A stretch of 64,000 nucleotides of DNA from Candidatus Krumholzibacteriota bacterium (GTDB taxonomy: Bacteria > Krumholzibacteriota > Krumholzibacteriia > JAJRXK01), in the NCBI GenBank assembly GCA_963727455.1, contig CAVSGG010000009.1, positions 160,001 through 224,000 of the forward strand, read 5' to 3'. Position numbers and translations under genes: made by a program. Shown here in pieces: positions 1 through 64,000 of this stretch. The notes under the pieces were generated by a model. That model worked only from the letters and a program-made list of their open reading frames with translations, was not told the DNA's origin and made no database searches. Position 1 is the stretch's first letter. Every line of letters starts with the position of its first letter.

Positions 1-1
1 G

Positions 2-2068
2 CCCGATCTGGTCCAGGAGCAGATCCTGGAATCCGTCGGCCACGTAGAATTGTTTGAGAAGCTGCGAGATCGGCTTGCCGCCCTCCTCGACCGGCCGGTC
101 GAGTCCGCTCAGCCACGGCGCCAGGCTGGGAGCCGCTTGTGGGTCGCGCCAGTAACGGGCCTGAAAGCGCGCCTTCCGCCAGAAACCCGCGTAACTCTTG
201 ATGACACCATCTTCCTCGGCCCCACTGGGGACGAAGGAGCACACACGATTCAAAATGGCCAGAGGGATGGCGCGCAGGTCTTCCGCGCGGTGCCCCACCA
301 TCTTGCCCAGACTCGCGTCCCAGTGCCGGCGGGGGAAGCCACGGGCTTCGAAATCGTCTTTGTACAACATGATCAGCTGCATGCATTCGCTGACCAGGAG
401 ACCGTCCCGTCCGGGTTGAAGGGCTTGAAGCAGCGCGTTGAAGCCCAGGGGATCGTCGGCGAGCGTCTCCAGGAGACCCTCCACCCCGCGCACTTCGGGA
501 CCGGGCGGACTTCTGAGTTCGCGTAGCCAAGCGGTGGGATCGGGACGCAGTCCGGGATCGAACCAGAACTCCTCGTCCATTCCACGGTCCACCCACCACG
601 CGTCCCAGAGCTCGACGCGGGCCGCCACGATGCTCGCCCGCGCGAAGCCGGGGGTCCTGGAGAGTTCGTCGTGGGCGATCGTCCTCTGCAGCCGCGCATC
701 GCGCCCCACTTCGGGATCGAGCGCAATTCGCTGCAACAGCTCCACCCCCTGACGTCGGAGGTCACTCCACGCCGGCGGCCTCTCGGAGGGACGCGGGCCG
801 AAATCGTGAACCTCGTAGAGGCCCTGAATCCTCTGCTGCGCCTGCTCATCACTCTCGTCCAAAAGAGCGAGAAGCCGGTGAGTGAGTCGACGCTGGCTCC
901 GGTCCGCGCGCGCGAGCACCTGCTGGGAAAGGCTCGAATCCGCGGCCATCGCGTAGAGTAGCCCCGGCAGTCCCGAAGAACTCTTCCAGGCGCTGCCTTC
1001 GCCCAAGGATGCGAGAACCGCAGTCTCGGTCTTCAAGAGTGGTGTCTGCGCGCTGGTCTCCGCGTGGGCGAAACGCGGCGTGACCACCGCTAATGAGGTC
1101 CAAGCAAAGAGCAAGACCAACAAAAGGAGAGCCGTGGTCGAAGCCCGTTTGCCGCGCGAGCTGAGTTCGGAAGGCGCAGGTCCCTCCCGTCGCTCCTTGT
1201 AGTCACGGTAAGCCCTGAGCAATGCCTTGAAACCCGAGACAGCCATTCCGCTCTGCACCGCCGGACGCCAGAGACGCAGCCACAGCAGCACGAGGGCCGT
1301 TCGGCTCGGCGCGTCCTTGGGCCCAAAGCGCCGGACCAGAGTCAGACGGCTGCGCAGATTGTAGTAGAGAAAGAGCGGAGATGAGACGCGGGTGGTGGCT
1401 GAGACCTTGTGGAGTAATCGCGCCTGTGGCGCCACCACGATCTCGTAGCCGGCCCGTTCCGCCCTGAGACAGAGGTCGACGTCTTCACAAAAATGAAAGT
1501 ACCTGCGGTCGAGTTCACCGACTTCCTCCAGCAGTTCGCGCGAAAGCAGCATGGCGCAACCGGTAACGTAGAAGTGCAAATTGCCGCGCGTTCTGAGCTC
1601 TTCGTCCGAGAGTGGAGTCTGGACGTGCCGCACGCGAGCGCTCGCAATGTCGAAGCGTCCCCCACCGAACGCCCAAAGTCGCTCGGGAGTGTCGTAGTAG
1701 GCGATACTCGCTCCCACCACTCCGGTCTTGGCTCCGCGTTTCGCGCGCTCGAGCATGTGCCGCAGGAAATCCGGCTCGACGACCGTGTCGTTGTTCAAAA
1801 GGAGAACGAAGTGCGCCCCTCGCTCGAGCGCCCAGCGGATGCCCGCGTTGTTACCCCCGGCAAAGCCCAGGTTGGCGCCGGTCTGCAGGATGGCCAGCGC
1901 GGGGTGAGCCGCGCGGACCGCGGCCTCGCTGCCATCGCTACTTCCATTGTCGACCACGAGGATCTCGTGGCTCTCACCTTCGAGCGCTCTCAAACTCTTG
2001 AGGCAGGCGAGGGTGTCTTCCTTGCCGTTCCAGTTGAGCACGATGATGACGGTTTCCGGCGACGACAC
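2..2068 (-). CDS. GT2 glycosyltransferase fused in frame to a TM segment and a long C-terminal domain; runs off the window's left edge, so it is absent from the ORF track
   Basis: Manual translation from GTG at 2068 (GAGGTG SD upstream): VIIVLNWNGKEDTLACL..ILVVDNGSSDGS..NLGFAGGNNAG..LLLNNDT..VTGCAMLL..FCEDVDLCLRA; no stop down to position 2. Confidence 0.85.
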   Translation of the reverse strand, partial: MSSPETVIIVLNWNGKEDTLACLKSLRALEGESHEILVVDNGSSDGSEAAVRAAHPALAILQTGANLGFAGGNNAGIRWALERGAHFVLLLNNDTVVEPDFLRHMLERAKRGAKTGVVGASIAYYDTPERLWAFGGGRFDIASARVRHVQTPLSDEELRTRGNLHFYVTGCAMLLSRELLEEVGELDRRYFHFCEDVDLCLRAERAGYEIVVAPQARLLHKVSATTRVSSPLFLYYNLRSRLTLVRRFGPKDAPSRTALVLLWLRLWRPAVQSGMAVSGFKALLRAYRDYKERREGPAPSELSSRGKRASTTALLLLVLLFAWTSLAVVTPRFAHAETSAQTPLLKTETAVLASLGEGSAWKSSSGLPGLLYAMAADSSLSQQVLARADRSQRRLTHRLLALLDESDEQAQQRIQGLYEVHDFGPRPSERPPAWSDLRRQGVELLQRIALDPEVGRDARLQRTIAHDELSRTPGFARASIVAARVELWDAWWVDRGMDEEFWFDPGLRPDPTAWLRELRSPPGPEVRGVEGLLETLADDPLGFNALLQALQPGRDGLLVSECMQLIMLYKDDFEARGFPRRHWDASLGKMVGHRAEDLRAIPLAILNRVCSFVPSGAEEDGVIKSYAGFWRKARFQARYWRDPQAAPSLAPWLSGLDRPVEEGGKPISQLLKQFYVADGFQDLLLDQIG

Positions 2069-2119
2069 CCTGCACCTCACGAGATGGACGAATCAGGCCA
2101 CCTCGGCTAGGCTAGGGAC

Positions 2120-2815
2120 ATGATGCAATTCAGGCAAGACACGAGCGAAGACTCTGGATCTTTTGTATCGCGAACTGCGGCTCTGGGGTGGCTCCTTTTG
2201 AGCTGCGCTCTCCTCGCCGGCGGGCTGGGCTGTCGATCGCAGTCAGAGGAAAGGCTGTGCCGAGCGGCCCGGCTGGACGATCCCGCCGCCTATGTGAAAA
2301 GCGTCGAACTGGCGCGGAGCGAGAGGGACTCGCTCTTTCATCTGCCCGATTCCAGTCCGGTGGCCAAGGAAGACCTTCCCGGCTGGAAGGGGCTCGAGTT
2401 CTACCCCGTCAAACCCAGCTATGTGCTCGAGGGACCGCTCATCCGGACGGCAAAACCCGTTCCGCTCACGATCCCCGATACCGGTGGAGAGACGCGCAAG
2501 GCGCAGAAAATCGGCTATTTCCTGGTAGATCTGGGAGCCGGTCCGGAGAAACTGTCCGTATTCCGCATGCTCGAAAGCGACTCCCTCTTCTTGCCCTTTC
2601 TCGATGCCACCAGCGGAGCGGAGACCTATCCGGCCGGGCGCTATCTCGAACTCCAGAAGCTGGGCGACGACCGTTATCGTCTGGATTTCAATCTAGCCTA
2701 CAATCCCTACTGCGCCTACGGAGGGGACTGGTCCTGTCCGATCACTCCCGAGAGCAATCGCCTGAAAGCGGCCGTGCGCGCGGGAGAACGGGGCTACAAG
2801 TTTCTTCATGAATGA
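2120..2815 (+). CDS. DUF1684 family protein, probable lipoprotein
   Basis: LFLPFLDATSGAETYPAGRYL, LDFNLAYNPYCAY..WSCP motifs; hydrophobic N-terminus ending GLGC. Confidence 0.85.
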   Translation: MMQFRQDTSEDSGSFVSRTAALGWLLLSCALLAGGLGCRSQSEERLCRAARLDDPAAYVKSVELARSERDSLFHLPDSSPVAKEDLPGWKGLEFYPVKPSYVLEGPLIRTAKPVPLTIPDTGGETRKAQKIGYFLVDLGAGPEKLSVFRMLESDSLFLPFLDATSGAETYPAGRYLELQKLGDDRYRLDFNLAYNPYCAYGGDWSCPITPESNRLKAAVRAGERGYKFLHE

Positions 2816-2817
2816 GT

Positions 2818-4854
2818 TCAGGAGACTTGATCCCGACGGTGTTCCTTCGACCGCCGGGGGAGATTGAGACATACCCGTGTGCCGGCTTCCTCGGGCTTGT
2901 CGAGCCTCAGGATGACCTCGTCGCCGAAGAGTTCCTGCGCGGCCCTGAGAACCCGTGAGAGTCCGCCTTCACCCCGTAGCGCGTCCTGGTGCAGATCGCC
3001 CAGGAACCCCCGCCCGTTGTCTTCCACCGTCAGCGAACAACGCCCGCCCTGCAGGGCGGCATTGACATGAATCCTGCCCGTGTGCAACTCACGCGAGAGT
3101 CCGTGGATGAGAGCATTGTCGATCAAGGGCTGCAAGACCCGGCGCGGCACCAACTGCTCCTTGAGGGCGGGATCGAAGCTGATGCCAACTTCGAGACGGT
3201 TGCGCAGGCGCAGTTTCTCCAGAGCGAGCAGATCCCGCGCAAATGCCATCTCTTCGCTCAAGGGGACCCCGCTGCCGTCCTTCTCCAGAATGTAGGCGTA
3301 GGCGCGCCGCAGTGATTTGAGGATGTCGCGCGCGGCCTGCGGATCGCGTTCGCCGACTTCGGAGCAGATGCGCAGGATCGACTCCACGAGCTCCGGGTCG
3401 AGCCGCTCACGCATCGCAACCAGCTCGCGACGGGCCGACGCGAGTTCTCTTCGACTCGCGGCCAATTCAGAACGCAGTTCTTCCACTTCGCCCGCGATGT
3501 CCTGCACCCTCGCGCGGGCCGCGGCACCGCTTCGCGCTTCGAATTCACCCGCGCCCATTGCGTCGAGCGCGCTCGCCAACAGTTCGGAGACGACTTCGAG
3601 ATAACGTCGTTCGGCGTCGAACCAGGGATAACAGTTGCGCCGTTCCCCGAGCAGCAACCAACCGAGGGAGCGCCCCGCGGCGACCAAAGGAACTCGCAGC
3701 CGGTAGGAATGCTCCTCGTCCTTCAAGCTCTCGGCCCATTGGCGATTGCGCGGGGTGTCGCCCAAAAGAAGCCGCAGCGACTTGGGATGAACCGCTTCCT
3801 GAATGTCCATGAGAGCGCCGCGCTCGAGCTCCGCGAGAGAGCGCGAACGACTCAAGCGCTGTGCGAAGCGATGCACCGCTCTTCGCAAATCGACGTCGCG
3901 ATCGAAGAGCACCCGATCCATCCAGGGACGGAGCGCTCGATCGAGAGCCGGCCCGATCGCGATCGCGGCGCCCAGGACCACGAGGCGGGACAAACTGGTA
4001 GCATAGCGTCCCCAGCTCGGCTCGTTGAACTGGATGCGGTTGAACACGAAGAGGACCACGAGCGACAGGGCCGTCCACAACAGCAGCCGAATGCCGTCGC
4101 GAATGTAGCGGTCCATGAAGGAGAACTCGTAGCGCACCAGCCCGAAGAACACCACGAAGGAGACACTCTGCAGATGCAGGATGGGCAGCACCGCGAGCCG
4201 GATTCTCGCCGGATGGGAATCGTGCCACAGCGCGACGAAGAATACGCAGAGCAACAATCCGAGCAGCATGAGGCCGCGACCGAGGTTGGCGATGCCGACC
4301 CGCTCTTGCCCGGGCCGCGCGGGAAAGAGAACCAGGATGAGAAAGACGAGGGACCCCGCGAAGAGATAGGCCGAGAGTGGCCCCAGAAGAGCGCGCCACT
4401 CCCCCACCTGCGCGCGGAGCTTGCCGGTACCCCCCGCGTAATAGGCGAAAGCCAGCACGAGCACCCACCAGGCCGCCACCACGTAAATTTTGCGATAGCG
4501 CTGCACGTGCGTGATGATGGCGGCGCGCAAACTGGGCGGGGGCCGGCGGTACAACCTGCGGAAGTTGGCGAAGAGTTGAAAGAAAATGGTGAGAACCAGA
4601 AGTTGCAGCATCAGCTGCAGGCGCGTGAGCCAGAGGGCTCGATGGGGCGCGAGACCACCGGGCGCCAGAGCCATGGAGTATTCGAAGAGTTGCAGGAGGT
4701 GCCAGGCGGCCAGAACGATGTTGGCCGTGGCGAAGATCTTGATTTCGGTCCCGCGCGAACGGCGCGCCAGGATGAACAGCGCCAGGCTCAAATGCAACGC
4801 CGTCGCAAGCGAGTAGACGAGCAGGGAGCCCAGTATCAGATCTGCTCTATTCAT
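2818..4854 (-). CDS. Multi-TM LytS/YehU-type sensor kinase-like protein with GAF-like domain; H-box degenerate
   Basis: Many TM helices, GAF-like VPLVAAGRSLGWLLLG, coiled coil, VPLSEEM..LEKLR..VPRRVLQPLIDNALIHG..VEDNGRGF; H-box reads RLDPELVESI. Confidence 0.8.
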   Translation of the reverse strand: MNRADLILGSLLVYSLATALHLSLALFILARRSRGTEIKIFATANIVLAAWHLLQLFEYSMALAPGGLAPHRALWLTRLQLMLQLLVLTIFFQLFANFRRLYRRPPPSLRAAIITHVQRYRKIYVVAAWWVLVLAFAYYAGGTGKLRAQVGEWRALLGPLSAYLFAGSLVFLILVLFPARPGQERVGIANLGRGLMLLGLLLCVFFVALWHDSHPARIRLAVLPILHLQSVSFVVFFGLVRYEFSFMDRYIRDGIRLLLWTALSLVVLFVFNRIQFNEPSWGRYATSLSRLVVLGAAIAIGPALDRALRPWMDRVLFDRDVDLRRAVHRFAQRLSRSRSLAELERGALMDIQEAVHPKSLRLLLGDTPRNRQWAESLKDEEHSYRLRVPLVAAGRSLGWLLLGERRNCYPWFDAERRYLEVVSELLASALDAMGAGEFEARSGAAARARVQDIAGEVEELRSELAASRRELASARRELVAMRERLDPELVESILRICSEVGERDPQAARDILKSLRRAYAYILEKDGSGVPLSEEMAFARDLLALEKLRLRNRLEVGISFDPALKEQLVPRRVLQPLIDNALIHGLSRELHTGRIHVNAALQGGRCSLTVEDNGRGFLGDLHQDALRGEGGLSRVLRAAQELFGDEVILRLDKPEEAGTRVCLNLPRRSKEHRRDQVS

Positions 4855-4919
4855 CGTAACGAGTATAGCAGACAATGCAGCAGTGAAGCGCGACTGCATT
4901 GCGCACGAAGGAGGACTCC

Positions 4920-6041
4920 ATGCGGATCGTCTTGGTGGGACCAGCCAGCCCCTGGCGCGGCGGCATCGCCCATTTCAACGACCTCCTCGCGCGCGAACTC
5001 TCCAGGTCCCACGAAACCTTCGTCCTGAGCTTTACGCGCCAATATCCCAAGCTGCTGTTTCCGGGAAAATCCCAGAAACATCCCTCGGAGGCCAGCCTCG
5101 ATGTGGGGGCCGAGGCTCTCATCGATTCCATCGGCCCCTGGAGCTGGTACAGAGCGGCTCGCCGCATCCGCCAGCTCTCACCCGATCTGCTGGTCTTCCG
5201 CTACTGGATGCCTTTCTTCGCACCCTGCTTCGGCATGATTCTACGCGGCGCGGTGCGGCACGGGAAGCCCGAGAGCGTGGTGATCGCCGATAACGTCGTC
5301 CCCCATGAACGACGTCCCCTGGACGGGCCGTTCACCCGCTGGTTCTTCTCACCCGTGGACCGCTTCGTGGTGATGACGCAAGCCGTGCGCGAAGACCTGC
5401 TCGAAGTACGCCCCGATGCGCAGGTCGATCTCGTACCGCACCCGCTGTACGGGCAGTTCGGGGATGCCATCGATCGCCAAGTGGCACGACGCCAACTGGA
5501 GATTGCGGGCGATGCCGAGCTCATGCTCTTCTTCGGTTTCGTTCGCCCCTACAAGGGCCTGGATACTCTGCTGCGTGCGATGCCCGCGATCCGGGCCGCC
5601 CGACCGCGCGCGCAGCTCTTGGTGGTGGGAGAATTCTACTCCCAAGAAGCGCGCATCCGGGCGCTCACCAGCGAGTTGGGATTGGATGACTGCGTACGAT
5701 TCGTCTCGGACTACGTCCCCAACGACGAAGTGGCGCCCTATTTCTCCGCGGCCGACGTGGTCGTGCTGCCCTATCACCATGCGACCCAAAGCGGCATCAT
5801 CCCCGTGGCCTATCACATGGGTCGGCCCGTGGTGACTACCAGGGTGGGCGGTCTGGCTGAAGTGATCGAGGAGGAGAAAACCGGCATCCTGGTTCCCCCG
5901 GAGCGTTTCGACGCGCTGGCCGCGGCGCTGATTCGCTTTTTCGCGGAATCTCTGGGGCCGCCCATGCAGGAGCATGTCGCCCGCGCGCGAAAACTCTACA
6001 GCTGGGAAAGATTCGCCAAGGCGGTGTGCGGCACGCGCTGA
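4920..6041 (+). CDS. GT4 glycosyltransferase
   Basis: RGGIAHF, FFGFVRPYKGLD, ADVVVLPY..ATQSG, PVVTTRVGGLAE; GGAGG SD before ATG 4920. Confidence 0.9.
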   Translation: MRIVLVGPASPWRGGIAHFNDLLARELSRSHETFVLSFTRQYPKLLFPGKSQKHPSEASLDVGAEALIDSIGPWSWYRAARRIRQLSPDLLVFRYWMPFFAPCFGMILRGAVRHGKPESVVIADNVVPHERRPLDGPFTRWFFSPVDRFVVMTQAVREDLLEVRPDAQVDLVPHPLYGQFGDAIDRQVARRQLEIAGDAELMLFFGFVRPYKGLDTLLRAMPAIRAARPRAQLLVVGEFYSQEARIRALTSELGLDDCVRFVSDYVPNDEVAPYFSAADVVVLPYHHATQSGIIPVAYHMGRPVVTTRVGGLAEVIEEEKTGILVPPERFDALAAALIRFFAESLGPPMQEHVARARKLYSWERFAKAVCGTR

Positions 6042-6122
6042 AAGCGAAACTCACGAGGCAGGCAGAGCTACCACGCGGAGTTGAACGTGGGTTGACCAGG
6101 GGGATGGATCGAGCAGCCCGCT

Positions 6123-6608
6123 CTACTGGGAGCCGGCTGCTCGCTTTGCATCCATCTCTTCGTTCTGCAGTTTCTGCAGAATCAATCTGAGCCCCTGAGA
6201 AAGATCGAGCAGTCTCTCGTCGGAGAGAGTCTCCACCTGTCTCAAGAAGAACTCGTTCTCGAAGGGCACCAATCTCTGGATCGCCTTGGACCCGGCCGGC
6301 GTGGCCTTTACGCGAAACGAACGACGATCATGGGGATCCGGGCGGCGTTCAATGAGACCTTTTTTTTCCAGACGCAGAATCATTCCCGTCATGTTCTGTT
6401 TGCTGACACAGAGCCGACGGCACAGCTCGGTGGGGGTCAACCCATCGGCTTTGTCCTCGCGCTCCAGAAGCCCGAGCGTGAGCCACTGCGCTGACGTAAT
6501 ATCCGCGGTCTGGCTTAGGGCGCCCCACCGTCGGTCGAAGAGATTGCTCACCCGCATCGCATCCAGCAGTGCGCGTCGGGCAAGCGTCGGCCGATCGAGG
6601 GCTGACAT
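6123..6608 (-). CDS. MarR family transcriptional regulator
   Basis: ITSAQWLTL, LTPTELC..SKQNMTGMILRLEKKGLIERRPDPHDRRS winged helix. Confidence 0.88.
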   Translation of the reverse strand: MSALDRPTLARRALLDAMRVSNLFDRRWGALSQTADITSAQWLTLGLLEREDKADGLTPTELCRRLCVSKQNMTGMILRLEKKGLIERRPDPHDRRSFRVKATPAGSKAIQRLVPFENEFFLRQVETLSDERLLDLSQGLRLILQKLQNEEMDAKRAAGSQ

Positions 6609-6726
6609 ATCTTGCCTCCTCACGAGAGGATTGTCCGTGTCGAGCCTAAACCGCCGCCGCCTCCGCTGCAAGCGCGATTTAGCTGTTTCGCGACCGTTTA
6701 CTTACGAATAAAAAACGAAAACAGCG

Positions 6727-7086
6727 TCACGCCGGTTTCTCGTGGCTTGCCCGCACCGTGGTGTGAATCCCCCCGCGCACGTAGAAGTCGCCCTCCACTT
6801 CGATCATGAGCGGATCGAGTGCCGCCACCAGATCGTCCAGGATGCGGTTGGTCACTTCTTCGTGGAACGCGCCTTCGTTGCGGTAGCTCCACAGATACAG
6901 CTTGAGGGATTTCAGCTCCACGCAGAGCTGATCCGGGCAATAACGGATGCGCAGGGTGGCGAAGTCGGGCTGGCCGGTGCGCGGGCAGAGGCAGGTGAAT
7001 TCGGGCGCCTCGAAGCGGATCTCATAGCGCCGCTTTGGCCGTGGATTGACGAAGGTCTCGAGTTCTTTGGATGGAGTGGTGGCCAC
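6727..7086 (-). CDS. queF: 7-cyano-7-deazaguanine reductase (preQ1 synthase, type I)
   Basis: [41 protein letters not shown]; AAGGAGG SD before GTG 7086. Confidence 0.95.
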
Positions 7087-7108
7087 GACGTTCCTCCTTG
7101 GGCCAAGA

Positions 7109-7137
7109 GGAAAGGGGGAGCCGAAGCCCCCCCTCCC
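7109..7137 (-). terminator. GC-rich C(UUCG)G hairpin with a weak U tract after the OMP gene
   Basis: Minus strand GGGAGGGGGGGC-UUCG-GCUCCCCCUUUCC, 12-bp stem with G-U pairs. Confidence 0.6.
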
Positions 7138-7146
7138 AACTCGCAT

Positions 7147-7166
7147 CACGCAGCCGAAGCCGCATG
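7147..7166 (-). other. Second C(UUCG)G hairpin in the OMP 3' UTR
   Basis: Minus strand CAUGCGGC-UUCG-GCUGCGUG. Confidence 0.55.
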
Positions 7167-7185
7167 GACGAGACGATAGCCTTGG

Positions 7186-8385
7186 CTACCAGTTGAACCA
7201 GGCCGAGATCCAGGCGAAGGTGTTGCCACCGGTGGCTCCGTTGAGGAAGTAACCACTGTGGACGTGACCCTCGTCGAGAGCGAAGTCCAGCCCGAAGCTG
7301 TCCTTGTCGATCCCGAAACCGGTGGTCCAGGTGTACTCGAACTCGCGGTACTTGTCCGAAGCCGCCCCATTTTCCTCGGTAACGAAGATGTAGGACGAGA
7401 CAACGCCGGTCCGCACCACGAACCAGTCGTTCATGTAGTACTCACCAGCCAGGTTGTAACCGGGCAGGATGAGGCCCTTGAGAGACTGATCGTCGTCAGG
7501 CGTGGTGGAATCGTTGCCATTCTCACCCTTGGCGTACGACAGAGTCAGATAACCGGCAACCTCCCACTGTCCAGGCGTCCCGAAGACCGGACCAAAGCTG
7601 CCCCGGAAGTCGGTCTCTTTGATATCGTCCTGGCCGTTGGCATCCGGGCTGACCTTCGCGTAGGAGAATCCGCCCAGGTAGCGCCAGTTCTGGCCCCACA
7701 CGTTGTTCAGACGACCACGCGCGGTGATGTCGAAGTTCATGCTGCTGTAGTCCTGCGAGGGATTCGGCGCAACGACCGTATTGTCGGTGTAGCTTCCCAT
7801 CCCGAACTCAGCCGCCAGATCCAGATTCGCGCTGGGGCTGTAGCCCAGCTGGAATCCGAAGTCGTTGAAGCTATTGTCGGGATTGACAGTTCCCGCTCCG
7901 TTGTCGGTCTTGTTGGCGTCCGCGACCCAAGAGAAGGCAATCCCGAAGGGCTTGCCGCTCAGGTCCGTGGACCAACCCAGGTCCCACCACTGCCAATTGC
8001 GGGCCTGCGTAGCGGTGGAATAGAGCCCACCAGGCAGGGTCCCGAAAGTGGGCATGCGGTCAAATCCGCCCCAGGTGTACAGCGCCGTCCGCGCGGTGGC
8101 GTCCTGACGGCCCGTGCTGAAGCGGAAGGTGTTCTTCTCTCCACCCCAGATCAACGAGGCGTTCCCATTCATGTTGTAACCGAAATTGCTGGGAGCAAGA
8201 TCGATGATCGCCATGTTTTGGTACTGCCCGTAGAGCTGAGGGAACGCGAACATGTCGTCCGCGTCGTCGATAAAGTAGTTCCCGGCCAATGCCGAGCGAC
8301 GGGCCGCGTTCGCGTTGGACGCGATACCCACCACCAGCAGAGCCAGAGTTAGAAGCGCAAATGCGCGCCAGACAGGAGACTTCAT
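7186..8385 (-). CDS. Outer-membrane beta-barrel (porin-like) protein
   Basis: Signal peptide ending ANA; G/N/D/aromatic-rich alternating strands; C-terminal aromatic FAWISAWFNW; GAGGAG SD. Confidence 0.75.
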   Translation of the reverse strand: MKSPVWRAFALLTLALLVVGIASNANAARRSALAGNYFIDDADDMFAFPQLYGQYQNMAIIDLAPSNFGYNMNGNASLIWGGEKNTFRFSTGRQDATARTALYTWGGFDRMPTFGTLPGGLYSTATQARNWQWWDLGWSTDLSGKPFGIAFSWVADANKTDNGAGTVNPDNSFNDFGFQLGYSPSANLDLAAEFGMGSYTDNTVVAPNPSQDYSSMNFDITARGRLNNVWGQNWRYLGGFSYAKVSPDANGQDDIKETDFRGSFGPVFGTPGQWEVAGYLTLSYAKGENGNDSTTPDDDQSLKGLILPGYNLAGEYYMNDWFVVRTGVVSSYIFVTEENGAASDKYREFEYTWTTGFGIDKDSFGLDFALDEGHVHSGYFLNGATGGNTFAWISAWFNW

Positions 8386-8540
8386 ACCAGGTCGACTCCT
8401 CGTTACGTGCGAAGCACGTTTTCACGTTTGCCAGGCCACCAGGTTGTGCTGTGTGGAGTGCAGCCTAGCGACGCTTAGTTGAGGACAGCCTCCCTGCCGG
8501 CGCATGCGGGCGCACGGCGAGCTGTCCGACCGATCGCGGA

Positions 8541-8569
8541 ATTAGTACCGCAGCGAGTAAAAGTGTCAA
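8541..8569 (-). promoter_or_regulatory. Sigma70-like promoter for the OMP gene
   Basis: TTGACA (8569-8564), 17-nt spacer, ACTAAT (8546-8541) in an AT-richer intergenic region. Confidence 0.5.
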
Positions 8570-8700
8570 CGCAAAAATCGAGGTCAAGTCTTTCAGCGTG
8601 GTCAAATATTTACCAGCGTTGAACAAGCTCGTTTGCGCAGGTGAAATCGAGTTTGCGTTCGGCGATGGTCCCGGTGCGCGTTCTCCCTTACTCTCACGGG

Positions 8701-10899
8701 ATGAACGCAGAATCTGGCCCAACTTCCACCCCCACCCCTGCCGGGATGACACACCGTTTTTTTCATCAGCATCGCGCATGCCTTCTCGCGCTTTTCTTGA
8801 GCTGTTTGGCGCTTGCCGTTCGCGTCCCGCACCTCGGTTGGGGCCTGCCGGAAGTCGAGGAAGAAGCGCTGCCCATGAAAAAAGCGCTGGAGATGTGGGG
8901 TTGGGACGAGGGGCATCTGCGCCTGGATCCGCAGACGGCAGGCTGGCCCTCCCTCTCCTTCTACATCCATCTCGCCGCCCAAAAGCTGCAGTACGCGACA
9001 GGGCGCGTTCTGGGTGAGTACCACGATCGTTACGACTACCTCATCGACAATGCCCTGGATCGTCGCCAGCTGCTCCTTCTGGCGCGCCTCATCGGCGTCT
9101 TGTGCGCATGCGGGGTGGTGTTCATCGGAAGCCGCCTGGCCTTTCGTCTCGGGGGCGCCACCGCGGCCATCCTGAGCGGGGGACTTCTGGCGCTCTCGCC
9201 CATGCTCGTGCGCCACGCACAGCTGGTCACGCCCGACATCATCATGACCCTCTTCTCCGCACTGGCAGTGGCGGAGATCCTGGCCGTCGCCCAATACGGA
9301 CGCCGCCGTGACTACATCCTGGCCGGGCTCTTCATCGGCCTGGGAATCGCCTGCAAATACACCCCCATCCTCTTTGCTCTCAGCCTCTATCTCGTGCACC
9401 TGCAGCGCCTGCGCTCGCACGGAGTGAGTCTGCGCCGGGCCGGGCTCGATGACCGGTCTCTGGGGCTGGCGGCCCTCACTTGCCTCCTTGCGTTCCTCGT
9501 GACCAGTCCCTACACCCTGAGCGACCTGACGGTTCTGCGGCGCGACTTCGCCTTCCAGATGCTCCACATGAGCAAGGGGCACTTCGGGCAGGAGCATCAG
9601 GGTTCGGGGGCCATCTACTACCTGCGCCAGGTGCTGCTGCCGGGCCTTTCGAGCGGCGGATTCCTGCTGAGCCTCACCGGTCTGGGCCTGGCCAGCTGGA
9701 AGCTGAAGGGCCTCTGGCGCAGCCTGGCTCTCTGCGTGCTCACCTTTTTCGTGGGAATCGCCCTGCTCAACACGCACTTCGAGCGCTACATGCTGCCCTT
9801 GCTCCTGCCGCTCGCCCTGGGGATGGCCGCCTGGCCGCCGCTCGTACGTCACTGGATCCCGGCGCAGCGCCGCCCCCTCCAGAACGGAATTCTGCTCTCG
9901 ATCGCCCTGATCGCCCTTCTTCCCGCGGCCCTGGGAAGCTGGCGGTACCACCAGCAGAAGGGCCAAAAGAACACCCTCCAGCTGGCGCGGAGCTGGGCCA
10001 TGGAGGAGCTCCTCCCTGAGAATCCAGCTCTGGCCCAAGAGGCCTACACGCCGCAGCTGCCCACCGACCCCGGGCTCCAATTCCGCAAGCGGGCGTTTTT
10101 CGAGCGGCTTTCGGACGTGCAGCGCGCGCGCCTCCTGGACCGGCCCGTATTCCGCGCGGATTCCATCCCCATGAACTCGGTGCGGGTCGAGCTGAGCGCC
10201 TACTACTACGATCTGCGCCATTTTTTGCCCTACGACTACATCGTGACCTCCTCCTCGGTGCGCGGACGCTACGAGGCCGATCCGCAGCGCTTCCCGCGGC
10301 AGGTCGAATTCTACAAGGAGCTCGAGAATTACACGCAGATGGTGAAGAGCTTCGCGCCGGAGGGGCGGCGCAAGGGGCCAACGATTCGCTTCTATCACTT
10401 CAGCGCCCAGGACAAGGCACGCCTGGTGGCCGACAAGGGACCCTTCGATCCGCAGGACTACCGCGAGTTCTTGGACCGCCTGCACGCGCCCCAGTTCTAC
10501 GCCTTCGCCAGCGCGGTGGCGCAGCGGGCATTGGAAGCGAAGATGTGGGGATTGGCCGCCGGAGAGCTGGACGTGCTGCTGGAGGTCTCGCAGTCGGTGG
10601 GGATCACGCAGGAGCGCCGCCTTCATCTCATCGAAAGAGCGAGCTATGCCTACTACGAGGCTGGCGCCTACGAGAAGAGCCTGGCCCGGAGCATGTTGTA
10701 CCTCAGGGACGATCCGAATTCCGCGCAAGTGCTGGGCTATCAGGGCAAAGCTCTGGAGAAGCTAGGCGCATTCCAGGATGCGCTAAAAAGTTATCAGCAG
10801 TGTGCCCAGGTGGCGGCGAGTCAGAGCGGACAGGGAGAGTGGGTCGCGTGGGCGCAGGCGCGGATCGCCGAATTGCAGGCTCGGTTCAAGGGGAAGTAA
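8701..10899 (+). CDS. GT-C (PMT/ArnT-like) membrane glycosyltransferase with C-terminal TPR; start uncertain
   Basis: WGLPEVEEE loop, ALSPMLVRHAQLVTPD, GLGIACKY, FERYMLP, many TM helices, TPR-like tail (LGYQGKALEKLGAFQDALKSYQQ). Confidence 0.8.
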   Translation: MNAESGPTSTPTPAGMTHRFFHQHRACLLALFLSCLALAVRVPHLGWGLPEVEEEALPMKKALEMWGWDEGHLRLDPQTAGWPSLSFYIHLAAQKLQYATGRVLGEYHDRYDYLIDNALDRRQLLLLARLIGVLCACGVVFIGSRLAFRLGGATAAILSGGLLALSPMLVRHAQLVTPDIIMTLFSALAVAEILAVAQYGRRRDYILAGLFIGLGIACKYTPILFALSLYLVHLQRLRSHGVSLRRAGLDDRSLGLAALTCLLAFLVTSPYTLSDLTVLRRDFAFQMLHMSKGHFGQEHQGSGAIYYLRQVLLPGLSSGGFLLSLTGLGLASWKLKGLWRSLALCVLTFFVGIALLNTHFERYMLPLLLPLALGMAAWPPLVRHWIPAQRRPLQNGILLSIALIALLPAALGSWRYHQQKGQKNTLQLARSWAMEELLPENPALAQEAYTPQLPTDPGLQFRKRAFFERLSDVQRARLLDRPVFRADSIPMNSVRVELSAYYYDLRHFLPYDYIVTSSSVRGRYEADPQRFPRQVEFYKELENYTQMVKSFAPEGRRKGPTIRFYHFSAQDKARLVADKGPFDPQDYREFLDRLHAPQFYAFASAVAQRALEAKMWGLAAGELDVLLEVSQSVGITQERRLHLIERASYAYYEAGAYEKSLARSMLYLRDDPNSAQVLGYQGKALEKLGAFQDALKSYQQCAQVAASQSGQGEWVAWAQARIAELQARFKGK

Positions 10900-11608
10900 A
10901 GCCCGCTTTCAAGGAACCGAAGGAAGTGGTGTCGGCCGGCAGGCCCTTGCTCAAGCCGTCCAGATCGTAGTGAACCCAGTCCCAGATGCTCGCCCCCATC
11001 GAGGGACGGCTGGTCGCTCCCATGATCACGCGTCCCACCTCGAGCCGGCTGCCCCCCTTGGGCTGCACCAGGACGACCTGGGTCCCGTCCAGCCAGACTC
11101 CCACGAGCTCACCGTCGGGTTCTTGGCTGGAGTTCTTGACCAGCTTCACTTCGTGAAATTCATCGAAGAAATTGGCGTTCACCGTGGCGAGCCAGGACCA
11201 CTTGCCGGCGGGATTCATTTCCACCAGTTCCATGCGGTCTGCGAAGAAGTGCAGGGCCACCTGCAGATGGGGTCGCGAGAATTCGAGCACGCTCCCCTTG
11301 CCGTCGAAATTGCTGAGCGCCTTGAGACGGGCGCTCAGAACGAGGCGCGAGGAGGCCGTGATCTGTCCAAGAAGGGTCTGGAAGCTCACCTGGTCGTCGG
11401 AGCGGTTGTCGTTGATGAGCAGGCTACCATCGTCCAGCAGGATGGCAGCGCCATCGCCGATCCGGGTCCAGGGATTGGCCGCCTGGTCCGGATAGATACT
11501 CATCTCGTAATCCCCGGAGGCAACTTTCTCCATCTGTGCGAAGCAGAGCACGGGGCAGACCACGAGCAGAAGGGTCAAAAGAGCGGCGATGCGGGCGGGG
11601 AATCGCAC
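10886..11608 (-). CDS. Secreted beta-rich hypothetical protein with C-terminal TTSFGSLKA motif
   Basis: GGAGG SD and GTG 11608; signal peptide RFPARIAALLTLLLVVCPVLCFA; ends PADTTSFGSLKAGFTSP. Confidence 0.7.
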   Translation of the reverse strand: MRFPARIAALLTLLLVVCPVLCFAQMEKVASGDYEMSIYPDQAANPWTRIGDGAAILLDDGSLLINDNRSDDQVSFQTLLGQITASSRLVLSARLKALSNFDGKGSVLEFSRPHLQVALHFFADRMELVEMNPAGKWSWLATVNANFFDEFHEVKLVKNSSQEPDGELVGVWLDGTQVVLVQPKGGSRLEVGRVIMGATSRPSMGASIWDWVHYDLDGLSKGLPADTTSFGSLKAGFTSP

Positions 11609-11813
11609 GAGATCCTCCAGGGGGACAGGGCGTGGACCAAGACTCGGGATCGAGTGTACCACGGATCCCCGCCGGAACAGGAAAGAAATCCTGATCCGGA
11701 CTATTTTTTGTCGCAGTCGTGTGTCCGAGGGGTTCCCCGCGCGCAGCTTCCCGCCTTCGGCGTTTTCCGTCAAGCAAGGAAGTGCTAAAACTGAAGAACT
11801 TGTTGCGCATACT

Positions 11814-11829
11814 TGGTACGCGAAGTGCT
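11814..11829 (+). promoter_or_regulatory. Possible sigma54 (-24/-12) promoter for the NlpC/P60 gene
   Basis: TGGTACGCGAAGTGCT with correct GG-N10-GC spacing, about 47 nt before ATG 11876. Confidence 0.45.
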
Positions 11830-11875
11830 TCCTAGCTGTGTTGAATGCGTTCCGTTTCTGCCCCGTGGTTCCGCC

Positions 11876-12448
11876 ATGAGAACATCCGCACCCATTCGCA
11901 ACCCACGCCTCTTAGCGCTGGCGGCGCTCATGTTCCTGGCCGCCTGTGCCGGTCCACCTCGCAAGTCCGTGCTGCAGAGCGATCCGGAGCAGACCTCCTC
12001 TCTGCCCGCCGGGTCCACCCCGAGCGCCAGCGAGAGCTCGTCCTCCGCTGAAAATTTGCCCGCGAGTCGCCCGGAAGAAGTGAGTGCGCTCCTGCACACC
12101 GCTCGCTCATACCTCGGCGCTCCCTACCGCTATGGCGGGGAGAGCACACGCGGCTTCGACTGCTCGGGGCTGGTTTGCAGCGTATTCTTGCAGTCCGGGA
12201 TCGAGCTCCCCCGTTCCTGCGCGGCCCAGGCGCAACGCGGCCTTCCCGTCGCGCGCACGCAGCTCGCGGCGGGTGATCTGGTTTTTTTCGGGCGAGCGCG
12301 GGGGGCTCCCACCCACGTGGGAATCTACGAGGGGAAAAACCGCTTCATCCACGCCAGTACGGGCAAGGGCCGCGTGCGGCGCGACAGCTTGAAGGAGAGC
12401 TGGTTCGCGCGCCATTACCGCGGCGCGCGCAGGATTCCGCTTCCCTGA
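11876..12448 (+). CDS. NlpC/P60 (C40) peptidoglycan endopeptidase lipoprotein
   Basis: Lipobox LAAC; YLGAPYRYGG..GFDCSGL; GDLVFF; HVGIY..FIHAS. Confidence 0.92.
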   Translation: MRTSAPIRNPRLLALAALMFLAACAGPPRKSVLQSDPEQTSSLPAGSTPSASESSSSAENLPASRPEEVSALLHTARSYLGAPYRYGGESTRGFDCSGLVCSVFLQSGIELPRSCAAQAQRGLPVARTQLAAGDLVFFGRARGAPTHVGIYEGKNRFIHASTGKGRVRRDSLKESWFARHYRGARRIPLP

Positions 12449-12535
12449 GCGAGTGAATCTTCAGAATCCCGGAGCCGCGAAGGGCAGCGCCCGGGCCCTC
12501 ACCCTCTTTCCCGGACTCCCAAAAACCGGGCCTGC

Positions 12536-12964
12536 TCAGGCGCGCAGGGCCCGCTTCTGTTGGATCACCGTCGCCATGTCGGCCAGTGTCATGTGGCTCA
12601 GTTGCCCGAAGAAGCTGTCGCGCAACTCGCTCCATGTCTCATGGAGCGGGCAGGGAGCATCGTCACTGCATTCATCCAGGCCCAGCACACAACGGGCACT
12701 GTTGTGACCCGGTTCGAGGATCGCGATGACCTCTTCCGCCGTGAGACTCTCCGGGTCCCGAGCGAGCGCGAAACCGCCTCCCGGTCCCTTGGTGGAACGG
12801 ACCAAACCGTGTCCGGCCAGCTGTTGGAGAATTTTGGCCAAGTAGTGGCGTGGAATCGACTCCACCTCGGCGATCTCCCGCACGAGACAGGGACCGTCCT
12901 CACGATGGATGGCGAGATAGATGAGTGCGCGGATTCCGTATTCACAGGAACTGGAGAACAACAA
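12536..12964 (-). CDS. Rrf2 family transcriptional regulator, probably Fe-S binding
   Basis: EYGIRALIYLA, YLAKILQQL..GLVRSTKGPGGGFAL, three Cys in CVLGLDECSDDAPCPLH. Confidence 0.92.
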   Translation of the reverse strand: MLFSSSCEYGIRALIYLAIHREDGPCLVREIAEVESIPRHYLAKILQQLAGHGLVRSTKGPGGGFALARDPESLTAEEVIAILEPGHNSARCVLGLDECSDDAPCPLHETWSELRDSFFGQLSHMTLADMATVIQQKRALRA

Positions 12965-13138
12965 GGTTTCCCCCTCATACCCTCAAGGGTGCCGAAAGAT
13001 CACAAGAGAATGCAGGATATTCTACCCATTTTCTCGTGCGATGCACTCGAAAAGAATCAAAAAATGCGCTCTCGCGCCCGATGCGCCGCTCCAAACTCTC
13101 CTCGTTCGAGCGCGGACGAACGGGAGCCGCGCCGCGGC

Positions 13139-14683
13139 TCAGACCGCCGCGACGATCTCGGGGTCGAGCTCGGGCCAGCGGGCCATGTATTCCGCCCGTT
13201 CTTTGCGCAATCGCTCGACCTGCTGCCGATATTCTTCCATGCGGCCCGTGCGCTCGTAGAGCTTGCGCGGACACAAGAGCTCCCGATCCTCCTCGGGGAA
13301 GCCGGGAACCGAGCTGGCCACCTGGTAACCGAAGTCGGGATCTTCCTCCCACTCGATCGTTCCCTCGGCGATGGCCTTCACCACAGCCGAAGAGTGAGGG
13401 ATCTTGACCTTCTTGCTGCCCTCTTGATCTTCCGCTCCTCCCACTCGTCCGGTGCTCATGAGATAGACTTCCATGGGTGAGCTCTTCAGGAGCTCGTGGA
13501 AGCGATTTCCCTGCTCGGCCTGGAGCCGTGGAAAGAAGGGATTCGTGCCGGGAACGCGCAGGCTCTTGCCCGCCTCTTCTTTCCCCCCCGCGCTGGTGCC
13601 CTTGGTCTCACCCAACATGAAGTAGGCTGCGGCCTGCACCGGGGAAAGTTTGGCGACGGCGGGTATGATGTGCTCGTTGCGGTTGAGGATGAGCAGGAAG
13701 TCGGCCTTTCCCAAATCGCGCGCGTCGGCGGCGTCCTTGACCTGACTCATGGCGAAGACGGCGCGGCCATTCTGCGTGTAGCTGGTGTCGAAGAAATCCA
13801 GCTTGCCCTGATCGTCCTGGCTCACGTTCTCCAGCCAGGCCTCGGGCTGGGTGACGGCCCCGTAGATGGTGGGTTCGAACTCGGGATCCAGGCCAAAGGT
13901 CTTGGCGAAGCAGCCATTCTCGGTCGAGTAGACGACTCCACCGGGCATCAGCGCCACGAAATCGTCCTGTACCGGCTGGCTGTGATTCTGCGAGGTGAAA
14001 GTGGTCGTGGTCTTGCCCGTGCCCGAGAGCCCGACGATCAGTCCCACCCTCTTCTTGTCCTTGACCGGAATCACTTTGCAGCCGGCGTGCAGGGAGAGGC
14101 CTCCGCGCTCGTAGACCAGGTTGTTCCACATGCGCAGCCCCCCCTTCTTGGATTCTCCGAAATAGTCGCTGTTGCACACGCGGGTGATTCGCTTGTCCAG
14201 GTCCACCGAGATGACCCTGTCGTTGGGATAGCCCTCCACGGCCAGGCGGGGAGTGTAGATCACGGTGAGTTCGGGCTCGAAATCCTCGGTCCCCGGCGCG
14301 GCGGGATCGTAGTACAGAGTCTGTTGCATCACCGCGATGTTGGCAGCATAGGTGTCGATGATGAGGCGAGTCGCCGTGCGAAAATCCCTGTCGTTGCCGA
14401 TGTAGCCATCGATGACGATCATATCGCAGTCCTTGATGTGCTCCTCCTGCAGGGCCGCGATCTTGGCTCCCTCTTCCCGGCTGATGCACGGGTCGGAGTG
14501 GCGCTCGGGATGATCGGTGACGATGAAGGTGCTGGACTTGCTGCGGGCAGTCGCCTTGGTGGCAACGTTGAAATTCCCGAACTCGGTGAGACGAGCGTTT
14601 TTCATCTCGGACACCATCGTTCGAAGTTCTTCACGACTGGGATTGAAGTGGATTTTCCGAGCCTGGATGGGCAGCTTCGCCAT
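13139..14683 (-). CDS. pckA: Phosphoenolpyruvate carboxykinase (ATP)
   Basis: YFGESKKG, LHAG, GLSGTGKTT P-loop, QDD, ENGCFAKT, ENV, TQNGR. Confidence 0.9.
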   Translation of the reverse strand: MAKLPIQARKIHFNPSREELRTMVSEMKNARLTEFGNFNVATKATARSKSSTFIVTDHPERHSDPCISREEGAKIAALQEEHIKDCDMIVIDGYIGNDRDFRTATRLIIDTYAANIAVMQQTLYYDPAAPGTEDFEPELTVIYTPRLAVEGYPNDRVISVDLDKRITRVCNSDYFGESKKGGLRMWNNLVYERGGLSLHAGCKVIPVKDKKRVGLIVGLSGTGKTTTTFTSQNHSQPVQDDFVALMPGGVVYSTENGCFAKTFGLDPEFEPTIYGAVTQPEAWLENVSQDDQGKLDFFDTSYTQNGRAVFAMSQVKDAADARDLGKADFLLILNRNEHIIPAVAKLSPVQAAAYFMLGETKGTSAGGKEEAGKSLRVPGTNPFFPRLQAEQGNRFHELLKSSPMEVYLMSTGRVGGAEDQEGSKKVKIPHSSAVVKAIAEGTIEWEEDPDFGYQVASSVPGFPEEDRELLCPRKLYERTGRMEEYRQQVERLRKERAEYMARWPELDPEIVAAV

Positions 14684-14794
14684 GATTCCTCCGGAATGAA
14701 TCGTTCCTGAAGTCGCGGGGGGAGCTCGTCAAAAGAGGACGAGTAATCGGCCCGAACGTCCGTATGACGCCCCTATCGTAGAGGATGGTATGCA

Positions 14795-16573
14795 GTGACG
14801 CAACCTGCGCGAGAAGAGAGTCCGGCTCCGATCTGGCGCTGGTCGTGGGCGCTCATCGCCCTCACCGCCATCCTGGCTCATCTCCCCGCCCTGCGCGGCT
14901 ACTTCTTTCAGGACGATTGGTCGCGGCTGGCGGCGGTGGTGCACGGGGGAGGCGCGGGTCTTTTGGGTCCACGGCCTCTCTCGCGGCTCGTCGGCTTCGA
15001 ATTGGGACACTTCTTCTTCGGACTGCGCGCCGCCGCCTGGCACGCGAGCGCCCTCTGCGCCTGGGCCCTGGCCAGCGTACTCACCCAGAAGCTGGGACTT
15101 CGAATGGGTTTGCGCCCCTTCGCGGCCACGGTGGCCGGGCTCATCGCCGCGGCCACGCCGGTGGTGCTTCTGCCGGTGTTCTGGGCCAGCGCCTCGGCCG
15201 AGATCTTCGCGGTGCTCTTCGGGCTGCTCGCGCTCTGGGCCTGGCTTCATCCGCACCGACTGGGCGTGAGCCTCGCGGTGCTGGCCGGCCTGGCTTCTTT
15301 CTTCTGCAAGGAATCCCTGCTCGCTCTGCCTCTACTGTTGCTGCTGCTTCCGCGCGGGTTTCTGCCCGAAGGCGGCGCATCGCGCGCGCGTCGCAACTGG
15401 GCGCTTCTGCTGCTTCTGATAGGCGCGGTGGCGGCGGCTGCTTTGGTGTGGAAGGTGATGGCTCCGGCCGATGTCCACGATCCCTATGCCATGGGAGGAC
15501 CCAGGCTGTGGCTGATGAACCTGCTCGTCCTGGGCGCGTGGCTCGTCTCGCCCCTCGCCTTCGCGCCTCTGCCCACGCCCTCCCTGCCCTTCTTTGGAGC
15601 GCTGGTATGGGCGGCCTGGGTCGCTCTGGCGATCCGCAAGGCGCGCGCGGGAGAGCGCCGGGAGAGCTGGTGGCTGCTCCTGGCCCTTCTGAGTCTGGCG
15701 CCGGTGCTGCCGCTCGCGCGTCATCTTCAGCCCTACTATCTGCTGGGCGCGGTGCCCGCCTTCGCCTGGAGCATCGGTGGCACGCTGGATCTGCTGCAGA
15801 AAGAGGCCCCTTTGCGGCCCCGCCTTCAGCCGCTACTCGCTCTTCTCTTCGCCCTGGCGGCACTGGGCGTGGGATATAGCGCGAGTGCGCGGCGTTTCGA
15901 GGCGCGCGACGCGCGCGGCCGGCTCGAGGATCCTCTCGCGCTTCGTAGCGCTCTGGCCTACGAGGCCGCCGGCCTGGTGCGCAGTCTCCCCCTTCAACCC
16001 GGCGAGACCCTGGCCGTATTGGCCGCCACCGCGACCGAGTGGCCCAGGGAGATGCCGGTGAGGATGGCCCAGCGCCTCAACTCGAAAATCTACGTGGCCA
16101 TCGACGGTGAGAAGGGCCTGAGCGTCATGGTGCCCGAGGGAGTTTCCGTGCGCTGGGACTCCCACCTGGATGGACTGCGCGCGGACAGCATGATCCTCTT
16201 CGACGACGGTGGGATGCGGCTGCGCTTCTGGGGAAGGGTTCGTAACGCGCGCTTCTATTCGGCGCTCTTGGCAATGGCGGCACAGCAGTACCAACGCGCT
16301 CTGCACGATCTCTGGGTGGTGGGAGGAAAGGGCGCTCAGCTCGATTTCACGTATCAGCCGGAACTCTTGCCGGTGGCCGGCAGTGCGATCGACGAGAACG
16401 CCAGCCCCTTCGTGCACTACATTTTGAGCCACGAAGAAGACTCGACCCTGGCCCGTCGCCTGGTCCTGCTCTTCGAGCAGCTCTACAAAGCGGTGCGTGG
16501 AAAAGAACTGCAATGGGCCGGCGGCGCGGCGGCTGACTCCTCGTCCACTCGCGCGGATTCCTCCGGCCCCTAG
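14795..16573 (+). CDS. Multi-TM membrane protein, GT-C-like
   Basis: YFFQDDW first-loop acidic motif, RPL, CKES, 10 or more TM helices plus soluble C-terminal domain. Confidence 0.6.
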   Translation: MTQPAREESPAPIWRWSWALIALTAILAHLPALRGYFFQDDWSRLAAVVHGGGAGLLGPRPLSRLVGFELGHFFFGLRAAAWHASALCAWALASVLTQKLGLRMGLRPFAATVAGLIAAATPVVLLPVFWASASAEIFAVLFGLLALWAWLHPHRLGVSLAVLAGLASFFCKESLLALPLLLLLLPRGFLPEGGASRARRNWALLLLLIGAVAAAALVWKVMAPADVHDPYAMGGPRLWLMNLLVLGAWLVSPLAFAPLPTPSLPFFGALVWAAWVALAIRKARAGERRESWWLLLALLSLAPVLPLARHLQPYYLLGAVPAFAWSIGGTLDLLQKEAPLRPRLQPLLALLFALAALGVGYSASARRFEARDARGRLEDPLALRSALAYEAAGLVRSLPLQPGETLAVLAATATEWPREMPVRMAQRLNSKIYVAIDGEKGLSVMVPEGVSVRWDSHLDGLRADSMILFDDGGMRLRFWGRVRNARFYSALLAMAAQQYQRALHDLWVVGGKGAQLDFTYQPELLPVAGSAIDENASPFVHYILSHEEDSTLARRLVLLFEQLYKAVRGKELQWAGGAAADSSSTRADSSGP

Positions 16574-17508
16574 GGCCAATCCAGCGGGGGCGGCCACACC
16601 ATCGAACTCGGCCGCGTGCGCCGCGGCACCAAAACCCGCAATCCTCCCGGCTCGATCCGCGCGTTGATTTCTCTTCGATCCCCCTGGTCATCTCCATCGA
16701 GTTGGATGGGAATGGGATCTTCACAGCGCACGCTCACCTTCTGCCCGCGCAGGAGAGTGAGACCGCCGTGCGGTCGCGGCCGCGCGCCAAAGGATGCAGC
16801 GGCCAGGGTCACGACCTGCTCGAAGGTTTGGGCCCGGATGATGGCCACGTCCAGCATGCCGTCTTGCCCGTCGGCTTCGGGCGGAAAGATCCAGTTGCCC
16901 ATCTGGGTTCCAAAGTTGGCGACCATGACCGAGGCGGCGGTGATCTCGTGTTCGGCATCGTCCACGGTGACGACGAAGGCGTGGTGGTTGATGGGAAGAT
17001 GGCGGGCAGCGCTGATGACGTAGGCGGACTTGCCCAGGACGTTCTTCAGTTCGCGCCCGGCCTCGCGGATGAGATGACCGTCGAAGCCACCGCCGACGGC
17101 CAGGAGAAAGGGCTCCTCTTCGCTGCGCCCCAGATCGACGCGCCGTGGAACTCCTTCTTTCACCAGCCGCAAGGCGGAACGTAGCCCCATCGGGATTCCC
17201 AGGCGTAAAGCCATCACGTTCCCCGTTCCGGAGGGAACGATCGCCAAAGGACGAGAGGAGTTCGCCAGAACCCGCGAAGCCCTTTGCAGAGTTCCGTCAC
17301 CGCCGATGACCACGACGGGGCCGTCCGCTTCGTCCTCTTCGAGAATGCGGTCGGCGTCGAATTCGATTTGGGTGGAACGCCACTCGTCCGGCAGACCTTC
17401 CTCGCGCAAGACCTTGCGCAATCTGCTCTCGTCGATTCGTCGCAGATTACCGCCCGCCGCGGGATTGAAAATGATGGTGGGCGCGGACTGGGGCAAAGGC
17501 GGCTCCAT
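16570..17508 (-). CDS. Diacylglycerol-kinase family (YegS/DgkB-like) lipid kinase
   Basis: IIFNPAAG, GGDGT, PSGTGNVMA, GFDG, DGMLDV, QLDGD. Confidence 0.9.
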   Translation of the reverse strand: MEPPLPQSAPTIIFNPAAGGNLRRIDESRLRKVLREEGLPDEWRSTQIEFDADRILEEDEADGPVVVIGGDGTLQRASRVLANSSRPLAIVPSGTGNVMALRLGIPMGLRSALRLVKEGVPRRVDLGRSEEEPFLLAVGGGFDGHLIREAGRELKNVLGKSAYVISAARHLPINHHAFVVTVDDAEHEITAASVMVANFGTQMGNWIFPPEADGQDGMLDVAIIRAQTFEQVVTLAAASFGARPRPHGGLTLLRGQKVSVRCEDPIPIQLDGDDQGDRREINARIEPGGLRVLVPRRTRPSSMVWPPPLDWP

Positions 17509-17643
17509 GGTGTAGATCCTGAGGGACTGCTGGTGATCGTTCCAGTGTATCGGATGCGGCAAAAGGAGCAAGAGCCCGCTCTGCTTGCCCTGGACGGTGG
17601 CGGCGGCTAGTATGCCCCTCGATCTGCCCGCAAGGGGACCCGA

Positions 17644-18780
17644 ATGTCCAAGACCATCTCCGTTTTCCATCTTGACGACGCTCGCAGCTGGCGCGGCGGT
17701 CAGCAACAGGTGCTGTATCTCCATCGCGGACTTCTGCAGGAGGGCGTCGACTCCACGGTGGTCACGCCCGCCGGAAGCGCACTGGCCCAGCGTTGCAGTC
17801 GCGAAGATCTTCCGCTGTGGACTCTCCCGCTGCGCGGCATCGGCTCTCTCCCCTCGCTGTGGCGACTCGCCAAAGCGGCGCAAAGCAAAGGCGCGATTCT
17901 CCACAGTCACACCGCGCACACTCATACCACCGCCCTGCTGTGCTGCTCTCTCAAACCGAAGCTCAAACTGGTCGTGTCCCGGCGGGTCGATTTCGTGCCC
18001 GCCTCCACCCGCTTGAATCGCTGGAAGTACCAGAACGAGCATGTGGACCGTTATCTGGCGATCAGCTCGGGCGTGGAGCGAGTCCTCCTAAAGAGCGGCG
18101 TGCCCAAGCAGCGCATCGCCAGAGTGCCCAGCGGGATCGACCTCGCGCGTTTTCAAGACCTCTCCCCCGACAGCGCGTGGCGCGCGAGCCTGGAGCTTCC
18201 TGCGGGGCGCAAGCTCGTGGGCAGCATCGCGGCACTGGCTCCGCACAAGGACCAGGCCACCCTGCTGCGCGCTTTCGCGCGTTTGCTGCGCATGGGAGTC
18301 GATGCACAGCTCGTCATCTTCGGTGAAGGCAGTGAGCGCGCGCGACTCGAAGAGCTGCGCGGACAACTTGGAATCGAAGAGCGCGTTTTTTTGCCGGGCT
18401 TCGTGACAGAACCTCTCGCGCGTGCGGCCTGCTTCGATCTCTTCGTCATGAGCTCGGCCGAGGAGGGCCTGGGCACCGCGATCCTCGACGCGATGGCCAT
18501 GGGACAGGCGGTGGTCGCGACGGCCGCCGGCGGCATTCCCGACGCGGTGGTGGACCGCGAGACGGGACGTCTCGTGCCGCCCAAGGACGTGGAGGGGTTG
18601 GCCCAGGCTATGGCTTCCCTGCTGGGCGACGGTGAGCTCAGGCGTCGTTACGGGGAGGCCGGCCGTAAACGGGTGGAGGAACACTTCGAGGTCCACCGCA
18701 CGGTGTCCCTGACCCTCTCCGCGTATCGAGAACTCCTGGGGAACTCGCTTGCCGAGTCCCCGGCAAGTTCTCGATATTGA
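17644..18780 (+). CDS. GT4 glycosyltransferase
   Basis: WRGGQQQ, SRRVDF, HKDQATLL, EEGLGTAILDAMA, GGIPDAV. Confidence 0.9.
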   Translation: MSKTISVFHLDDARSWRGGQQQVLYLHRGLLQEGVDSTVVTPAGSALAQRCSREDLPLWTLPLRGIGSLPSLWRLAKAAQSKGAILHSHTAHTHTTALLCCSLKPKLKLVVSRRVDFVPASTRLNRWKYQNEHVDRYLAISSGVERVLLKSGVPKQRIARVPSGIDLARFQDLSPDSAWRASLELPAGRKLVGSIAALAPHKDQATLLRAFARLLRMGVDAQLVIFGEGSERARLEELRGQLGIEERVFLPGFVTEPLARAACFDLFVMSSAEEGLGTAILDAMAMGQAVVATAAGGIPDAVVDRETGRLVPPKDVEGLAQAMASLLGDGELRRRYGEAGRKRVEEHFEVHRTVSLTLSAYRELLGNSLAESPASSRY

Positions 18781-18786
18781 AGCTCC

Positions 18787-20895
18787 ATGGAATTAAAAGC
18801 CCAACGCTCCTCCTCGCCCGCCGGCCCTCCGCGCTCCCTGCGTGACGCCCTCGTCTTCGGTTTGCTGTGCGGCATCGTGGCGCTGCTTTTCGAACTGCGC
18901 ATTCGCGCGCAGGGGCTCGACTTTCTCCAGGACGGAATCTGGCTTCTCTCCGCGTCGATTTTGCACCGTGGGGGCGCGCTCTATCGTGAGATCGTCACGC
19001 GCGAGGGGCCCTTCGACGCCGAGCTCTTGCGAGGGGTCTTTCTCTTCTTGGGGGAGAAGGCGGCGGCTCTCGCCTTCCTGAAGGCCCTGGTCGACGCGCT
19101 TGCCGCGGCCCTCGGCTCGGCCTGGGCGTTCCACCAGGGCAAGAAGAGCCTCGCCTGGCTCACGCCGCTGGGAATTTTGATCCTGGCGCCCTTCCCCCCG
19201 CGCTACCTCGTCGTCGGCGTGGCCGCCGCTCTCCTCACCGCGGCAATCGCGCGAGCGCGCGGGTCCCGGCAAGCGGAGTTCTCGCAGCGCCTGTCCATTC
19301 TCTTCCTTGCCAGCGGCTTCTGCCTCTCTCTGGCCGCGGTAAGCGGCGTGGATGGTCTTCTCTTGGCTCTGCTTCTGGCGGGAGGAACCCTCCGTGCGCT
19401 TCCGCGCGAGATTCCGGCGCTTCGATCGCGCGCCAACGCCTGGCTCTGGCTGGGTGCGGCGATCCCCTTGCTCGGCGTGCTCCTGGGCGGGGTGCTGCAG
19501 GGCAATTTGCTGAAGGGACTCGACCAGGTTCTACTGGCGGGGACCGAAAGATCGCTGCATCTGATTGCGGACTTCTCGCCGGCGAAGCTTGGGCACGGAC
19601 TGTGGGATGCGCGCCTCGCCATTTCTCCCTTCAAGAGCTTGATGACCGGCGAGAGTCTGCACGAACTCTTCCCCTCCGCCCCCATTCTGAGGGTGCTCTG
19701 TTTTCGCCTGCAGAACCTGCTGCTTTTCGCACTGGTGGCGTGGGCCTGGTCTCGCCCCTCCTTCCGGCGCGCTCAGATGCGTCCTTTGATGATTCTTGCC
19801 ACCGCCCCGCTCGTCGGAACGATCCTCCACAGCGATGCCATGAACTCCCACCGCGCCTGGCTCGCGGTTCTCATCCTCCTTCCCCTCCTCTTGAGCGAGT
19901 TGCGGCCGGCGAGCCTTCGCGCCGCCGCCGCGGGCCTCGTGCTCCTGGCGTGGTCTCTTCCCATCATGGAAGACGGTTGGCTGGCCACGCACACGCGACG
20001 AGAGGATCTGAGGTGGTGGCAACGTCCGCGCGCCGGCATTGCCCTGGATACGCAGCGCGTGAGCAAACTCGATTCACTGATCGAGCTCATGAAGCCGGAG
20101 AACGGCGGCAAGAGAGAGCCCCTCTTGGTCTGGCCCAACGCGCCCGCCCTCAATTTCTTGATGGATGCGCCGCTGGCCCTGCCTCAAGCCGTTCTTCTGC
20201 CGGGACGCGTGCGGCACAAGGAGCGCCTGGCTCCACAGTTGGCACAGTCCGCTCCGCGTCACATCCTGCTCTCGCTTTCCTGGAACTACACGGGGGAGCA
20301 AATCGAAGAGCTCGCTCCCGGTTGCTGGGACTTCATGCGCCAGAACTACCGTGTCCTGGGAAGCGTGATCGGCCCCGATCTCAGATTTCGCGTTCTTCAG
20401 CACCTCGATCCCGGCGAGAAGATCAGCGAGCTCACGCTCCCCCAGCGTCTTCCCGACGTGGAGCAGAGCGTGGGAAACGGGGTGAGTCCCGCCCTGCGCA
20501 CCAAGTTTGAAATCGGCCAGAGCTTCCGCGTGGGTCCGCGCGACCTCGAGGGTTTCGCGGTGCGCTGGCGCACCGATGCGGACTCCTTGACGGTGGGCGT
20601 GCGCATTCGCATCTGGAAGTGGGAGAAGGGCGGGTGGAATCGACTCATGGAGATCTACGAGCTCGAGGTGCCGATTCACGGGGATCTCGACCGCAGCTTC
20701 CTGCGCTTCGGTCCGGTGGAAGATTCCGCGGGGCAGCTCTTGGCCATCACCTTCGAGTTGAAAGAGGATCCCGGTCCCGAGCTGCGTTTCGTGTGGCATG
20801 ACGAAAAGAACGGCGCGCCGGATCTCTACCCCGAGGGCGCCGCCCTGGTCGAGCTCGAGCCCCAGGACGCTGATCTGTATTTCTTCAGCTGGTAA
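18787..20895 (+). CDS. Multi-TM membrane protein with extracytoplasmic C-terminal domain (GT-C-like)
   Basis: DFLQDGIW..GGALYREI..GP N-terminal pattern, many TM helices, beta-rich tail. Confidence 0.55.
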   Translation: MELKAQRSSSPAGPPRSLRDALVFGLLCGIVALLFELRIRAQGLDFLQDGIWLLSASILHRGGALYREIVTREGPFDAELLRGVFLFLGEKAAALAFLKALVDALAAALGSAWAFHQGKKSLAWLTPLGILILAPFPPRYLVVGVAAALLTAAIARARGSRQAEFSQRLSILFLASGFCLSLAAVSGVDGLLLALLLAGGTLRALPREIPALRSRANAWLWLGAAIPLLGVLLGGVLQGNLLKGLDQVLLAGTERSLHLIADFSPAKLGHGLWDARLAISPFKSLMTGESLHELFPSAPILRVLCFRLQNLLLFALVAWAWSRPSFRRAQMRPLMILATAPLVGTILHSDAMNSHRAWLAVLILLPLLLSELRPASLRAAAAGLVLLAWSLPIMEDGWLATHTRREDLRWWQRPRAGIALDTQRVSKLDSLIELMKPENGGKREPLLVWPNAPALNFLMDAPLALPQAVLLPGRVRHKERLAPQLAQSAPRHILLSLSWNYTGEQIEELAPGCWDFMRQNYRVLGSVIGPDLRFRVLQHLDPGEKISELTLPQRLPDVEQSVGNGVSPALRTKFEIGQSFRVGPRDLEGFAVRWRTDADSLTVGVRIRIWKWEKGGWNRLMEIYELEVPIHGDLDRSFLRFGPVEDSAGQLLAITFELKEDPGPELRFVWHDEKNGAPDLYPEGAALVELEPQDADLYFFSW

Positions 20896-20934
20896 TGGGA
20901 AGCGGCGGTGGCCAGGCGAGCGCCGCAAAGATGC

Positions 20935-21927
20935 TCAGTCCGGCGAATTCACCGCGCCCGCAGTGCTGCCCTCGCGCAAGAACTCGACGATCGACCGGGC
21001 CGCCGCAATCCCCACCTTCGACTTGGCTTCTTTGGTGGAAGCTCCCAAATGCGGGGTGTGGACGACCTGCTCCATGGACAAAAGCGGATGGCCGGCGGAC
21101 GGCGGCTCCTCTTCGTACACGTCGAGGGCCGCGCCCGCCAGATGCCCCGACTGCAGTGCCCGGGTCAGGGCGGATTCATCCACGAGACCACCGCGCGCGC
21201 AGTTCACCAGCAACGCGCCTCTTTGCATGAGCGCGATCTCCTCAGTGCCGATGAGTCCGCGCGTTTCGTCGCTGAGTGGCAGATGGAGGGTGAGGATGTC
21301 GGCACGGCGCAGGAGATCCTGCAGCTCTAGTTTCGTGAAACCTTCCGCCGCCGCCCTCTCGTCGCTGAGAAAGGGATCGTGCGCGAGGATCTGCATGCCA
21401 AAGGCCTTGGCCCTCTCGGCGACCAGCGTTCCGATGCGGCCGACTCCCACCACTCCCAGCTTCTTTCCCGCCAACTCGGTCCCCACGTATCGCTGTCGTT
21501 CCCATTCACCTTTCGCCAATGCGAGGTGCCCCTGCACGAGCTTGCGCACTAGGGCCAACAGAAGCGCGAAGGTCAGCTCGGCCGCGGCAACCGCATTGCC
21601 CCCCGGCGTATTGAAGACGACGATTCCGCGGCGTGAAGCCTCTTGCAGATCGATCTTGTCCAGGCCCACTCCGGCGCGCGCGATCACGCGCAGAGCCGGC
21701 GCCGCATCGAGGAGTTCGCGGCCGACGCGCGTCGCGCTGCGCACCAGTATGGCGCTGGCCTCGCCCAGCGCATTTTGACGATCGCGCGCTGAGAGTTGGG
21801 CTGCGTCGATCACCGAAAAACCGTTCTCGCGCAAAAACGCGAGCCCTTCCTCGGCGATGGGATCCATTGCCACGACCGGCCCGAAATTTTCTTTGCCGGC
21901 TTGCGCAGCTGCGTTCGGCGCTCTCAT
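20935..21927 (-). CDS. serA: D-3-phosphoglycerate dehydrogenase-like (short SerA without ACT domain)
   Basis: VRSAT, RAGVGLD, NTPGGN, GVGRIG, NCARGGLVDE, ALDVY, TPHLGAST; ATGA coupling to the aminotransferase. Confidence 0.75.
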   Translation of the reverse strand: MRAPNAAAQAGKENFGPVVAMDPIAEEGLAFLRENGFSVIDAAQLSARDRQNALGEASAILVRSATRVGRELLDAAPALRVIARAGVGLDKIDLQEASRRGIVVFNTPGGNAVAAAELTFALLLALVRKLVQGHLALAKGEWERQRYVGTELAGKKLGVVGVGRIGTLVAERAKAFGMQILAHDPFLSDERAAAEGFTKLELQDLLRRADILTLHLPLSDETRGLIGTEEIALMQRGALLVNCARGGLVDESALTRALQSGHLAGAALDVYEEEPPSAGHPLLSMEQVVHTPHLGASTKEAKSKVGIAAARSIVEFLREGSTAGAVNSPD

Positions 21928-23018
21928 GCACCACTCCTCAGTTTTTCCCACTCTTCATCCAGCACCTGCAGGCATTCCGCGAGAAGCTCGGGATCGATCT
22001 CGCCCATGTGGCCCACGCGAATCACCCGCGACTTCGTGTCGCCGTATCCCGCCCCCACCACGAATCCGCGTTCGCGGCAGGCCTCGAGCCACTTGGCGAT
22101 GTCCACCGAATCGACCGTGAGAGCGGTGAGGGTAGTAGAACGGAAACCCTCGCGCGCGAAGGGCACGAAGCGGCCGGCGGCCCACGAGAGAACTCGATCT
22201 CTCATGGCTGCGTGCCGCGCGTAGCGCTGTTGAAGGCCCTCGCTCTCCATCTGGGCGAGCGCGGCCTGAAGCTGAAAGAGCAGCGAAATGGGCGGCGTGT
22301 TGGGAGTCTGCCACGAGTCCATCTTGCGCCGGTGCAGACACCAATCGAAGTACAGGCCTTTGCCGCGCGCGCGTTCGCTTTCCTTCAACGCGCGATCGGA
22401 AACGCTGACGAGGGTGAGACCGGGCGGAAGCGCCCAGGCCTTTTGCGTACCCGCCAGACAGAGGTCCACTCCCCATTCGTCCAGGCGCAATTCGACCGCA
22501 GCCATGGAGGAGACGGTATCGACCAAGAGCAGTGCCTCGCTCTCCTCGCGCACGACCTTGGCGATTTCTCGCAGAGGATTCAGTACCCCGGTCGAGGTCT
22601 CGTTGTGCACGAGGGTCACCGCGCGATAGACTTTGGCGCGCAGCGCTTCGCGCACCCGCTCGGGATCGATGGGCTCTCCCCACTCCACCACGACTTCCTC
22701 CCCTTCCACATCGCAGGCGGCGCGCAATTTCGACCAACGCTTGGAGAAGGCTCCGCAGACCAGATGGAGCACCGGACCTGAAGTGAGATTGCGGATCGCG
22801 CCTTCCATGGCGCCAGTTGCCGAGGAGCAAAGGGGAAACACCGAGCCCTCGGTCGCCAGGACCTCGGCCACCTTGGTCATCGTCTCCTTCAAGAGGACCG
22901 AGATCTCCGGACCGCGGTGACCGATCATGGGAAGCGTCCCCGCCCGAGCGACCCCGGGCAGAACTTCGGTCGGTCCGGGCAAGAACAGCAGCGGATGATC
23001 GCGAGGGATCGAACTCAT
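21924..23018 (-). CDS. Class V PLP aminotransferase (serine-pyruvate/alanine-glyoxylate type)
   Basis: LFLPGPT, HNETSTGV, DTVSS, GTQKAWALPPG, RVGHMG. Confidence 0.9.
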   Translation of the reverse strand: MSSIPRDHPLLFLPGPTEVLPGVARAGTLPMIGHRGPEISVLLKETMTKVAEVLATEGSVFPLCSSATGAMEGAIRNLTSGPVLHLVCGAFSKRWSKLRAACDVEGEEVVVEWGEPIDPERVREALRAKVYRAVTLVHNETSTGVLNPLREIAKVVREESEALLLVDTVSSMAAVELRLDEWGVDLCLAGTQKAWALPPGLTLVSVSDRALKESERARGKGLYFDWCLHRRKMDSWQTPNTPPISLLFQLQAALAQMESEGLQQRYARHAAMRDRVLSWAAGRFVPFAREGFRSTTLTALTVDSVDIAKWLEACRERGFVVGAGYGDTKSRVIRVGHMGEIDPELLAECLQVLDEEWEKLRSGA

Positions 23019-23019
23019 T

Positions 23020-23772
23020 TCAGTTCCCTTTGTCTCTCAGGGTGGCGAGGGCGGCCGAAAGTCGCTTCTGCGTTTGCGGCCGGAACCAGAGTCGAATCCA
23101 GGCCTCGTCTTCCAGGTGGGCCGCGGTCATGGCGTCCAGGGTAGGCGCTTTCAGCCGCGACTTGATTTCCGCGAAGGCGGTGAGCGAACTCGTCCAGCGT
23201 TCCACCGAGAGGATCGAGTGATCGATGAGTTGCTTCGATTCCACGAGTACGTCGAGAATCCCCATGTCGAAGGCCTTGAAGGCCGGATACACCATGCCGC
23301 CGTACATCAGCTTCTCCAGCAGAGGTCGATCGAGGGTGTAGCGTCCCATTTCGACCAGGCTGGGCGGCACCGCCAGGCCAAGCGCACTCTCGTTCAGCCC
23401 GAACTTGCCCTCCCCCTGGGCCATCAAGCGCAGGTCGCAGGCCAGAGCCAAGAGCGCGCCCCCGGCGATCGCATGTCCGTTGATGGCCGCGATGACGGGG
23501 CGGGGAAAGGCAAAGAGCTGCCGGCAAACTCCATAGAGCTGATGCAAGAGCCGGCGGATCGCCACCCTGTCCAATTTCATCATCTGCTCCAGGTCGAGAC
23601 CGGCGCAGAAGATGGAATCGGTGCCGGTGAGGACCAGACCGCGCGGCAGATCGCGCTGGGCGGCGTCGAGTTGTTCTTGGATCGCGGCGAGAAACTGCAA
23701 AGAAAGTGCGTTCCCGTGACCGCGCTCCATGCGGAGGATGCTGACCCCATCCCGTGTTTCGCAGGAAATCAT
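23020..23772 (-). CDS. Enoyl-CoA hydratase/isomerase family
   Basis: FCAGLDL, AAINGHAIAGG, FGLNE. Confidence 0.9.
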   Translation of the reverse strand: MISCETRDGVSILRMERGHGNALSLQFLAAIQEQLDAAQRDLPRGLVLTGTDSIFCAGLDLEQMMKLDRVAIRRLLHQLYGVCRQLFAFPRPVIAAINGHAIAGGALLALACDLRLMAQGEGKFGLNESALGLAVPPSLVEMGRYTLDRPLLEKLMYGGMVYPAFKAFDMGILDVLVESKQLIDHSILSVERWTSSLTAFAEIKSRLKAPTLDAMTAAHLEDEAWIRLWFRPQTQKRLSAALATLRDKGN

Positions 23773-23835
23773 GTCTCTCCATCCGGGTGTGGCCGCAGAA
23801 CCTCGAAGATCAGCCCGGCGGCCAAGCGTAGAATT

Positions 23836-24627
23836 TCAGGCGAGCTCTCCGGGCTTCTTGCCCTCGCCGCGCATCAGCGCATCCCTCGCCTGCAGAAGCT
23901 TGGCGCGAGTCTTTGGGGAAAACCACTGATCGAGCCAGGACTCGTCGGCCCCCGGGGTGTTGCGGGCCAGACGCTCACCCGCCCGCCGGCGCACACTGGC
24001 CTTGGCGAGCGCGTAGGCCGCCAACGAAGGGGAAGCCAAGCTCCGCGCGCAGGCCACGGCCTCCTCTTCCACTTCCTCCCCGGGCACGACCAGGTCCACG
24101 AGGCCGCGCCGAAGAGCGTCCTGCGGCTCGTAGATGCGTCCTTCGTAGAGCAATTCCTCGACGAGCCGCCGCGGCCAAGAATCGCGCAAAACTTCGATGG
24201 CGATCTCGGGGTACGAGACACCGAGGTGGATGCCGTGAATGCCGAATCGACAGCCCCGGGCGGCCAGGATACGCCGATCGCAACAAAGCGCCAGCAGGGC
24301 CCCGCCCGCGAGGGCATGCCCGGCGATCGCGGCCACCACCGGAGCGGGGTGAAGATAACAGGCCCTGAGCGCCTCCTCAAACGCTCTCATCAGCCGCGCC
24401 ATGCCCGTCCGATCCAGCTCGATGGCGAAATCCAGATCGAGCCCGGTGCAGAACGAGCGGGCTGCGCTCGCCAAGACGATCGGTTTGGGGTCTCCGTCAG
24501 CCCGCCGGAAAGCGGCCGCCAGCGCGCCGAGAGTGTTCTCATCGAGTGCGTTCCCGCGGCCGCGATGGAGCCGCCACAGCCTCACCCCCCCGCGCTCGTG
24601 AACTTGCAGCACCCCGCCTTCCTCCAT
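23836..24627 (-). CDS. Enoyl-CoA hydratase/isomerase family paralog lacking the usual Glu
   Basis: FCTGLDL, AAIAGHALAGG, but FGIHG in place of FGLNE. Confidence 0.85.
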   Translation of the reverse strand: MEEGGVLQVHERGGVRLWRLHRGRGNALDENTLGALAAAFRRADGDPKPIVLASAARSFCTGLDLDFAIELDRTGMARLMRAFEEALRACYLHPAPVVAAIAGHALAGGALLALCCDRRILAARGCRFGIHGIHLGVSYPEIAIEVLRDSWPRRLVEELLYEGRIYEPQDALRRGLVDLVVPGEEVEEEAVACARSLASPSLAAYALAKASVRRRAGERLARNTPGADESWLDQWFSPKTRAKLLQARDALMRGEGKKPGELA

Positions 24628-24769
24628 CCCCCTCTCTTCGGCGTGTCCGTCGAGCATCCGCGTCGAATCCTTCGGCATGAAACCATTTGCGACTTCGCTG
24701 CGTCCAACCCAGAGAAGCTAGAGCGGGAGAGTTCTTGCTCACCGCCCCCCCTTCCCCGGGAGACTCGGC

Positions 24770-25860
24770 ATGTCCAACCAGAATACCCGCCTCGCAGTGC
24801 TTTCGCTGCTTTTCCTGCTCTGTGCCACCTTCGTGAGCGCCCCCTTCCCGCTCGAGCAGACTTTCAGAAAGAACTGAGCGTGAAGGGAGAGCGACTGGTC
24901 CTGGGCAATCTGATCGGGAAAGTTCAGATCGTCGGCAGCGAAGGCAGTGAATTCAAGATCCATCTCGATGTCCGCGGCGAGGACGCCAGCGAGAAGCTCA
25001 TCCAAGTGAAGAATGAGAAGAACGGAGACGAAGCCCAGGTGCTGGTGCAGTTCCCCACCGACACGGAAAAGGACTATGTCTACCCCGCCCTCGGCGAGCA
25101 TTCGCACACACGCTTCTCCGCCAAGCTGGGATCCAGCGGGCACCATGGCTGGTTCAGCGAGTTGTTCGGCTCTTCGCAGAAAATCGAAGTGCGCGGATCG
25201 GGCAAGGGCCTGAAGCTCTGGGTCGACCTCCGTATCGAAGTCCCGAAGGGTAAGGAGAGCAAGATCTACCTCGGTTGCGGCAGCATCGACGCGAACGATC
25301 TAACGGGATCCCTGAGACTGGACACGCATTCGGGCCCCGTCACGGCGCAGAGGATCCACGGTGATCTGCTCGTCGATACCGGCAGCGGTCACGTCTCGAT
25401 CGCCGAGGTCCAGGGCGAAGTGAAGGTCGATACCGGCAGCGGCAACGTGAAGGCCAGGGACGTGAAAGGTGACCTTCTCGTGGACACCGGAAGCGGATCC
25501 GTCGAGCTCAGTTCCGTCGAAGCGGGGCGGGTGGATGTCGACACGGGCAGCGGCGGAGTGAGCCTGGATAGCATCCGAGCCAGAGACTTGAAGGCCGACA
25601 CCGGCTCGGGAGAGGTGGCCTGCCGCGAGGTACTCTGTGAGAAGCTGCTGGTGGACACCGGCAGCGGCGGAATCGAACTCGTCCTGCCCAAAGAGACCTC
25701 CGCGCGCATCGAGGTGGATACCGGCAGCGGCGGAATCGACATCGATTTCGAGGGAGCCAAAATCGAGAAGCAATCGAAGGACTATGCTCTCTTGACGGTG
25801 GGCGCGGGCAAGGGCCGCTACAGCCTGGACACGGGCAGCGGGGCGATCCGCATCCGCTAA
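24770..25860 (+). CDS. Secreted DUF4097 beta-strand-repeat protein, frameshifted after the signal peptide
   Basis: ATG 24770 (GGGAGA SD) encodes MSNQNTRLAVLSLLFLLCATFVSA; the mature part (PARA-DFQKELSV.. with DTGSG repeats) is in another frame; junction at a C5 run, 24840-24844. Confidence 0.8.
25321..25845 (+). repeat. Mostly 19-aa DT(G/H)SG repeats, about 9 copies
   Basis: Recurrent GA(C/T)AC(C/G)GGCAGCGG; DTHSG, DTGSGHV, DTGSGNV, DTGSGSV, DTGSGGV, DTGSGEV, DTGSGGI x2, DTGSGAI. Confidence 0.85.
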
Positions 25861-26867
25861 TCGTCCCGCGGAGAGATCCTCAGAAGCGCGAGCCGTTCGT
25901 GCCGGTCGCTGACGTTCGCGTAGGCCTGGGCCGCCTCCTCGAAGGGGTAGACGCGGCTCACGACCTCGGTGGGATCGAAGAGTTCCGCGGCGAGAATGTT
26001 GAGAACCGGCTCCAGAGGGCCCTGGCGCAGACCGAGCACGCGGATGCTCTTGTCCAGAACCAAAGTCAAAGCGCGCGGCACTCCGTCGTGGCAGGAACTC
26101 ATCATGAAGATGGTGCCGCCTGGGCACACCAAGTGCGTCGCGGCCTTCCAGCCGCCCGACTGTCCCGTGGCCTCGAAGATGAAGGGATAGCTGGCGAGAG
26201 CGGGACCGAAACGGCCGGGACGAACTCCATTCATCTCGTCTTCGTCGGTCGCCAAATTGAAGTGAATGCCATGGCGACGGATGAGGTCGAAGCGATCTCC
26301 GTGCTTGCCGCGCAGCGTGACGGTATATCCTGCCGAAGCGAGAGATAGCGCGACCAGCATCCCGACACCGCCGTCTCCCACCACCAGCACGTTCGTCCAG
26401 CGCGGCAGTTGTCCGCGAGTCAGGGAATCGTAAATGGCAGCGATGAGCGGTGAAAGCACCGCGGCCTCATCCTTCACTCCGCGAGGGACGACCGCAACCG
26501 CTCGACGCGGAAGATGGATGTACTCGGCTTGCCCGCCGGCCGCCCCGAAGAGACCGGGACGCACCCGGTCACGGCAACGTTCGTCGTGACCCAGACGGCA
26601 GGCGTCACACATCCCGCAGCCGTAGATCGAGCGGCCCACGACGCGCGAACCCACCAACGCGCGCCCTTCCTCGGAACGACACTCTTCCACCTTGCCCACG
26701 AAACAGGTCCCGGGGATCCCGGTGTAGGGCCGGCGTCCGGAGGCGACATCGACGTCGAGACCGGTGATCGCGCTCATGAGGACCCTGATCCGCAGACTTC
26801 CCTCGGTGAGTCCCGGCTCGTTCATCTCGGTGAGCGTGAGCTCCCGATCCATCAGAAGACTCTTCAC
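25857..26867 (-). CDS. MDR (Zn-alcohol dehydrogenase-like) protein, catalytic Zn motifs degenerate
   Basis: Structural CGMCDAC..C and Rossmann VVGDGGVG present; AITGLD and GTCF replace GICxxD and GHEF. Confidence 0.8.
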   Translation of the reverse strand: MKSLLMDRELTLTEMNEPGLTEGSLRIRVLMSAITGLDVDVASGRRPYTGIPGTCFVGKVEECRSEEGRALVGSRVVGRSIYGCGMCDACRLGHDERCRDRVRPGLFGAAGGQAEYIHLPRRAVAVVPRGVKDEAAVLSPLIAAIYDSLTRGQLPRWTNVLVVGDGGVGMLVALSLASAGYTVTLRGKHGDRFDLIRRHGIHFNLATDEDEMNGVRPGRFGPALASYPFIFEATGQSGGWKAATHLVCPGGTIFMMSSCHDGVPRALTLVLDKSIRVLGLRQGPLEPVLNILAAELFDPTEVVSRVYPFEEAAQAYANVSDRHERLALLRISPRDD

Positions 26868-27940
26868 GCGATCCCTCCTCCCATGGCGTTGCGAACCAGA
26901 ACCTTGAGGGTTCCGCGCGTGTTCGCCTTCTCCAGGGCGGTCATCGCCTCCTGCATGGAATAGCTGCCGGCGACGAGAGGAAGAATGTCCAGTCGCTTGC
27001 GCTGCAGATAGGCCAGACTGTCCTCCAGCCTTCCTCCGTTGACTCCGATCAGATCGATTTCGTTTTCGGTGAGGAAGCGCAAATCGAAGCCCTGATTGGC
27101 TGCGAAGCGGCTCAAGAGAACGATGCGTCCGCGAGGGCGCGTGGCAGCCACGGCCAGATCGAAGCCCGAGGGATGGCCCGAACAGTCATAGACCATTCCG
27201 TAGGATTCGGTGACGAGTTTCGCTCCGGAGACCGGGTCGCCCGCGGTTTCGTCGGCGCCCGCCACTCCGCTGAAGGAGATTCCACTGCGCCACAAAAGCT
27301 CCCGGCGCGACATGTGCCGACCCAGGACGCTCACGGTATGTCCCGCGGCATGGAGAACGAGGGTGGTCAAGAGGCCGAGATTGCCGTCCCCCACCACCAG
27401 AACCCGTTGCGGTGGAGGACCCTCGAGCAGCGAAGAAGCCTCCAGGGCACTGGCCAGAGGGTGTGCGAAGATCGCCTCTTCGTCATCCACTCCCTCGGGC
27501 ACCTCGACCAGGGCGCGCTCCGAGATGGTCACCCATTCCGCCAGAGCACCGTCGGTGAGCCCCATTCCCAGCGCCCGATCCCGCGTGAGTTCGCACAGCC
27601 AGGGTTTGCCGTCGCGGCAGGGTAGGCAGCGCGTGCAACCGGCATTGAGATTGGCGACGACGCGGCGCCCGATCCAGGCCTCTCCGGCCGGTGTCGTGGC
27701 TTCCACGACCTCGCCCACGAATTCGTGACCCAAAATGACGCGCTCGCGCCCCGGAGCGCGAATCCCGCGCACCAGCTGCAAGTCGCTGCTGGCGATCCCG
27801 CAAGCGCGAACCCTGACCAGCACTTCCCCTTCCGCCGCGCGGGGACGGCTCACCGTCGCCAACTGCGGCACCTTGTCGAGTACGAGCGCGCGCATCGTAC
27901 GAAGGCGGGTACTCTTGCTCGAGCGCTGGATCGGGCTCAT
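26864..27940 (-). CDS. MDR (Zn-alcohol dehydrogenase-like) protein
   Basis: ILGHEFVG, CTRCLPC..C, VVGDGNLG; GIASSD in place of GICxSD; GAGGAG SD. Confidence 0.85.
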   Translation of the reverse strand: MSPIQRSSKSTRLRTMRALVLDKVPQLATVSRPRAAEGEVLVRVRACGIASSDLQLVRGIRAPGRERVILGHEFVGEVVEATTPAGEAWIGRRVVANLNAGCTRCLPCRDGKPWLCELTRDRALGMGLTDGALAEWVTISERALVEVPEGVDDEEAIFAHPLASALEASSLLEGPPPQRVLVVGDGNLGLLTTLVLHAAGHTVSVLGRHMSRRELLWRSGISFSGVAGADETAGDPVSGAKLVTESYGMVYDCSGHPSGFDLAVAATRPRGRIVLLSRFAANQGFDLRFLTENEIDLIGVNGGRLEDSLAYLQRKRLDILPLVAGSYSMQEAMTALEKANTRGTLKVLVRNAMGGGIA

Positions 27941-28083
27941 GGGAGCTTTCTCCTCGTCCACACGTTTCCCCGATCTGACGGAGGGCATCGCGAGATGCCT
28001 CGGCCGGGATCGACCGCTCCGGTCAGGGGCTGGATTGCCTCATCGCTAAGGCAATCTCCATGCCGTTCCCCGCACAAAACAGC

Positions 28084-29205
28084 TCATTCTCGGCCTTCGC
28101 GTCCACTTTCGCGCCAATCACACAGAACGACGTCGGTATCGTGCGGCCGGGAGTCGATCAGATTCCCGCACCAGACCAGCTGCTTGCCGTCGGCCGAGAA
28201 CATGGGAAATCCGTCGAAACTGCGATTGAAGGTCAAGCGGCGCAGCCCTTTCCCGTCCATCCCGATGAGATAGAGCTCGAAGTTGTAGCCGTACTGTCCG
28301 GGCACCGTCTGGTCGAAATCGTCCCGATTGCTGGCGAAAATGATGCGACGGCCGTCGGGATGCGGGAAGGGAGCCCAGTTCGTCGCGCCCTCGTCCCCGG
28401 AATGGGTGATGCGACGGAGCTTCCCCCCATCGGCGTCCATCAGGTACAGATCGAGCTTGCTGGGGCGGATCAGGCCCTCGCGCAAGAGCTTCTGGTAATC
28501 CTGTAGCTCCTCCCCCTCCGGATGCCGCGCGCGAAACACGATGTGCTGGCTGTCGGCGGTGTAGAAGGCGCCCCCGTCGTAGCCCGGGGTGGCCGTCAAG
28601 CGCCGCACTGCGCTTCCGTCGGGGTTCATGTCGTAGAGATCGAGGTCGCCATCTCGCATGCTCGTGAACAGGATCTTCTTCCCGTCGGGTCGATACACCG
28701 CCTCCGCGTCATAGCCCGGACTGTCCGTGAGTCGCTCGCGCGCGCCCCCCGCGGCGGGGATGCGAAAAATCTCGTAGGCGGCATAGACGGGCCAGGTATA
28801 GCCATGCTCCATCGAGGGCCGGGGCGGACACTCCTTGCTGCTGAGTACCGTGCTGGCGTATACGATCCATTTCATGTCCGGCGAGTAGAACGAGCAAGTG
28901 CAACGACCCTCGCCCGAGGAGACCATCCTGACCCCGGTTCCGTCGTCGTTCATGCTGTAGATCGCGTCGCAAGCGCGTCCGTCGCGGCTGGACTGGAAGA
29001 TCAGCTTCTTTCCATCGGGAGAGAAGTAGGCCTCAGCATTGTCCCATGTCGAGTAGGGGCCGGGATTCTGCGTGAGCAAACGAACCCGCTTCATCGAGGA
29101 GTCGTAGCGGGCGGGCTCTTGCGACCACGCGCGCGCCGTGCAGAGCAAACTGAGTCCCAAGAGCGGAAGAGCACGACGGAGAGTGCGCGAAGCGAAAAAT
29201 TTCAT
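28084..29205 (-). CDS. TolB-like PD40 beta-propeller periplasmic protein
   Basis: Signal peptide; repeated FSPDGKKLIF / LT..GYD / YRPDGKKILF units. Confidence 0.85.
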   Translation of the reverse strand: MKFFASRTLRRALPLLGLSLLCTARAWSQEPARYDSSMKRVRLLTQNPGPYSTWDNAEAYFSPDGKKLIFQSSRDGRACDAIYSMNDDGTGVRMVSSGEGRCTCSFYSPDMKWIVYASTVLSSKECPPRPSMEHGYTWPVYAAYEIFRIPAAGGARERLTDSPGYDAEAVYRPDGKKILFTSMRDGDLDLYDMNPDGSAVRRLTATPGYDGGAFYTADSQHIVFRARHPEGEELQDYQKLLREGLIRPSKLDLYLMDADGGKLRRITHSGDEGATNWAPFPHPDGRRIIFASNRDDFDQTVPGQYGYNFELYLIGMDGKGLRRLTFNRSFDGFPMFSADGKQLVWCGNLIDSRPHDTDVVLCDWRESGREGRE

Positions 29206-29291
29206 TGCGATCCACCTCAGCGGCTGAGCGTTGAGCGGCAAGCCTAACCTCCACCGCTGCTTGGAGCAAGAACCAGGGTCAGGGTGGGGAC

Positions 29292-31376
29292 TCAACCGCT
29301 GCTACGCGTGCCTCCGAGTTGCGCTGCCATGCTGTCGGGATCCGAGGTAGGGCGCTGGCAAGAGAAGGCGCGGCAGACGTAGGCGGTGGCGCCGTCCAGA
29401 GCGCTCTTCGCCACCAGGGGCGGCATCAGCTCCTCGCTCTTTCGCTCGCCCGAGGCATGTGAGACGAAGAGGTGCGGGTGATAGCTGGCGCGGGCGCGAT
29501 GCAGGAGTGGTACAACTTCTTCTCGGCTCCCGGACAGGACCAGCTCCGTACGCTCGGCCAGATAGGCCTCCAGCGCGAGCACCATCGAAGCCATCGCCGC
29601 CGGATGAGTGGAAAGGGTTCCCCAGAAGGCCCTGAGAATGCGCTCGAGCTGCCGTGCGTACTCGTCCTCGCCGCTGAGTTCGAAAAGGGTGAGCATGTTG
29701 GCCGCGGCCACGCTGTTGCCGGTCGGCGTAGCTCCGTCGTAACCGGTTTTGACGCGCACCAGCAGTTCATCCTTCCCCTTCTTGGCGGTGAAGAGCGCGC
29801 CATCTTCCTCCGCGGCGAAATCGCGCATCATGGCGGAGTGCAGTTTCTTGGCCGCGGCGAAGAAACGGGGCTCCAAACTGTCCTGGTAGAGCTCGAGCAA
29901 TCCGAGGACGAGCATCGCGTAGTCTTCACAGTAGGCGTCGATGCCAGCTTGTCCGTTCCGCCAGCGCCTCCGCAGGCTTCCCTCGACGACCATCTCGCGC
30001 AGCAGAAAATCGGCGGCCGCGGTGGCTGCGCTCACATAACGCTCTTCGTGAAGCACTACTCCCGCGCGCGCCAGAGCGCGAATCATGAGCCCGTTCCAGC
30101 CGCACAAAACCTTGTCATCCCGCGCGGGACGGATGCGTTGCTCGCGCAAGGAGAACAGGATTCGCCGACCCTCCTTCAGCGCCTCCTTCACCGTCGGCAG
30201 CGGGATCGACAGCTCGTCGGCCACTTGCGAGTCGCTTGCGGCGCGGTACAGGACGTTGGCGCCCTCCCAGTTGCCGGCTTCGGATATCCCGTAGGCCAGG
30301 CGGAAGACATCGAAGAGCTCGGAGGGCAGGGCCTCCTCGATTTCGCTGCTCTTCCAGACGTAGAACTTGCCTTCCTCGCCCTCGCTGTCCGCGTCTTCCG
30401 CACAGTAGAATCCGCCGAGGGGATCGCGCATGTCGCGTAGAACGTAGTCGAGAGTCTCCGCTGCGACTTCCGCCAAGCGTCTTTCGCCGGTCGAGCTGAT
30501 AGGCCTCCAGATAGTGGAGCACGAGCTGTGCGTTGTCGTAGAGCATCTTCTCGAAGTGCGGTACCAGCCAGTTTCCGTCGGTGCTGTAACGCGCGAATCC
30601 GCCGCCCAGGTGGTCGTAGATGCCGCCGTCGGCCATGTGCCGCAGCGTCTTCAGCGCCATCGTCAGAGCCTCCGCGTTCCCTTCGTCGCGGTAGCGGCGC
30701 AAGCAGCAACGAACCGAGATCCGAACGCGGAAACTTGGGTGCGCTGCCCGAATCCACCGACTCAGGCCGAGTCGAAGGAAGCCTCGATGTGTTCGTGGAG
30801 CCTGGCACGGGCCCGGCGTCGAGTTGCCCTCCGCTCGTCGCTGCGCACCGCTAGCTGGCCCAGAGTAGCCGAGAGCTGCTCGGCGGCCGCGGACAGGCGC
30901 TCGGGCTGCGTTTCCACATCTGTGCAAGTGCGTGAGAACCTGCGGGAATCCGGGTCGGCCGAAGCGCTCCTCGGGCGGGAAATAGGTGCCGCCGAAGAAG
31001 GGCTTCAGATCGGGCGTGAGAAAGACGGACATCGGCCAGCCACCCTGGCCCGTCATGGCCTGGACCGCGGCCATGTAGATCTTCATCCAGCTCAGGGCGT
31101 TCTTCGCGATCGACTTTGATGCACACGAAGTACTCGTTCATGAGCGCGGCGATGGCTTCGTTCTCGAAAGACTCGCGCTCCATCACGTGGCACCAGTGGC
31201 AAGCGGAATAGCCGATGGAGAGGAAGATCGGGTTTGTTCTCCTCGCGCGACGCGCGCAAGAGCCGTCTCATTCCACGGGTACCAGTCCACCGGATTGTGT
31301 GCATGTTGCAAGAGGTAGGGGCTTGTTCGTGAATCAGATGGTTGGTATGACGCTGCTGCGTGCCGTTCTCTCGCAT
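29292..31376 (-). pseudogene. YyaL/SSP411 thioredoxin-domain protein with multiple frameshifts (probably sequence errors)
   Basis: Pieces in different frames: [89 protein letters not shown]. Confidence 0.85.
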
Positions 31377-31702
31377 GAGATCTCCTGGACTTCGCTGGCT
31401 CGGGCTTGGATCGTCCTCCCTGCGCCCCATGAAGGCGCAAAACAGAGTGTCGAGGAGGAAGGGGGAGGCAGGGAGTGATCGTGTGCTTCCCCGTGAGGGA
31501 GAGTTGTGCAGAGGATAAGCAGAGTGACGCTCTCGCGCCCCCTCCCTGCTGCGGCAGGGCGAGTCCAAGGCGGGAAGATCGCGCTGCAAACCGGCGCAGC
31601 AAACACTTCGAAGACCCACTGATCCGCTCTGAACCCTTCTGACGCCCCATCCGGCCAAACCCAAATTCTCGCGCACATTCCTTGCTGCCGTCGCGTCCAT
31701 CA

Positions 31703-32007
31703 GGAGAAGCGCTTGCGCCGAGCAGCGCCAGCGGTCTCGCACTCACCCCCTCCGTCGTGGCGGGTGGGGTGCGGGGCCCTCGATCCGGAGGTTTCGGCGA
31801 ACGGCCTGAGCATACGCCCCTGAGAACTGGGGTGAAACTCGGCTGGTACCTCCTTGATTCCCAACGGGGGCGACGCTCTTTGCGCCTATCGCCGCCGTCG
31901 GCCCGGGGGCCCCGAACATTTCTCCCGAGCGTCCGCGAGATGCCGTGACTCGCGGGTGCCTAAGCTGCGGCCCAACCCACCTCCCGGGGTTGGGCCGCGC
32001 TCTTTTT
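31703..32007 (+). ncRNA. Candidate structured RNA of unknown class
   Basis: End-pairing GGAGAAG/UUUCUCC, two short hairpins, a 143-nt rod (31772-31914), an 11-bp hairpin and a terminator; G-U pairs favour the + strand; no credible ORF. Confidence 0.5.
31967..32007 (+). terminator. Intrinsic terminator
   Basis: GCGGCCCAACCC / GGGTTGGGCCGC 12-bp perfect stem followed by GCTCTTTTT. Confidence 0.75.
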
Positions 32008-32016
32008 CGCTCCCTT

Positions 32017-32044
32017 TTGCCAGCATCCCATCGTGTGCTATCTT
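32017..32044 (+). promoter_or_regulatory. Sigma70-like promoter for the ALDH gene
   Basis: TTGCCA, 16-nt spacer, extended -10 TGcTATCTT. Confidence 0.45.
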
Positions 32045-32107
32045 GGCCGCCGGACATCCGCGGTCCGGTCAAGCCTTCGTGTCTCTTTCTCTCAGGGGTA
32101 GCTTCCG

Positions 32108-33648
32108 ATGCGCGATTTTCTCAAGGAGCTGGGTCTCTCCGGTGTCAATTCCGGCGTCTACGGACAAGGCTGGGTGGAACATCCCAATGGCGGTGAACTC
32201 ACGAGCTACTCCCCCACGAGCGAAGAGCCCGTGGGGAAGGTTCTGCAGGCCAGCGACGAGGACTACGAAACCGTGGTCGGCGCGGCGCAGGAAAGATTCG
32301 ACAGCTGGCGTATGCTGCCGGCTCCGCAACGCGGCGAAATCGTGCGCCAGCTCGGCGAGGAGCTACGCAAGTACAAGCGTCCGCTGGGCAAACTCGTCTC
32401 CTTCGAAATGGGCAAGATTCTCAGCGAAGGAGTGGGCGAGGTGCAGGAGGCCATCGACATCGCCGATTTCGCGGTTGGCCTGTCGCGTCAGCTCTACGGA
32501 CTGACCATGCACTCGCGAGCGTGCCGCGCCACCGGATGTACGAGCAGTGGCATCCCCTCGGCGTCATCGGCATCATCACCGCCTTCAACTTCCCCATGGC
32601 GGTGTGGGCCTGGAACGCGATGATCGCGGCGGTTTGCGGCGACACCATGATCTGGAAGCCCTCCAGTCAAGACCCCGCTCATGCGCCATCGCCATCCAGC
32701 ACATTCTGCGATCGCGTGATGAAGAAGCACGGACTGCGCGGGCGTCTTCAACCTCTGCGTGGGCGCCGGCTCGGTGGTGGGTGAGCGCTCATCAACGACC
32801 ACCGGGTTCCGCTGATCAGCGCCACGGGCTCGGTGCCGAATGGGCCGCCACGTCGGCGCAGGCGGTCGGCGAGCGGCTCGGCCGCTGCCTGCTCGAGCTG
32901 GGCGGCAACAACGCCATCATCGTCGACGCACGATGCCGACCTCGATCTCGCCCTGCGCGCCATCGCCTTCGGTGCCGTGGGCACCGCTGGCCAGCGCTGC
33001 ACTCACACCCGCCGGCTGTTCCTGCACAAGCGTCATCGCCGAGGACGTTCACCGGAGCGGCTGGTGGAGGCCTATGACGAGCTCCCATCGGGCGATCCGC
33101 TCGATCCCGAGCACGCTGATGGGACCGCTGATCGACGAGGTCTGCGATCGAGGACATGAGGCCGCGCTGAAGACAGCGCAGGCCGAGGGGGCGAGAGTGC
33201 TCACCGGCGGCAAGCGCGTCGACCGGCCCGGGCTACTTCGTGAAGCCGACCATCGTCAAGGCCGCGAAGCACGACATGCCAGATCGCCAGCGAGGAGACC
33301 TTCGCGCCCATCCTCTACGTCATCGAATTACGAGGAGCTCGAAGACGCGATCGCGATGCAACAACGACGTCCCGCAGGGTCTGTCCCGCGCGATGTTCAC
33401 CACCAACTTGCTGCTCCGCGGAGACGCTTCCTCGCGCGCGAAGGTAGCGACTGCGGCATCGCCAACATCAACATCGGCACGTCGCGGCGCCGAGATCGGG
33501 GGCGCCTTCGGCGGCGAGAAGGAGACCGGCGGCGGACGCGAGGCCGGCAGCGATAGCCTGGAAGGTCTACATGCGCCGCCAGACCTGCACCATCAATTAC
33601 AGCCGTGAAATGCCGCTGGCGCAGGGCGTGAAGTTCGAAATCGAGTAG
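32108..33648 (+). pseudogene. ALDH7-type (aminoadipate-semialdehyde/P6C) dehydrogenase with many frameshifts (probably sequence errors)
   Basis: [88 protein letters not shown] spread over three frames. Confidence 0.88.
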
Positions 33649-33884
33649 AGAGTCCGGGCCACGCGAGGCCCACTTCCAACGAGGAATGAGCTGAGCACCA
33701 GCGCGCATCCTCCCCGAGTCTTCGTCTCGGTGCCTTGCCCCGACTGTGCGGAGGAGCCTTCGCGGCGCGCGCACTGCGCGCGCTGCAAGGGGGACGGGAT
33801 TCTGCTTTTGAGCGTGAAAGCGGAGCACGCCGGCCTGCCCGCGCCACAACTCTTGAGCCTCTACTTCAGCCAGGATCCGGGGGC

Positions 33885-35156
33885 CTAGGCCGCGACCTGT
33901 CCCGCCTCCACCATCCGCCGCAACTTCTGCTTGGCGCTGCGCAGCTTCGCGTAATATGCCGCGGAGAACGCGGTATGCATCGCCTTGAGCTTCATGCGAT
34001 GCGCCAGGTAGGAACCGCGGTGCTCACTCAGTCCGGCGCACTCTTCGGGCAACATGACCAAACTCACGTGAATGTTGGGCGCGACGCCGATGGGCAAGTG
34101 CTTCTGCATGCAGCGGTCGTAGAGGCGCGCGAAGATGGGAACCATGTCCTCGGTGCTCGGAACGTCCACGGATTCGTAGTCGGTACCCTTCAGCGGACGG
34201 AAGACGCAAACGGTGGGAACTGCACCCTGCTCGGTGATCCAGTCGATGGCTTCGATGCTGTCGGCCGGGCTTTCCAGTCCGGCGATGATCTCTCCGTTCG
34301 TGACCCAGGGCTCGAGCCGTGCCAGGTCTCCGTTGCCCAGGGACGCACAGTAGCGAATCGCCTCCAGGTAACGGTCCAGGCCGTATTGGGTGTGCTTGCC
34401 GGGACAAACCTCGATGAATCGCTCGCGATTGTAGAGTTCGAAGCAGAAGCTCACGCGGTTGACGCCCATCTTCTTGAGTTGGTCGTAACGTGAAAGATCG
34501 GCGTGCGGTGGCGTCTGTACCCCGACGAGCAGACCGGTTTCCTTCTTGATGGCGGCAATGTAGGGCTCGAGTAGATCGAGATAGCTCTCGCCCGGGTAGT
34601 GACCCGTATTGAAATCGACATAGGTGATTCCGCTCTCGAGTACCGCGGCCCGCACCACTTCCATCACCTCCTCCACTTCCTTCTCGTCCGCGTCGTCGTG
34701 GCCCAGGTTCAGCCCCACGCTGCAGAAGTGGCAGTTCACCTTCGTGTCGCGCGTCCAGTACTCGCAGACCTTGCCGGGGTAGATTCCCAGATAGGTCCCC
34801 TGCAAACTCCCGATCTGCCGCATCTTTCGTCCCGAGCTGGTGCTACGCTCGTACCAGGCCGGCTTTGGCGAAAGCTGAGGGTTGCAGATGAACTCGCCCT
34901 CGCGCTCCAGCACCAGCTGATCGCCGTCCATCCTCAAAAGGTAGGGAGAGCGATCCACGAAACTCTCGGCCACCGGGACGTTGGTCCACAGCCCGTCCGG
35001 AAGAATCAGTTCGAGACCACTACCCAATCCGGCCCGCGTGCGTAGAATGGGACGGCCACCGGCCCGCTCGAGGTAACAGCTCTCGTCGATGCGTGAGCCC
35101 TTGCAGTAGAGATCGAGCTTGAGATAAGCCGGATTGGTCTTGGGATCCAAACGCAC
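33885..35156 (-). CDS. Radical SAM protein with CX10CX2C motif
   Basis: CEYWTRDTKVNCHFCSVG; TIM-barrel segments; IIAGLE; CVFRPLKGT. Confidence 0.8.
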   Translation of the reverse strand: MRLDPKTNPAYLKLDLYCKGSRIDESCYLERAGGRPILRTRAGLGSGLELILPDGLWTNVPVAESFVDRSPYLLRMDGDQLVLEREGEFICNPQLSPKPAWYERSTSSGRKMRQIGSLQGTYLGIYPGKVCEYWTRDTKVNCHFCSVGLNLGHDDADEKEVEEVMEVVRAAVLESGITYVDFNTGHYPGESYLDLLEPYIAAIKKETGLLVGVQTPPHADLSRYDQLKKMGVNRVSFCFELYNRERFIEVCPGKHTQYGLDRYLEAIRYCASLGNGDLARLEPWVTNGEIIAGLESPADSIEAIDWITEQGAVPTVCVFRPLKGTDYESVDVPSTEDMVPIFARLYDRCMQKHLPIGVAPNIHVSLVMLPEECAGLSEHRGSYLAHRMKLKAMHTAFSAAYYAKLRSAKQKLRRMVEAGQVAA

Positions 35157-35277
35157 CTGCGGCCTCCGGGGGGATAGAGCTGCACCATCAAGGCGAAGAA
35201 AGTTCGATCAGGGGCGGCGAAGCTGCTTCAAGTATGGGAGTCTGAGAGGGTACGGGTCAAGGAACCAGGGAGGAATC

Positions 35278-36273
35278 ATGCGTTTCGAATGGACGGTGAG
35301 CGATGCGGATGCCGGCCGGCGCCTCGATCGCTTTCTTCTCAGCCGCTTCAGATCGCAGCTCGATTCGGTCTCCTCCTCGCACATCCAGCGCATGTTGCGT
35401 AAGGGTGACGTCAAGTTGAACGGGGTCAAGGCCCGCCCGGGCGTCAGCTTGAAGTCGGGAGACGTGGTCGTCGCCCATCACCCCGTGAAGGGAACCAGGC
35501 CTTCTGCGAATCAGGAAGCTGAGGCAGGTCTGTCGCCCATTCCCCGCTACCAGGGACCGCCCATCACCGTGTTGCACGAGGCGGACGGCTTCCTGGTGGC
35601 GAACAAGCCGGCCGGCGTGAGTTGCGATCATGGTGAGGGAGGGACCCCCGGACTCTTGAACTGGGTACTGTCGCGTTACGAGGAGGACGCGGCAGCCGGC
35701 AAGGTGCGGCCCGCCGCCGCGCACCGTCTGGACGCGGGAACCACCGGCGCGGTCTGCCTCGGACTGACCGCGCGCGCGCTGGAGAGCTTTCGCAGTGCCC
35801 AAGCGGAGAAGCGAACTCGCAAAGTCTACTGGCTCGTGGTCTGGGGCCGCCCTTTGGAAAGAAACTTCGAGCTGACGATTCCGCTGCGCCGCCTTGCACA
35901 TTCCAAACGAAACGCACCCAAAGTCGTCGTGGCCGAGATGGGAGAGAAGGGACTCTCCGCGCGCACTCGATTTCGCTGGATCGCGGCCGGTGACGAGTGC
36001 TCTCTCCTTCAGGCCGAGGTCCTGACCGGACGCACCCATCAGATAAGAGCCCACTGCAAAGCGCACGGACTGCCGATCGTGGGAGATCCGCGCTATGGAG
36101 ATCGCGCCAGGGACGAGCGTTCGGGTATGCGCTCGTTCCTGGATCATCAGCTGCTGCACGCGAGGCAGCTCGAACTCGAAGATCCCTCGGTGGGATTTGA
36201 GGTCACCGCCCCGCTACCCTCGGAGTTCCGCCGCGCCCTGCGACACTTTCGCATCGAGATGGTCGACGATTGA
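35278..36273 (+). CDS. RluA-family (RluC/D-like) pseudouridine synthase with S4 domain
   Basis: RRLDRFL S4 domain, ANKPAG, HRLDAGTTG, TGRTHQIRAH, PIVGDPRYG, LLHA. Confidence 0.93.
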   Translation: MRFEWTVSDADAGRRLDRFLLSRFRSQLDSVSSSHIQRMLRKGDVKLNGVKARPGVSLKSGDVVVAHHPVKGTRPSANQEAEAGLSPIPRYQGPPITVLHEADGFLVANKPAGVSCDHGEGGTPGLLNWVLSRYEEDAAAGKVRPAAAHRLDAGTTGAVCLGLTARALESFRSAQAEKRTRKVYWLVVWGRPLERNFELTIPLRRLAHSKRNAPKVVVAEMGEKGLSARTRFRWIAAGDECSLLQAEVLTGRTHQIRAHCKAHGLPIVGDPRYGDRARDERSGMRSFLDHQLLHARQLELEDPSVGFEVTAPLPSEFRRALRHFRIEMVDD

Positions 36274-36422
36274 GCCCAAAGCGCTCAACGTTGCTCGGCG
36301 CACCCTGTGCGATTAGACTGAAGTTCTGCACCCGAGCCTCGCGCGGAGCGGAGAGCTCCTGGCCGAGCTCTCGGGGCAAAGAACGAACTGATCCCCAACG
36401 ATGCGCAAGTAAGGAGAGATCC

Positions 36423-36848
36423 ATGGATCGACGTCAATTCATCCAAGTGGGACTCGTAGGCACCGCAGGTGCCCTGGTCATCCCCAAAATGGTCTTCGCG
36501 CAAATTCCCGACAGCCCCATGGCGGGCGGGGTGTACTACACCGAAAAGGCGCCGGGACGTTGGAGCAAGAAGGTCGCGCTTCACTTGCCCAGCATCGAAA
36601 TCGAGAAGGGCAGCGATGGGCTCACGGTTCAGGTCCGCACCTCGCATCCGATGGACGGCTACGAACACTACATCGTGAAGCACGTGCTCCTGGACAAGAA
36701 CTTCAGCTTTCTCGATGAGAACATGTTCGACCCCACGAAGGACAAGGCGCCGTTCTCCACCTTCAAACTGGAGAGCTACGAAGGCGCCCTGTATGCGCTC
36801 AGTGTCTGCAACAAGCACGACACCTGGCTCAACGTGGTCGAGGTCTGA
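36423..36848 (+). CDS. Tat-signal superoxide reductase (desulfoferrodoxin/neelaredoxin-type domain)
   Basis: MDRRQFI twin-arginine signal; HLP, HPM..EHYI, CNKH iron ligands; AAGGAG SD. Confidence 0.8.
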   Translation: MDRRQFIQVGLVGTAGALVIPKMVFAQIPDSPMAGGVYYTEKAPGRWSKKVALHLPSIEIEKGSDGLTVQVRTSHPMDGYEHYIVKHVLLDKNFSFLDENMFDPTKDKAPFSTFKLESYEGALYALSVCNKHDTWLNVVEV

Positions 36849-36879
36849 CAGGCTGATTCGGCGCCATTTTGCCAGCGGC

Positions 36880-38490
36880 TCAGCCTCTGATGCGGGACAT
36901 CAGATTACGAACTCTGGACGCGACGACCTGCCGGGTGCGCAGCCGCCAGTCGACACCAACTACCTCTCTGGGAAGAACGAGCCAGGCGGTGAGGGTTCCT
37001 CCCAGCGCGGTCAGGGCAGAGTCGGCCAGCAGCAAGGACCAGCTGCTGGGCTCCAAGGCATGGATGGCCCCCCATCCCGTCGCGAGGGTGACGAAGAACA
37101 CGATGAGCCCCGGTCCCAGCGCTTTCAGGTAGAGTTGGCGGATGGAGTACTGCAGAACCCGGCTCATGTAGGAAGGGAACCAAATCAGATCGACCAGCAG
37201 ATAGGCGACCAGGGTCGCGATCGCCACCCCATAGATCTCGTAGTAGCGCATGAGGACCAGACTCAACACGACCTTCAAGACTCCCGAGCTCACTCGCATC
37301 GTGTTGTAGGTTCCGATGCGCGCCGTCCCGGTGAGCACTGAATAGCCCAAGCGTGAGCTGGGATTGAAGAGCTGCGGGAAGATCAGGATGGCCATGAGCA
37401 CGCCGCATTCTCCGTACTCGGGCCCGATCCAGAGTCGAAAGAAAGCCTGCCCCAGCATGATGCCGCCGGCGGCCAAGATCCCGCCCATCGCGTACATGAA
37501 GACGCTTCCCTCGAGAAATACCGCCCGCACTCCGCGCGTGCCGCTGCGCGCGAAACTCTGCGCCGCATAGGGATCGACGACCCGCACGATGGAGCTGACG
37601 AAACTCCCGGTGTAGCGCAGCATGGTAGAGGCAAGGGCATACACGGTGATCCGCTCGGGAGGAAAGTAGATCCCGATGAGCACGAGGTCGGACTGGGTCA
37701 TCAGCAGATCCGCCGCGATTCCCACGAGCGACTTGCCGCCGAAGGTGAAGAGTGCTCTCAGAGAAGCGCGATCCGCCTTGCGCAAGTCGAGCTGCCAGTG
37801 GGGCTCCTGCCGGCGCGCGGCGAAGTAATAGAGCACTCCGGTGAGAACCGCGATTCCGAGGGTGAGATAGGCCAGGGCCAGGATCCCGAATCCAGCCTTG
37901 AACAGAATCACGATGAGGCCCGCCCGCAGAATCAAGCCGCCCACCGCGATGCCGTTCATGGTGTCGAAGCGCTGGTTGGCCACGAGAAGGCAGCTGAACA
38001 CCGCGAACCCGAAGGTCGCGCCCACCGCTACTGACGCGATCACGATCGTATGCCGCGCCAGGTGCAAGAGGTTCGGCGGGATGTTGAACTTGTCCGCACC
38101 GAAGATCGCGACCAGGATACCCCCCAACACACAGAGTCCGGCGGCGGGCAAGAGAATGCTCAGAGCCGCGTTCACATAGCGCGTCTCCATCTTGGGATCT
38201 TCGTGTCCGATCGCGTAGGCGAGATAGCGAGTGGTGGCGCTCTGGATCCCCCCCGCGAACAGTCCGTAGTGGCCAGTGAACGCCACGATGAGCGACCAGA
38301 CTCCATAGAGTTTGTCGCCCAGATTCCTCACGATGAAGGGCGCCATCAAGAAGCCGATCACGAGCGGAAAGAAGAAACCCGCTTGATTGGCCACGAGGTT
38401 TCCGAACACCCTACGGCTCAACGAATGCTGCGGCCGCGAATCCTCTGGGGGAGTCGGCGTCGTGCTGGTCTCGATTCGATCCGAGTTCAT
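36880..38490 (-). CDS. Polysaccharide flippase (Wzx/MOP family)
   Basis: About 14 TM helices, PFIVRNLG..YGVW, LWIGPEY; coupled to two GT2 genes. Confidence 0.85.
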   Translation of the reverse strand: MNSDRIETSTTPTPPEDSRPQHSLSRRVFGNLVANQAGFFFPLVIGFLMAPFIVRNLGDKLYGVWSLIVAFTGHYGLFAGGIQSATTRYLAYAIGHEDPKMETRYVNAALSILLPAAGLCVLGGILVAIFGADKFNIPPNLLHLARHTIVIASVAVGATFGFAVFSCLLVANQRFDTMNGIAVGGLILRAGLIVILFKAGFGILALAYLTLGIAVLTGVLYYFAARRQEPHWQLDLRKADRASLRALFTFGGKSLVGIAADLLMTQSDLVLIGIYFPPERITVYALASTMLRYTGSFVSSIVRVVDPYAAQSFARSGTRGVRAVFLEGSVFMYAMGGILAAGGIMLGQAFFRLWIGPEYGECGVLMAILIFPQLFNPSSRLGYSVLTGTARIGTYNTMRVSSGVLKVVLSLVLMRYYEIYGVAIATLVAYLLVDLIWFPSYMSRVLQYSIRQLYLKALGPGLIVFFVTLATGWGAIHALEPSSWSLLLADSALTALGGTLTAWLVLPREVVGVDWRLRTRQVVASRVRNLMSRIRG

Positions 38491-39473
38491 CGTGCCGTGC
38501 GTTCTCGATAGTGTGAACTGAGCCGGCTCAGGTTGCGGGAGCAAAAGCTCGCAAGAGGTGAGGGAAGAGACATCACCGCGTTCTTCAAACTCAACTTCAG
38601 ATGCCGCTGCGATCTGGGAACTTCGCGGACCAACTTGCGAAACGCAGCAACTTCGGCGCACTCGAAAGCGACTTCAGCCGCGACCCCGCTTCGATAAGTA
38701 ATCTCATCGTCGATGATGGCGGAGTAATCCGCCTTCGTGGCGTGGTTGGCGCGGGCGTGGTAGAGGATCTCGATCTCCCCCTGTAGAGTCGCCAAGAGAT
38801 CCCCGGAGAAATTCTCCCCATGCCTCCTGATCCCCACCGTGGCCGCCTCCAGTGCGGCGACTTTCGAGTGTTCCACACTGCGCAGGATGAAGTCGAGATC
38901 TTCCGAAGGAGTGCGGCTGAATTGCGGATCGAAGCCTCCGATCTCCTCGAAGTGATCGCGCGACATCACCACCGCTGAAGGGAAGATCGGTTGGAATCGC
39001 AGTACGCGACCGTACATGTCCACGATCGGCCACCAGCCGCCGGGAATGGCCTCCGCACCGACCCAAAAGCCCTCCGGAGCTTCCTCGAACTTCGTTTTCT
39101 CCTCCCAGATCCCGTCGCGAACGATGCGGAAGTTAGAGAAGGAGAAGGGAACCTCTCCCAAACGCTCCCGCAACTCGCTGTGCAGCTTCAGATGGTTTGT
39201 GGTCCAAAGATCGTCGCTGTCACAAAACGCCACCCACGGCGAATGGCTCAGGGAAAAGCCGTGGTTTCGCGCCCGGCAGACCCCTCCGTTTCTCACGCGC
39301 GTGTAGTGCACCCTGCCGCCAAAGGACGCGATGACCCGCTGGGTGTCATCGGTCGATCCATCATCCACCACGATGATCTCTTGTGGGGGCAGACTCTGGC
39401 CCAGAATGCTGCGAATCGTCTCACCGATGAGGTGGGCCCGATTGTAGCTGGGGATGATCACGCTGATATCCAT
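38487..39473 (-). CDS. GT2 glycosyltransferase
   Basis: ISVIIPSYNR, VVDDGSTD, AFCDSDD, SEDLDF. Confidence 0.92.
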   Translation of the reverse strand: MDISVIIPSYNRAHLIGETIRSILGQSLPPQEIIVVDDGSTDDTQRVIASFGGRVHYTRVRNGGVCRARNHGFSLSHSPWVAFCDSDDLWTTNHLKLHSELRERLGEVPFSFSNFRIVRDGIWEEKTKFEEAPEGFWVGAEAIPGGWWPIVDMYGRVLRFQPIFPSAVVMSRDHFEEIGGFDPQFSRTPSEDLDFILRSVEHSKVAALEAATVGIRRHGENFSGDLLATLQGEIEILYHARANHATKADYSAIIDDEITYRSGVAAEVAFECAEVAAFRKLVREVPRSQRHLKLSLKNAVMSLPSPLASFCSRNLSRLSSHYRERTAR

Positions 39474-39500
39474 GCCTGCCTCGACCTCGTCCTGAGCGGG

Positions 39501-40457
39501 TCATCCTCGAGAGGAACTAACGCCGTCAGAGCTCTTCCGGTTTGCGCGATGCTGGGCCATCGCGCCCAGAATGCTCCACAGTTTGGTCTCGTACGCGAAG
39601 GCAACCGCCGGCGCACGAAACAACCAACGCCAACCGCTGGCAAGCGCATACTCAAGCGCCTGGCGGTAGAGGTAGCGGGGTATGCCCAAGAAGAAAGCTC
39701 CTTCGGCGGGAAACTGAGTACCTCGCAAGACGGAACTCTGCCCGTGGGCGTAGAACCAGCGGCGAAAGTAGTTGAGCCGGGTGCGACGGGCATCGAAACA
39801 GTGCAGGACCACGCTTTCCGGCTGATAGTACACGCGCCGGCCCGCGCGCAGAATCCGATCGCAGATCTCGGTATCCTCGCCCATCAAGAGACCGCTGCCG
39901 ACGCGATTCAGAGTGACGGACCAGCGGCCCAGCTTGTCCACCGTGTCCTTGAGGATCGCCGCGTTGGCTCCGAAGAAGCCGTCGTCACCGATCTTCAGAT
40001 CGAAGGGCTCATTCCCCAGATCCAGAAGGGCCAGCGCCGGGTCGAGCCGGGACGAGTACCACGAGGGAACCCCGCCGGGCCAGCGCGGCAGAATCCGCCC
40101 GAAGACCGCATCGACAGCTTGCTCCCGAAAGGCCCGCAGAGTGGCCCCGAGCCAAGCGGGATCAGCCTGGACATCATCGTCGGTGAGCAGCAGGATCCGC
40201 CCCTCACACAGATCGAAACCGCTGTTCAAGGCGTGACTCTTGCCCTGCTTCTCCTCATGTCCGGCCACCAACGGTAAGCGCCCGGCGAACGAGGCGATGG
40301 TCTGTTGCGTGTCGTCGGTCGAAGCGTTGTCCACGACGACGACCTGCCAGCGCAAGCCTGGCTCGACTTCGAGACGTACGAAGCTCTCGAGAGTCCTGCG
40401 CAGACTCTGCGAGCGGTTGTAGGTGCACACGAGGATCGAGAGGTCCATCTGGGTCAT
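39501..40457 (-). CDS. GT2 glycosyltransferase
   Basis: SILVCTYNR, VVDNASTD, LTDDD, GANAA, GEDTE. Confidence 0.92.
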   Translation of the reverse strand: MTQMDLSILVCTYNRSQSLRRTLESFVRLEVEPGLRWQVVVVDNASTDDTQQTIASFAGRLPLVAGHEEKQGKSHALNSGFDLCEGRILLLTDDDVQADPAWLGATLRAFREQAVDAVFGRILPRWPGGVPSWYSSRLDPALALLDLGNEPFDLKIGDDGFFGANAAILKDTVDKLGRWSVTLNRVGSGLLMGEDTEICDRILRAGRRVYYQPESVVLHCFDARRTRLNYFRRWFYAHGQSSVLRGTQFPAEGAFFLGIPRYLYRQALEYALASGWRWLFRAPAVAFAYETKLWSILGAMAQHRANRKSSDGVSSSRG

Positions 40458-40750
40458 CAAATCCGGGCAAAGGACGGAAACGTCTCTCCGTGGCAGAGAG
40501 TGGCGTCATTTCCCTAGCATGCTTCGAGCCTAAGGGGTGTTCCTCAAAATGTCATCTAAGTGAACGGAGGGCTGCAAGATAGCCAATCAAGCCCCATGCT
40601 TTCTTCTGCTTCTATCCCGGGCTTTCGCCACGACGGCTGAACCCGCCGTAGTCTCACCCGCATCAGCCTGCTAGACTCTCCTCTTTCCACGGGACACAAG
40701 CTGCGCGGCGGGAATCCGCCGTACGCCTCCCCGAGCCCATAGGAAGTGCG

Positions 40751-42139
40751 ATGTACCTGCTTCGGCCGTTGCCCCTCGCCCAACGCCTCTTGCGACCCTT
40801 GGCGATCTCGCTCGTGGGCGCCCTCGTCCTTCTCTCGCTCTCCGCCGGCCGTGCCGCAGCGGAGGATCCCCCGCCCGAGATTCAAGAGCATGTGCTGCAG
40901 AATGGGATGAAGGTCCTGCTCTGGCCGGTGCAGAGCATTCCGAATCTCTCGCTCTACACCTTTTGGCACGTCGGCAGCCGCAACGAGGCGCCGGGCATCA
41001 CGGGTCTGGCTCACTTCTTCGAACACATGATGTTCAACGGTTCCAAGCACTATCCCCCCGGAGCCTTCGACCGCACCATGGAGGCGGCGGGAGGATCCAA
41101 CAACGCCTACACCAGTCGGAACCTCACGGTCTACCAGGATTGGATTCCGGCCAGCGCGCTCGAGACGACTCTCGACCTGGAGGCGGACCGCATCGCCTCG
41201 CTCTCCATCGATCCGAAAGTCGTCGAGAGCGAGCGCGGCGTGGTGATGAGCGAGAGACGAAGGAGCATCGAGGATTCCAATACACGGCTCATGCTTTTGC
41301 AACTCTGGGCCGCTGCGTTCATCGCCCACCCCTACCAGTGGCCGGTCATCGGCTGGCGGAGCGACATCGAGAACTGGCGTCAGGAAGACCTCGAAGCCTT
41401 CCACGAGCGCTACTATGCACCGAACAATGCCACGATGGTCCTGGTGGGCGCGTTCGATCCCGACGAGGTGCTCCCCATGCTGCGCGAGAAGTTGGGCACG
41501 ATCCCCGCCCGCGAAATCGGCCGCGACGTGGTAACCGTGGAACCGGTTCAGCGCGGAGAGCGGCGCGTCATCCTGCACAAGGACGCGCAGCTCGCGAGCG
41601 TGGCCGCGGCCTGGCACGTTCCGCAGGCATCGAGTGAGGACTACCCCGCCCTGCGGCTTCTGGATCTCGTCCTCACCGACGGGGAAAGCTCGCGGCTCTA
41701 TCGCCGGCTCGTGGACCAGGACCAGACCGCCCTCTCGATCTGGGGGGATCTGGGAGAGGCCTTCGACCCCACCCTCTACACTCTCTTCGCCGAAGTCAGG
41801 AAGGACGCGTCGAGCGCCGAGGTGGAGAGGGCGCTGTACGAGGAAATCGACCGGGTCGCGCAGGAAGGGATCGAGGAACGCGAGCTGCAAAAGGCCAAGA
41901 ACATCCTCCTGGCCGACTTCTATCGCGGGCTCTCCACTCTGAGCGGCAAGGCCCAGTCGCTCGGTGACTACGAGATGTTCCACGAGGGGTGGCGCCACCT
42001 CTTCAGCGCGGCCCAGGATTACGAAATGGTGAGCACCGAGGATCTCAAACGCGTGGCCGCCCAATACCTCACCCAGGACAATCGTACCGTCGTCACTCTC
42101 GTCCCGATTCAAGCGGAGCAAGCCGATGAGAAGAAGTAG
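40751..42139 (+). CDS. M16 family zinc peptidase, catalytic subunit
   Basis: GLAHFFEHMMF (HxxEH), NAYT, ERGVVMSE, HPYQWPVIG. Confidence 0.93.
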   Translation: MYLLRPLPLAQRLLRPLAISLVGALVLLSLSAGRAAAEDPPPEIQEHVLQNGMKVLLWPVQSIPNLSLYTFWHVGSRNEAPGITGLAHFFEHMMFNGSKHYPPGAFDRTMEAAGGSNNAYTSRNLTVYQDWIPASALETTLDLEADRIASLSIDPKVVESERGVVMSERRRSIEDSNTRLMLLQLWAAAFIAHPYQWPVIGWRSDIENWRQEDLEAFHERYYAPNNATMVLVGAFDPDEVLPMLREKLGTIPAREIGRDVVTVEPVQRGERRVILHKDAQLASVAAAWHVPQASSEDYPALRLLDLVLTDGESSRLYRRLVDQDQTALSIWGDLGEAFDPTLYTLFAEVRKDASSAEVERALYEEIDRVAQEGIEERELQKAKNILLADFYRGLSTLSGKAQSLGDYEMFHEGWRHLFSAAQDYEMVSTEDLKRVAAQYLTQDNRTVVTLVPIQAEQADEKK

Positions 42140-43595
42140 TCAGCCCGATGTAGCTCTCAGTTCGAACTCGACACTTCGGTCGCGCGCAGCGTCCCTGCGC
42201 ATTCTTTTGCTCGCGCTGATCGCCGTCTGCTTGCCGGGGATGCTCTGTTTCACTTCCGCGCGGGCGGAAGCACCCACTTTGAAGCTGCCGGAGTACCAGA
42301 CCCGCAAGCTGGACAACGGAATGACGCTCCTGCTCATGAAGCACGGCGAAGAGCCACTGGTGAATTTCGAGATGTGGATCCTGGATGGCTCGGCCGCGGA
42401 TCCCACGAAGCACGCGGGGCTGGCCTCTCTGTGCGCCGAGTCGCTGCGCAAGGGCGCGGGCGATCGTGACGCCGCCGCGTTCGCCGAAGCCCTGGATTTC
42501 CTCGGCGCGAATTTGACGACGGGAGTCGATCACGATCGCACGGCCATTTCGTTCCAGTGCCTCAGCAAGGATTTCGACGAAGGGCTGGCTCTCTTCGCCG
42601 ATGCCGTGCTCAGGCCGAGCTTCGACTCACATGAAATCGAGAAGCTGGCGCAGCAGATGTCCGAGAACGTGAGCCAGGCCAAGGACAATCCCCGTTTCGT
42701 ACTCGGCGAGTACCACGACGCTCATCTCTACGGAGACCACCCCTACGGCCAACCCGTCGACGGAACCGAGAAGAGCCTGGTGGGAGTGAAAGCGGAGGAC
42801 CTCCGCTCCTTCTATCGCGATCACTATGGCGCTGACCGCGCCGTCCTGGCCGTGGTGGGGAACTTCGATATGGACCATGCGGCGAGCCTCCTTCAGAAGA
42901 CCTTTGCGGGCATGCCGGCGGCGCGAGTCGCGCGAACCAAAGTGCCGGCCCCCAAGCCCGTGAAGGGGCGAGAGGTGTTGCTGGTGAACAAGCCCGATAC
43001 TCCGCAGACCTGGTTCCATATCGGCAGTCTCGGTCCCAAATGGGGCGATCCGGATTACGCGGCGGTGGAGCTCGTGCGTACGGTTTTCGGAGGACGTTTC
43101 ACCTCCTGGCTCAACACCAAGCTGCGCATCGAAAGCGGCCTCTCTTACGGCGCGGGCTACACCATCGACCGCAGACGGCAGGCGGGATCGGCCTACATCT
43201 CCTCCTTTACCGCCAAGGAAACGACGGAGAAGGCCCTCGATCTGGCTCTGCAGACCCTGAAGCGTCTGCACGAGAAGGGCCTCGACCAGGACGAGCTGAA
43301 CTCGGCCAGGGCCTACCTGAAAGGGCAGACGCCTTACCGCTACGAGTCGAATGGCTCTCTAGCTCGGGTCCTGTGCCTCATCACCGCATATGATTTGGGA
43401 CGGGAGTTCGTGGATGGCAGGTTCGCCGCGCTGGATGAAGTATCACTCGACGATTGCAAGGCGGCGATCGCGAGGTGGTATCCCGAGGAGAATCTCTCGT
43501 TCACCTGTATTGGCGTCGCGAGCGAAGTGAAGGACGTGTTGGCCAAGTACGGTAAGTTGCGCGTGCGCGAAAACGACGAGCCGGGATTCCACTGA
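42126..43595 (+). CDS. M16 family peptidase, non-catalytic partner subunit
   Basis: M16 fold without HxxEH; HPYGQP; LRIESGLSYG R/Y motif. Confidence 0.88.
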   Translation: MRRSSQPDVALSSNSTLRSRAASLRILLLALIAVCLPGMLCFTSARAEAPTLKLPEYQTRKLDNGMTLLLMKHGEEPLVNFEMWILDGSAADPTKHAGLASLCAESLRKGAGDRDAAAFAEALDFLGANLTTGVDHDRTAISFQCLSKDFDEGLALFADAVLRPSFDSHEIEKLAQQMSENVSQAKDNPRFVLGEYHDAHLYGDHPYGQPVDGTEKSLVGVKAEDLRSFYRDHYGADRAVLAVVGNFDMDHAASLLQKTFAGMPAARVARTKVPAPKPVKGREVLLVNKPDTPQTWFHIGSLGPKWGDPDYAAVELVRTVFGGRFTSWLNTKLRIESGLSYGAGYTIDRRRQAGSAYISSFTAKETTEKALDLALQTLKRLHEKGLDQDELNSARAYLKGQTPYRYESNGSLARVLCLITAYDLGREFVDGRFAALDEVSLDDCKAAIARWYPEENLSFTCIGVASEVKDVLAKYGKLRVRENDEPGFH

Positions 43596-43602
43596 GACCG
43601 AG

Positions 43603-43977
43603 TCAGGCCTCGATGGATTGCGGACGCTGGTCGTCGCCGACATTGACGTAGACCACGCGGGCTTCGGTCACCAGTACCGATTTTCGAAGGTCCTCGCACT
43701 GCGCGTGGACTCGCACCACCACGGTGATCGAGGTGCGTCCGATCTTCTCCACTTCGGCGTAGAAACTCACGAGGTCCCCCACGCGAACCGGTTCGTGAAA
43801 TTCGATCTGATCCATGGCGACAGTAACCACTTTGCGGCAGCCGGCCCGATGCGCCGCCACCGCTCCGGCCTGGTCGATGTAGGAGAGAATGATGCCACCG
43901 AAAATGGTGCCATGGGCGTTGGTGTCACGCGGCATCATCAGGACTCGGATCTCGGGTTCGTTTCTTTCCGTCTTCAT
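43603..43977 (-). CDS. Hotdog acyl-CoA thioesterase (YciA-like)
   Basis: MPRDTNAHGTIFGG..IDQAG, VGDLV, IGRTSI. Confidence 0.92.
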   Translation of the reverse strand: MKTERNEPEIRVLMMPRDTNAHGTIFGGIILSYIDQAGAVAAHRAGCRKVVTVAMDQIEFHEPVRVGDLVSFYAEVEKIGRTSITVVVRVHAQCEDLRKSVLVTEARVVYVNVGDDQRPQSIEA

Positions 43978-44164
43978 GGCGCACTCAGCCTAGAGTTTCC
44001 GCGCCCCGCCGGCAAGTGTGGATCGAGGGGGGACCGCTTCGCGGCGAGGAGTGTGGCCAGCCTCCGCGCTTGGGCATATCATGCCCGCTGGTATCTCTTA
44101 CGACTGCCCATTGCGCGCGAGCCGAACCCCCTTGGGCTCTCGCGGAAAGCTCATGGATGGAGGC

Positions 44165-44653
44165 ATGACGATGACGGAGTTGATGATCGGCCGCAAGGCA
44201 CCCGCGTTCACCGCCAAGGACACTGACGGAAAAAGCGTATCTCTGAACAAGGATATCGTGGGCAAGCCCGCGGTCATCTACTTCTATCCCAAGGACGACA
44301 CTCCGGGATGCACGAAGGAGGCTTGCTCCATTCGGGACCAGTGGTCCGAGCTGAAACGCCGACGCATCCAGGTGTACGGAATCTCTCCGGACGATGCGGA
44401 GAGCCACGCGAAGTTCCGCGACAAGTTCAAGCTCCCCTTCCCCCTGCTCTGCGATCCCGGCCACAAGATCGCCGAGAAATACGGAGCCTGGGGTGAGAAG
44501 AACATGTACGGCAAGAAAAGCCTTGGTATCAAGCGCAGCACCTTCCTTTTGGACAAGGAAGGTCGCATACAGCACATCTGGAAAAAGCCGGACGTGAAGC
44601 GGCACGCAGAGCAGATTCTCGAGAAGCTCGATGAGATCAAAGCCAAGAAGTAG
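44165..44653 (+). CDS. bcp: BCP/PrxQ peroxiredoxin
   Basis: YFYPKDDTPGCTKEAC, GISPD, WGEKNMYGK, RSTF. Confidence 0.93.
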   Translation: MTMTELMIGRKAPAFTAKDTDGKSVSLNKDIVGKPAVIYFYPKDDTPGCTKEACSIRDQWSELKRRRIQVYGISPDDAESHAKFRDKFKLPFPLLCDPGHKIAEKYGAWGEKNMYGKKSLGIKRSTFLLDKEGRIQHIWKKPDVKRHAEQILEKLDEIKAKK

Positions 44654-44663
44654 CCGCTTTGTG

Positions 44664-46517
44664 ATGCTGTGCGAGGGCGCGCTGGCCGGCGCGCTCTTCG
44701 GAGTGCTCGACGCGCGCTGGGCAATTCAGGGGACGCATCCCCCGTTGCTCTCTCTCTCCGAGTGGTGGAGCACCTGGATCGTCGCGCTCGTCCTTGGCGC
44801 AACTTGGGGACTGGTCGCCGCATTCGTGCTCTCGCTTCTGGCGAGACGCGCGACGGCGGCCGTCCATGGCCTCACCGTGGGATTGGCCCTCTCTCCGTTG
44901 GTCTTCGCCGCGGTCTTCCTGCGCCTGCGCCCCCACTTCGGGCCCGAGGGCAGAATGGCCACCCTCGCTCTGGCCAGCGGGATCGCCACCTTGAGCCTCG
45001 CCCTGCCCGTCTTCTTGACGCCCACTTTGCGCCGCCGATTCTTGCTCCCCTTGGGCCTTGCCGCCGCCTTCGCGGCCACCCTCAGCGGCGTTCTCGAGGC
45101 TCCCCATGCGACGCAAGACACTTCCACCAAGGCTGAAGGAAATGCGAGTTCCTCCCCCTCGCTCCTTCTGATCACGCTCGACACGACGCGCTTCGATCAC
45201 CTGCCCCCCGAAGCGAAGTTCCTCGATCCCGAGGGCTTCCTGGAAGAACTCGATCACAAGGCCACGCGCTGGACCAACCTGACCGCGCCCATTCCCTTGA
45301 CCGGGCCCTCGCACAGCAGCCTTCTCACGGGACTCACACCACTCGAGCACGGAGCCCAGGACAACGGCTGGCCCATCCGGCCGGGGGTGAGAACTCTGGC
45401 GCAGCGGCTTCGTGAGCGAGGGTACCGTACCGCTGCGATCCTCTCGTCCGCGGTACTGCATCCCGACCTCTGTGGTCTGGACCGCGGCTTTCAGGTCTAC
45501 GACGATTCGTTCCGTCCCGCGGCGCCCATGCGGCGGCTCGCCGTCGTGGCCAGCGCCGAACGCATCGCCCGCTGGCTCACCCGGCGTTCCAGCGGACTGA
45601 GCCGCCAACGCCGCGCGCAGGAAACGGTGCAGAACGGTCTTCGTTTTTTGCGCCAGCGTACGAGCCAGCCCTTTTTTCTGTGGTTGCATTTCTACGACGC
45701 TCACGCGCCCTACGAGCCCCTGGGAGCCCCTCCCACTCCGGGCGTTCTGCCCGCGCTCGCGCGCGAACCAGAGTTGGGCGAAGACTCCGACTACTGGCAA
45801 AAACGTCAGGCCTACGCGCAGGAAATCGTGGAAGTGGATCAGGCGCTCACGCGCCTTGATCGCGAACTGGCGCGCATGGGCCTTCTCAAGCAAACGCTCA
45901 TCGTGGTGGTCACCGACCACGGCGAGAGTTTCGGCACACACGGTCACGGTTTCCGCTTCGACCACGGCGCCTACCTCTACGATGACGAGCTGCACCTCGC
46001 CGCGTGGTGGCTCGAACCGAAGACCGAAGAGCGGTCGCCAGGGATCGAAGCAGAGCGGAACGAAGGCAGCCAGGGGCCGCGCAGCATGGCGCGCGCGGTG
46101 GGCATGGATTCGCTGGGTCGCGCGCTGCTCGCGCGATTCTCGCTGCGAGCGGACAGTCTGGACTCCCGCGGCTTCAGCCTCTCGCACTCTTCGGTGGCCA
46201 ACGACACCCTGTGGTTCGATCTGCGCCGGCCCGATTCCAAGTTGATCGCGGGCCGCACCCCCTCCGGCGCGATTCTCTACGAAGCCTACGACCTGCGGAA
46301 CGATCCCGACGAGACCAGAAATCTTCTGGTGGATCTGAAGCCCCCGAGCCAGCACGACGAAGCGGTACTGGGGTCAAGAGACCGCGTGGAGTGGGAAGAG
46401 GACGAGACGATTCTCTCCAATTATGCCCAGCGAATCTTGAAAAGCCTGGAGCAACCCAGGCCACAGCTCTCCGAAAGCGCGCGCGCCCGCTTGAAGAGTC
46501 TGGGTTACGTGCGCTGA
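44664..46517 (+). CDS. Membrane-anchored sulfatase-like (AlkP superfamily) protein
   Basis: N-terminal TM helices; LITLDTTRFDH, LTGPSHSSLLTG, HFYDAHAPY, TDHGE, LKSLGY. Confidence 0.85.
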   Translation: MLCEGALAGALFGVLDARWAIQGTHPPLLSLSEWWSTWIVALVLGATWGLVAAFVLSLLARRATAAVHGLTVGLALSPLVFAAVFLRLRPHFGPEGRMATLALASGIATLSLALPVFLTPTLRRRFLLPLGLAAAFAATLSGVLEAPHATQDTSTKAEGNASSSPSLLLITLDTTRFDHLPPEAKFLDPEGFLEELDHKATRWTNLTAPIPLTGPSHSSLLTGLTPLEHGAQDNGWPIRPGVRTLAQRLRERGYRTAAILSSAVLHPDLCGLDRGFQVYDDSFRPAAPMRRLAVVASAERIARWLTRRSSGLSRQRRAQETVQNGLRFLRQRTSQPFFLWLHFYDAHAPYEPLGAPPTPGVLPALAREPELGEDSDYWQKRQAYAQEIVEVDQALTRLDRELARMGLLKQTLIVVVTDHGESFGTHGHGFRFDHGAYLYDDELHLAAWWLEPKTEERSPGIEAERNEGSQGPRSMARAVGMDSLGRALLARFSLRADSLDSRGFSLSHSSVANDTLWFDLRRPDSKLIAGRTPSGAILYEAYDLRNDPDETRNLLVDLKPPSQHDEAVLGSRDRVEWEEDETILSNYAQRILKSLEQPRPQLSESARARLKSLGYVR

Positions 46518-46534
46518 AGCGGGCTACAGCACGC

Positions 46535-47377
46535 TCAGCGTTCGCGCTTCACCGGCTCCAGGTACTGGTAACTTCCAGTGACGAGAATCTCCGCCAGAAG
46601 GGGAATGGCGCCCAGAACTCCCGCACCCAGTACGGGGGTGCCGTAGCGCAGCGCGAAACTCGGTCTCAGTAGGTAGTGATCTTGATGCGCGGCGCGAAGC
46701 CCCGCTGCGCGTGCCGCCCTTCTCAAGGAGGAAAGGGTGAGGCGCGTGGCGCGGATCCTCTCGATCTCCTCCCATTGCGGATCATCGGTGCCGTCGGCGC
46801 TTCTGGCCAGACTCCTGAAGAGCTCGCGCGGCAGACAGTGCGCCCACGGCAAGCGCGCCAGCGGGAGTCCAAGTCGAGTGGGAGGATGCAGGAGTTGTTG
46901 ATGCCCACCGAAGGGAGAGTAGTACGGGGGGAACACCACCACGATTCCTCCCGTCTCGGCCAAGAGCGCTCGGCAATTGGAGAGAGCTTTTTCTCGCGCG
47001 GGAATGTGCTCCAAAACGTCGCGGAAGAGAATGAGGTCGAAGGGGCCGGGCAGATTCGAGAGACTGGCGGCATCGGTGACGTCGGCCAGTTCGAGTCGCA
47101 GCCGCAAGCCTTCCGCCTCCACCTGACGAAGCGCGCCCTGCAGGCGTCTCGGCTCGATTTCGATGCCGCACAGTCGAGCGCCCGCCTGGGCCAGGGCGAT
47201 CGCGGCTCCCCCGTCTCCGCAGCCGACATCGAGGATGCGCAACCCCTCGTGCCACCTGCCCCAGCGCCGCAGAGCGGGAAGGAGGGCCTCCCTCGTCAAG
47301 CGAATCTGGTATTCGCGATAATAGCTCGTCCAGTCGGCGAAGTCCTGGAGCCGAAGTCGTGTGGACATGAATGGCAT
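46535..47377 (-). CDS. Class I SAM-dependent methyltransferase
   Basis: ILDVGCGDGG, FDLILFRDVLEHI, FPPYYSPFGGH. Confidence 0.88.
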   Translation of the reverse strand: MPFMSTRLRLQDFADWTSYYREYQIRLTREALLPALRRWGRWHEGLRILDVGCGDGGAAIALAQAGARLCGIEIEPRRLQGALRQVEAEGLRLRLELADVTDAASLSNLPGPFDLILFRDVLEHIPAREKALSNCRALLAETGGIVVVFPPYYSPFGGHQQLLHPPTRLGLPLARLPWAHCLPRELFRSLARSADGTDDPQWEEIERIRATRLTLSSLRRAARAAGLRAAHQDHYLLRPSFALRYGTPVLGAGVLGAIPLLAEILVTGSYQYLEPVKRER

Positions 47378-47558
47378 CTTGGCGCAAAGCCCAGGCGGGT
47401 TCAAGCAGGAGCCAAGGGTGGTGCTTGTCGTTCTCTGCCGCTGCGGCTAAGTTCAACCGGAGCTGGGGATGAAGCTGCGGCGGGCACGATCCATCCGCCC
47501 TTCGTCCCGGTCTCTCACTCCTCCCACCCATTCCCCTTCGAGGTTTTCCGCGGTGAGC

Positions 47559-48152
47559 ATGTCCGATCTCGAGCTCGAATACGTGCGACAGGGGATTCGC
47601 TCCAGCATCGAAGTGAAGCAGTCTCTGCTGGATCAGGCGGAGACCATCGCCGCGATGGCCAAGGCGGTCGCCGACGCCCTGGGAAGGGGGGGCTCACTGC
47701 TGGCCTTTGGTAACGGTGGCAGCGCCGCCGATGCGCAGCACATTGCCGCCGAACTCAGCGGCCGCTTCGAACGGGAACGCCCGCCTCTGTCGGCCGAAGC
47801 ACTCACCGTGAATTCCAGCGCGCTCACCGCCATCGGCAATGACTACGGTTTCGAGGAAATCTTCGCGCGCCAACTGCAGGGACGGGCCCGGCCGGGGGAC
47901 ATCGCACTGGGCATCTCCACCAGCGGGAACAGCCCCAATGTCTTGAGCGCTCTCAGGCTGGCCAAGTCGATGGGACTGCGCAGATTGGGAATGACGGGAA
48001 TTGGTGGCGGAAAAATGGCGAGCGAGGGACTCTGCGATCATCTCCTGATGGTCCCCAGTTCGAACACCGCCCGGATCCAGGAATGCCACATCCTGGTGGG
48101 TCATCTTCTCTGCGGATGGCTCGAGCGAGAACTTCACGGCCATACGAAATGA
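47559..48152 (+). CDS. gmhA: Phosphoheptose (sedoheptulose-7-P) isomerase
   Basis: GNGGSAADAQHIAAEL, TAIGNDYG, ISTSGNS, RIQECH. Confidence 0.95.
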   Translation: MSDLELEYVRQGIRSSIEVKQSLLDQAETIAAMAKAVADALGRGGSLLAFGNGGSAADAQHIAAELSGRFERERPPLSAEALTVNSSALTAIGNDYGFEEIFARQLQGRARPGDIALGISTSGNSPNVLSALRLAKSMGLRRLGMTGIGGGKMASEGLCDHLLMVPSSNTARIQECHILVGHLLCGWLERELHGHTK

Positions 48153-49366
48153 TGAGATCCCGGTGGTTCGTTCTCTTCGCCCTGCCGATCTACGCGTTCG
48201 CCATCGCCGCTCCCCTCTCCGTCGCTGTTGGAGCAATCTGCGCCGGGACGCTGGCCGCCTTTGCCCTCGCGCGTTGCTTCCTGAGCCCGCGGCCCAAGGG
48301 CGCCGTACCACGATCCCTCGTCCTGGTTCTCCTCGCCTACTACCTCGCTCACCTCTGCGCGACCGTGTTCGCGGCTCCCTACCCCAGTAACTGGAGCAAG
48401 CTACTGGGTGAAATGTGGCTCAAGCTGTTGCTGGTTTCGGTGCCTCTTGCGGCCTTCGGTCAGGTCGACCACGTCCGGCGCGCGGTCAAGCTCCTCCTTC
48501 TGGTCGGCGCCGGGGTCGCCGTGTACGGGATTTGGCAACACTTCAGCGGAATCGATTGGTGGCACCATCGCCCCGCCCCCATGACCGGGGGCCAGTACAT
48601 GTCGGTGGCCTTCTTCGGCCATCATCTGACCTACGGCGGCCACGTCATGCTGCTGTTCATCGTGTCGGCGTCCTGGGCTCTCCTCAGCCGCGACACAAAA
48701 CGACTCGAGCGCGCGCTTTCGATCTGCGCGACGGCCTTCACCGGCCTGGCTCTGCTGTGGTCCTTCGCGCGCAGCGCCCAGATCGGAGCACTTGTCGGAA
48801 TTCTCGTCCTCGGCATCGCTCTGCCCCGGCGCCACAAGTGGTTCGCTCTGGCTCCTCTTTTGGCGATGGGCGTGGCCCTCCTCGCCACCCCCGCCCTCAT
48901 GGCGCGTGTGACGGCGCTCTTTCAGCCGGGCGCCGAAGAGACGCGCAGAAACCTCTGGAGCTCCTCGGTGCACGGAATTCTCGCGCGGCCCTGGCTGGGT
49001 TTCGGGCCGGGGAATTTCAGCCGCATGATGCAGAGCTATGAAGTCCCGGGCTTCTACGACACGAAGTCCCACGCACACAACGACTTCCTGATGCACGGGG
49101 TCAATGCCGGCCTGGTGGGACTTTTGGCCGCCCTCGCGCTCTTGATCCTCAGCATGGTTCTCTTGTGGAAAGCGCGCCGCGGCGCGGGCCGCGAGGCCTG
49201 GATCCTCACCGGGGTCTTCGCCTGCCAGGCCGGGATCTCGATCGCGGGGCTTTTTCAGGTCTACCAGACCGACGACGAGGTGGAGATGCTGCTCTATTTC
49301 CTCCTGGGAGCGGCCTTCGCCCTGGCCGCGCGACGCCACCAGCCCTCGCCGCCGGACAGCCCCTGA
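48149..49366 (+). CDS. O-antigen ligase/Wzy_C family protein
   Basis: Multi-TM; SFARSA, PWLGFGPGNF, HAHNDFL; ATGA coupling with gmhA. Confidence 0.85.
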   Translation: MMRSRWFVLFALPIYAFAIAAPLSVAVGAICAGTLAAFALARCFLSPRPKGAVPRSLVLVLLAYYLAHLCATVFAAPYPSNWSKLLGEMWLKLLLVSVPLAAFGQVDHVRRAVKLLLLVGAGVAVYGIWQHFSGIDWWHHRPAPMTGGQYMSVAFFGHHLTYGGHVMLLFIVSASWALLSRDTKRLERALSICATAFTGLALLWSFARSAQIGALVGILVLGIALPRRHKWFALAPLLAMGVALLATPALMARVTALFQPGAEETRRNLWSSSVHGILARPWLGFGPGNFSRMMQSYEVPGFYDTKSHAHNDFLMHGVNAGLVGLLAALALLILSMVLLWKARRGAGREAWILTGVFACQAGISIAGLFQVYQTDDEVEMLLYFLLGAAFALAARRHQPSPPDSP

Positions 49367-49635
49367 CCGCCCGCCTCGCGGGCTGGCTCCCTCTCATCCA
49401 CCCTCCTGTCCCGCGCCCTCGCCGGAGCCGTTCTTTCCGGCTGATTCCCACGAAGATTCTCTGACCGCGCACTCGGCATCCGCCTTGCTGGATGGCGCTG
49501 TGCCCGGGGCTTCCCTCGCCATCTCCTCCCCCGAGGGAGCGGATGTGCCCCGGGCGAAACATTTTCAAAACGGGGATGGGAACGATGCCGTGCCGAGCTG
49601 CCGCGAGATTGGATGGACCGGGAATTCTGGCCAGC

Positions 49636-50427
49636 GTGAACCCGCCACGACAGAGCAGCAGCTTCAAACCTTCGATCATCGCCACCGTAGCTTGTGGCAC
49701 CCCGATTTTGCGCGGCGCGGACCTGATACGCGTGGATGCGTCCCACGGAACACTGGCTGAAATTACCCGCACCCGAGCTTCCTACTCCTGTCCCGTCATC
49801 CTGGACCTGCCTGGTCCGTCGAGTCACGCGCGCACCAGCCTTCTCACCACGAGTGAATTTTTGATCTTCGCCTCGGCCGAGGGTTTCGATTGGATCACCC
49901 TGAATGGCGTGCGGGAACTCCGCGAGCTCCAGCACGCGCGCGAGCTTCTTTTGCCCTCGATTCAAATCGCGAGCTGCGTCTCGATGCCCGATGAACTCGG
50001 TGACACCCAGCTGGAGTCGATCGTGGCCGCCAGCGATGCCCTGGTTCTTCCTTACGGAGAGCTCGTGGCGAGAAGCGGGGGGGATCGGGCGCGTCAACAG
50101 GTGGGACGGGCCCTGGTTGCGTGCGCGAGACGACGCCGGCCCCTCCTGCTCTCGGGGGGACTCTTGAGCACCATGGTGGATTCCAGAATGCCGGAGATCT
50201 CGCAACTGGAGTGGATTGGCGAATTCGCCAACGCCGGCTGCGCCGGCTTCATCCTCACCGAGGAGACCGCCGCCTCCCCCCACGCGCAACTTTGCGTCGA
50301 TACCCTCGAGTTCGTGCTGGCTCCCCTCACGGCGACGGTCTGCCGGCGCCAGGCCGGCTTCGCGCGGGTCGCGGCCGCCCCCGGACTCTTCACTGAGGCA
50401 GCCGCAACGCAAGCCGAAGAAGAGTAG
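49636..50427 (+). CDS. Pyruvate-kinase barrel-like protein, degenerate (start uncertain; frame open from 49492)
   Basis: IIATV, IRVDASHG, ILDLPGP, SDALVLPYGEL, LLSTM..MPEISQ, FILTEETA match the order of PK A-domain motifs. Confidence 0.7.
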   Translation: MNPPRQSSSFKPSIIATVACGTPILRGADLIRVDASHGTLAEITRTRASYSCPVILDLPGPSSHARTSLLTTSEFLIFASAEGFDWITLNGVRELRELQHARELLLPSIQIASCVSMPDELGDTQLESIVAASDALVLPYGELVARSGGDRARQQVGRALVACARRRRPLLLSGGLLSTMVDSRMPEISQLEWIGEFANAGCAGFILTEETAASPHAQLCVDTLEFVLAPLTATVCRRQAGFARVAAAPGLFTEAAATQAEEE

Positions 50428-50443
50428 CCGGAGTCCGAGATTT

Positions 50444-51460
50444 TCAGCTGAAGAGGCCTTCGCGCGCGCCGCACTGCGCTCCCAGAAGCTTGAGGGCCTG
50501 CACGGCGCGTCGTACCGAATTTCCATCCACCGGCCCCAAGATCTCGCGTGAAGCGGCCTTGGGCGCGCGCATCATCTCGATCGGTTCACAGCGCAGCCAA
50601 GCGCGCGCGCGGGCCAGTTGGTCCCTGTCCTCCACCCACTCGAAAGCTCGCAGGGCCCGGGCCAGCGGCGTCTCTCTCTCGCTGAAGCTCCCTCTGGGAT
50701 GGCACGATCCCAGACCAAGAGCTGGCCGGCCCAGAGCGGCCGCCCGCAAGAGTGTCGTACCTGCTTCAGCCAGAACGAGATCGCTGGCGGCGAGAAGCTC
50801 GGCCTCGGGAATTTTCCGATCGGCGAGGTAGATCCCGGGGCCCGCGAGGGCTGCCCCGAAGGGACGTGGATCGAGCAGACGCCGCGCGGTGGAGCAGCTC
50901 AGGACCAGATCCGCCTCGACCCTGAGGGAGGCCAGGGCCTGGGTCATGGCTCGGATGCCCTCGCTTGCGGCTTCGGCTCGCAGCAAGATCAGGGGACGGC
51001 AGCTGTCGGCGGAGAGTCCCAGTGCGTAGCGGGCGCGACTGCGCGCGCCCGGCTGCAGGGCGGTGTCCAGCGCAGGATCGCCGATGACGACCTTCGCGCG
51101 GGAGGGGTCCTCGTCGCACAGCGAGGGTCCGGATACGAGAGTGAGGGTGGCGGACGGGATTCTCCCGGGAATGCCGGGATCGCGCCACTCCACCAGGGCG
51201 CCTCGCTCCCGCAGCCAGGCGCGGAGACTGGACTCGGGCACTTCTCCTTGACTCACCAGGAGGTCGAATTCGCCTTGGGGTTCGCTCAGCGGCTCGAGTC
51301 CGTGTTCGAAGGCGCTGCGCAGCACTTCCGCGCGCGGATTCAGCTCTCGGGAAGGCCAGCGGCCCTTGGCGACGAGAATCCTCGAGCCGGGGGTTCGGCG
51401 CAGCACGGCTTCGAAAGATTCGAGTTGTTCGGGAAGAGTGACCAGAAAGCCGGTACGCAT
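50444..51460 (-). CDS. GT-B fold protein, distantly CDP-glycerol glycerophosphotransferase (TagF/TagB)-like
   Basis: VIGDPALD, ARYALGL..PLILL, ELLAASDLVLAEAGTT..AALGRP, GPVDGNSVRR. Confidence 0.55.
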   Translation of the reverse strand: MRTGFLVTLPEQLESFEAVLRRTPGSRILVAKGRWPSRELNPRAEVLRSAFEHGLEPLSEPQGEFDLLVSQGEVPESSLRAWLRERGALVEWRDPGIPGRIPSATLTLVSGPSLCDEDPSRAKVVIGDPALDTALQPGARSRARYALGLSADSCRPLILLRAEAASEGIRAMTQALASLRVEADLVLSCSTARRLLDPRPFGAALAGPGIYLADRKIPEAELLAASDLVLAEAGTTLLRAAALGRPALGLGSCHPRGSFSERETPLARALRAFEWVEDRDQLARARAWLRCEPIEMMRAPKAASREILGPVDGNSVRRAVQALKLLGAQCGAREGLFS

Positions 51461-51551
51461 GCGGATCGCGAACGCGCCCGTCCCCACGACGGGACCGCGC
51501 TCATCCGGTGCTGCTTTCAAGAATGGTGCCGTCTGGATCCCAGCCGGGAAA

Positions 51552-52037
51552 CTAGCCGTGGTACAAGACGCGCGCGGGGACTCCCGCGACCACTTCCTTG
51601 GCCGCCACGTCCCGCGTGACCACGGCGCCGGCTCCGATCACCGCGCCTTTGCCCACGTGGATGCCGCCCATGATGATGGCACCCGAACCGATGGAAACCT
51701 GATCGCCGATCTCGGTGGGCACGAAGCGATCCGCCCAGTCCTTCTCCTGTTCGGGTTTCCCACTGGGAGTCACCGCGCGCGGATGGAGATCGTTGATGAA
51801 AATGACGCCGTGACCGACGAAGCAACCGTCTCCGATGTGAACCCCTTCACAGATGAAGGTGTGAGAGCTGATCTTGCAGTAGCGTCCGATGACCGCGCCC
51901 TTCTGGATTTCCACGAAGGTGCCGATGCGGGATTCGTCTCCGATCTTGCAGCCGTAGAGATTCACGAAGCGATAGATCTTCACGTCCTTACCCAAGACGA
52001 CATCGTCTGCAATGCTCACGAATTCCAAGATCGTCAC
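51552..52037 (-). CDS. Hexapeptide-repeat sugar N-acetyltransferase (WbpD/FdtC-like)
   Basis: NLYGCKIG, FVEIQK, KISSHTFICEG, FIND..PRA, GAGAVVTRDV..GVPAR. Confidence 0.9.
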   Translation of the reverse strand: MTILEFVSIADDVVLGKDVKIYRFVNLYGCKIGDESRIGTFVEIQKGAVIGRYCKISSHTFICEGVHIGDGCFVGHGVIFINDLHPRAVTPSGKPEQEKDWADRFVPTEIGDQVSIGSGAIIMGGIHVGKGAVIGAGAVVTRDVAAKEVVAGVPARVLYHG

Positions 52038-52145
52038 CTTCTCTCGAGTTTGCTCTCATCCCAGCGCCCTTCGCGCCATCTTCTTCGTGATTCAAACCGC
52101 GTGCTGCTTCGAGAATAAACGGCTGGCCGCGGGGAAGCGAGTAGC

Positions 52146-52178
52146 AAAAAAAAGCGAGGTGAGCCTCGCTCACCTCGC
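52146..52178 (-). terminator. Strong intrinsic terminator
   Basis: Minus strand GCGAGGTGAGC-GAG-GCTCACCTCGC, 11-bp perfect stem, then T8. Confidence 0.9.
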
Positions 52179-52612
52179 CTCAGAGAAAATTCAGTTCACT
52201 TGGAAGAACACCCCCCTGCCCGTTCATGCTCAAGTTGCGCTACCGGTGGGAGCCGATGCTCGATGAAGCGCACAGGGGGGTGAAGAAGGTGCGCGGGCCG
52301 TACCCAACTTGGAGACCTTTGATCATGAGGATTGGTCCCAGTACCTCATGAGGAATGCCAAGTGCATGCAGCGTGAATGAGAATCCTCGCCACGCCCTGC
52401 GAGTGCATTCTCGCTGAGATGAGCTGACGGCGCCCGTGTGTCAGCCTCATCTCCAATCGCCACAAAGCGGTCCGACCCGCACGTGGTCGTGAAAAATCTG
52501 GACCGCAGTTTCCGCAGGCGGCCGGGAGCGGTCGTCCCGGGGAACGGTTTTGCACCGCTTCCGTTACCAAGAGAATCCAATCTCCAGGGCGGCGCAATGA
52601 CTTCTCTAGAAT
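52146..52612 (-). ncRNA. Candidate large (~470 nt) structured RNA of unknown class
   Basis: ORF-free; 8 or more hairpins, 5'/3' end pairing, potential pseudoknot, upstream TAGAAT -10 and downstream terminator (see findings). Confidence 0.6.
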
Positions 52613-52668
52613 GGAATGATTCTACCCATTCGAGTTCGTAAAGACCCGAACAGCCTTTCGTAGCAGGC

Positions 52669-55470
52669 TCAACGCGGCAGACTGGGGGCCAGAAGAACCG
52701 CGTTCAACAGGAGACGCGTGGTTACCGGCCAGATGCCCCGGAAGCTGGGATCTTCGGCGAAAAGGACGACCCTGCCCTTCTCGTGCTCCTCACAGATGAG
52801 GTAGGGCGCCCCCGCAAGGGCCTGTACGGTCTCCGGCCAGGCGAAACCGGCGATCAGGGGCTCGTGTTCTGCGTAGTTGACCACCGTTTGCTCCTGCTCT
52901 CCCGCGCGCAGCTGGCGTCCCTGCTGCACGAGCGCACAGATGGGCCTGCTCAAGCCGTAGCACAGGAAGTGGTAGGGAGCCCTCTCCAGGCGGAAGATGG
53001 CGCCCGGGATGGAAGGAGGCGAATCGGAGGGCTTGCTGGCGGCATGGCGCGCCTCGGCGGAGCCCTCGACGGCGGGTGGAGAACTTGCGTCCTCTTCGTT
53101 CGGATAGGGACTAGTTTCCGCTTCGGGCTCCGCTTCCAAGGCCGGCGCGGACTCGTCCCCCTCTGGCTGGGCCCCATCTTCCAGCGAGGCGGACAACCAT
53201 CCCGGCAGGTCCATGAGGGCCTCACTGGCCCTGCCCAGCGCCACCAGGGTCCCTCCCTGGTCCACCCAGCTGCGCAGATCCGGCAAGAGCGGAGCGTGCT
53301 TCTGGAGGTCCGGAATGACGATCACGTCCACCTCACGCAGGCGCAGCTCATCCAGTTGGTCCAGGAGCACCGTCGAGCAGTCGACTCCCATGTGCTCCTG
53401 CAGGACCCACAGCACACTGCCCAGGCTGGTCGGGCGCACTCCCGGTCCACCGGCGACCACGATGCGCGGCTGACGCAAGCGCAGCACGGCATCGCTTCCC
53501 AGGGATGGTCCCTCATCACTCCATGCGCTGCTGACGGGAACGACTTCAACCCCCGTGTCGCGCGCGACTCTTTCGAGCAAGGAATCCAGCGCGAGGGTGG
53601 AGTCCTGGACCGAACGCTTGAGCACCAGGCTACCCGCGGGAAAGCTCTCTTCGCTCCGCTTGAATGCTTCGCGGGCGAGGTAGACTCTCGCGCCCTCGCG
53701 CCAGAGCGCGGCCAGCGCGGCACAACTCGCGTTGTCTCGATCGGGAATCAGGTAGCCGTAGGACGCTTTTGCGGGATCGAGCGCCGGGCTCGACGGTATC
53801 TTCTCTGTCTTCACGCGAACGCTGGCGACTTCCAGATTTTTCGCGCTGTAGTAGGTGGTCAAGCCAAAGGCGAGCGGGAGACTCCACGCCGTCACGTCGT
53901 AGAAACGATCGCGAAGTCCCGCGCGGTGGCGTTCGGTCTCATCTTTCAGAAAGCCCTCATCCATGGGCTGATCCCAGCCCAAGAGATTTTGCAGAAGCGG
54001 ATAGGCTGCCTGCCTGAGCACGATACGGTAGCTTCCCGCGGGGAACTCGTGCTTGTTTTCCTCGCCGCTCTCCTGAGTGGAAACTCTGGCCTCGAAGCCA
54101 CGCTCGCTTCGCAGGACCTGCACCCCTTGCATGCTCAGAAGGCGCGCCAGGCGCCGCGCCTCCGCCGGAGCCTGGCCGAGGTCGAAGAGAATCTCCTTCG
54201 CATCGGCCTTGTCCGCCCTGCGCAGGGCCTCGTCGCGGAAGCGGCGCGAATACTGGAGCAGTTCCCTGCTCTTGGCGGCGCTCGTCCGGCAGCTCGTCAG
54301 CGCCGCCAAAAAATGATGCTGAACCGCATCGCGGTAGCTGCGGATGGCTCCGCTGCCATCCTCGATCCGCAGTCCGTCCGAGCTACCCTGTTCGAAAGTC
54401 ATCCCGATTGCGCCCTGTAGACTGGGCCAGGAATCTCCGTAACCGGGGTAGAAGAGATCGAAGTGCTCGCGCACGAAGTAGTCCACTCCAGCCGCATCAA
54501 ATGCCTTCGCATTCGCTTTCCCGTAGAGTTCGAGCCAGGATTGCAGCTCCTGGGGAAGCAACGGATTGTGCGGCAAGGCCGAGGGCGGAAAAAAGTAGGT
54601 GGAGGACGATCGCATTTCGTGCAAATCCAAAAAGACCTGGGGGCGCCAGCTTAGGAAGGCGGCAACCCTCGCCCTGGTCTCGGGCTGCGTGAGAAAGGCC
54701 CAGTCGCGGTTGAGATCGAAGAAGTTGTGGTTGTAACGGCCAGTTGGCCAGAGCTGCGTGTGTTCGATGGCCTCGGGATGGGGATCGGGACCGCCGACCT
54801 GACGCGTGAACGATCGCAGGTGCTGCAAGAAGCGACGTCTTCCATCGGGGTTCTGGCAGAGGTCGATGAGAACCACGAGGTGTTCGAGCAGCTCCTGGGT
54901 CTGTTCGCTACGATCGGCCGCCAAGTGGTAAGCCAAGAACATGCCCGCGTCGCAGCCGCTGGCCTCGTCCCCGTGAATTCCGCAAGCAACCCACACCGCG
55001 GGCAAAGGCGCTTGCGCGCCGCTCGTCTGCGCCTTGACGCTCGCGGAGAAATCCAGTGCGGTCCGCGACTGCAACAGTCCCTCTTGATCCTTCGAAGCGC
55101 TGATCGCCAACAGGAGCAGAGGATCGCCTTCGACGCTGCGGCCGATCTCCTGCACACTCACCCGATCGCTCGCCTCGGCCAAGAGCCGCGCGTAGGCGAG
55201 AAGCTGCTGGACCGAGGCCGGCCTCTCCCCCAGCGGGTGCCCCAGGAGCGAAGCCGGCGTGGGGACGGCCGGATCGTAGTCCGCGTCCCGCACCCACTGG
55301 AGGGCGGGATCATCCCCGGTGGTAGCCGCTGCCGCTTCCGGGGCGCACAGTACGCCGATCAAGAGAAAGAGTCCGAGCAAGCCCAGGGAGGCCGGGCCGA
55401 GAATCGCTCTGCATTTCCAGAAGGAAGAACGCACCGCCACCTCTCCGCGTTCGAGCGCCTCAAACTCCAC
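52669..55470 (-). CDS. M14-like zinc carboxypeptidase with C-terminal glutamine-amidotransferase-like domain, secreted
   Basis: IHGDE, NPDGR, DLNRDW, DLHEM, FYPGYGDSWP, FYDVTAWSLP; signal peptide. Confidence 0.88.
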   Translation of the reverse strand: MEFEALERGEVAVRSSFWKCRAILGPASLGLLGLFLLIGVLCAPEAAAATTGDDPALQWVRDADYDPAVPTPASLLGHPLGERPASVQQLLAYARLLAEASDRVSVQEIGRSVEGDPLLLLAISASKDQEGLLQSRTALDFSASVKAQTSGAQAPLPAVWVACGIHGDEASGCDAGMFLAYHLAADRSEQTQELLEHLVVLIDLCQNPDGRRRFLQHLRSFTRQVGGPDPHPEAIEHTQLWPTGRYNHNFFDLNRDWAFLTQPETRARVAAFLSWRPQVFLDLHEMRSSSTYFFPPSALPHNPLLPQELQSWLELYGKANAKAFDAAGVDYFVREHFDLFYPGYGDSWPSLQGAIGMTFEQGSSDGLRIEDGSGAIRSYRDAVQHHFLAALTSCRTSAAKSRELLQYSRRFRDEALRRADKADAKEILFDLGQAPAEARRLARLLSMQGVQVLRSERGFEARVSTQESGEENKHEFPAGSYRIVLRQAAYPLLQNLLGWDQPMDEGFLKDETERHRAGLRDRFYDVTAWSLPLAFGLTTYYSAKNLEVASVRVKTEKIPSSPALDPAKASYGYLIPDRDNASCAALAALWREGARVYLAREAFKRSEESFPAGSLVLKRSVQDSTLALDSLLERVARDTGVEVVPVSSAWSDEGPSLGSDAVLRLRQPRIVVAGGPGVRPTSLGSVLWVLQEHMGVDCSTVLLDQLDELRLREVDVIVIPDLQKHAPLLPDLRSWVDQGGTLVALGRASEALMDLPGWLSASLEDGAQPEGDESAPALEAEPEAETSPYPNEEDASSPPAVEGSAEARHAASKPSDSPPSIPGAIFRLERAPYHFLCYGLSRPICALVQQGRQLRAGEQEQTVVNYAEHEPLIAGFAWPETVQALAGAPYLICEEHEKGRVVLFAEDPSFRGIWPVTTRLLLNAVLLAPSLPR

Positions 55471-56590
55471 GATCTCGGCCCGCGGCCCAGCTGCTCACGG
55501 CGCGAATCACTCGCTCCTGATCGCTGGACTTCATCCGCGCCGAGAAGGGCAAGGACACGACTCGCTGACACAGGGATTCCGTAACTGGAGTCGCGAGGGT
55601 CCGCGGGCAACGGTCTTTGAAAGCAGCCTGGATGTGCAAGGGATGAGGATAGTGCACCACGGTGGGGATGCCGCCTGCGTCGAGCTCCTGGATGAAACCG
55701 GCGCGCTGCTCGGCGCCTGCGAGCTGGATGGTGAACTGCGCCCAGGAGGAGCGGCAACCCTCGCGCGTTCGGGGGACTTCCACCGCTCCGTCCAGCGCTT
55801 CGCAGTAACGCTCCGCGATACGTTGGCGCATCTGGAGTTCATCGGGGAAGGCGCGGGCACGAACCAAGAGCGCGGCGCACTGCAGAGCATCGAGACGCGC
55901 GTTGGTGCCCAGTTCCTGGTGGAGGTGGTGCCCCACCTCCCCGTGCTGACGCAGTCGACGCAAAGTGTCGGCGAGTTCGCCATCCTCACAAAAGATCATC
56001 CCGCCGTCGCCCAAACCGCCCAGCGGTTTCGCCGGATAGAACGAGGTAAAAGCGGCGCGTCCGAAGGCGCCGCTCATACGGGTGGGGCTCTTCGCGCCGA
56101 GGCTCTGGCAGGCATCCTCCAGCAGCGCGATCCCGCGTTCCTCACAGAGTGCCTCCAATTCGGCCAGCCGCGCCGGATGCCCGAAGAGGCTCACCACCAC
56201 GACCGCTTTCACTCTGTCCGTGAGCGCCGCGCGGACCGCCTGCGGATCCATGGTGAAGGTCTCGGGCTCGACGTCCACGAAAACCGGGCTCGCTCCCGCG
56301 AGCAGCACCGCCTCGGCCGTGGCGGCGAAAGTGAAATCGGGCACCAGCACCTCGTCGCCGCGGCCGATTCCCAGAGCCATCAGTAGGAGTTGTTCGGCCA
56401 CGGTGCCCGAAGTGCAGGCCACGGCGTGCTTCACGCCAACGAACGCAGCCAGAGTTTCTTCGAGCTGCGCTACTTTGGCGCCCCCGATGAAGCGTCCGGA
56501 GTCCAGGACCTCCAGCAGAGCTTGGCGCAGTTCCTCTTTCTGCGGCGCCAGCATCGCCTGAAGATCCAGAAAGGGCAGTCGTGGTTCCAT
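55460..56590 (-). CDS. DegT/DnrJ/EryC1/StrS sugar aminotransferase
   Basis: TFAATAEAV, EDACQSLG, SFYPAKPLGGLGDGG, NARLDALQ, VHYP. Confidence 0.92.
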   Translation of the reverse strand: MEPRLPFLDLQAMLAPQKEELRQALLEVLDSGRFIGGAKVAQLEETLAAFVGVKHAVACTSGTVAEQLLLMALGIGRGDEVLVPDFTFAATAEAVLLAGASPVFVDVEPETFTMDPQAVRAALTDRVKAVVVVSLFGHPARLAELEALCEERGIALLEDACQSLGAKSPTRMSGAFGRAAFTSFYPAKPLGGLGDGGMIFCEDGELADTLRRLRQHGEVGHHLHQELGTNARLDALQCAALLVRARAFPDELQMRQRIAERYCEALDGAVEVPRTREGCRSSWAQFTIQLAGAEQRAGFIQELDAGGIPTVVHYPHPLHIQAAFKDRCPRTLATPVTESLCQRVVSLPFSARMKSSDQERVIRAVSSWAAGRDRGV

Positions 56591-56603
56591 GAACTTCGTA
56601 CTC

Positions 56604-57197
56604 TCAGTCTCGATTGCGTCCGGGTTGCCAGAGCACGTCCTTTTCGCCCTTGCCGTTGGCCATCCGCGAGGCAACGAAGAGATAATCGCTGAGCCGGTTC
56701 AGATACTTCAGAGCATGGGGATTGATCTGCTCCTTGCGGCTCAACGCGACCGTGTGCCTTTCGGCGCGCCGGCAGATGGTGCGCGCCAGATGGAGTCGCT
56801 GACTCAGAGCGGAACCACCGGGAAGCACGAAACTGTTCAGAGGAGAGAGTTCTTCGTTGGCGGCATCGATCAACTTCTCCAGGCGCTGCACCTGTTTTGC
56901 GACGATGCGCAGCGCCTCGTCCTCCGTGGAATCCGTTTCCTTCTTCTGAGTTCTTTGCGGGGTGGAGAGGTCGGCTCCGAGATCGAAAAGATCGTGCTGG
57001 ATGCCACACAGAGCATCGCGCGTGTCCGCGTCAGCGCTCTCGCAGGCGCCGATGCAGATGCCGATGGTGGCGTTCAGCTCGTCCACGCAACCGTAGGCCG
57101 CGATGCGTACGTCATCCTTGAAGACACGGCTGCCGTCGCTGAGCCCGGTCGATCCATCGTCGCCGCTACGCGTGTAGATTCGATTCAGTTTGACCAT
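56604..57197 (-). CDS. PduO-type ATP:corrinoid adenosyltransferase
   Basis: IYTRSGDDG, YGCVDELN, QHDLFDLGADL, FVLPGG, RRAER, YLNRLSD. Confidence 0.93.
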   Translation of the reverse strand: MVKLNRIYTRSGDDGSTGLSDGSRVFKDDVRIAAYGCVDELNATIGICIGACESADADTRDALCGIQHDLFDLGADLSTPQRTQKKETDSTEDEALRIVAKQVQRLEKLIDAANEELSPLNSFVLPGGSALSQRLHLARTICRRAERHTVALSRKEQINPHALKYLNRLSDYLFVASRMANGKGEKDVLWQPGRNRD

Positions 57198-57245
57198 GAC
57201 CCCAGTCTAGCCGCAGTCGTGTTCCGCGACCAGCATGGATGAGAT

Positions 57246-58238
57246 TCATCTGCCTCGCGCTTTGAGCAAGAGCACCAGGAAGAGCGGAGCGCCCACGATT
57301 GCGGTCAGCACACCCACCGGAAGCTCCGCTCCGCGGCCGGCCAGGGCGATGCTGCGGGTGATGGAGTCGGCCAGAACCAAGAATCCTCCCCCCAACAAAA
57401 ACGAGCCGGCCAAGAGACGCCGGTGCGCGGGACCCAGCACGCGGCGCGCGGCGTGCGGAGCCAAGAGTCCGACGAAACCAATGGGTCCGGTCACCGCCAC
57501 CACCACTGCGGTGAGGGCCGAAGCGGAGAGCAAACAGATGGTCTGACTGGATTCGACCTCGACGCCGCGGCTGCTGGCCAGTTCCTCGCCGAAGGCGAGT
57601 TGATCCAGCGCCCCCGCCTGCAGCGCCACCAGGAGGAGAGCGGGGAGCAGCACCACCGGCAGGGGTGCAAGCGAGCTCATGCCGCCCACCGCCAGGCCTC
57701 CCATCATCCAGTGGTCCATCGCGCGCAGCCGGAAGGGATCGCTCAGGAAGCGTAGGAGGAGAATCGCGGCTCCAAAGAAGAAATTGAGGGTGACGCCGGC
57801 CAAGAGAAGCTCGTTGGTGTCCAGGTTGCGCCCACGGCGCGAGAGCAGATAGAGCACTCCGACGTCGATCACCGCGAACACGAATGCGAAGAGCGTCACC
57901 GAGGAGAGCGGCCCGATGGCGAAGGCGAGACCGGGAACGCTCAGGGCGAGAAAGGCGCCCAGGGCGCCGGCGAAGGAGACTCCCAGGGTGTAGGGAGTGG
58001 CCAGGTCGTTGCGCAAGAGAGTCTGGAAGACAGCGCCCGCGACGGCGAGACTGCCTCCGGCCAAGAGCCCGAGCAGAATGCGGGGCGCGCGCAGGAGAAG
58101 AATCTGCGCCCGGGGACTGTGTACCCCGTGCAAGAAGTCGAAGAGAGCCCCGCGCACGTCGATCGAGGTGCTGCCCAGGAAGGGGGCGGTGACAAGAACC
58201 GCGAGACAGAAGAGCGCGAGCAGAAACATGCGCTTCAT
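57246..58238 (-). CDS. FecCD/BtuC-type ABC permease
   Basis: RAPRILL, QTLLRNDLATPYTLG, GPIGFVGL, ELPVG. Confidence 0.92.
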   Translation of the reverse strand: MKRMFLLALFCLAVLVTAPFLGSTSIDVRGALFDFLHGVHSPRAQILLLRAPRILLGLLAGGSLAVAGAVFQTLLRNDLATPYTLGVSFAGALGAFLALSVPGLAFAIGPLSSVTLFAFVFAVIDVGVLYLLSRRGRNLDTNELLLAGVTLNFFFGAAILLLRFLSDPFRLRAMDHWMMGGLAVGGMSSLAPLPVVLLPALLLVALQAGALDQLAFGEELASSRGVEVESSQTICLLSASALTAVVVAVTGPIGFVGLLAPHAARRVLGPAHRRLLAGSFLLGGGFLVLADSITRSIALAGRGAELPVGVLTAIVGAPLFLVLLLKARGR

Positions 58239-59029
58239 GGCTGGTCCTTCCCGCGCGGAATCGCCGGCAGTACCACGACCCTGTCGCCGGCCGGATGAGC
58301 GCCCACCCAGAGGCCATCACCGTAGACCTTCCGCAAAAGCGGGCCCTTCAGGACCTCGGCCGGATCCCCTTCGGCCACGCACTCCCCGCGGTGTAGCATC
58401 ACGACACGGCTGGCGAAGGCGGCCGCCAGATTCAAGTCGTGGGTGGCGCAGAGCACGGCGCGGCCCTCGCGAGCCAGGACATCGAGCAGAGTCATGAAAC
58501 GCACCTGATGGTGCAGATCCAGCGAAACGGTCGGCTCGTCCAGAAGCAGAAGATCCCCTCCCTGGGCCAGCGCCGCCGCCAGATGAACTCTCTGCCGTTC
58601 TCCACCGCTCAACTCCAAGAGCGTGCGTGAGGCGAGCGCGGTGATCTCGGTGCGCTGCATCGCCAGTTCCACCGCTTCGAGATCCGTGGCGCCGGGTCGA
58701 CCCCAGCTTCCCAGGTAGGGATAGCGTCCCAGGGCGACGGTCTCTCTCACCGTGTGGACGTGGATGCTCTCGACCTGTTGCGGAAGGAAGGCGATTTTGC
58801 GCGCGCGCTCGCGGCGCGAATAGTCGCTCAGTTCGCGAGCTTCCCATTCCACGCTCCCCTCTCCGGCGGGCAAAAGCCCGGCCGCCAGGCGCAGGAGCGT
58901 ACTCTTCCCGCTTCCGTTGGGGCCCAGGAGCATCACCAGCTCGCCGCGCTTCACTTCGAGCGAGAGCCGCGTGATCACACGCACTCCCTCGGAATAGGAG
59001 AAGCCGAGATTGCTCAGGCGAAGCGCCAT
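58235..59029 (-). CDS. ABC ATP-binding protein (BtuD/FecE-type)
   Basis: GPNGSGKST, LSGGERQR, LLLDEP, HDLN. Confidence 0.93.
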   Translation of the reverse strand: MALRLSNLGFSYSEGVRVITRLSLEVKRGELVMLLGPNGSGKSTLLRLAAGLLPAGEGSVEWEARELSDYSRRERARKIAFLPQQVESIHVHTVRETVALGRYPYLGSWGRPGATDLEAVELAMQRTEITALASRTLLELSGGERQRVHLAAALAQGGDLLLLDEPTVSLDLHHQVRFMTLLDVLAREGRAVLCATHDLNLAAAFASRVVMLHRGECVAEGDPAEVLKGPLLRKVYGDGLWVGAHPAGDRVVVLPAIPRGKDQP

Positions 59030-59032
59030 GTT

Positions 59033-59971
59033 TCAGTTTCCTCGCGCTCTGATGATCGCGTCCTGGAAGTTCTGCGCGGTCTGGGCAATCCGCGGCCCGG
59101 GTATCAGAAGACCATCGAAGGTCACCAATTCGACGGGACAGGATACACCTCCTTCGTGCCAGATCGCCGCCAATTCATCGGCTCGCTTCTGGTTCCATTC
59201 TTCTTCGGGACGCAGCTCGAGGACGAGGTCGGGAGGACGGGCGAGCACGGATTCGAGGCTGGGTTCGAAGTACCCCAGGGGGGAATCGTCGTACAGCGGC
59301 TCGCCACCGGCCAGGCGAAGGAGTTCTCCCAAGAAGCTCTTGCTGCCAACCGTCCACAGTCGGTTCAAAGCAACCGGATCGTGCCCCAGGGAAAGGAGCA
59401 CCTCGGGCCGTGGTGAAGACTGAAAAATGGAATCGGCGCGAGCCTGGATGCGGTGCAGCTCTGCTTCCACTTTCGCGCGCAGGCGCTCGCCATCCGGTCT
59501 CACCCCTCCAGCCAAAATGGAGTCCATCGCACAGAAACCCTCGAGGATGGAGTCGAGCCCGCGGTCCATGTCCACTCGCGCCAGAGGGATGGAGTGCTCC
59601 TTCGCGAAGCGCGAGAGCACTCGGCTTCTGCCCTGCACCACCAAGAGATCGGGCGAGAGGGTGAGGATCCTTTCGAGTTTCGGATCGAGGGCCCCTCCCA
59701 CTTTGGGCAAGCCCAGAAGGGAAGGCGGCCACACGCAGTAGTCCGTGGTCGCCAGAATTTCGTTTCCGTAGCCCAGGGCATAGGCGGTCTCTTCGAGATT
59801 CGGCGCGAAGAGAATCACTCCTCGCCTCGTCTGGCGCTCCTGTGGGGACGCCGCAGCATTCTTCTCGCTCACAGTGGGCTGCGGCAAGGGCCCGGATTCA
59901 CTCAAAAGGTAAGACAGCGCGAATCCCGCGATCAGAACGAAGACCAGTGCAAGTGTGGTTTTGAGGCGCAC
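59033..59971 (-). CDS. Helical-backbone substrate-binding protein (BtuF-like)
   Basis: APNLEE, TDYCVWP, KVGG..PKLERIL, PGPRI; operon with PduO suggests a cobalamin substrate. Confidence 0.82.
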   Translation of the reverse strand: MRLKTTLALVFVLIAGFALSYLLSESGPLPQPTVSEKNAAASPQERQTRRGVILFAPNLEETAYALGYGNEILATTDYCVWPPSLLGLPKVGGALDPKLERILTLSPDLLVVQGRSRVLSRFAKEHSIPLARVDMDRGLDSILEGFCAMDSILAGGVRPDGERLRAKVEAELHRIQARADSIFQSSPRPEVLLSLGHDPVALNRLWTVGSKSFLGELLRLAGGEPLYDDSPLGYFEPSLESVLARPPDLVLELRPEEEWNQKRADELAAIWHEGGVSCPVELVTFDGLLIPGPRIAQTAQNFQDAIIRARGN

Positions 59972-60073
59972 TACTGCTTGAAGACCCCACGGAGTTGCGT
60001 GTTTCTCGACACCCAGTTTCCCTGATGGTAGGGTACCTCATTCCGCTCGGGAAGGCTTGGTGAGGAGAATTTC

Positions 60074-60991
60074 ATGACGCAGCCCAAAGTGCTACTAAAT
60101 CTGGGTCACGCCCTCATTGCGGCCGCCTGGGCCGATGGTGAGCTGAGCCACAAAGAGCTGCAGAGCCTCAAGGATCTGCTCTTCCACCTGCCGGGGCTCA
60201 GACCGGAACACTGGGCCGAACTCGAACGCCGCGCGGAAATCCCGGTGGAGGAAGCGGAGCGCGAACGGCTCATCGGCAATTTGAGTCAGAGCATCGCCAC
60301 GGAGGAGGACCGGCAGTTGGTGCTCGGCGCCATCGACCAGCTCCTGCGTACCGACCGTGAGTTCGGGCAACCCGAACGCGAGGTGATGGAGGAGATCCGT
60401 CGCGCGACCGAAGTGAACGACACGAGCGTCTGGCACGAGCTGAAACGCTTCCTCCAGGGACCTCTCCGTTTGCGCGCCAGCGCGCGGGGTGCCGAACTCC
60501 CCCAACAGCGCTTGAAGGAACTCAACCGCGCCATCCTGCGCGAAGTTTCCGACCGCATCGCCGAGGATGAACGAGAGCTGGATCTCTCCGAGCGTGAGCT
60601 CAAGCGCCTCTGCCTGGCCGGCGGACTCTTGGCCCACGTGGCCGAAGTGGATCGCCGCGTCGATGAAGGCGAACGGGGGGTCATGGTGGAGGCGCTGAAG
60701 GACGGCTGGGGACTGAGCGAGGCAGTGGCGCGAGCCGTGACCGAAGTCGTCCTCATTCACTCGGGCGACGATTTCGACCTCCACCACAGCCTGCGTGAGT
60801 TCTTTTCCCTCACCAGCGAGGCCGAACGTATTTCTTTCCTCGACGTACTCTTCGCGGTGGCGGCGGGCGACGGGCAGGTCAGTTTTCAGGAGCAGGAGGA
60901 GATCCGTCTCATCAGTATGGGCCTGAAGCTCTCCAACGTGCACTACATCGCCGCGAAAACGCGCGTGCCCGAAGACAAGCGCGAAGTGTGA
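60074..60991 (+). CDS. Protein with two TerB-like domains
   Basis: AAAWADGELSHKEL; VAEVDRRVDEGE; FAVAAGDGQVSFQE. Confidence 0.8.
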   Translation: MTQPKVLLNLGHALIAAAWADGELSHKELQSLKDLLFHLPGLRPEHWAELERRAEIPVEEAERERLIGNLSQSIATEEDRQLVLGAIDQLLRTDREFGQPEREVMEEIRRATEVNDTSVWHELKRFLQGPLRLRASARGAELPQQRLKELNRAILREVSDRIAEDERELDLSERELKRLCLAGGLLAHVAEVDRRVDEGERGVMVEALKDGWGLSEAVARAVTEVVLIHSGDDFDLHHSLREFFSLTSEAERISFLDVLFAVAAGDGQVSFQEQEEIRLISMGLKLSNVHYIAAKTRVPEDKREV

Positions 60992-61033
60992 AGCTCCTTG
61001 CAGGACAATGCTCGCCGAGAAGATTGAACTCGC

Positions 61034-62368
61034 TCAGACTGCGCTATGCGCCGGTACTGATCTCGAATCCGAGCCCTTGGGACGGCCGGGAAGGCCGTAG
61101 ATCTCGGCGGGAAAGAGGTAGGGGAAGACCCCTTCCAAGAATTGCCGCCGCTTGTAGGCGCGGTGGCTGGTGTTGTCGCGCCGCACGAGGGTCCGCAAAT
61201 AGCTCTCCACCGTCAAAATCTGCAGCTCGACCGGGAAGATGTAGGGCTGAATCGCCTCGCCCCTTGACGGCGCGTAGAGCACGTCGACGTCTTCCTTGAA
61301 TACTTTGAAGTCACTACTGCTGAAGCGATTCATCTCCTGGTGCTGTTCGGGATAGCGGAAGAGATCGACCTGATTGCGGAAGGCAAGCGGTCCGCCGAGA
61401 ACGTAATGCAGAAGATCCGCCAGCTGGTGCACGCTCTTCTCATCCTTCACGATGAATCGCAGACCCAGTATGTCGGTGATGGCGACGGGATCGTTGATGC
61501 GTTTGCGCAGCATCTTGGAGAGAACAGACGCTGAACGGATTCTCTCCAGTCGCGGCAAGTCCTCGGCGCGGCGGTCCCTCTGCCGCATGCCGGCGACCGG
61601 CGCCCCGTCCATCTTGAATCGCGCTGAAACGTGGTAGATGGGCAAGTCGAAGGGCCCACCCGGCAGATCGCGCACCACTCTGCGGGTGCTGAAACGGAAC
61701 CAGTGGCAGTCCGATCGCTTACCGCGCGCTTCGGTGAGACGCACTCCGGATTCGTCGAGAGTATAGCTCACCTCGACGTCCCCCGACTCCTGCACGTAGG
61801 CCCAGAGCTCCCGATCGAGAATCGAGAGAAGATAACGCTTGTGACGCGGGCCCTCCTGGATGCGGCGCGTACGATCGATTTGGATGAGAACTCGGGCGAG
61901 GTAGAGCTTGCGCCGCGCCTCGAAAGCACAGCGGCTGCTGTGGTCGCAGAAGAGGTGCTCGACCAGTTGATGGAAGTCGTTGCAGTTGGCGATGCTCGGA
62001 TCGCAGGAGAAGTGCTTTCTCTCCTCCTCGGGCAACAGAAGCACGAGCTGCGCGAGATAGGCGCTGGCGTCGTGAAGGTAGGAGGAGATGATTCTCTCGT
62101 TCACCTCCAGGGAATGTTGTTCGCTCACCGGATGCAAGAGGCGGTTGAGCAGGCTCTGGTAGCGCCAGGGGTTGCTCATGTTCTCGCGTAAAAGACGCAC
62201 GTAGTGGCGCATCGCATTGCGATCGCGTTCGAAAAAGTGCGGGTCCAGTAGCGGGTGTGCGGAATAGTCAGGTTGTTCGCGATCGCTCATCTGGCGATCG
62301 GATGCCTTGGGAACGATCGAGATGGTACGAGCCATCCGGTCTAACTCCTGAGGAAGCGTCGAAGCCAA
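61034..62368 (-). CDS. RelA/SpoT-like nucleotidyltransferase-domain protein (TIGR04552-like); start uncertain
   Basis: SVLSKMLRK..ITDILGLRFIV, NRFSSSDFK, PVELQILT, SHRAYKRRQ. Confidence 0.7.
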   Translation of the reverse strand: MASTLPQELDRMARTISIVPKASDRQMSDREQPDYSAHPLLDPHFFERDRNAMRHYVRLLRENMSNPWRYQSLLNRLLHPVSEQHSLEVNERIISSYLHDASAYLAQLVLLLPEEERKHFSCDPSIANCNDFHQLVEHLFCDHSSRCAFEARRKLYLARVLIQIDRTRRIQEGPRHKRYLLSILDRELWAYVQESGDVEVSYTLDESGVRLTEARGKRSDCHWFRFSTRRVVRDLPGGPFDLPIYHVSARFKMDGAPVAGMRQRDRRAEDLPRLERIRSASVLSKMLRKRINDPVAITDILGLRFIVKDEKSVHQLADLLHYVLGGPLAFRNQVDLFRYPEQHQEMNRFSSSDFKVFKEDVDVLYAPSRGEAIQPYIFPVELQILTVESYLRTLVRRDNTSHRAYKRRQFLEGVFPYLFPAEIYGLPGRPKGSDSRSVPAHSAV

Positions 62369-62420
62369 GGTGGCGTCCTTGGTCTACGCCGTCAAGCGCG
62401 CAACAGTTCCACTCCTTCGC

Positions 62421-63386
62421 TCATTCTACTACAGATGCACGAACCAGGCCTACCAGACTCCTCACGAAGGCCGGATGATCGTTGAGACAGGGCACGAGCT
62501 TGAAATCGCCGCCACCGGCCTCCTGGAAGAGCACACGCCCCAATTCGCCGATTTCGTCCAGGGTTTCCAGGCAATCGGTGGTGAAACTCGGTGTCATTAC
62601 GTACAGGCTCTCCGTGCCGGCCTTCCCCAGGGCCACCAGCCGCTCCTGCGTGTTGGGAGTAATCCAGGGCTCGGGTCCGAAACGGCTCTGGTAGCCGAGT
62701 TCCCAGCTGCCTTCGGGCCAGTCCATTCTGGCCGCGAGGGCGCGCGCGGTCATTTCGCACTGCTTCGCGTAGGGGTCTCCCTGTTTGATGTAGCGGCGCG
62801 GAAGACCGTGGAAGCTCAAGAGCCAGTGGCGGGGCTCACCCCAGCGCTCCCGCGCCTCGCGCGCGGTTTGCGCCAAGGCCTCCAGATAGCTCTCGTGTGT
62901 CGCGAAGCCGCGCAGCTCCACCACTTTCGACTCACGACGGCTCTTGGGCCACAGGAGTTCGAGCTTGTCGTAGACGCTTTCGCTGGTCGAACGCGAATAC
63001 TGTGGAAAGAGCGGTAGCACCACCATCTGGTCGAATCCAGCTTCTTGAAGCTCCTCGAGCGCCGCCTTCAAGGATGGATTCCCGTAGCGCATGCCCAGGG
63101 CCACCTGCCACTGCGATCCCAGGGCTTGCGCCAGGGTTCTCTGTAGGCGCTGGCTGTAGACGAGCAGGGGCGATCCCTCCTCCATCCAAACCCGGCGGTA
63201 CAGGGCAGCGCTCTTCTTGGGCCTGACCCGCAACACGATTCCGTGCAGGATGGGCAGCCACAGCCAGCGCGGATAGTCGACCACGCGAAAGTCGCTCAAG
63301 AACTCCGCCAAATAGCGGCGTACCGCCTCGGGCGTCGGGGCGTCGGGCGTTCCCAGCTGGGCCAAGAGAAGCGCTCGCTTGCTCAC
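62421..63386 (-). CDS. hemH: Ferrochelatase
   Basis: LGTP, FLSD.RV, GSPL, MRYGNP, PLFPQYS, SFHGLP, QSRFG, DCLETL.EI, CLND. Confidence 0.95.
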   Translation of the reverse strand: MSKRALLLAQLGTPDAPTPEAVRRYLAEFLSDFRVVDYPRWLWLPILHGIVLRVRPKKSAALYRRVWMEEGSPLLVYSQRLQRTLAQALGSQWQVALGMRYGNPSLKAALEELQEAGFDQMVVLPLFPQYSRSTSESVYDKLELLWPKSRRESKVVELRGFATHESYLEALAQTAREARERWGEPRHWLLSFHGLPRRYIKQGDPYAKQCEMTARALAARMDWPEGSWELGYQSRFGPEPWITPNTQERLVALGKAGTESLYVMTPSFTTDCLETLDEIGELGRVLFQEAGGGDFKLVPCLNDHPAFVRSLVGLVRASVVE

Positions 63387-63392
63387 GATCTC

Positions 63393-63827
63393 TCACTCCT
63401 TCTCGGGGTCGACGGCGCGGCGCTCCCGCTTGCGCTGAGAGCGGCGCCGTTTGGCCTCTTTTCGCCTGCGGCGGCTGGCCGCGGTCGGCCTGGTGGCCTT
63501 GCGTGGGCGCGGGCGACGCAGGGCTTCCGTCAACAACTCCTGCAATCTCCGCACGACTTCGTGCCGATTTTGCGTTTGGCTGCGGTGCGCTGAGGAACTG
63601 AGGTGCAGCACCCCCCGTCCGTCGAGACGCGAGGACAGCTTTTCCAGCAGCCGGGCCCGCTGTCGGGGCCCCAAACTGTCACTCTTCGCCACGTCGAAGA
63701 GCAATTCCACCTGGGTGTCGCTGGTGTTGACGTGTTGGCCTCCGGGTCCGCCGCTGCGCGAAGTTCGAAAGCGCAGTTCGGAGCGCCGCAAGCTCAGCGA
63801 GGGAGTGATGCGGATGTAGCTTTCCAT
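63393..63827 (-). CDS. arfB: Alternative ribosome-rescue peptidyl-tRNA hydrolase
   Basis: RSGGPGGQHVN GGQ motif, RSQTQNR, basic tail RKATRPT..RRKEAKRRRS. Confidence 0.92.
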   Translation of the reverse strand: MESYIRITPSLSLRRSELRFRTSRSGGPGGQHVNTSDTQVELLFDVAKSDSLGPRQRARLLEKLSSRLDGRGVLHLSSSAHRSQTQNRHEVVRRLQELLTEALRRPRPRKATRPTAASRRRRKEAKRRRSQRKRERRAVDPEKE

Positions 63828-64000
63828 GGCTTCTCCATGCTTCGCGCGGGACGGCCTCACTCTCTGGCAAATCGCCGGTCACCGCAAGTTCGGCTTGAGG
63901 CCCAAGTTTCTTGCGGGATTCGCGGGCTTGGCGTAGCCTGCCAAAATCCTGAGGAACTCATGTTCCCGGTTCGGCCATCGTCCCACGCCAGGCCGGCAGC

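What the first reader, a model, noticed from the sequence alone, without database searches (positions are those of the whole stretch)
52146..52630. Candidate novel ~470-nt, multi-hairpin, pseudoknotted non-coding RNA with its own terminator
Seen (plus-strand coordinates; RNA on the minus strand): the 630-bp gap between the M14 peptidase and the acetyltransferase has no credible ORF but is tiled by inverted repeats: 52541-48/52554-62 (loop GCAAA), 52522-27/52535-40, 52467-73/52500-06, 52416-28/52440-53 (13 bp with one bulge), 52379-90/52399-412, 52323-30/52344-51, 52268-73/52289-94 and a long-range helix 52231-37/52305-11. The C-rich loop at 52273-82 is perfectly complementary to 52209-18, and this pairing crosses the 52231/52305 helix, giving a pseudoknot or a switch. 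The ends pair (AGAGAAG 52607-01 with UUUCUCU 52188-82, plus UCA/UGA) just before an 11-bp stem + U8 terminator, and a TAGAAT -10 lies at 52624-19. G-U pairs favour the minus strand. I found no hallmarks of RNase P, tmRNA, SRP, group II introns or known riboswitches. Inference: a stand-alone large ncRNA, or a large attenuator/antiterminator leader for the downstream acetyltransferase and TagF-like glycan genes.
Basis: partly seen in the sequence, partly recalled or inferred. Interest (0 to 1): 0.8.

Follow-up and report, generated by a model that had tools for sequence, protein, structure and literature searches.

The report
New structured RNA family in Krumholzibacteriota
The gap between the peptidase and acetyltransferase genes holds a real, previously undescribed folded non-coding RNA found only in one family of the uncultured phylum Krumholzibacteriota; its fold is well supported but its function is unknown.

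Summary
The finding holds, with corrections. Window 52144-52612 (minus strand) is a conserved, non-coding, structured RNA of about 470 nt that ends in a 14-bp intrinsic terminator.

- **Not a known family:** Rfam 15 finds nothing.
- **Conserved core:** a 196-nt core (52289-52484) occurs in 10 of 10 genomes of one Krumholzibacteriota family and in 0 of 141 genomes from eight other families of the phylum.
- **Covariation:** across 18 distinct sequences, 57 of 65 core base pairs change on both sides, and 91% of cells pair against 37-44% in slid controls.
- **Invariant loops:** three hairpin loops barely vary: CACACGGGCGCCG, GGGCGUGG and GGGACC.
six of ten are conserved and four are not. The proposed pseudoknot is not supported, and the long-range helices that organise the core were missed.
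- **Gene context:** the RNA always follows the M14 peptidase gene. In the three other genera it runs straight into a CYTH gene. The window's genus lacks CYTH but keeps the RNA, adds extra domains and a terminator, and carries a second shorter copy elsewhere.

Best reading: a stand-alone RNA acting through its G-rich loops, not an attenuator of the acetyltransferase. A riboswitch-like origin remains possible.

The parts
52619..52626 (-). -10-like promoter box GGTAGAAT (TAGAAT at 52624-52619). The inferred transcription start is near 52612.
   Evidence: GGTAGAA(T/C) is kept in 5 of 5 full-length homologues, although it lies in non-coding DNA 43 nt after the peptidase stop. Similar GGTAGACT and GGTAGTAT boxes lie 55-75 nt before the core in other genera. 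No sigma-70 -35/-10 pair passes the consensus scan, so promoter function is inferred, not shown.
52485..52612 (-). 5' domain specific to the window's genus. It includes hairpins 52541-52562 and 52522-52540.
   Evidence: Aligned in 5 sequences. h2 is kept at 5-6 of 6 pairs with an A-U to G-C change. Only the outer 4 bp of h1 are kept. The other genera have no equivalent of this length.
52289..52484 (-). Conserved core of the RNA family: 196 nt and 65 base pairs. P1/P2 close the domain, a P3-P4-P5 branch and a P6-P7 branch extend from it.
   Evidence: Covariance models R1 and R2. Full-length hits in 10 of 10 genomes of the family and 0 of 141 in other families. 57 of 65 pairs change on both sides. 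An independent MAFFT plus RNAalifold run on the second-copy group gives the same fold.
52291..52482 (-). P1/P2 closing helix: 52469-52482 pairs with 52291-52304 (13 pairs).
   Evidence: Helices 1 and 2: 12 of 13 pairs change on both sides, and 91-99% of cells pair. Coordinates.
52366..52465 (-). P3: 52458-52465 pairs with 52366-52373 (8 pairs). It encloses P4 and P5.
   Evidence: Helix 3: 8 of 8 pairs change on both sides, 83.9% of cells pair. Coordinates.
52416..52453 (-). P4 hairpin. Loop motif L1, CACACGGGCGCCG (52440-52428), contains the palindrome GGCGCC.
   Evidence: Helix 4: 9 of 13 pairs change on both sides. The motif is identical in 17 of 18 distinct sequences. In the 3.46-Mb assembly the 13-mer occurs only at the three RNA copies.
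52379..52412 (-). P5 hairpin. Loop motif L2 is GGGCGUGG (52397-52390).
   Evidence: Helix 5: 10 of 12 pairs change on both sides. The motif is present in 16 of 18 distinct sequences and missing in L017 and L128. L2 is complementary to either half of L1, 5 bp or 4 bp, and all these positions are invariant.
52307..52363 (-). P6: 52352-52363 pairs with 52307-52317. It encloses P7.
   Evidence: Helices 6 and 7: 9 of 9 pairs change on both sides. Coordinates.
52323..52351 (-). P7 hairpin. Loop motif L3 is GGGACC (52339-52334).
   Evidence: Helices 8-11. GGGACC is identical in 18 of 18 distinct sequences.
52209..52282 (-). 3' domain specific to the window's genus: a long hairpin closed by CACCCCCCUG (52282-52273) paired with CAGGGGGGUG (52218-52209).
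   Evidence: 9 of 9 pairs are kept in 5 of 5 sequences. C-G to U-A and A-U to G-C changes occur in G004 and G002.
52144..52181 (-). Intrinsic terminator: 14-bp stem at 52181-52151, then U8.
   Evidence: Terminator scan. The stem is kept with compensatory changes in 5 of 5 homologues, columns 445-474.
52669..55470 (-). Upstream gene: a 933-aa M14 zinc carboxypeptidase family protein.
   Evidence: Pfam PF00246, E = 4e-22. An orthologue lies directly upstream of the RNA in every genome of the family where it was found, 9 of 10 genomes.
51552..52037 (-). Downstream gene: a hexapeptide-repeat acetyltransferase. It is not a conserved neighbour.
   Evidence: Pfam PF00132, E = 1.6e-24. The same kind of gene follows the RNA in G001 and G002, but G004 has a convergent Dus gene there.

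Best explanation
Window 52144-52612 (minus strand) encodes a member of a previously undescribed family of structured non-coding RNA, confined to one family of Candidatus Krumholzibacteriota.

**Structure.** The ancient part is a 196-nt core (52289-52484). A long closing helix (P1/P2) carries two branches: P3 with hairpins P4 and P5, and P6 with hairpin P7. The three hairpin loops carry nearly invariant G-rich motifs: CACACGGGCGCCG, GGGCGUGG and GGGACC.

**The window's copy.** In this genus the core has gained a 128-nt 5' domain, a 74-nt 3' hairpin and its own intrinsic terminator. This gives a self-contained transcript of about 470 nt that starts at a conserved -10-like box just after the M14 peptidase gene.

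**How I think it works (inferred).** The RNA acts as an RNA in its own right. The stems covary freely while the loops do not, so the stems serve as a scaffold that displays the three loops to a partner. The partner could be a protein that recognises YGGG(C/A) loops, or another RNA. The partner RNA could be a second copy of itself through the GGCGCC palindrome, or loop L2 within the same molecule. I do not think it attenuates the acetyltransferase.

**History (inferred).** The ancestral gene order was peptidase > RNA > CYTH, with Dus convergent, and the RNA was co-transcribed with the CYTH gene as its long leader. That link was lost in the window's genus while the RNA was kept and duplicated.

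**My odds.** Real structured RNA about 0.95. Absent from known families about 0.9. Stand-alone or trans role rather than cis regulation about 0.55.
For: **Conservation**
- DNA is conserved from the -10-like box to the terminator in 5 full-length homologues, while the flanks diverge.
- The RNA is 83%, 74% and 73% identical at nucleotide level in G001, G004 and G002. The adjacent peptidase is only 60%, 45% and 43% identical at protein level.

**Structure**
- RNAalifold on the 5 full-length sequences gives 145 pairs, 25 with compensatory change.
- On 18 distinct core sequences, 91.2% of cells pair against 65.5 +/- 1.0% in shuffles and 37-44% in slid controls. 57 of 65 pairs change on both sides, and 0 of 500 shuffles reach any measure.
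- The same fold is predicted independently, by MAFFT plus RNAalifold, on the five second-copy sequences, with 19 covarying pairs.
- Strand: 98 G-U cells against 27 A-C cells, and the terminator points the same way.

**Not coding:**

**Not a known family**
- 0 Rfam matches at gathering score in the window and in 8 related loci. Only sub-threshold noise at E <= 5-10.
- RNase P RNA is found elsewhere in 40 of 40 relatives. 6S RNA is found elsewhere in this assembly.

**Distribution**
- 10 of 10 genomes of the family, 0 of 141 in eight other families.
- In a scan of 185,579 species, 8 of 106 pattern-matching loci are true model hits. Five of the eight carry Krumholzibacteriota or Krumholzibacteriia titles and three are titled 'uncultured bacterium'.

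**Independence from the downstream gene**
- CYTH follows the core in 5 of 5 genomes of the other three genera. It was not found in 0 of 5 genomes of the window's genus.
- That genus still keeps the core loops invariant with compensatory stem changes, and has a terminator.
- Its downstream genes differ.
- It carries a second copy, with its own conserved promoter-like box, facing a convergent gene.

**Expression hint**
- In 4 metatranscriptome runs from 4 studies, 6 short contigs (110-220 nt, under 95% alike) lie wholly inside 52237-52476. None lies on the peptidase gene.
Against: - No direct evidence of a discrete transcript. The RNA runs are assembled contigs of relatives. They were found through this stretch, cannot show ends or strand, and could include DNA.
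- No sigma-70 promoter passes the consensus scan, so the RNA could be made only by read-through from the peptidase gene.
- In the three other genera there is no terminator between the core and CYTH, except a terminator-like hairpin in one metagenome contig, L132. There the RNA is by position a 5' leader, which is what a riboswitch or protein-binding leader looks like.
- In the window, G001 and G002 an acetyltransferase does follow the terminator on the same strand, so attenuation cannot be excluded for these three.
- No partner protein or RNA has been identified.
- The loop-loop and dimer ideas rest on invariant bases, so covariation cannot test them.
- The 18-sequence alignment was fitted to the model, which favours the modelled structure.
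- The 5' and 3' domains rest on only five sequences from about three lineages.
Confidence: 0.55

Rival explanations
1. Cis-regulatory leader, either a riboswitch or a protein-binding leader. The core senses a metabolite or protein and controls the gene that follows. That gene is CYTH in the other genera. In the window it would be the acetyltransferase, controlled through the 52151-52181 terminator.
For: - The core lies 25-110 nt in front of the CYTH start codon, on the same strand, in 5 of 5 genomes of three genera and in metagenome contigs L136 and L132.
- The link to CYTH holds even in G005, where only a truncated peptidase homologue lies about 780 nt upstream.
- L132 has a hairpin plus U-run between the core and CYTH.
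- In the window, G001 and G002 a same-strand acetyltransferase follows the terminator.
- Size and branching resemble large riboswitch aptamers (recalled, not tested).
Against: - The window's genus has no CYTH (0 of 5) yet keeps the RNA under selection.
- In G004 the gene after the terminator is a convergent Dus.
- All five second-copy loci face a convergent gene.
- The conserved bases sit in hairpin loops, not in junctions or internal loops where ligand pockets usually lie.
- No conserved alternative pairing between the core and the terminator or the start codon was found.
- A 100-nt extra hairpin separates the core from the terminator.
Confidence: 0.28
2. 3' UTR element of the M14 peptidase mRNA. 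The structure stabilises, terminates or processes the peptidase transcript, and any free RNA is a 3'-UTR-derived fragment without its own promoter.
For: - The RNA follows the peptidase gene on the same strand in all 9 genomes where the peptidase was found.
- There is no terminator between the peptidase stop (52669) and the RNA.
- No consensus promoter was found.
Against: - The second copy in the window's genus lies after unrelated genes (a DUF4252 protein in L021 and L019, other genes in L129 and L142). It has its own conserved box, TGGAAAAAG...GTACTAAACT.
- G003 has this second copy but no detectable peptidase.
- The GGTAGAAT box is conserved in 5 of 5 homologues.
- A plain stabiliser would not need 65 covarying pairs and three invariant loops.
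Confidence: 0.1
3. Not a functional RNA. The inverted repeats are chance features of GC-rich intergenic DNA, a decayed gene, or a small protein-coding gene.
For: - The plus strand folds as well as the minus strand (z = -5.52).
- The GC-rich sequence gives long open frames of 83-85 aa.
Against: - Covariation in 57 of 65 pairs across 18 sequences from four genera.
- Conservation is higher than in the neighbouring protein gene.
- The ORFs are broken in homologues.
- G-U pairs far outnumber A-C cells.
Confidence: 0.03
4. A divergent copy of a universal RNA such as RNase P, 6S, tmRNA or SRP that Rfam models miss. RF00010 was not found in this assembly, which made the RNase P version worth checking.
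For: RF00010 gives 0 matches in G000.
Against: - RNase P RNA is found at 273-302 bits in all 9 other genomes of the family, which also carry the new RNA, and in 40 of 40 relatives overall. G000 is only 88.85% complete.
- 6S RNA is present at G000:C5.
- No Rfam model gives even a weak hit on the core.
- tmRNA and SRP were not searched for separately in the genome.
Confidence: 0.01

Closest known systems
Orphan structured bacterial ncRNAs found by comparative genomics (raiA, OLE, GOLLD, ROOL, HEARO and the motif catalogues; names recalled, all represented in Rfam)
   Same: - A multi-stem fold well supported by covariation.
- Nearly invariant loop nucleotides.
- A narrow lineage range.
- Recurrent gene neighbours.
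- No known function.
- A longer form (about 470 nt) in one lineage.
   Different: - No sequence or structure match to any of the 4227 Rfam models.
- The host phylum (Krumholzibacteriota) is not one I know to hold any of these classes (recalled).
- The conserved core is only 196 nt.
- The neighbours, an M14 peptidase and a CYTH gene, are new for such an RNA. My searches found no paper linking them.
Riboswitch-type leaders, and riboswitch-containing small RNAs that end at a terminator (EutX/Rli55 and SreA, recalled)
   Same: - A long structured 5' leader directly in front of one gene family (CYTH) in three genera.
- In the window, the same aptamer-sized domain is followed by an intrinsic terminator and exists as a separate unit.
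   Different: - No ligand is known.
- Conservation lies in hairpin loops rather than junctions.
- No conserved switching helix.
- The RNA persists where the regulated gene is gone.
Protein-sequestering RNAs with repeated loop motifs (CsrB/RsmZ type, recalled)
   Same: Several hairpins each display a similar short G-rich motif in the loop: CGGGCG, UGGGCG and YGGGAC. The stems vary freely.
   Different: - Only three motifs, not GGA.
- No CsrA-like partner has been identified.
- The hairpins are held in a fixed branched architecture rather than strung in a row.
Kissing-loop dimerisation hairpins (HIV-1 DIS type, recalled)
   Same: An invariant 11-nt loop contains a 6-nt GC palindrome, GGCGCC.
   Different: - This is purely a sequence observation.
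- The same loop is also complementary to loop L2 of the same molecule, so an intramolecular contact is at least as likely.
- Nothing was tested.
Pseudomonas sRNA P31 (RF01676), the best-scoring Rfam row in the region by bit score
   Same: A GC-rich hairpin next to an A/U run.
   Different: 16.9 bits against a gathering score of 40, E = 2.4. The hit is on the plus strand and covers only the terminator, 52112-52178. This is a chance match to a terminator shape.

Membership tests
Any Rfam 15 family (4227 models) | Score at or above the family's gathering threshold | tested here: not met
   0 matches in the 64-kb window and 0 in 8 related loci. At E <= 10 or 5, only 3 + 3 sub-threshold rows appear and none lies on the core.
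RNase P RNA, bacterial type A (RF00010) | Match to the model, and a single essential copy per genome | tested here: not met
   The region has no RF00010 match. All 9 other genomes of the family have a separate RNase P RNA at 273-302 bits as well as the new RNA.
6S RNA (RF00013) | Match to the model, and a rod-like fold with a central bubble | tested here: not met
   6S is found elsewhere, at G000:C5:583654-583833, 60.2 bits. The new RNA is branched, not rod-like.
Riboswitch (general class) | Lies in the 5' UTR of the gene it controls | tested here: inconclusive
   Met by position in 5 of 5 genomes of three genera, in front of CYTH. Not met for the second copy, which faces a convergent gene, nor for G004. 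Possible for the window, G001 and G002.
Riboswitch (general class) | Expression platform: a conserved alternative pairing between aptamer and terminator or start site | tested here: not met
   The candidate switch helices h3 and h7 are not conserved. Flank duplexes are inconsistent across 17 sequences.
Riboswitch (general class) | Specific ligand binding that changes the structure | not testable with these tools
   Needs in-line probing, SHAPE or ITC.
Intrinsic (Rho-independent) terminator | GC-rich stem-loop followed by a U-run, on the strand of the RNA | tested here: met
   14-bp stem at 52181-52151 with 8 G-C pairs, then T8. Kept with compensatory changes in 5 of 5 homologues.
Stand-alone ncRNA gene | Own promoter and a discrete transcript | tested here: inconclusive
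   A conserved -10-like box is present, but no consensus promoter. RNA-library contigs cover only the core and cannot show ends.
Protein-coding small ORF | An open frame kept in homologues | tested here: not met
   Both window ORFs are frameshifted or stopped in 4 of 4 homologues.
CsrB/RsmZ-like sponge RNA | Repeated protein-binding motif in several hairpin loops, and a known partner protein | tested here: inconclusive
   Three loops share YGGG(C/A). No partner was sought or found.

The most novel reading that the evidence does not exclude
The core is a new class of self-assembling or catalytic RNA that works with the triphosphate-tunnel (CYTH) enzyme encoded next to it. One version is an RNA that dimerises through the invariant GGCGCC loop, with the other two G-rich loops forming an active or binding site for a triphosphate compound or a 5'-triphosphate RNA end. 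In the window's genus the RNA would then have become independent of the protein and grown to about 470 nt. Nothing here excludes this. The evidence shows only that the loops are under far stronger constraint than a simple scaffold needs, and that the link to CYTH is ancestral.
Probability: 0.08. Interest if true: 0.85.

Novelty: new variant of a known kind. Interest (0 to 1): 0.55.

Why it matters
- **New biology in an uncultured phylum.** Krumholzibacteriota is known only from metagenomes. My searches found no paper that mentions the phylum together with non-coding RNA.
- **Ready for experiments.** The family now has a well-supported structure, a covariance model, defined invariant loops and a clear gene neighbourhood (M14 peptidase upstream, CYTH downstream). 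That is what structure probing, ligand or protein fishing and structural work need as a starting point.
- **A natural experiment.** One genus lost the neighbouring CYTH gene but kept, enlarged and duplicated the RNA. This separates the RNA's own role from any role as a leader.
- **Limits.** The family is narrow (10 species representatives plus a few metagenome contigs) and its function is unknown. It is a solid new entry for RNA catalogues, not a surprise that changes a field.

Tried and rejected
**Hypotheses tested and rejected**
- **Known RNA family.** Rfam at gathering score and at E <= 10 or 5 gave nothing usable.
- **Divergent RNase P.** I raised this when RF00010 was missing from G000. 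I dropped it because 40 of 40 relatives have a normal RNase P RNA.
- **Small protein.** The ORFs are not conserved.
Not conserved.
- **A helix joining the sequences just outside the core.** A clear 15-bp extension exists in L014 only. The other 16 sequences are inconsistent.
- **Extra helices or pseudoknots from covariation inside the core.** A first scan was too permissive to read. A stacked-run scan found only the consensus helices plus complementarity between the invariant loops L1 and L2, which cannot covary.
- **Other sites in the genome using the loop motifs.** The 13-mer occurs only at the three RNA copies, and the shorter motifs occur at or below chance.
- **Homologues outside the family.** 0 of 141 genomes in other families of the phylum, though this search used Infernal's stricter filters. 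In the 185,579-species pattern scan, 98 of 106 loci were chance matches such as Streptomyces. L126 and L110 gave only partial hits at E = 0.028 and 0.13.
- **Metagenome contigs.** 4 of 15 (L134, L139, L140, L143) did not pass the model.

**Weak or unusable observations**
- **Habitats.** The 24 listed runs mostly hold small shares of the words and I laid only four RNA runs, so I draw no habitat conclusion.
- **Uncovered parts in the RNA runs.** 52002-52236 and 52478-52900 have no cover. This is not evidence of absence.
- **NCBIfam.** It gave no name for the CYTH protein, the peptidase or the gene facing the second copy.

**Literature**
- 'Krumholzibacteriota' plus 'noncoding RNA': 0 papers.
- 'CYTH' plus 'riboswitch': 5 papers, none on point judging by listing and abstract starts only.
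- A five-term search listed general motif-discovery papers, and none of the 12 listed holds the phylum name.
- In the 2026 preprint 10.64898/2026.10.21.760802 I ran a term search only: 0 occurrences of CYTH, Krumholz, M14, carboxypeptidase or triphosphate tunnel.
- Supplementary motif lists of these papers were not opened and could hold an unnamed equivalent.
Full report
**1. What is in the sequence**

The 523-bp gap between the M14 peptidase gene (52669-55470, minus; Pfam PF00246, E = 4e-22) and the hexapeptide acetyltransferase gene (51552-52037, minus; PF00132) was read on the minus strand. TAGAAT lies at 52624-52619. A 14-bp stem at 52181-52151 followed by T8 is picked up as an intrinsic terminator on the minus strand.

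The 485-nt stretch folds better than all 100 dinucleotide shuffles on both strands, with z = -4.19 on the minus strand and -5.52 on the plus strand. Thermodynamics alone therefore does not pick the strand.

Rfam 15 finds nothing at gathering score in the whole window. At E <= 10 it gives three sub-threshold rows in 51900-52900. The highest-scoring (P31, 16.9 bits against a cut-off of 40) covers just the terminator on the wrong strand.

**2. Conservation and coding potential**

BLASTN against 41 related genomes found the stretch in 5 of them, counting the window's own:
- G001, 83% identity.
- G004, 74%.
- G002, 73%.
- A 26-nt piece in G007.
- A second place in the same assembly, G000:C8, at 89-90%.

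In the five-sequence alignment, conservation starts at GGTAGAA(T/C), 43 nt after the peptidase stop, and ends at the terminator. The flanks diverge.

The indels are mostly 1, 2, 4 or 7 nt. The window's 83-85 aa ORFs are frameshifted or stopped in all four homologues, so this is not a protein gene.

The RNA is better conserved than its neighbour. The C-terminal 437 residues of the peptidase are 75%, 60%, 45% and 43% identical in the same four loci.

**3. Structure of the full-length form**

RNAalifold on the five sequences (A2, 482 columns) gives 145 pairs, 25 of them with a compensatory change.

| Helix | Result |
|---|---|
| h2, h4, h5, h6, h9 | Kept. Compensatory changes in h2, h4, h6 and h9 |
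| h1 | Only the outer 4 bp kept |
| h3 | 4 of 7 pairs in G004 and G002 |
| h7 | 1 of 6 pairs |
| h8 | 3-4 of 7 pairs |
| h10 | 0 of 7 pairs |

The C-rich/G-rich pairing (h9) is the stem of a long 3' hairpin (52209-52282).

**4. The conserved core and its family**

*Models and hits within the family*

- I built a covariance model of the central 196 nt (52289-52484; R1). It hit 9 of 10 genomes of the window's taxonomic family, always over its full length.
- The hits included a second, more distant class within the window's own genus, and single copies in the other genera.
- A model rebuilt from 13 hits (R2) found the RNA in 10 of 10 genomes of the family. It found none in 141 genomes of eight other families of the phylum. 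That search used Infernal's stricter filters.

*Wider scans*

- A three-part exact pattern taken from the invariant loops was scanned over one genome for each of 185,579 species. It gave 106 loci.
- Only 8 of these pass the models. Five carry titles naming Candidatus Krumholzibacteriota or Krumholzibacteriia, and three are 'uncultured bacterium'. That is the basis for naming the phylum.
- A metagenome scan gave 15 contigs, and 11 pass the model.

*Covariation*

- The 26 hits make 18 distinct sequences. On them, 91.2% of cells pair against 65.5 +/- 1.0% in shuffles and 37-44% when partners are slid by 1-3 columns.
- 57 of 65 pairs change on both sides, and 0 of 500 shuffles reach any of the five measures.
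- That alignment was fitted to the model. As a check, I ran MAFFT plus RNAalifold on the five second-copy sequences alone. It predicts the same helices with 19 covarying pairs.
- G-U cells (98) outnumber A-C cells (27), which fits the minus strand.

*Architecture in window coordinates*

| Element | Coordinates |
|---|---|
| P1/P2 | 52469-82 with 52291-304 |
| P3 | 52458-65 with 52366-73 |
| P4 hairpin | 52416-53 |
| P5 hairpin | 52379-412 |
| P6 | 52352-63 with 52307-17 |
| P7 hairpin | 52323-51 |

*Invariant loop motifs*

The stems vary freely while three loop motifs hardly vary.

| Motif | Sequence | Distinct sequences with the motif |
|---|---|---|
| L1 | CACACGGGCGCCG | 17 of 18 |
| L2 | GGGCGUGG | 16 of 18 |
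| L3 | GGGACC | 18 of 18 |

- L1 contains the palindrome GGCGCC.
- L2 can pair with either half of L1 (5 bp or 4 bp). These are the only stacked complementary runs outside the consensus structure, and they are invariant, so they cannot be tested by covariation.
- In the 3.46-Mb assembly the L1 13-mer occurs only at the three RNA copies.

**5. Gene context and history**

*Upstream*
- The gene upstream of the core is an orthologue of the window's M14 peptidase in G006, G007, G008 and G009, at 36-40% identity.
- A family-wide search found the peptidase in 9 of 10 genomes, always next to the RNA.
- In G005 only a shorter homologue lies about 780 nt upstream. In G003 neither the peptidase nor the long form of the RNA was found.

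*Downstream*
- In all 5 genomes of the three other genera, the core is followed on the same strand, after 25-110 nt and without a terminator, by a CYTH-domain gene (PF01928, E = 6.6e-15).
- CYTH was not found in any of the 5 genomes of the window's genus with this query.
- A convergent Dus gene follows CYTH in G005 and G006. In G004 it directly follows the RNA's terminator.

*Inferred history*
- The simplest history is an ancestral order of peptidase > RNA > CYTH with Dus convergent. CYTH was then lost in the window's genus.
- In that genus the RNA gained a 128-nt 5' domain, a 74-nt 3' hairpin and a terminator.
- A second, shorter copy arose elsewhere. In the window's assembly it is at G000:C6:106199-106394.
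- That second copy sits behind a conserved box, TGGAAAAAG...GTACTAAACT, and faces a convergent gene.

*The C8 copy*
- The copy on G000:C8 is not a paralogue. C9:12-228961 is collinear with C8:260690-498684 at 82-88% identity, so the assembly mixes two related genomes.

**6. Expression**

One search for public runs listed 24, six of them RNA libraries holding small shares of the stretch. I laid four RNA runs from four studies on 51900-52900 at 85% likeness.
- Six short contigs (110-220 nt, all under 95% alike, so from relatives) lie wholly inside 52237-52476.
- One 41-nt piece lies on the acetyltransferase. Nothing lies on the peptidase gene.
- These are contigs found through this very stretch. 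They show that core-like sequence is present in RNA libraries and nothing more.

**7. How it most likely works**

*Shown*
- A conserved branched fold.
- Invariant loops.
- A terminator.
- Retention of the RNA after loss of the neighbouring gene.
- Duplication.

*Inferred*
- The RNA acts on its own by presenting its three G-rich loops to a partner. I put this at about 0.55.
- The loops are constrained while the stems are not. That pattern is typical of protein-binding or RNA-docking sites rather than of ligand pockets in junctions.
- The main rival, at about 0.28, is a riboswitch-like or protein-binding leader. This is what the RNA looks like by position in front of CYTH.
- Three findings speak against the rival: persistence without CYTH, non-conserved downstream genes, and the lack of any conserved switching helix.
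- A peptidase 3' UTR element (about 0.1) does not explain the second copy.
- Chance, a small protein, and divergent RNase P or 6S are excluded.

**8. Comparison with what is known, and novelty**

The RNA belongs to no Rfam family. It resembles the orphan structured RNAs of bacteria in kind, but not in sequence or fold.

My literature searches found no report of an RNA in this phylum, or of one linked to CYTH or M14 genes.

I rate it as a new RNA family of a familiar general kind: moderately interesting, narrow in range, and ready for experiments.

Noticed in passing
G000:C9:12-228961 against G000:C8:260690-498684 (the window is C9:160001-224000): About 228 kb of the window's contig is collinear with another contig of the same assembly at 82-88% nucleotide identity. 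The assembly therefore appears to mix two related genomes (stated contamination 6.68%). The 'second copy' of the peptidase-RNA-acetyltransferase locus on C8 is an orthologue, not a paralogue.
   Followed up: yes
G000:C6:106199-106394 (L021 1501-1696): A shorter paralogue of the RNA: the core plus one 5' hairpin, with no 3' domain. It lies after a DUF4252 gene and abuts a convergent 199-aa gene of no known family. A conserved promoter-like box, TGGAAAAAG...GTACTAAACT, lies upstream. The same type is present in G001, G003, G004 and three metagenome contigs.
   Followed up: partly
G000, whole assembly: RNase P RNA (RF00010) is not found in this assembly, although all 40 relatives searched have it. 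This is most likely an assembly gap, since the assembly is 88.85% complete.
   Followed up: yes
L013:1720-2373 and the equivalent genes in L145-L149: A 217-aa CYTH (triphosphate tunnel) protein gene directly follows the RNA in all 5 genomes of three genera. It was not found in the 5 genomes of the window's genus. NCBIfam gives it no name.
   Followed up: partly
window 52669-55470 (minus): The M14 peptidase is 933 aa, but Pfam covers only residues 93-266. About 650 C-terminal residues have no assigned domain, yet they are conserved across the family at 36-75% identity.
   Followed up: no
L132, just 3' of the core (core at 709-897, minus): In this metagenome contig a GC-rich hairpin followed by a U-run lies between the core and the CYTH start codon. 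It is the only non-g1 locus seen with a terminator-like element there.
   Followed up: no
G005:C1:511011-511421 (L162): Upstream of the RNA in G005, the peptidase homologue matches only residues 308-442 of the query, within a 387-aa open frame. It is possibly a truncated or diverged gene.
   Followed up: no
G000:C5:583654-583833: A 6S RNA is present at 60.2 bits, above the Rfam cut-off.
   Followed up: no
L129 (G004:C7), 5' of the core: The second-copy RNA of G004 has a 5' leader about 90 nt longer than the others. It carries two similar hairpins containing UCGAAAUGCC, which looks like an internal duplication.
   Followed up: no
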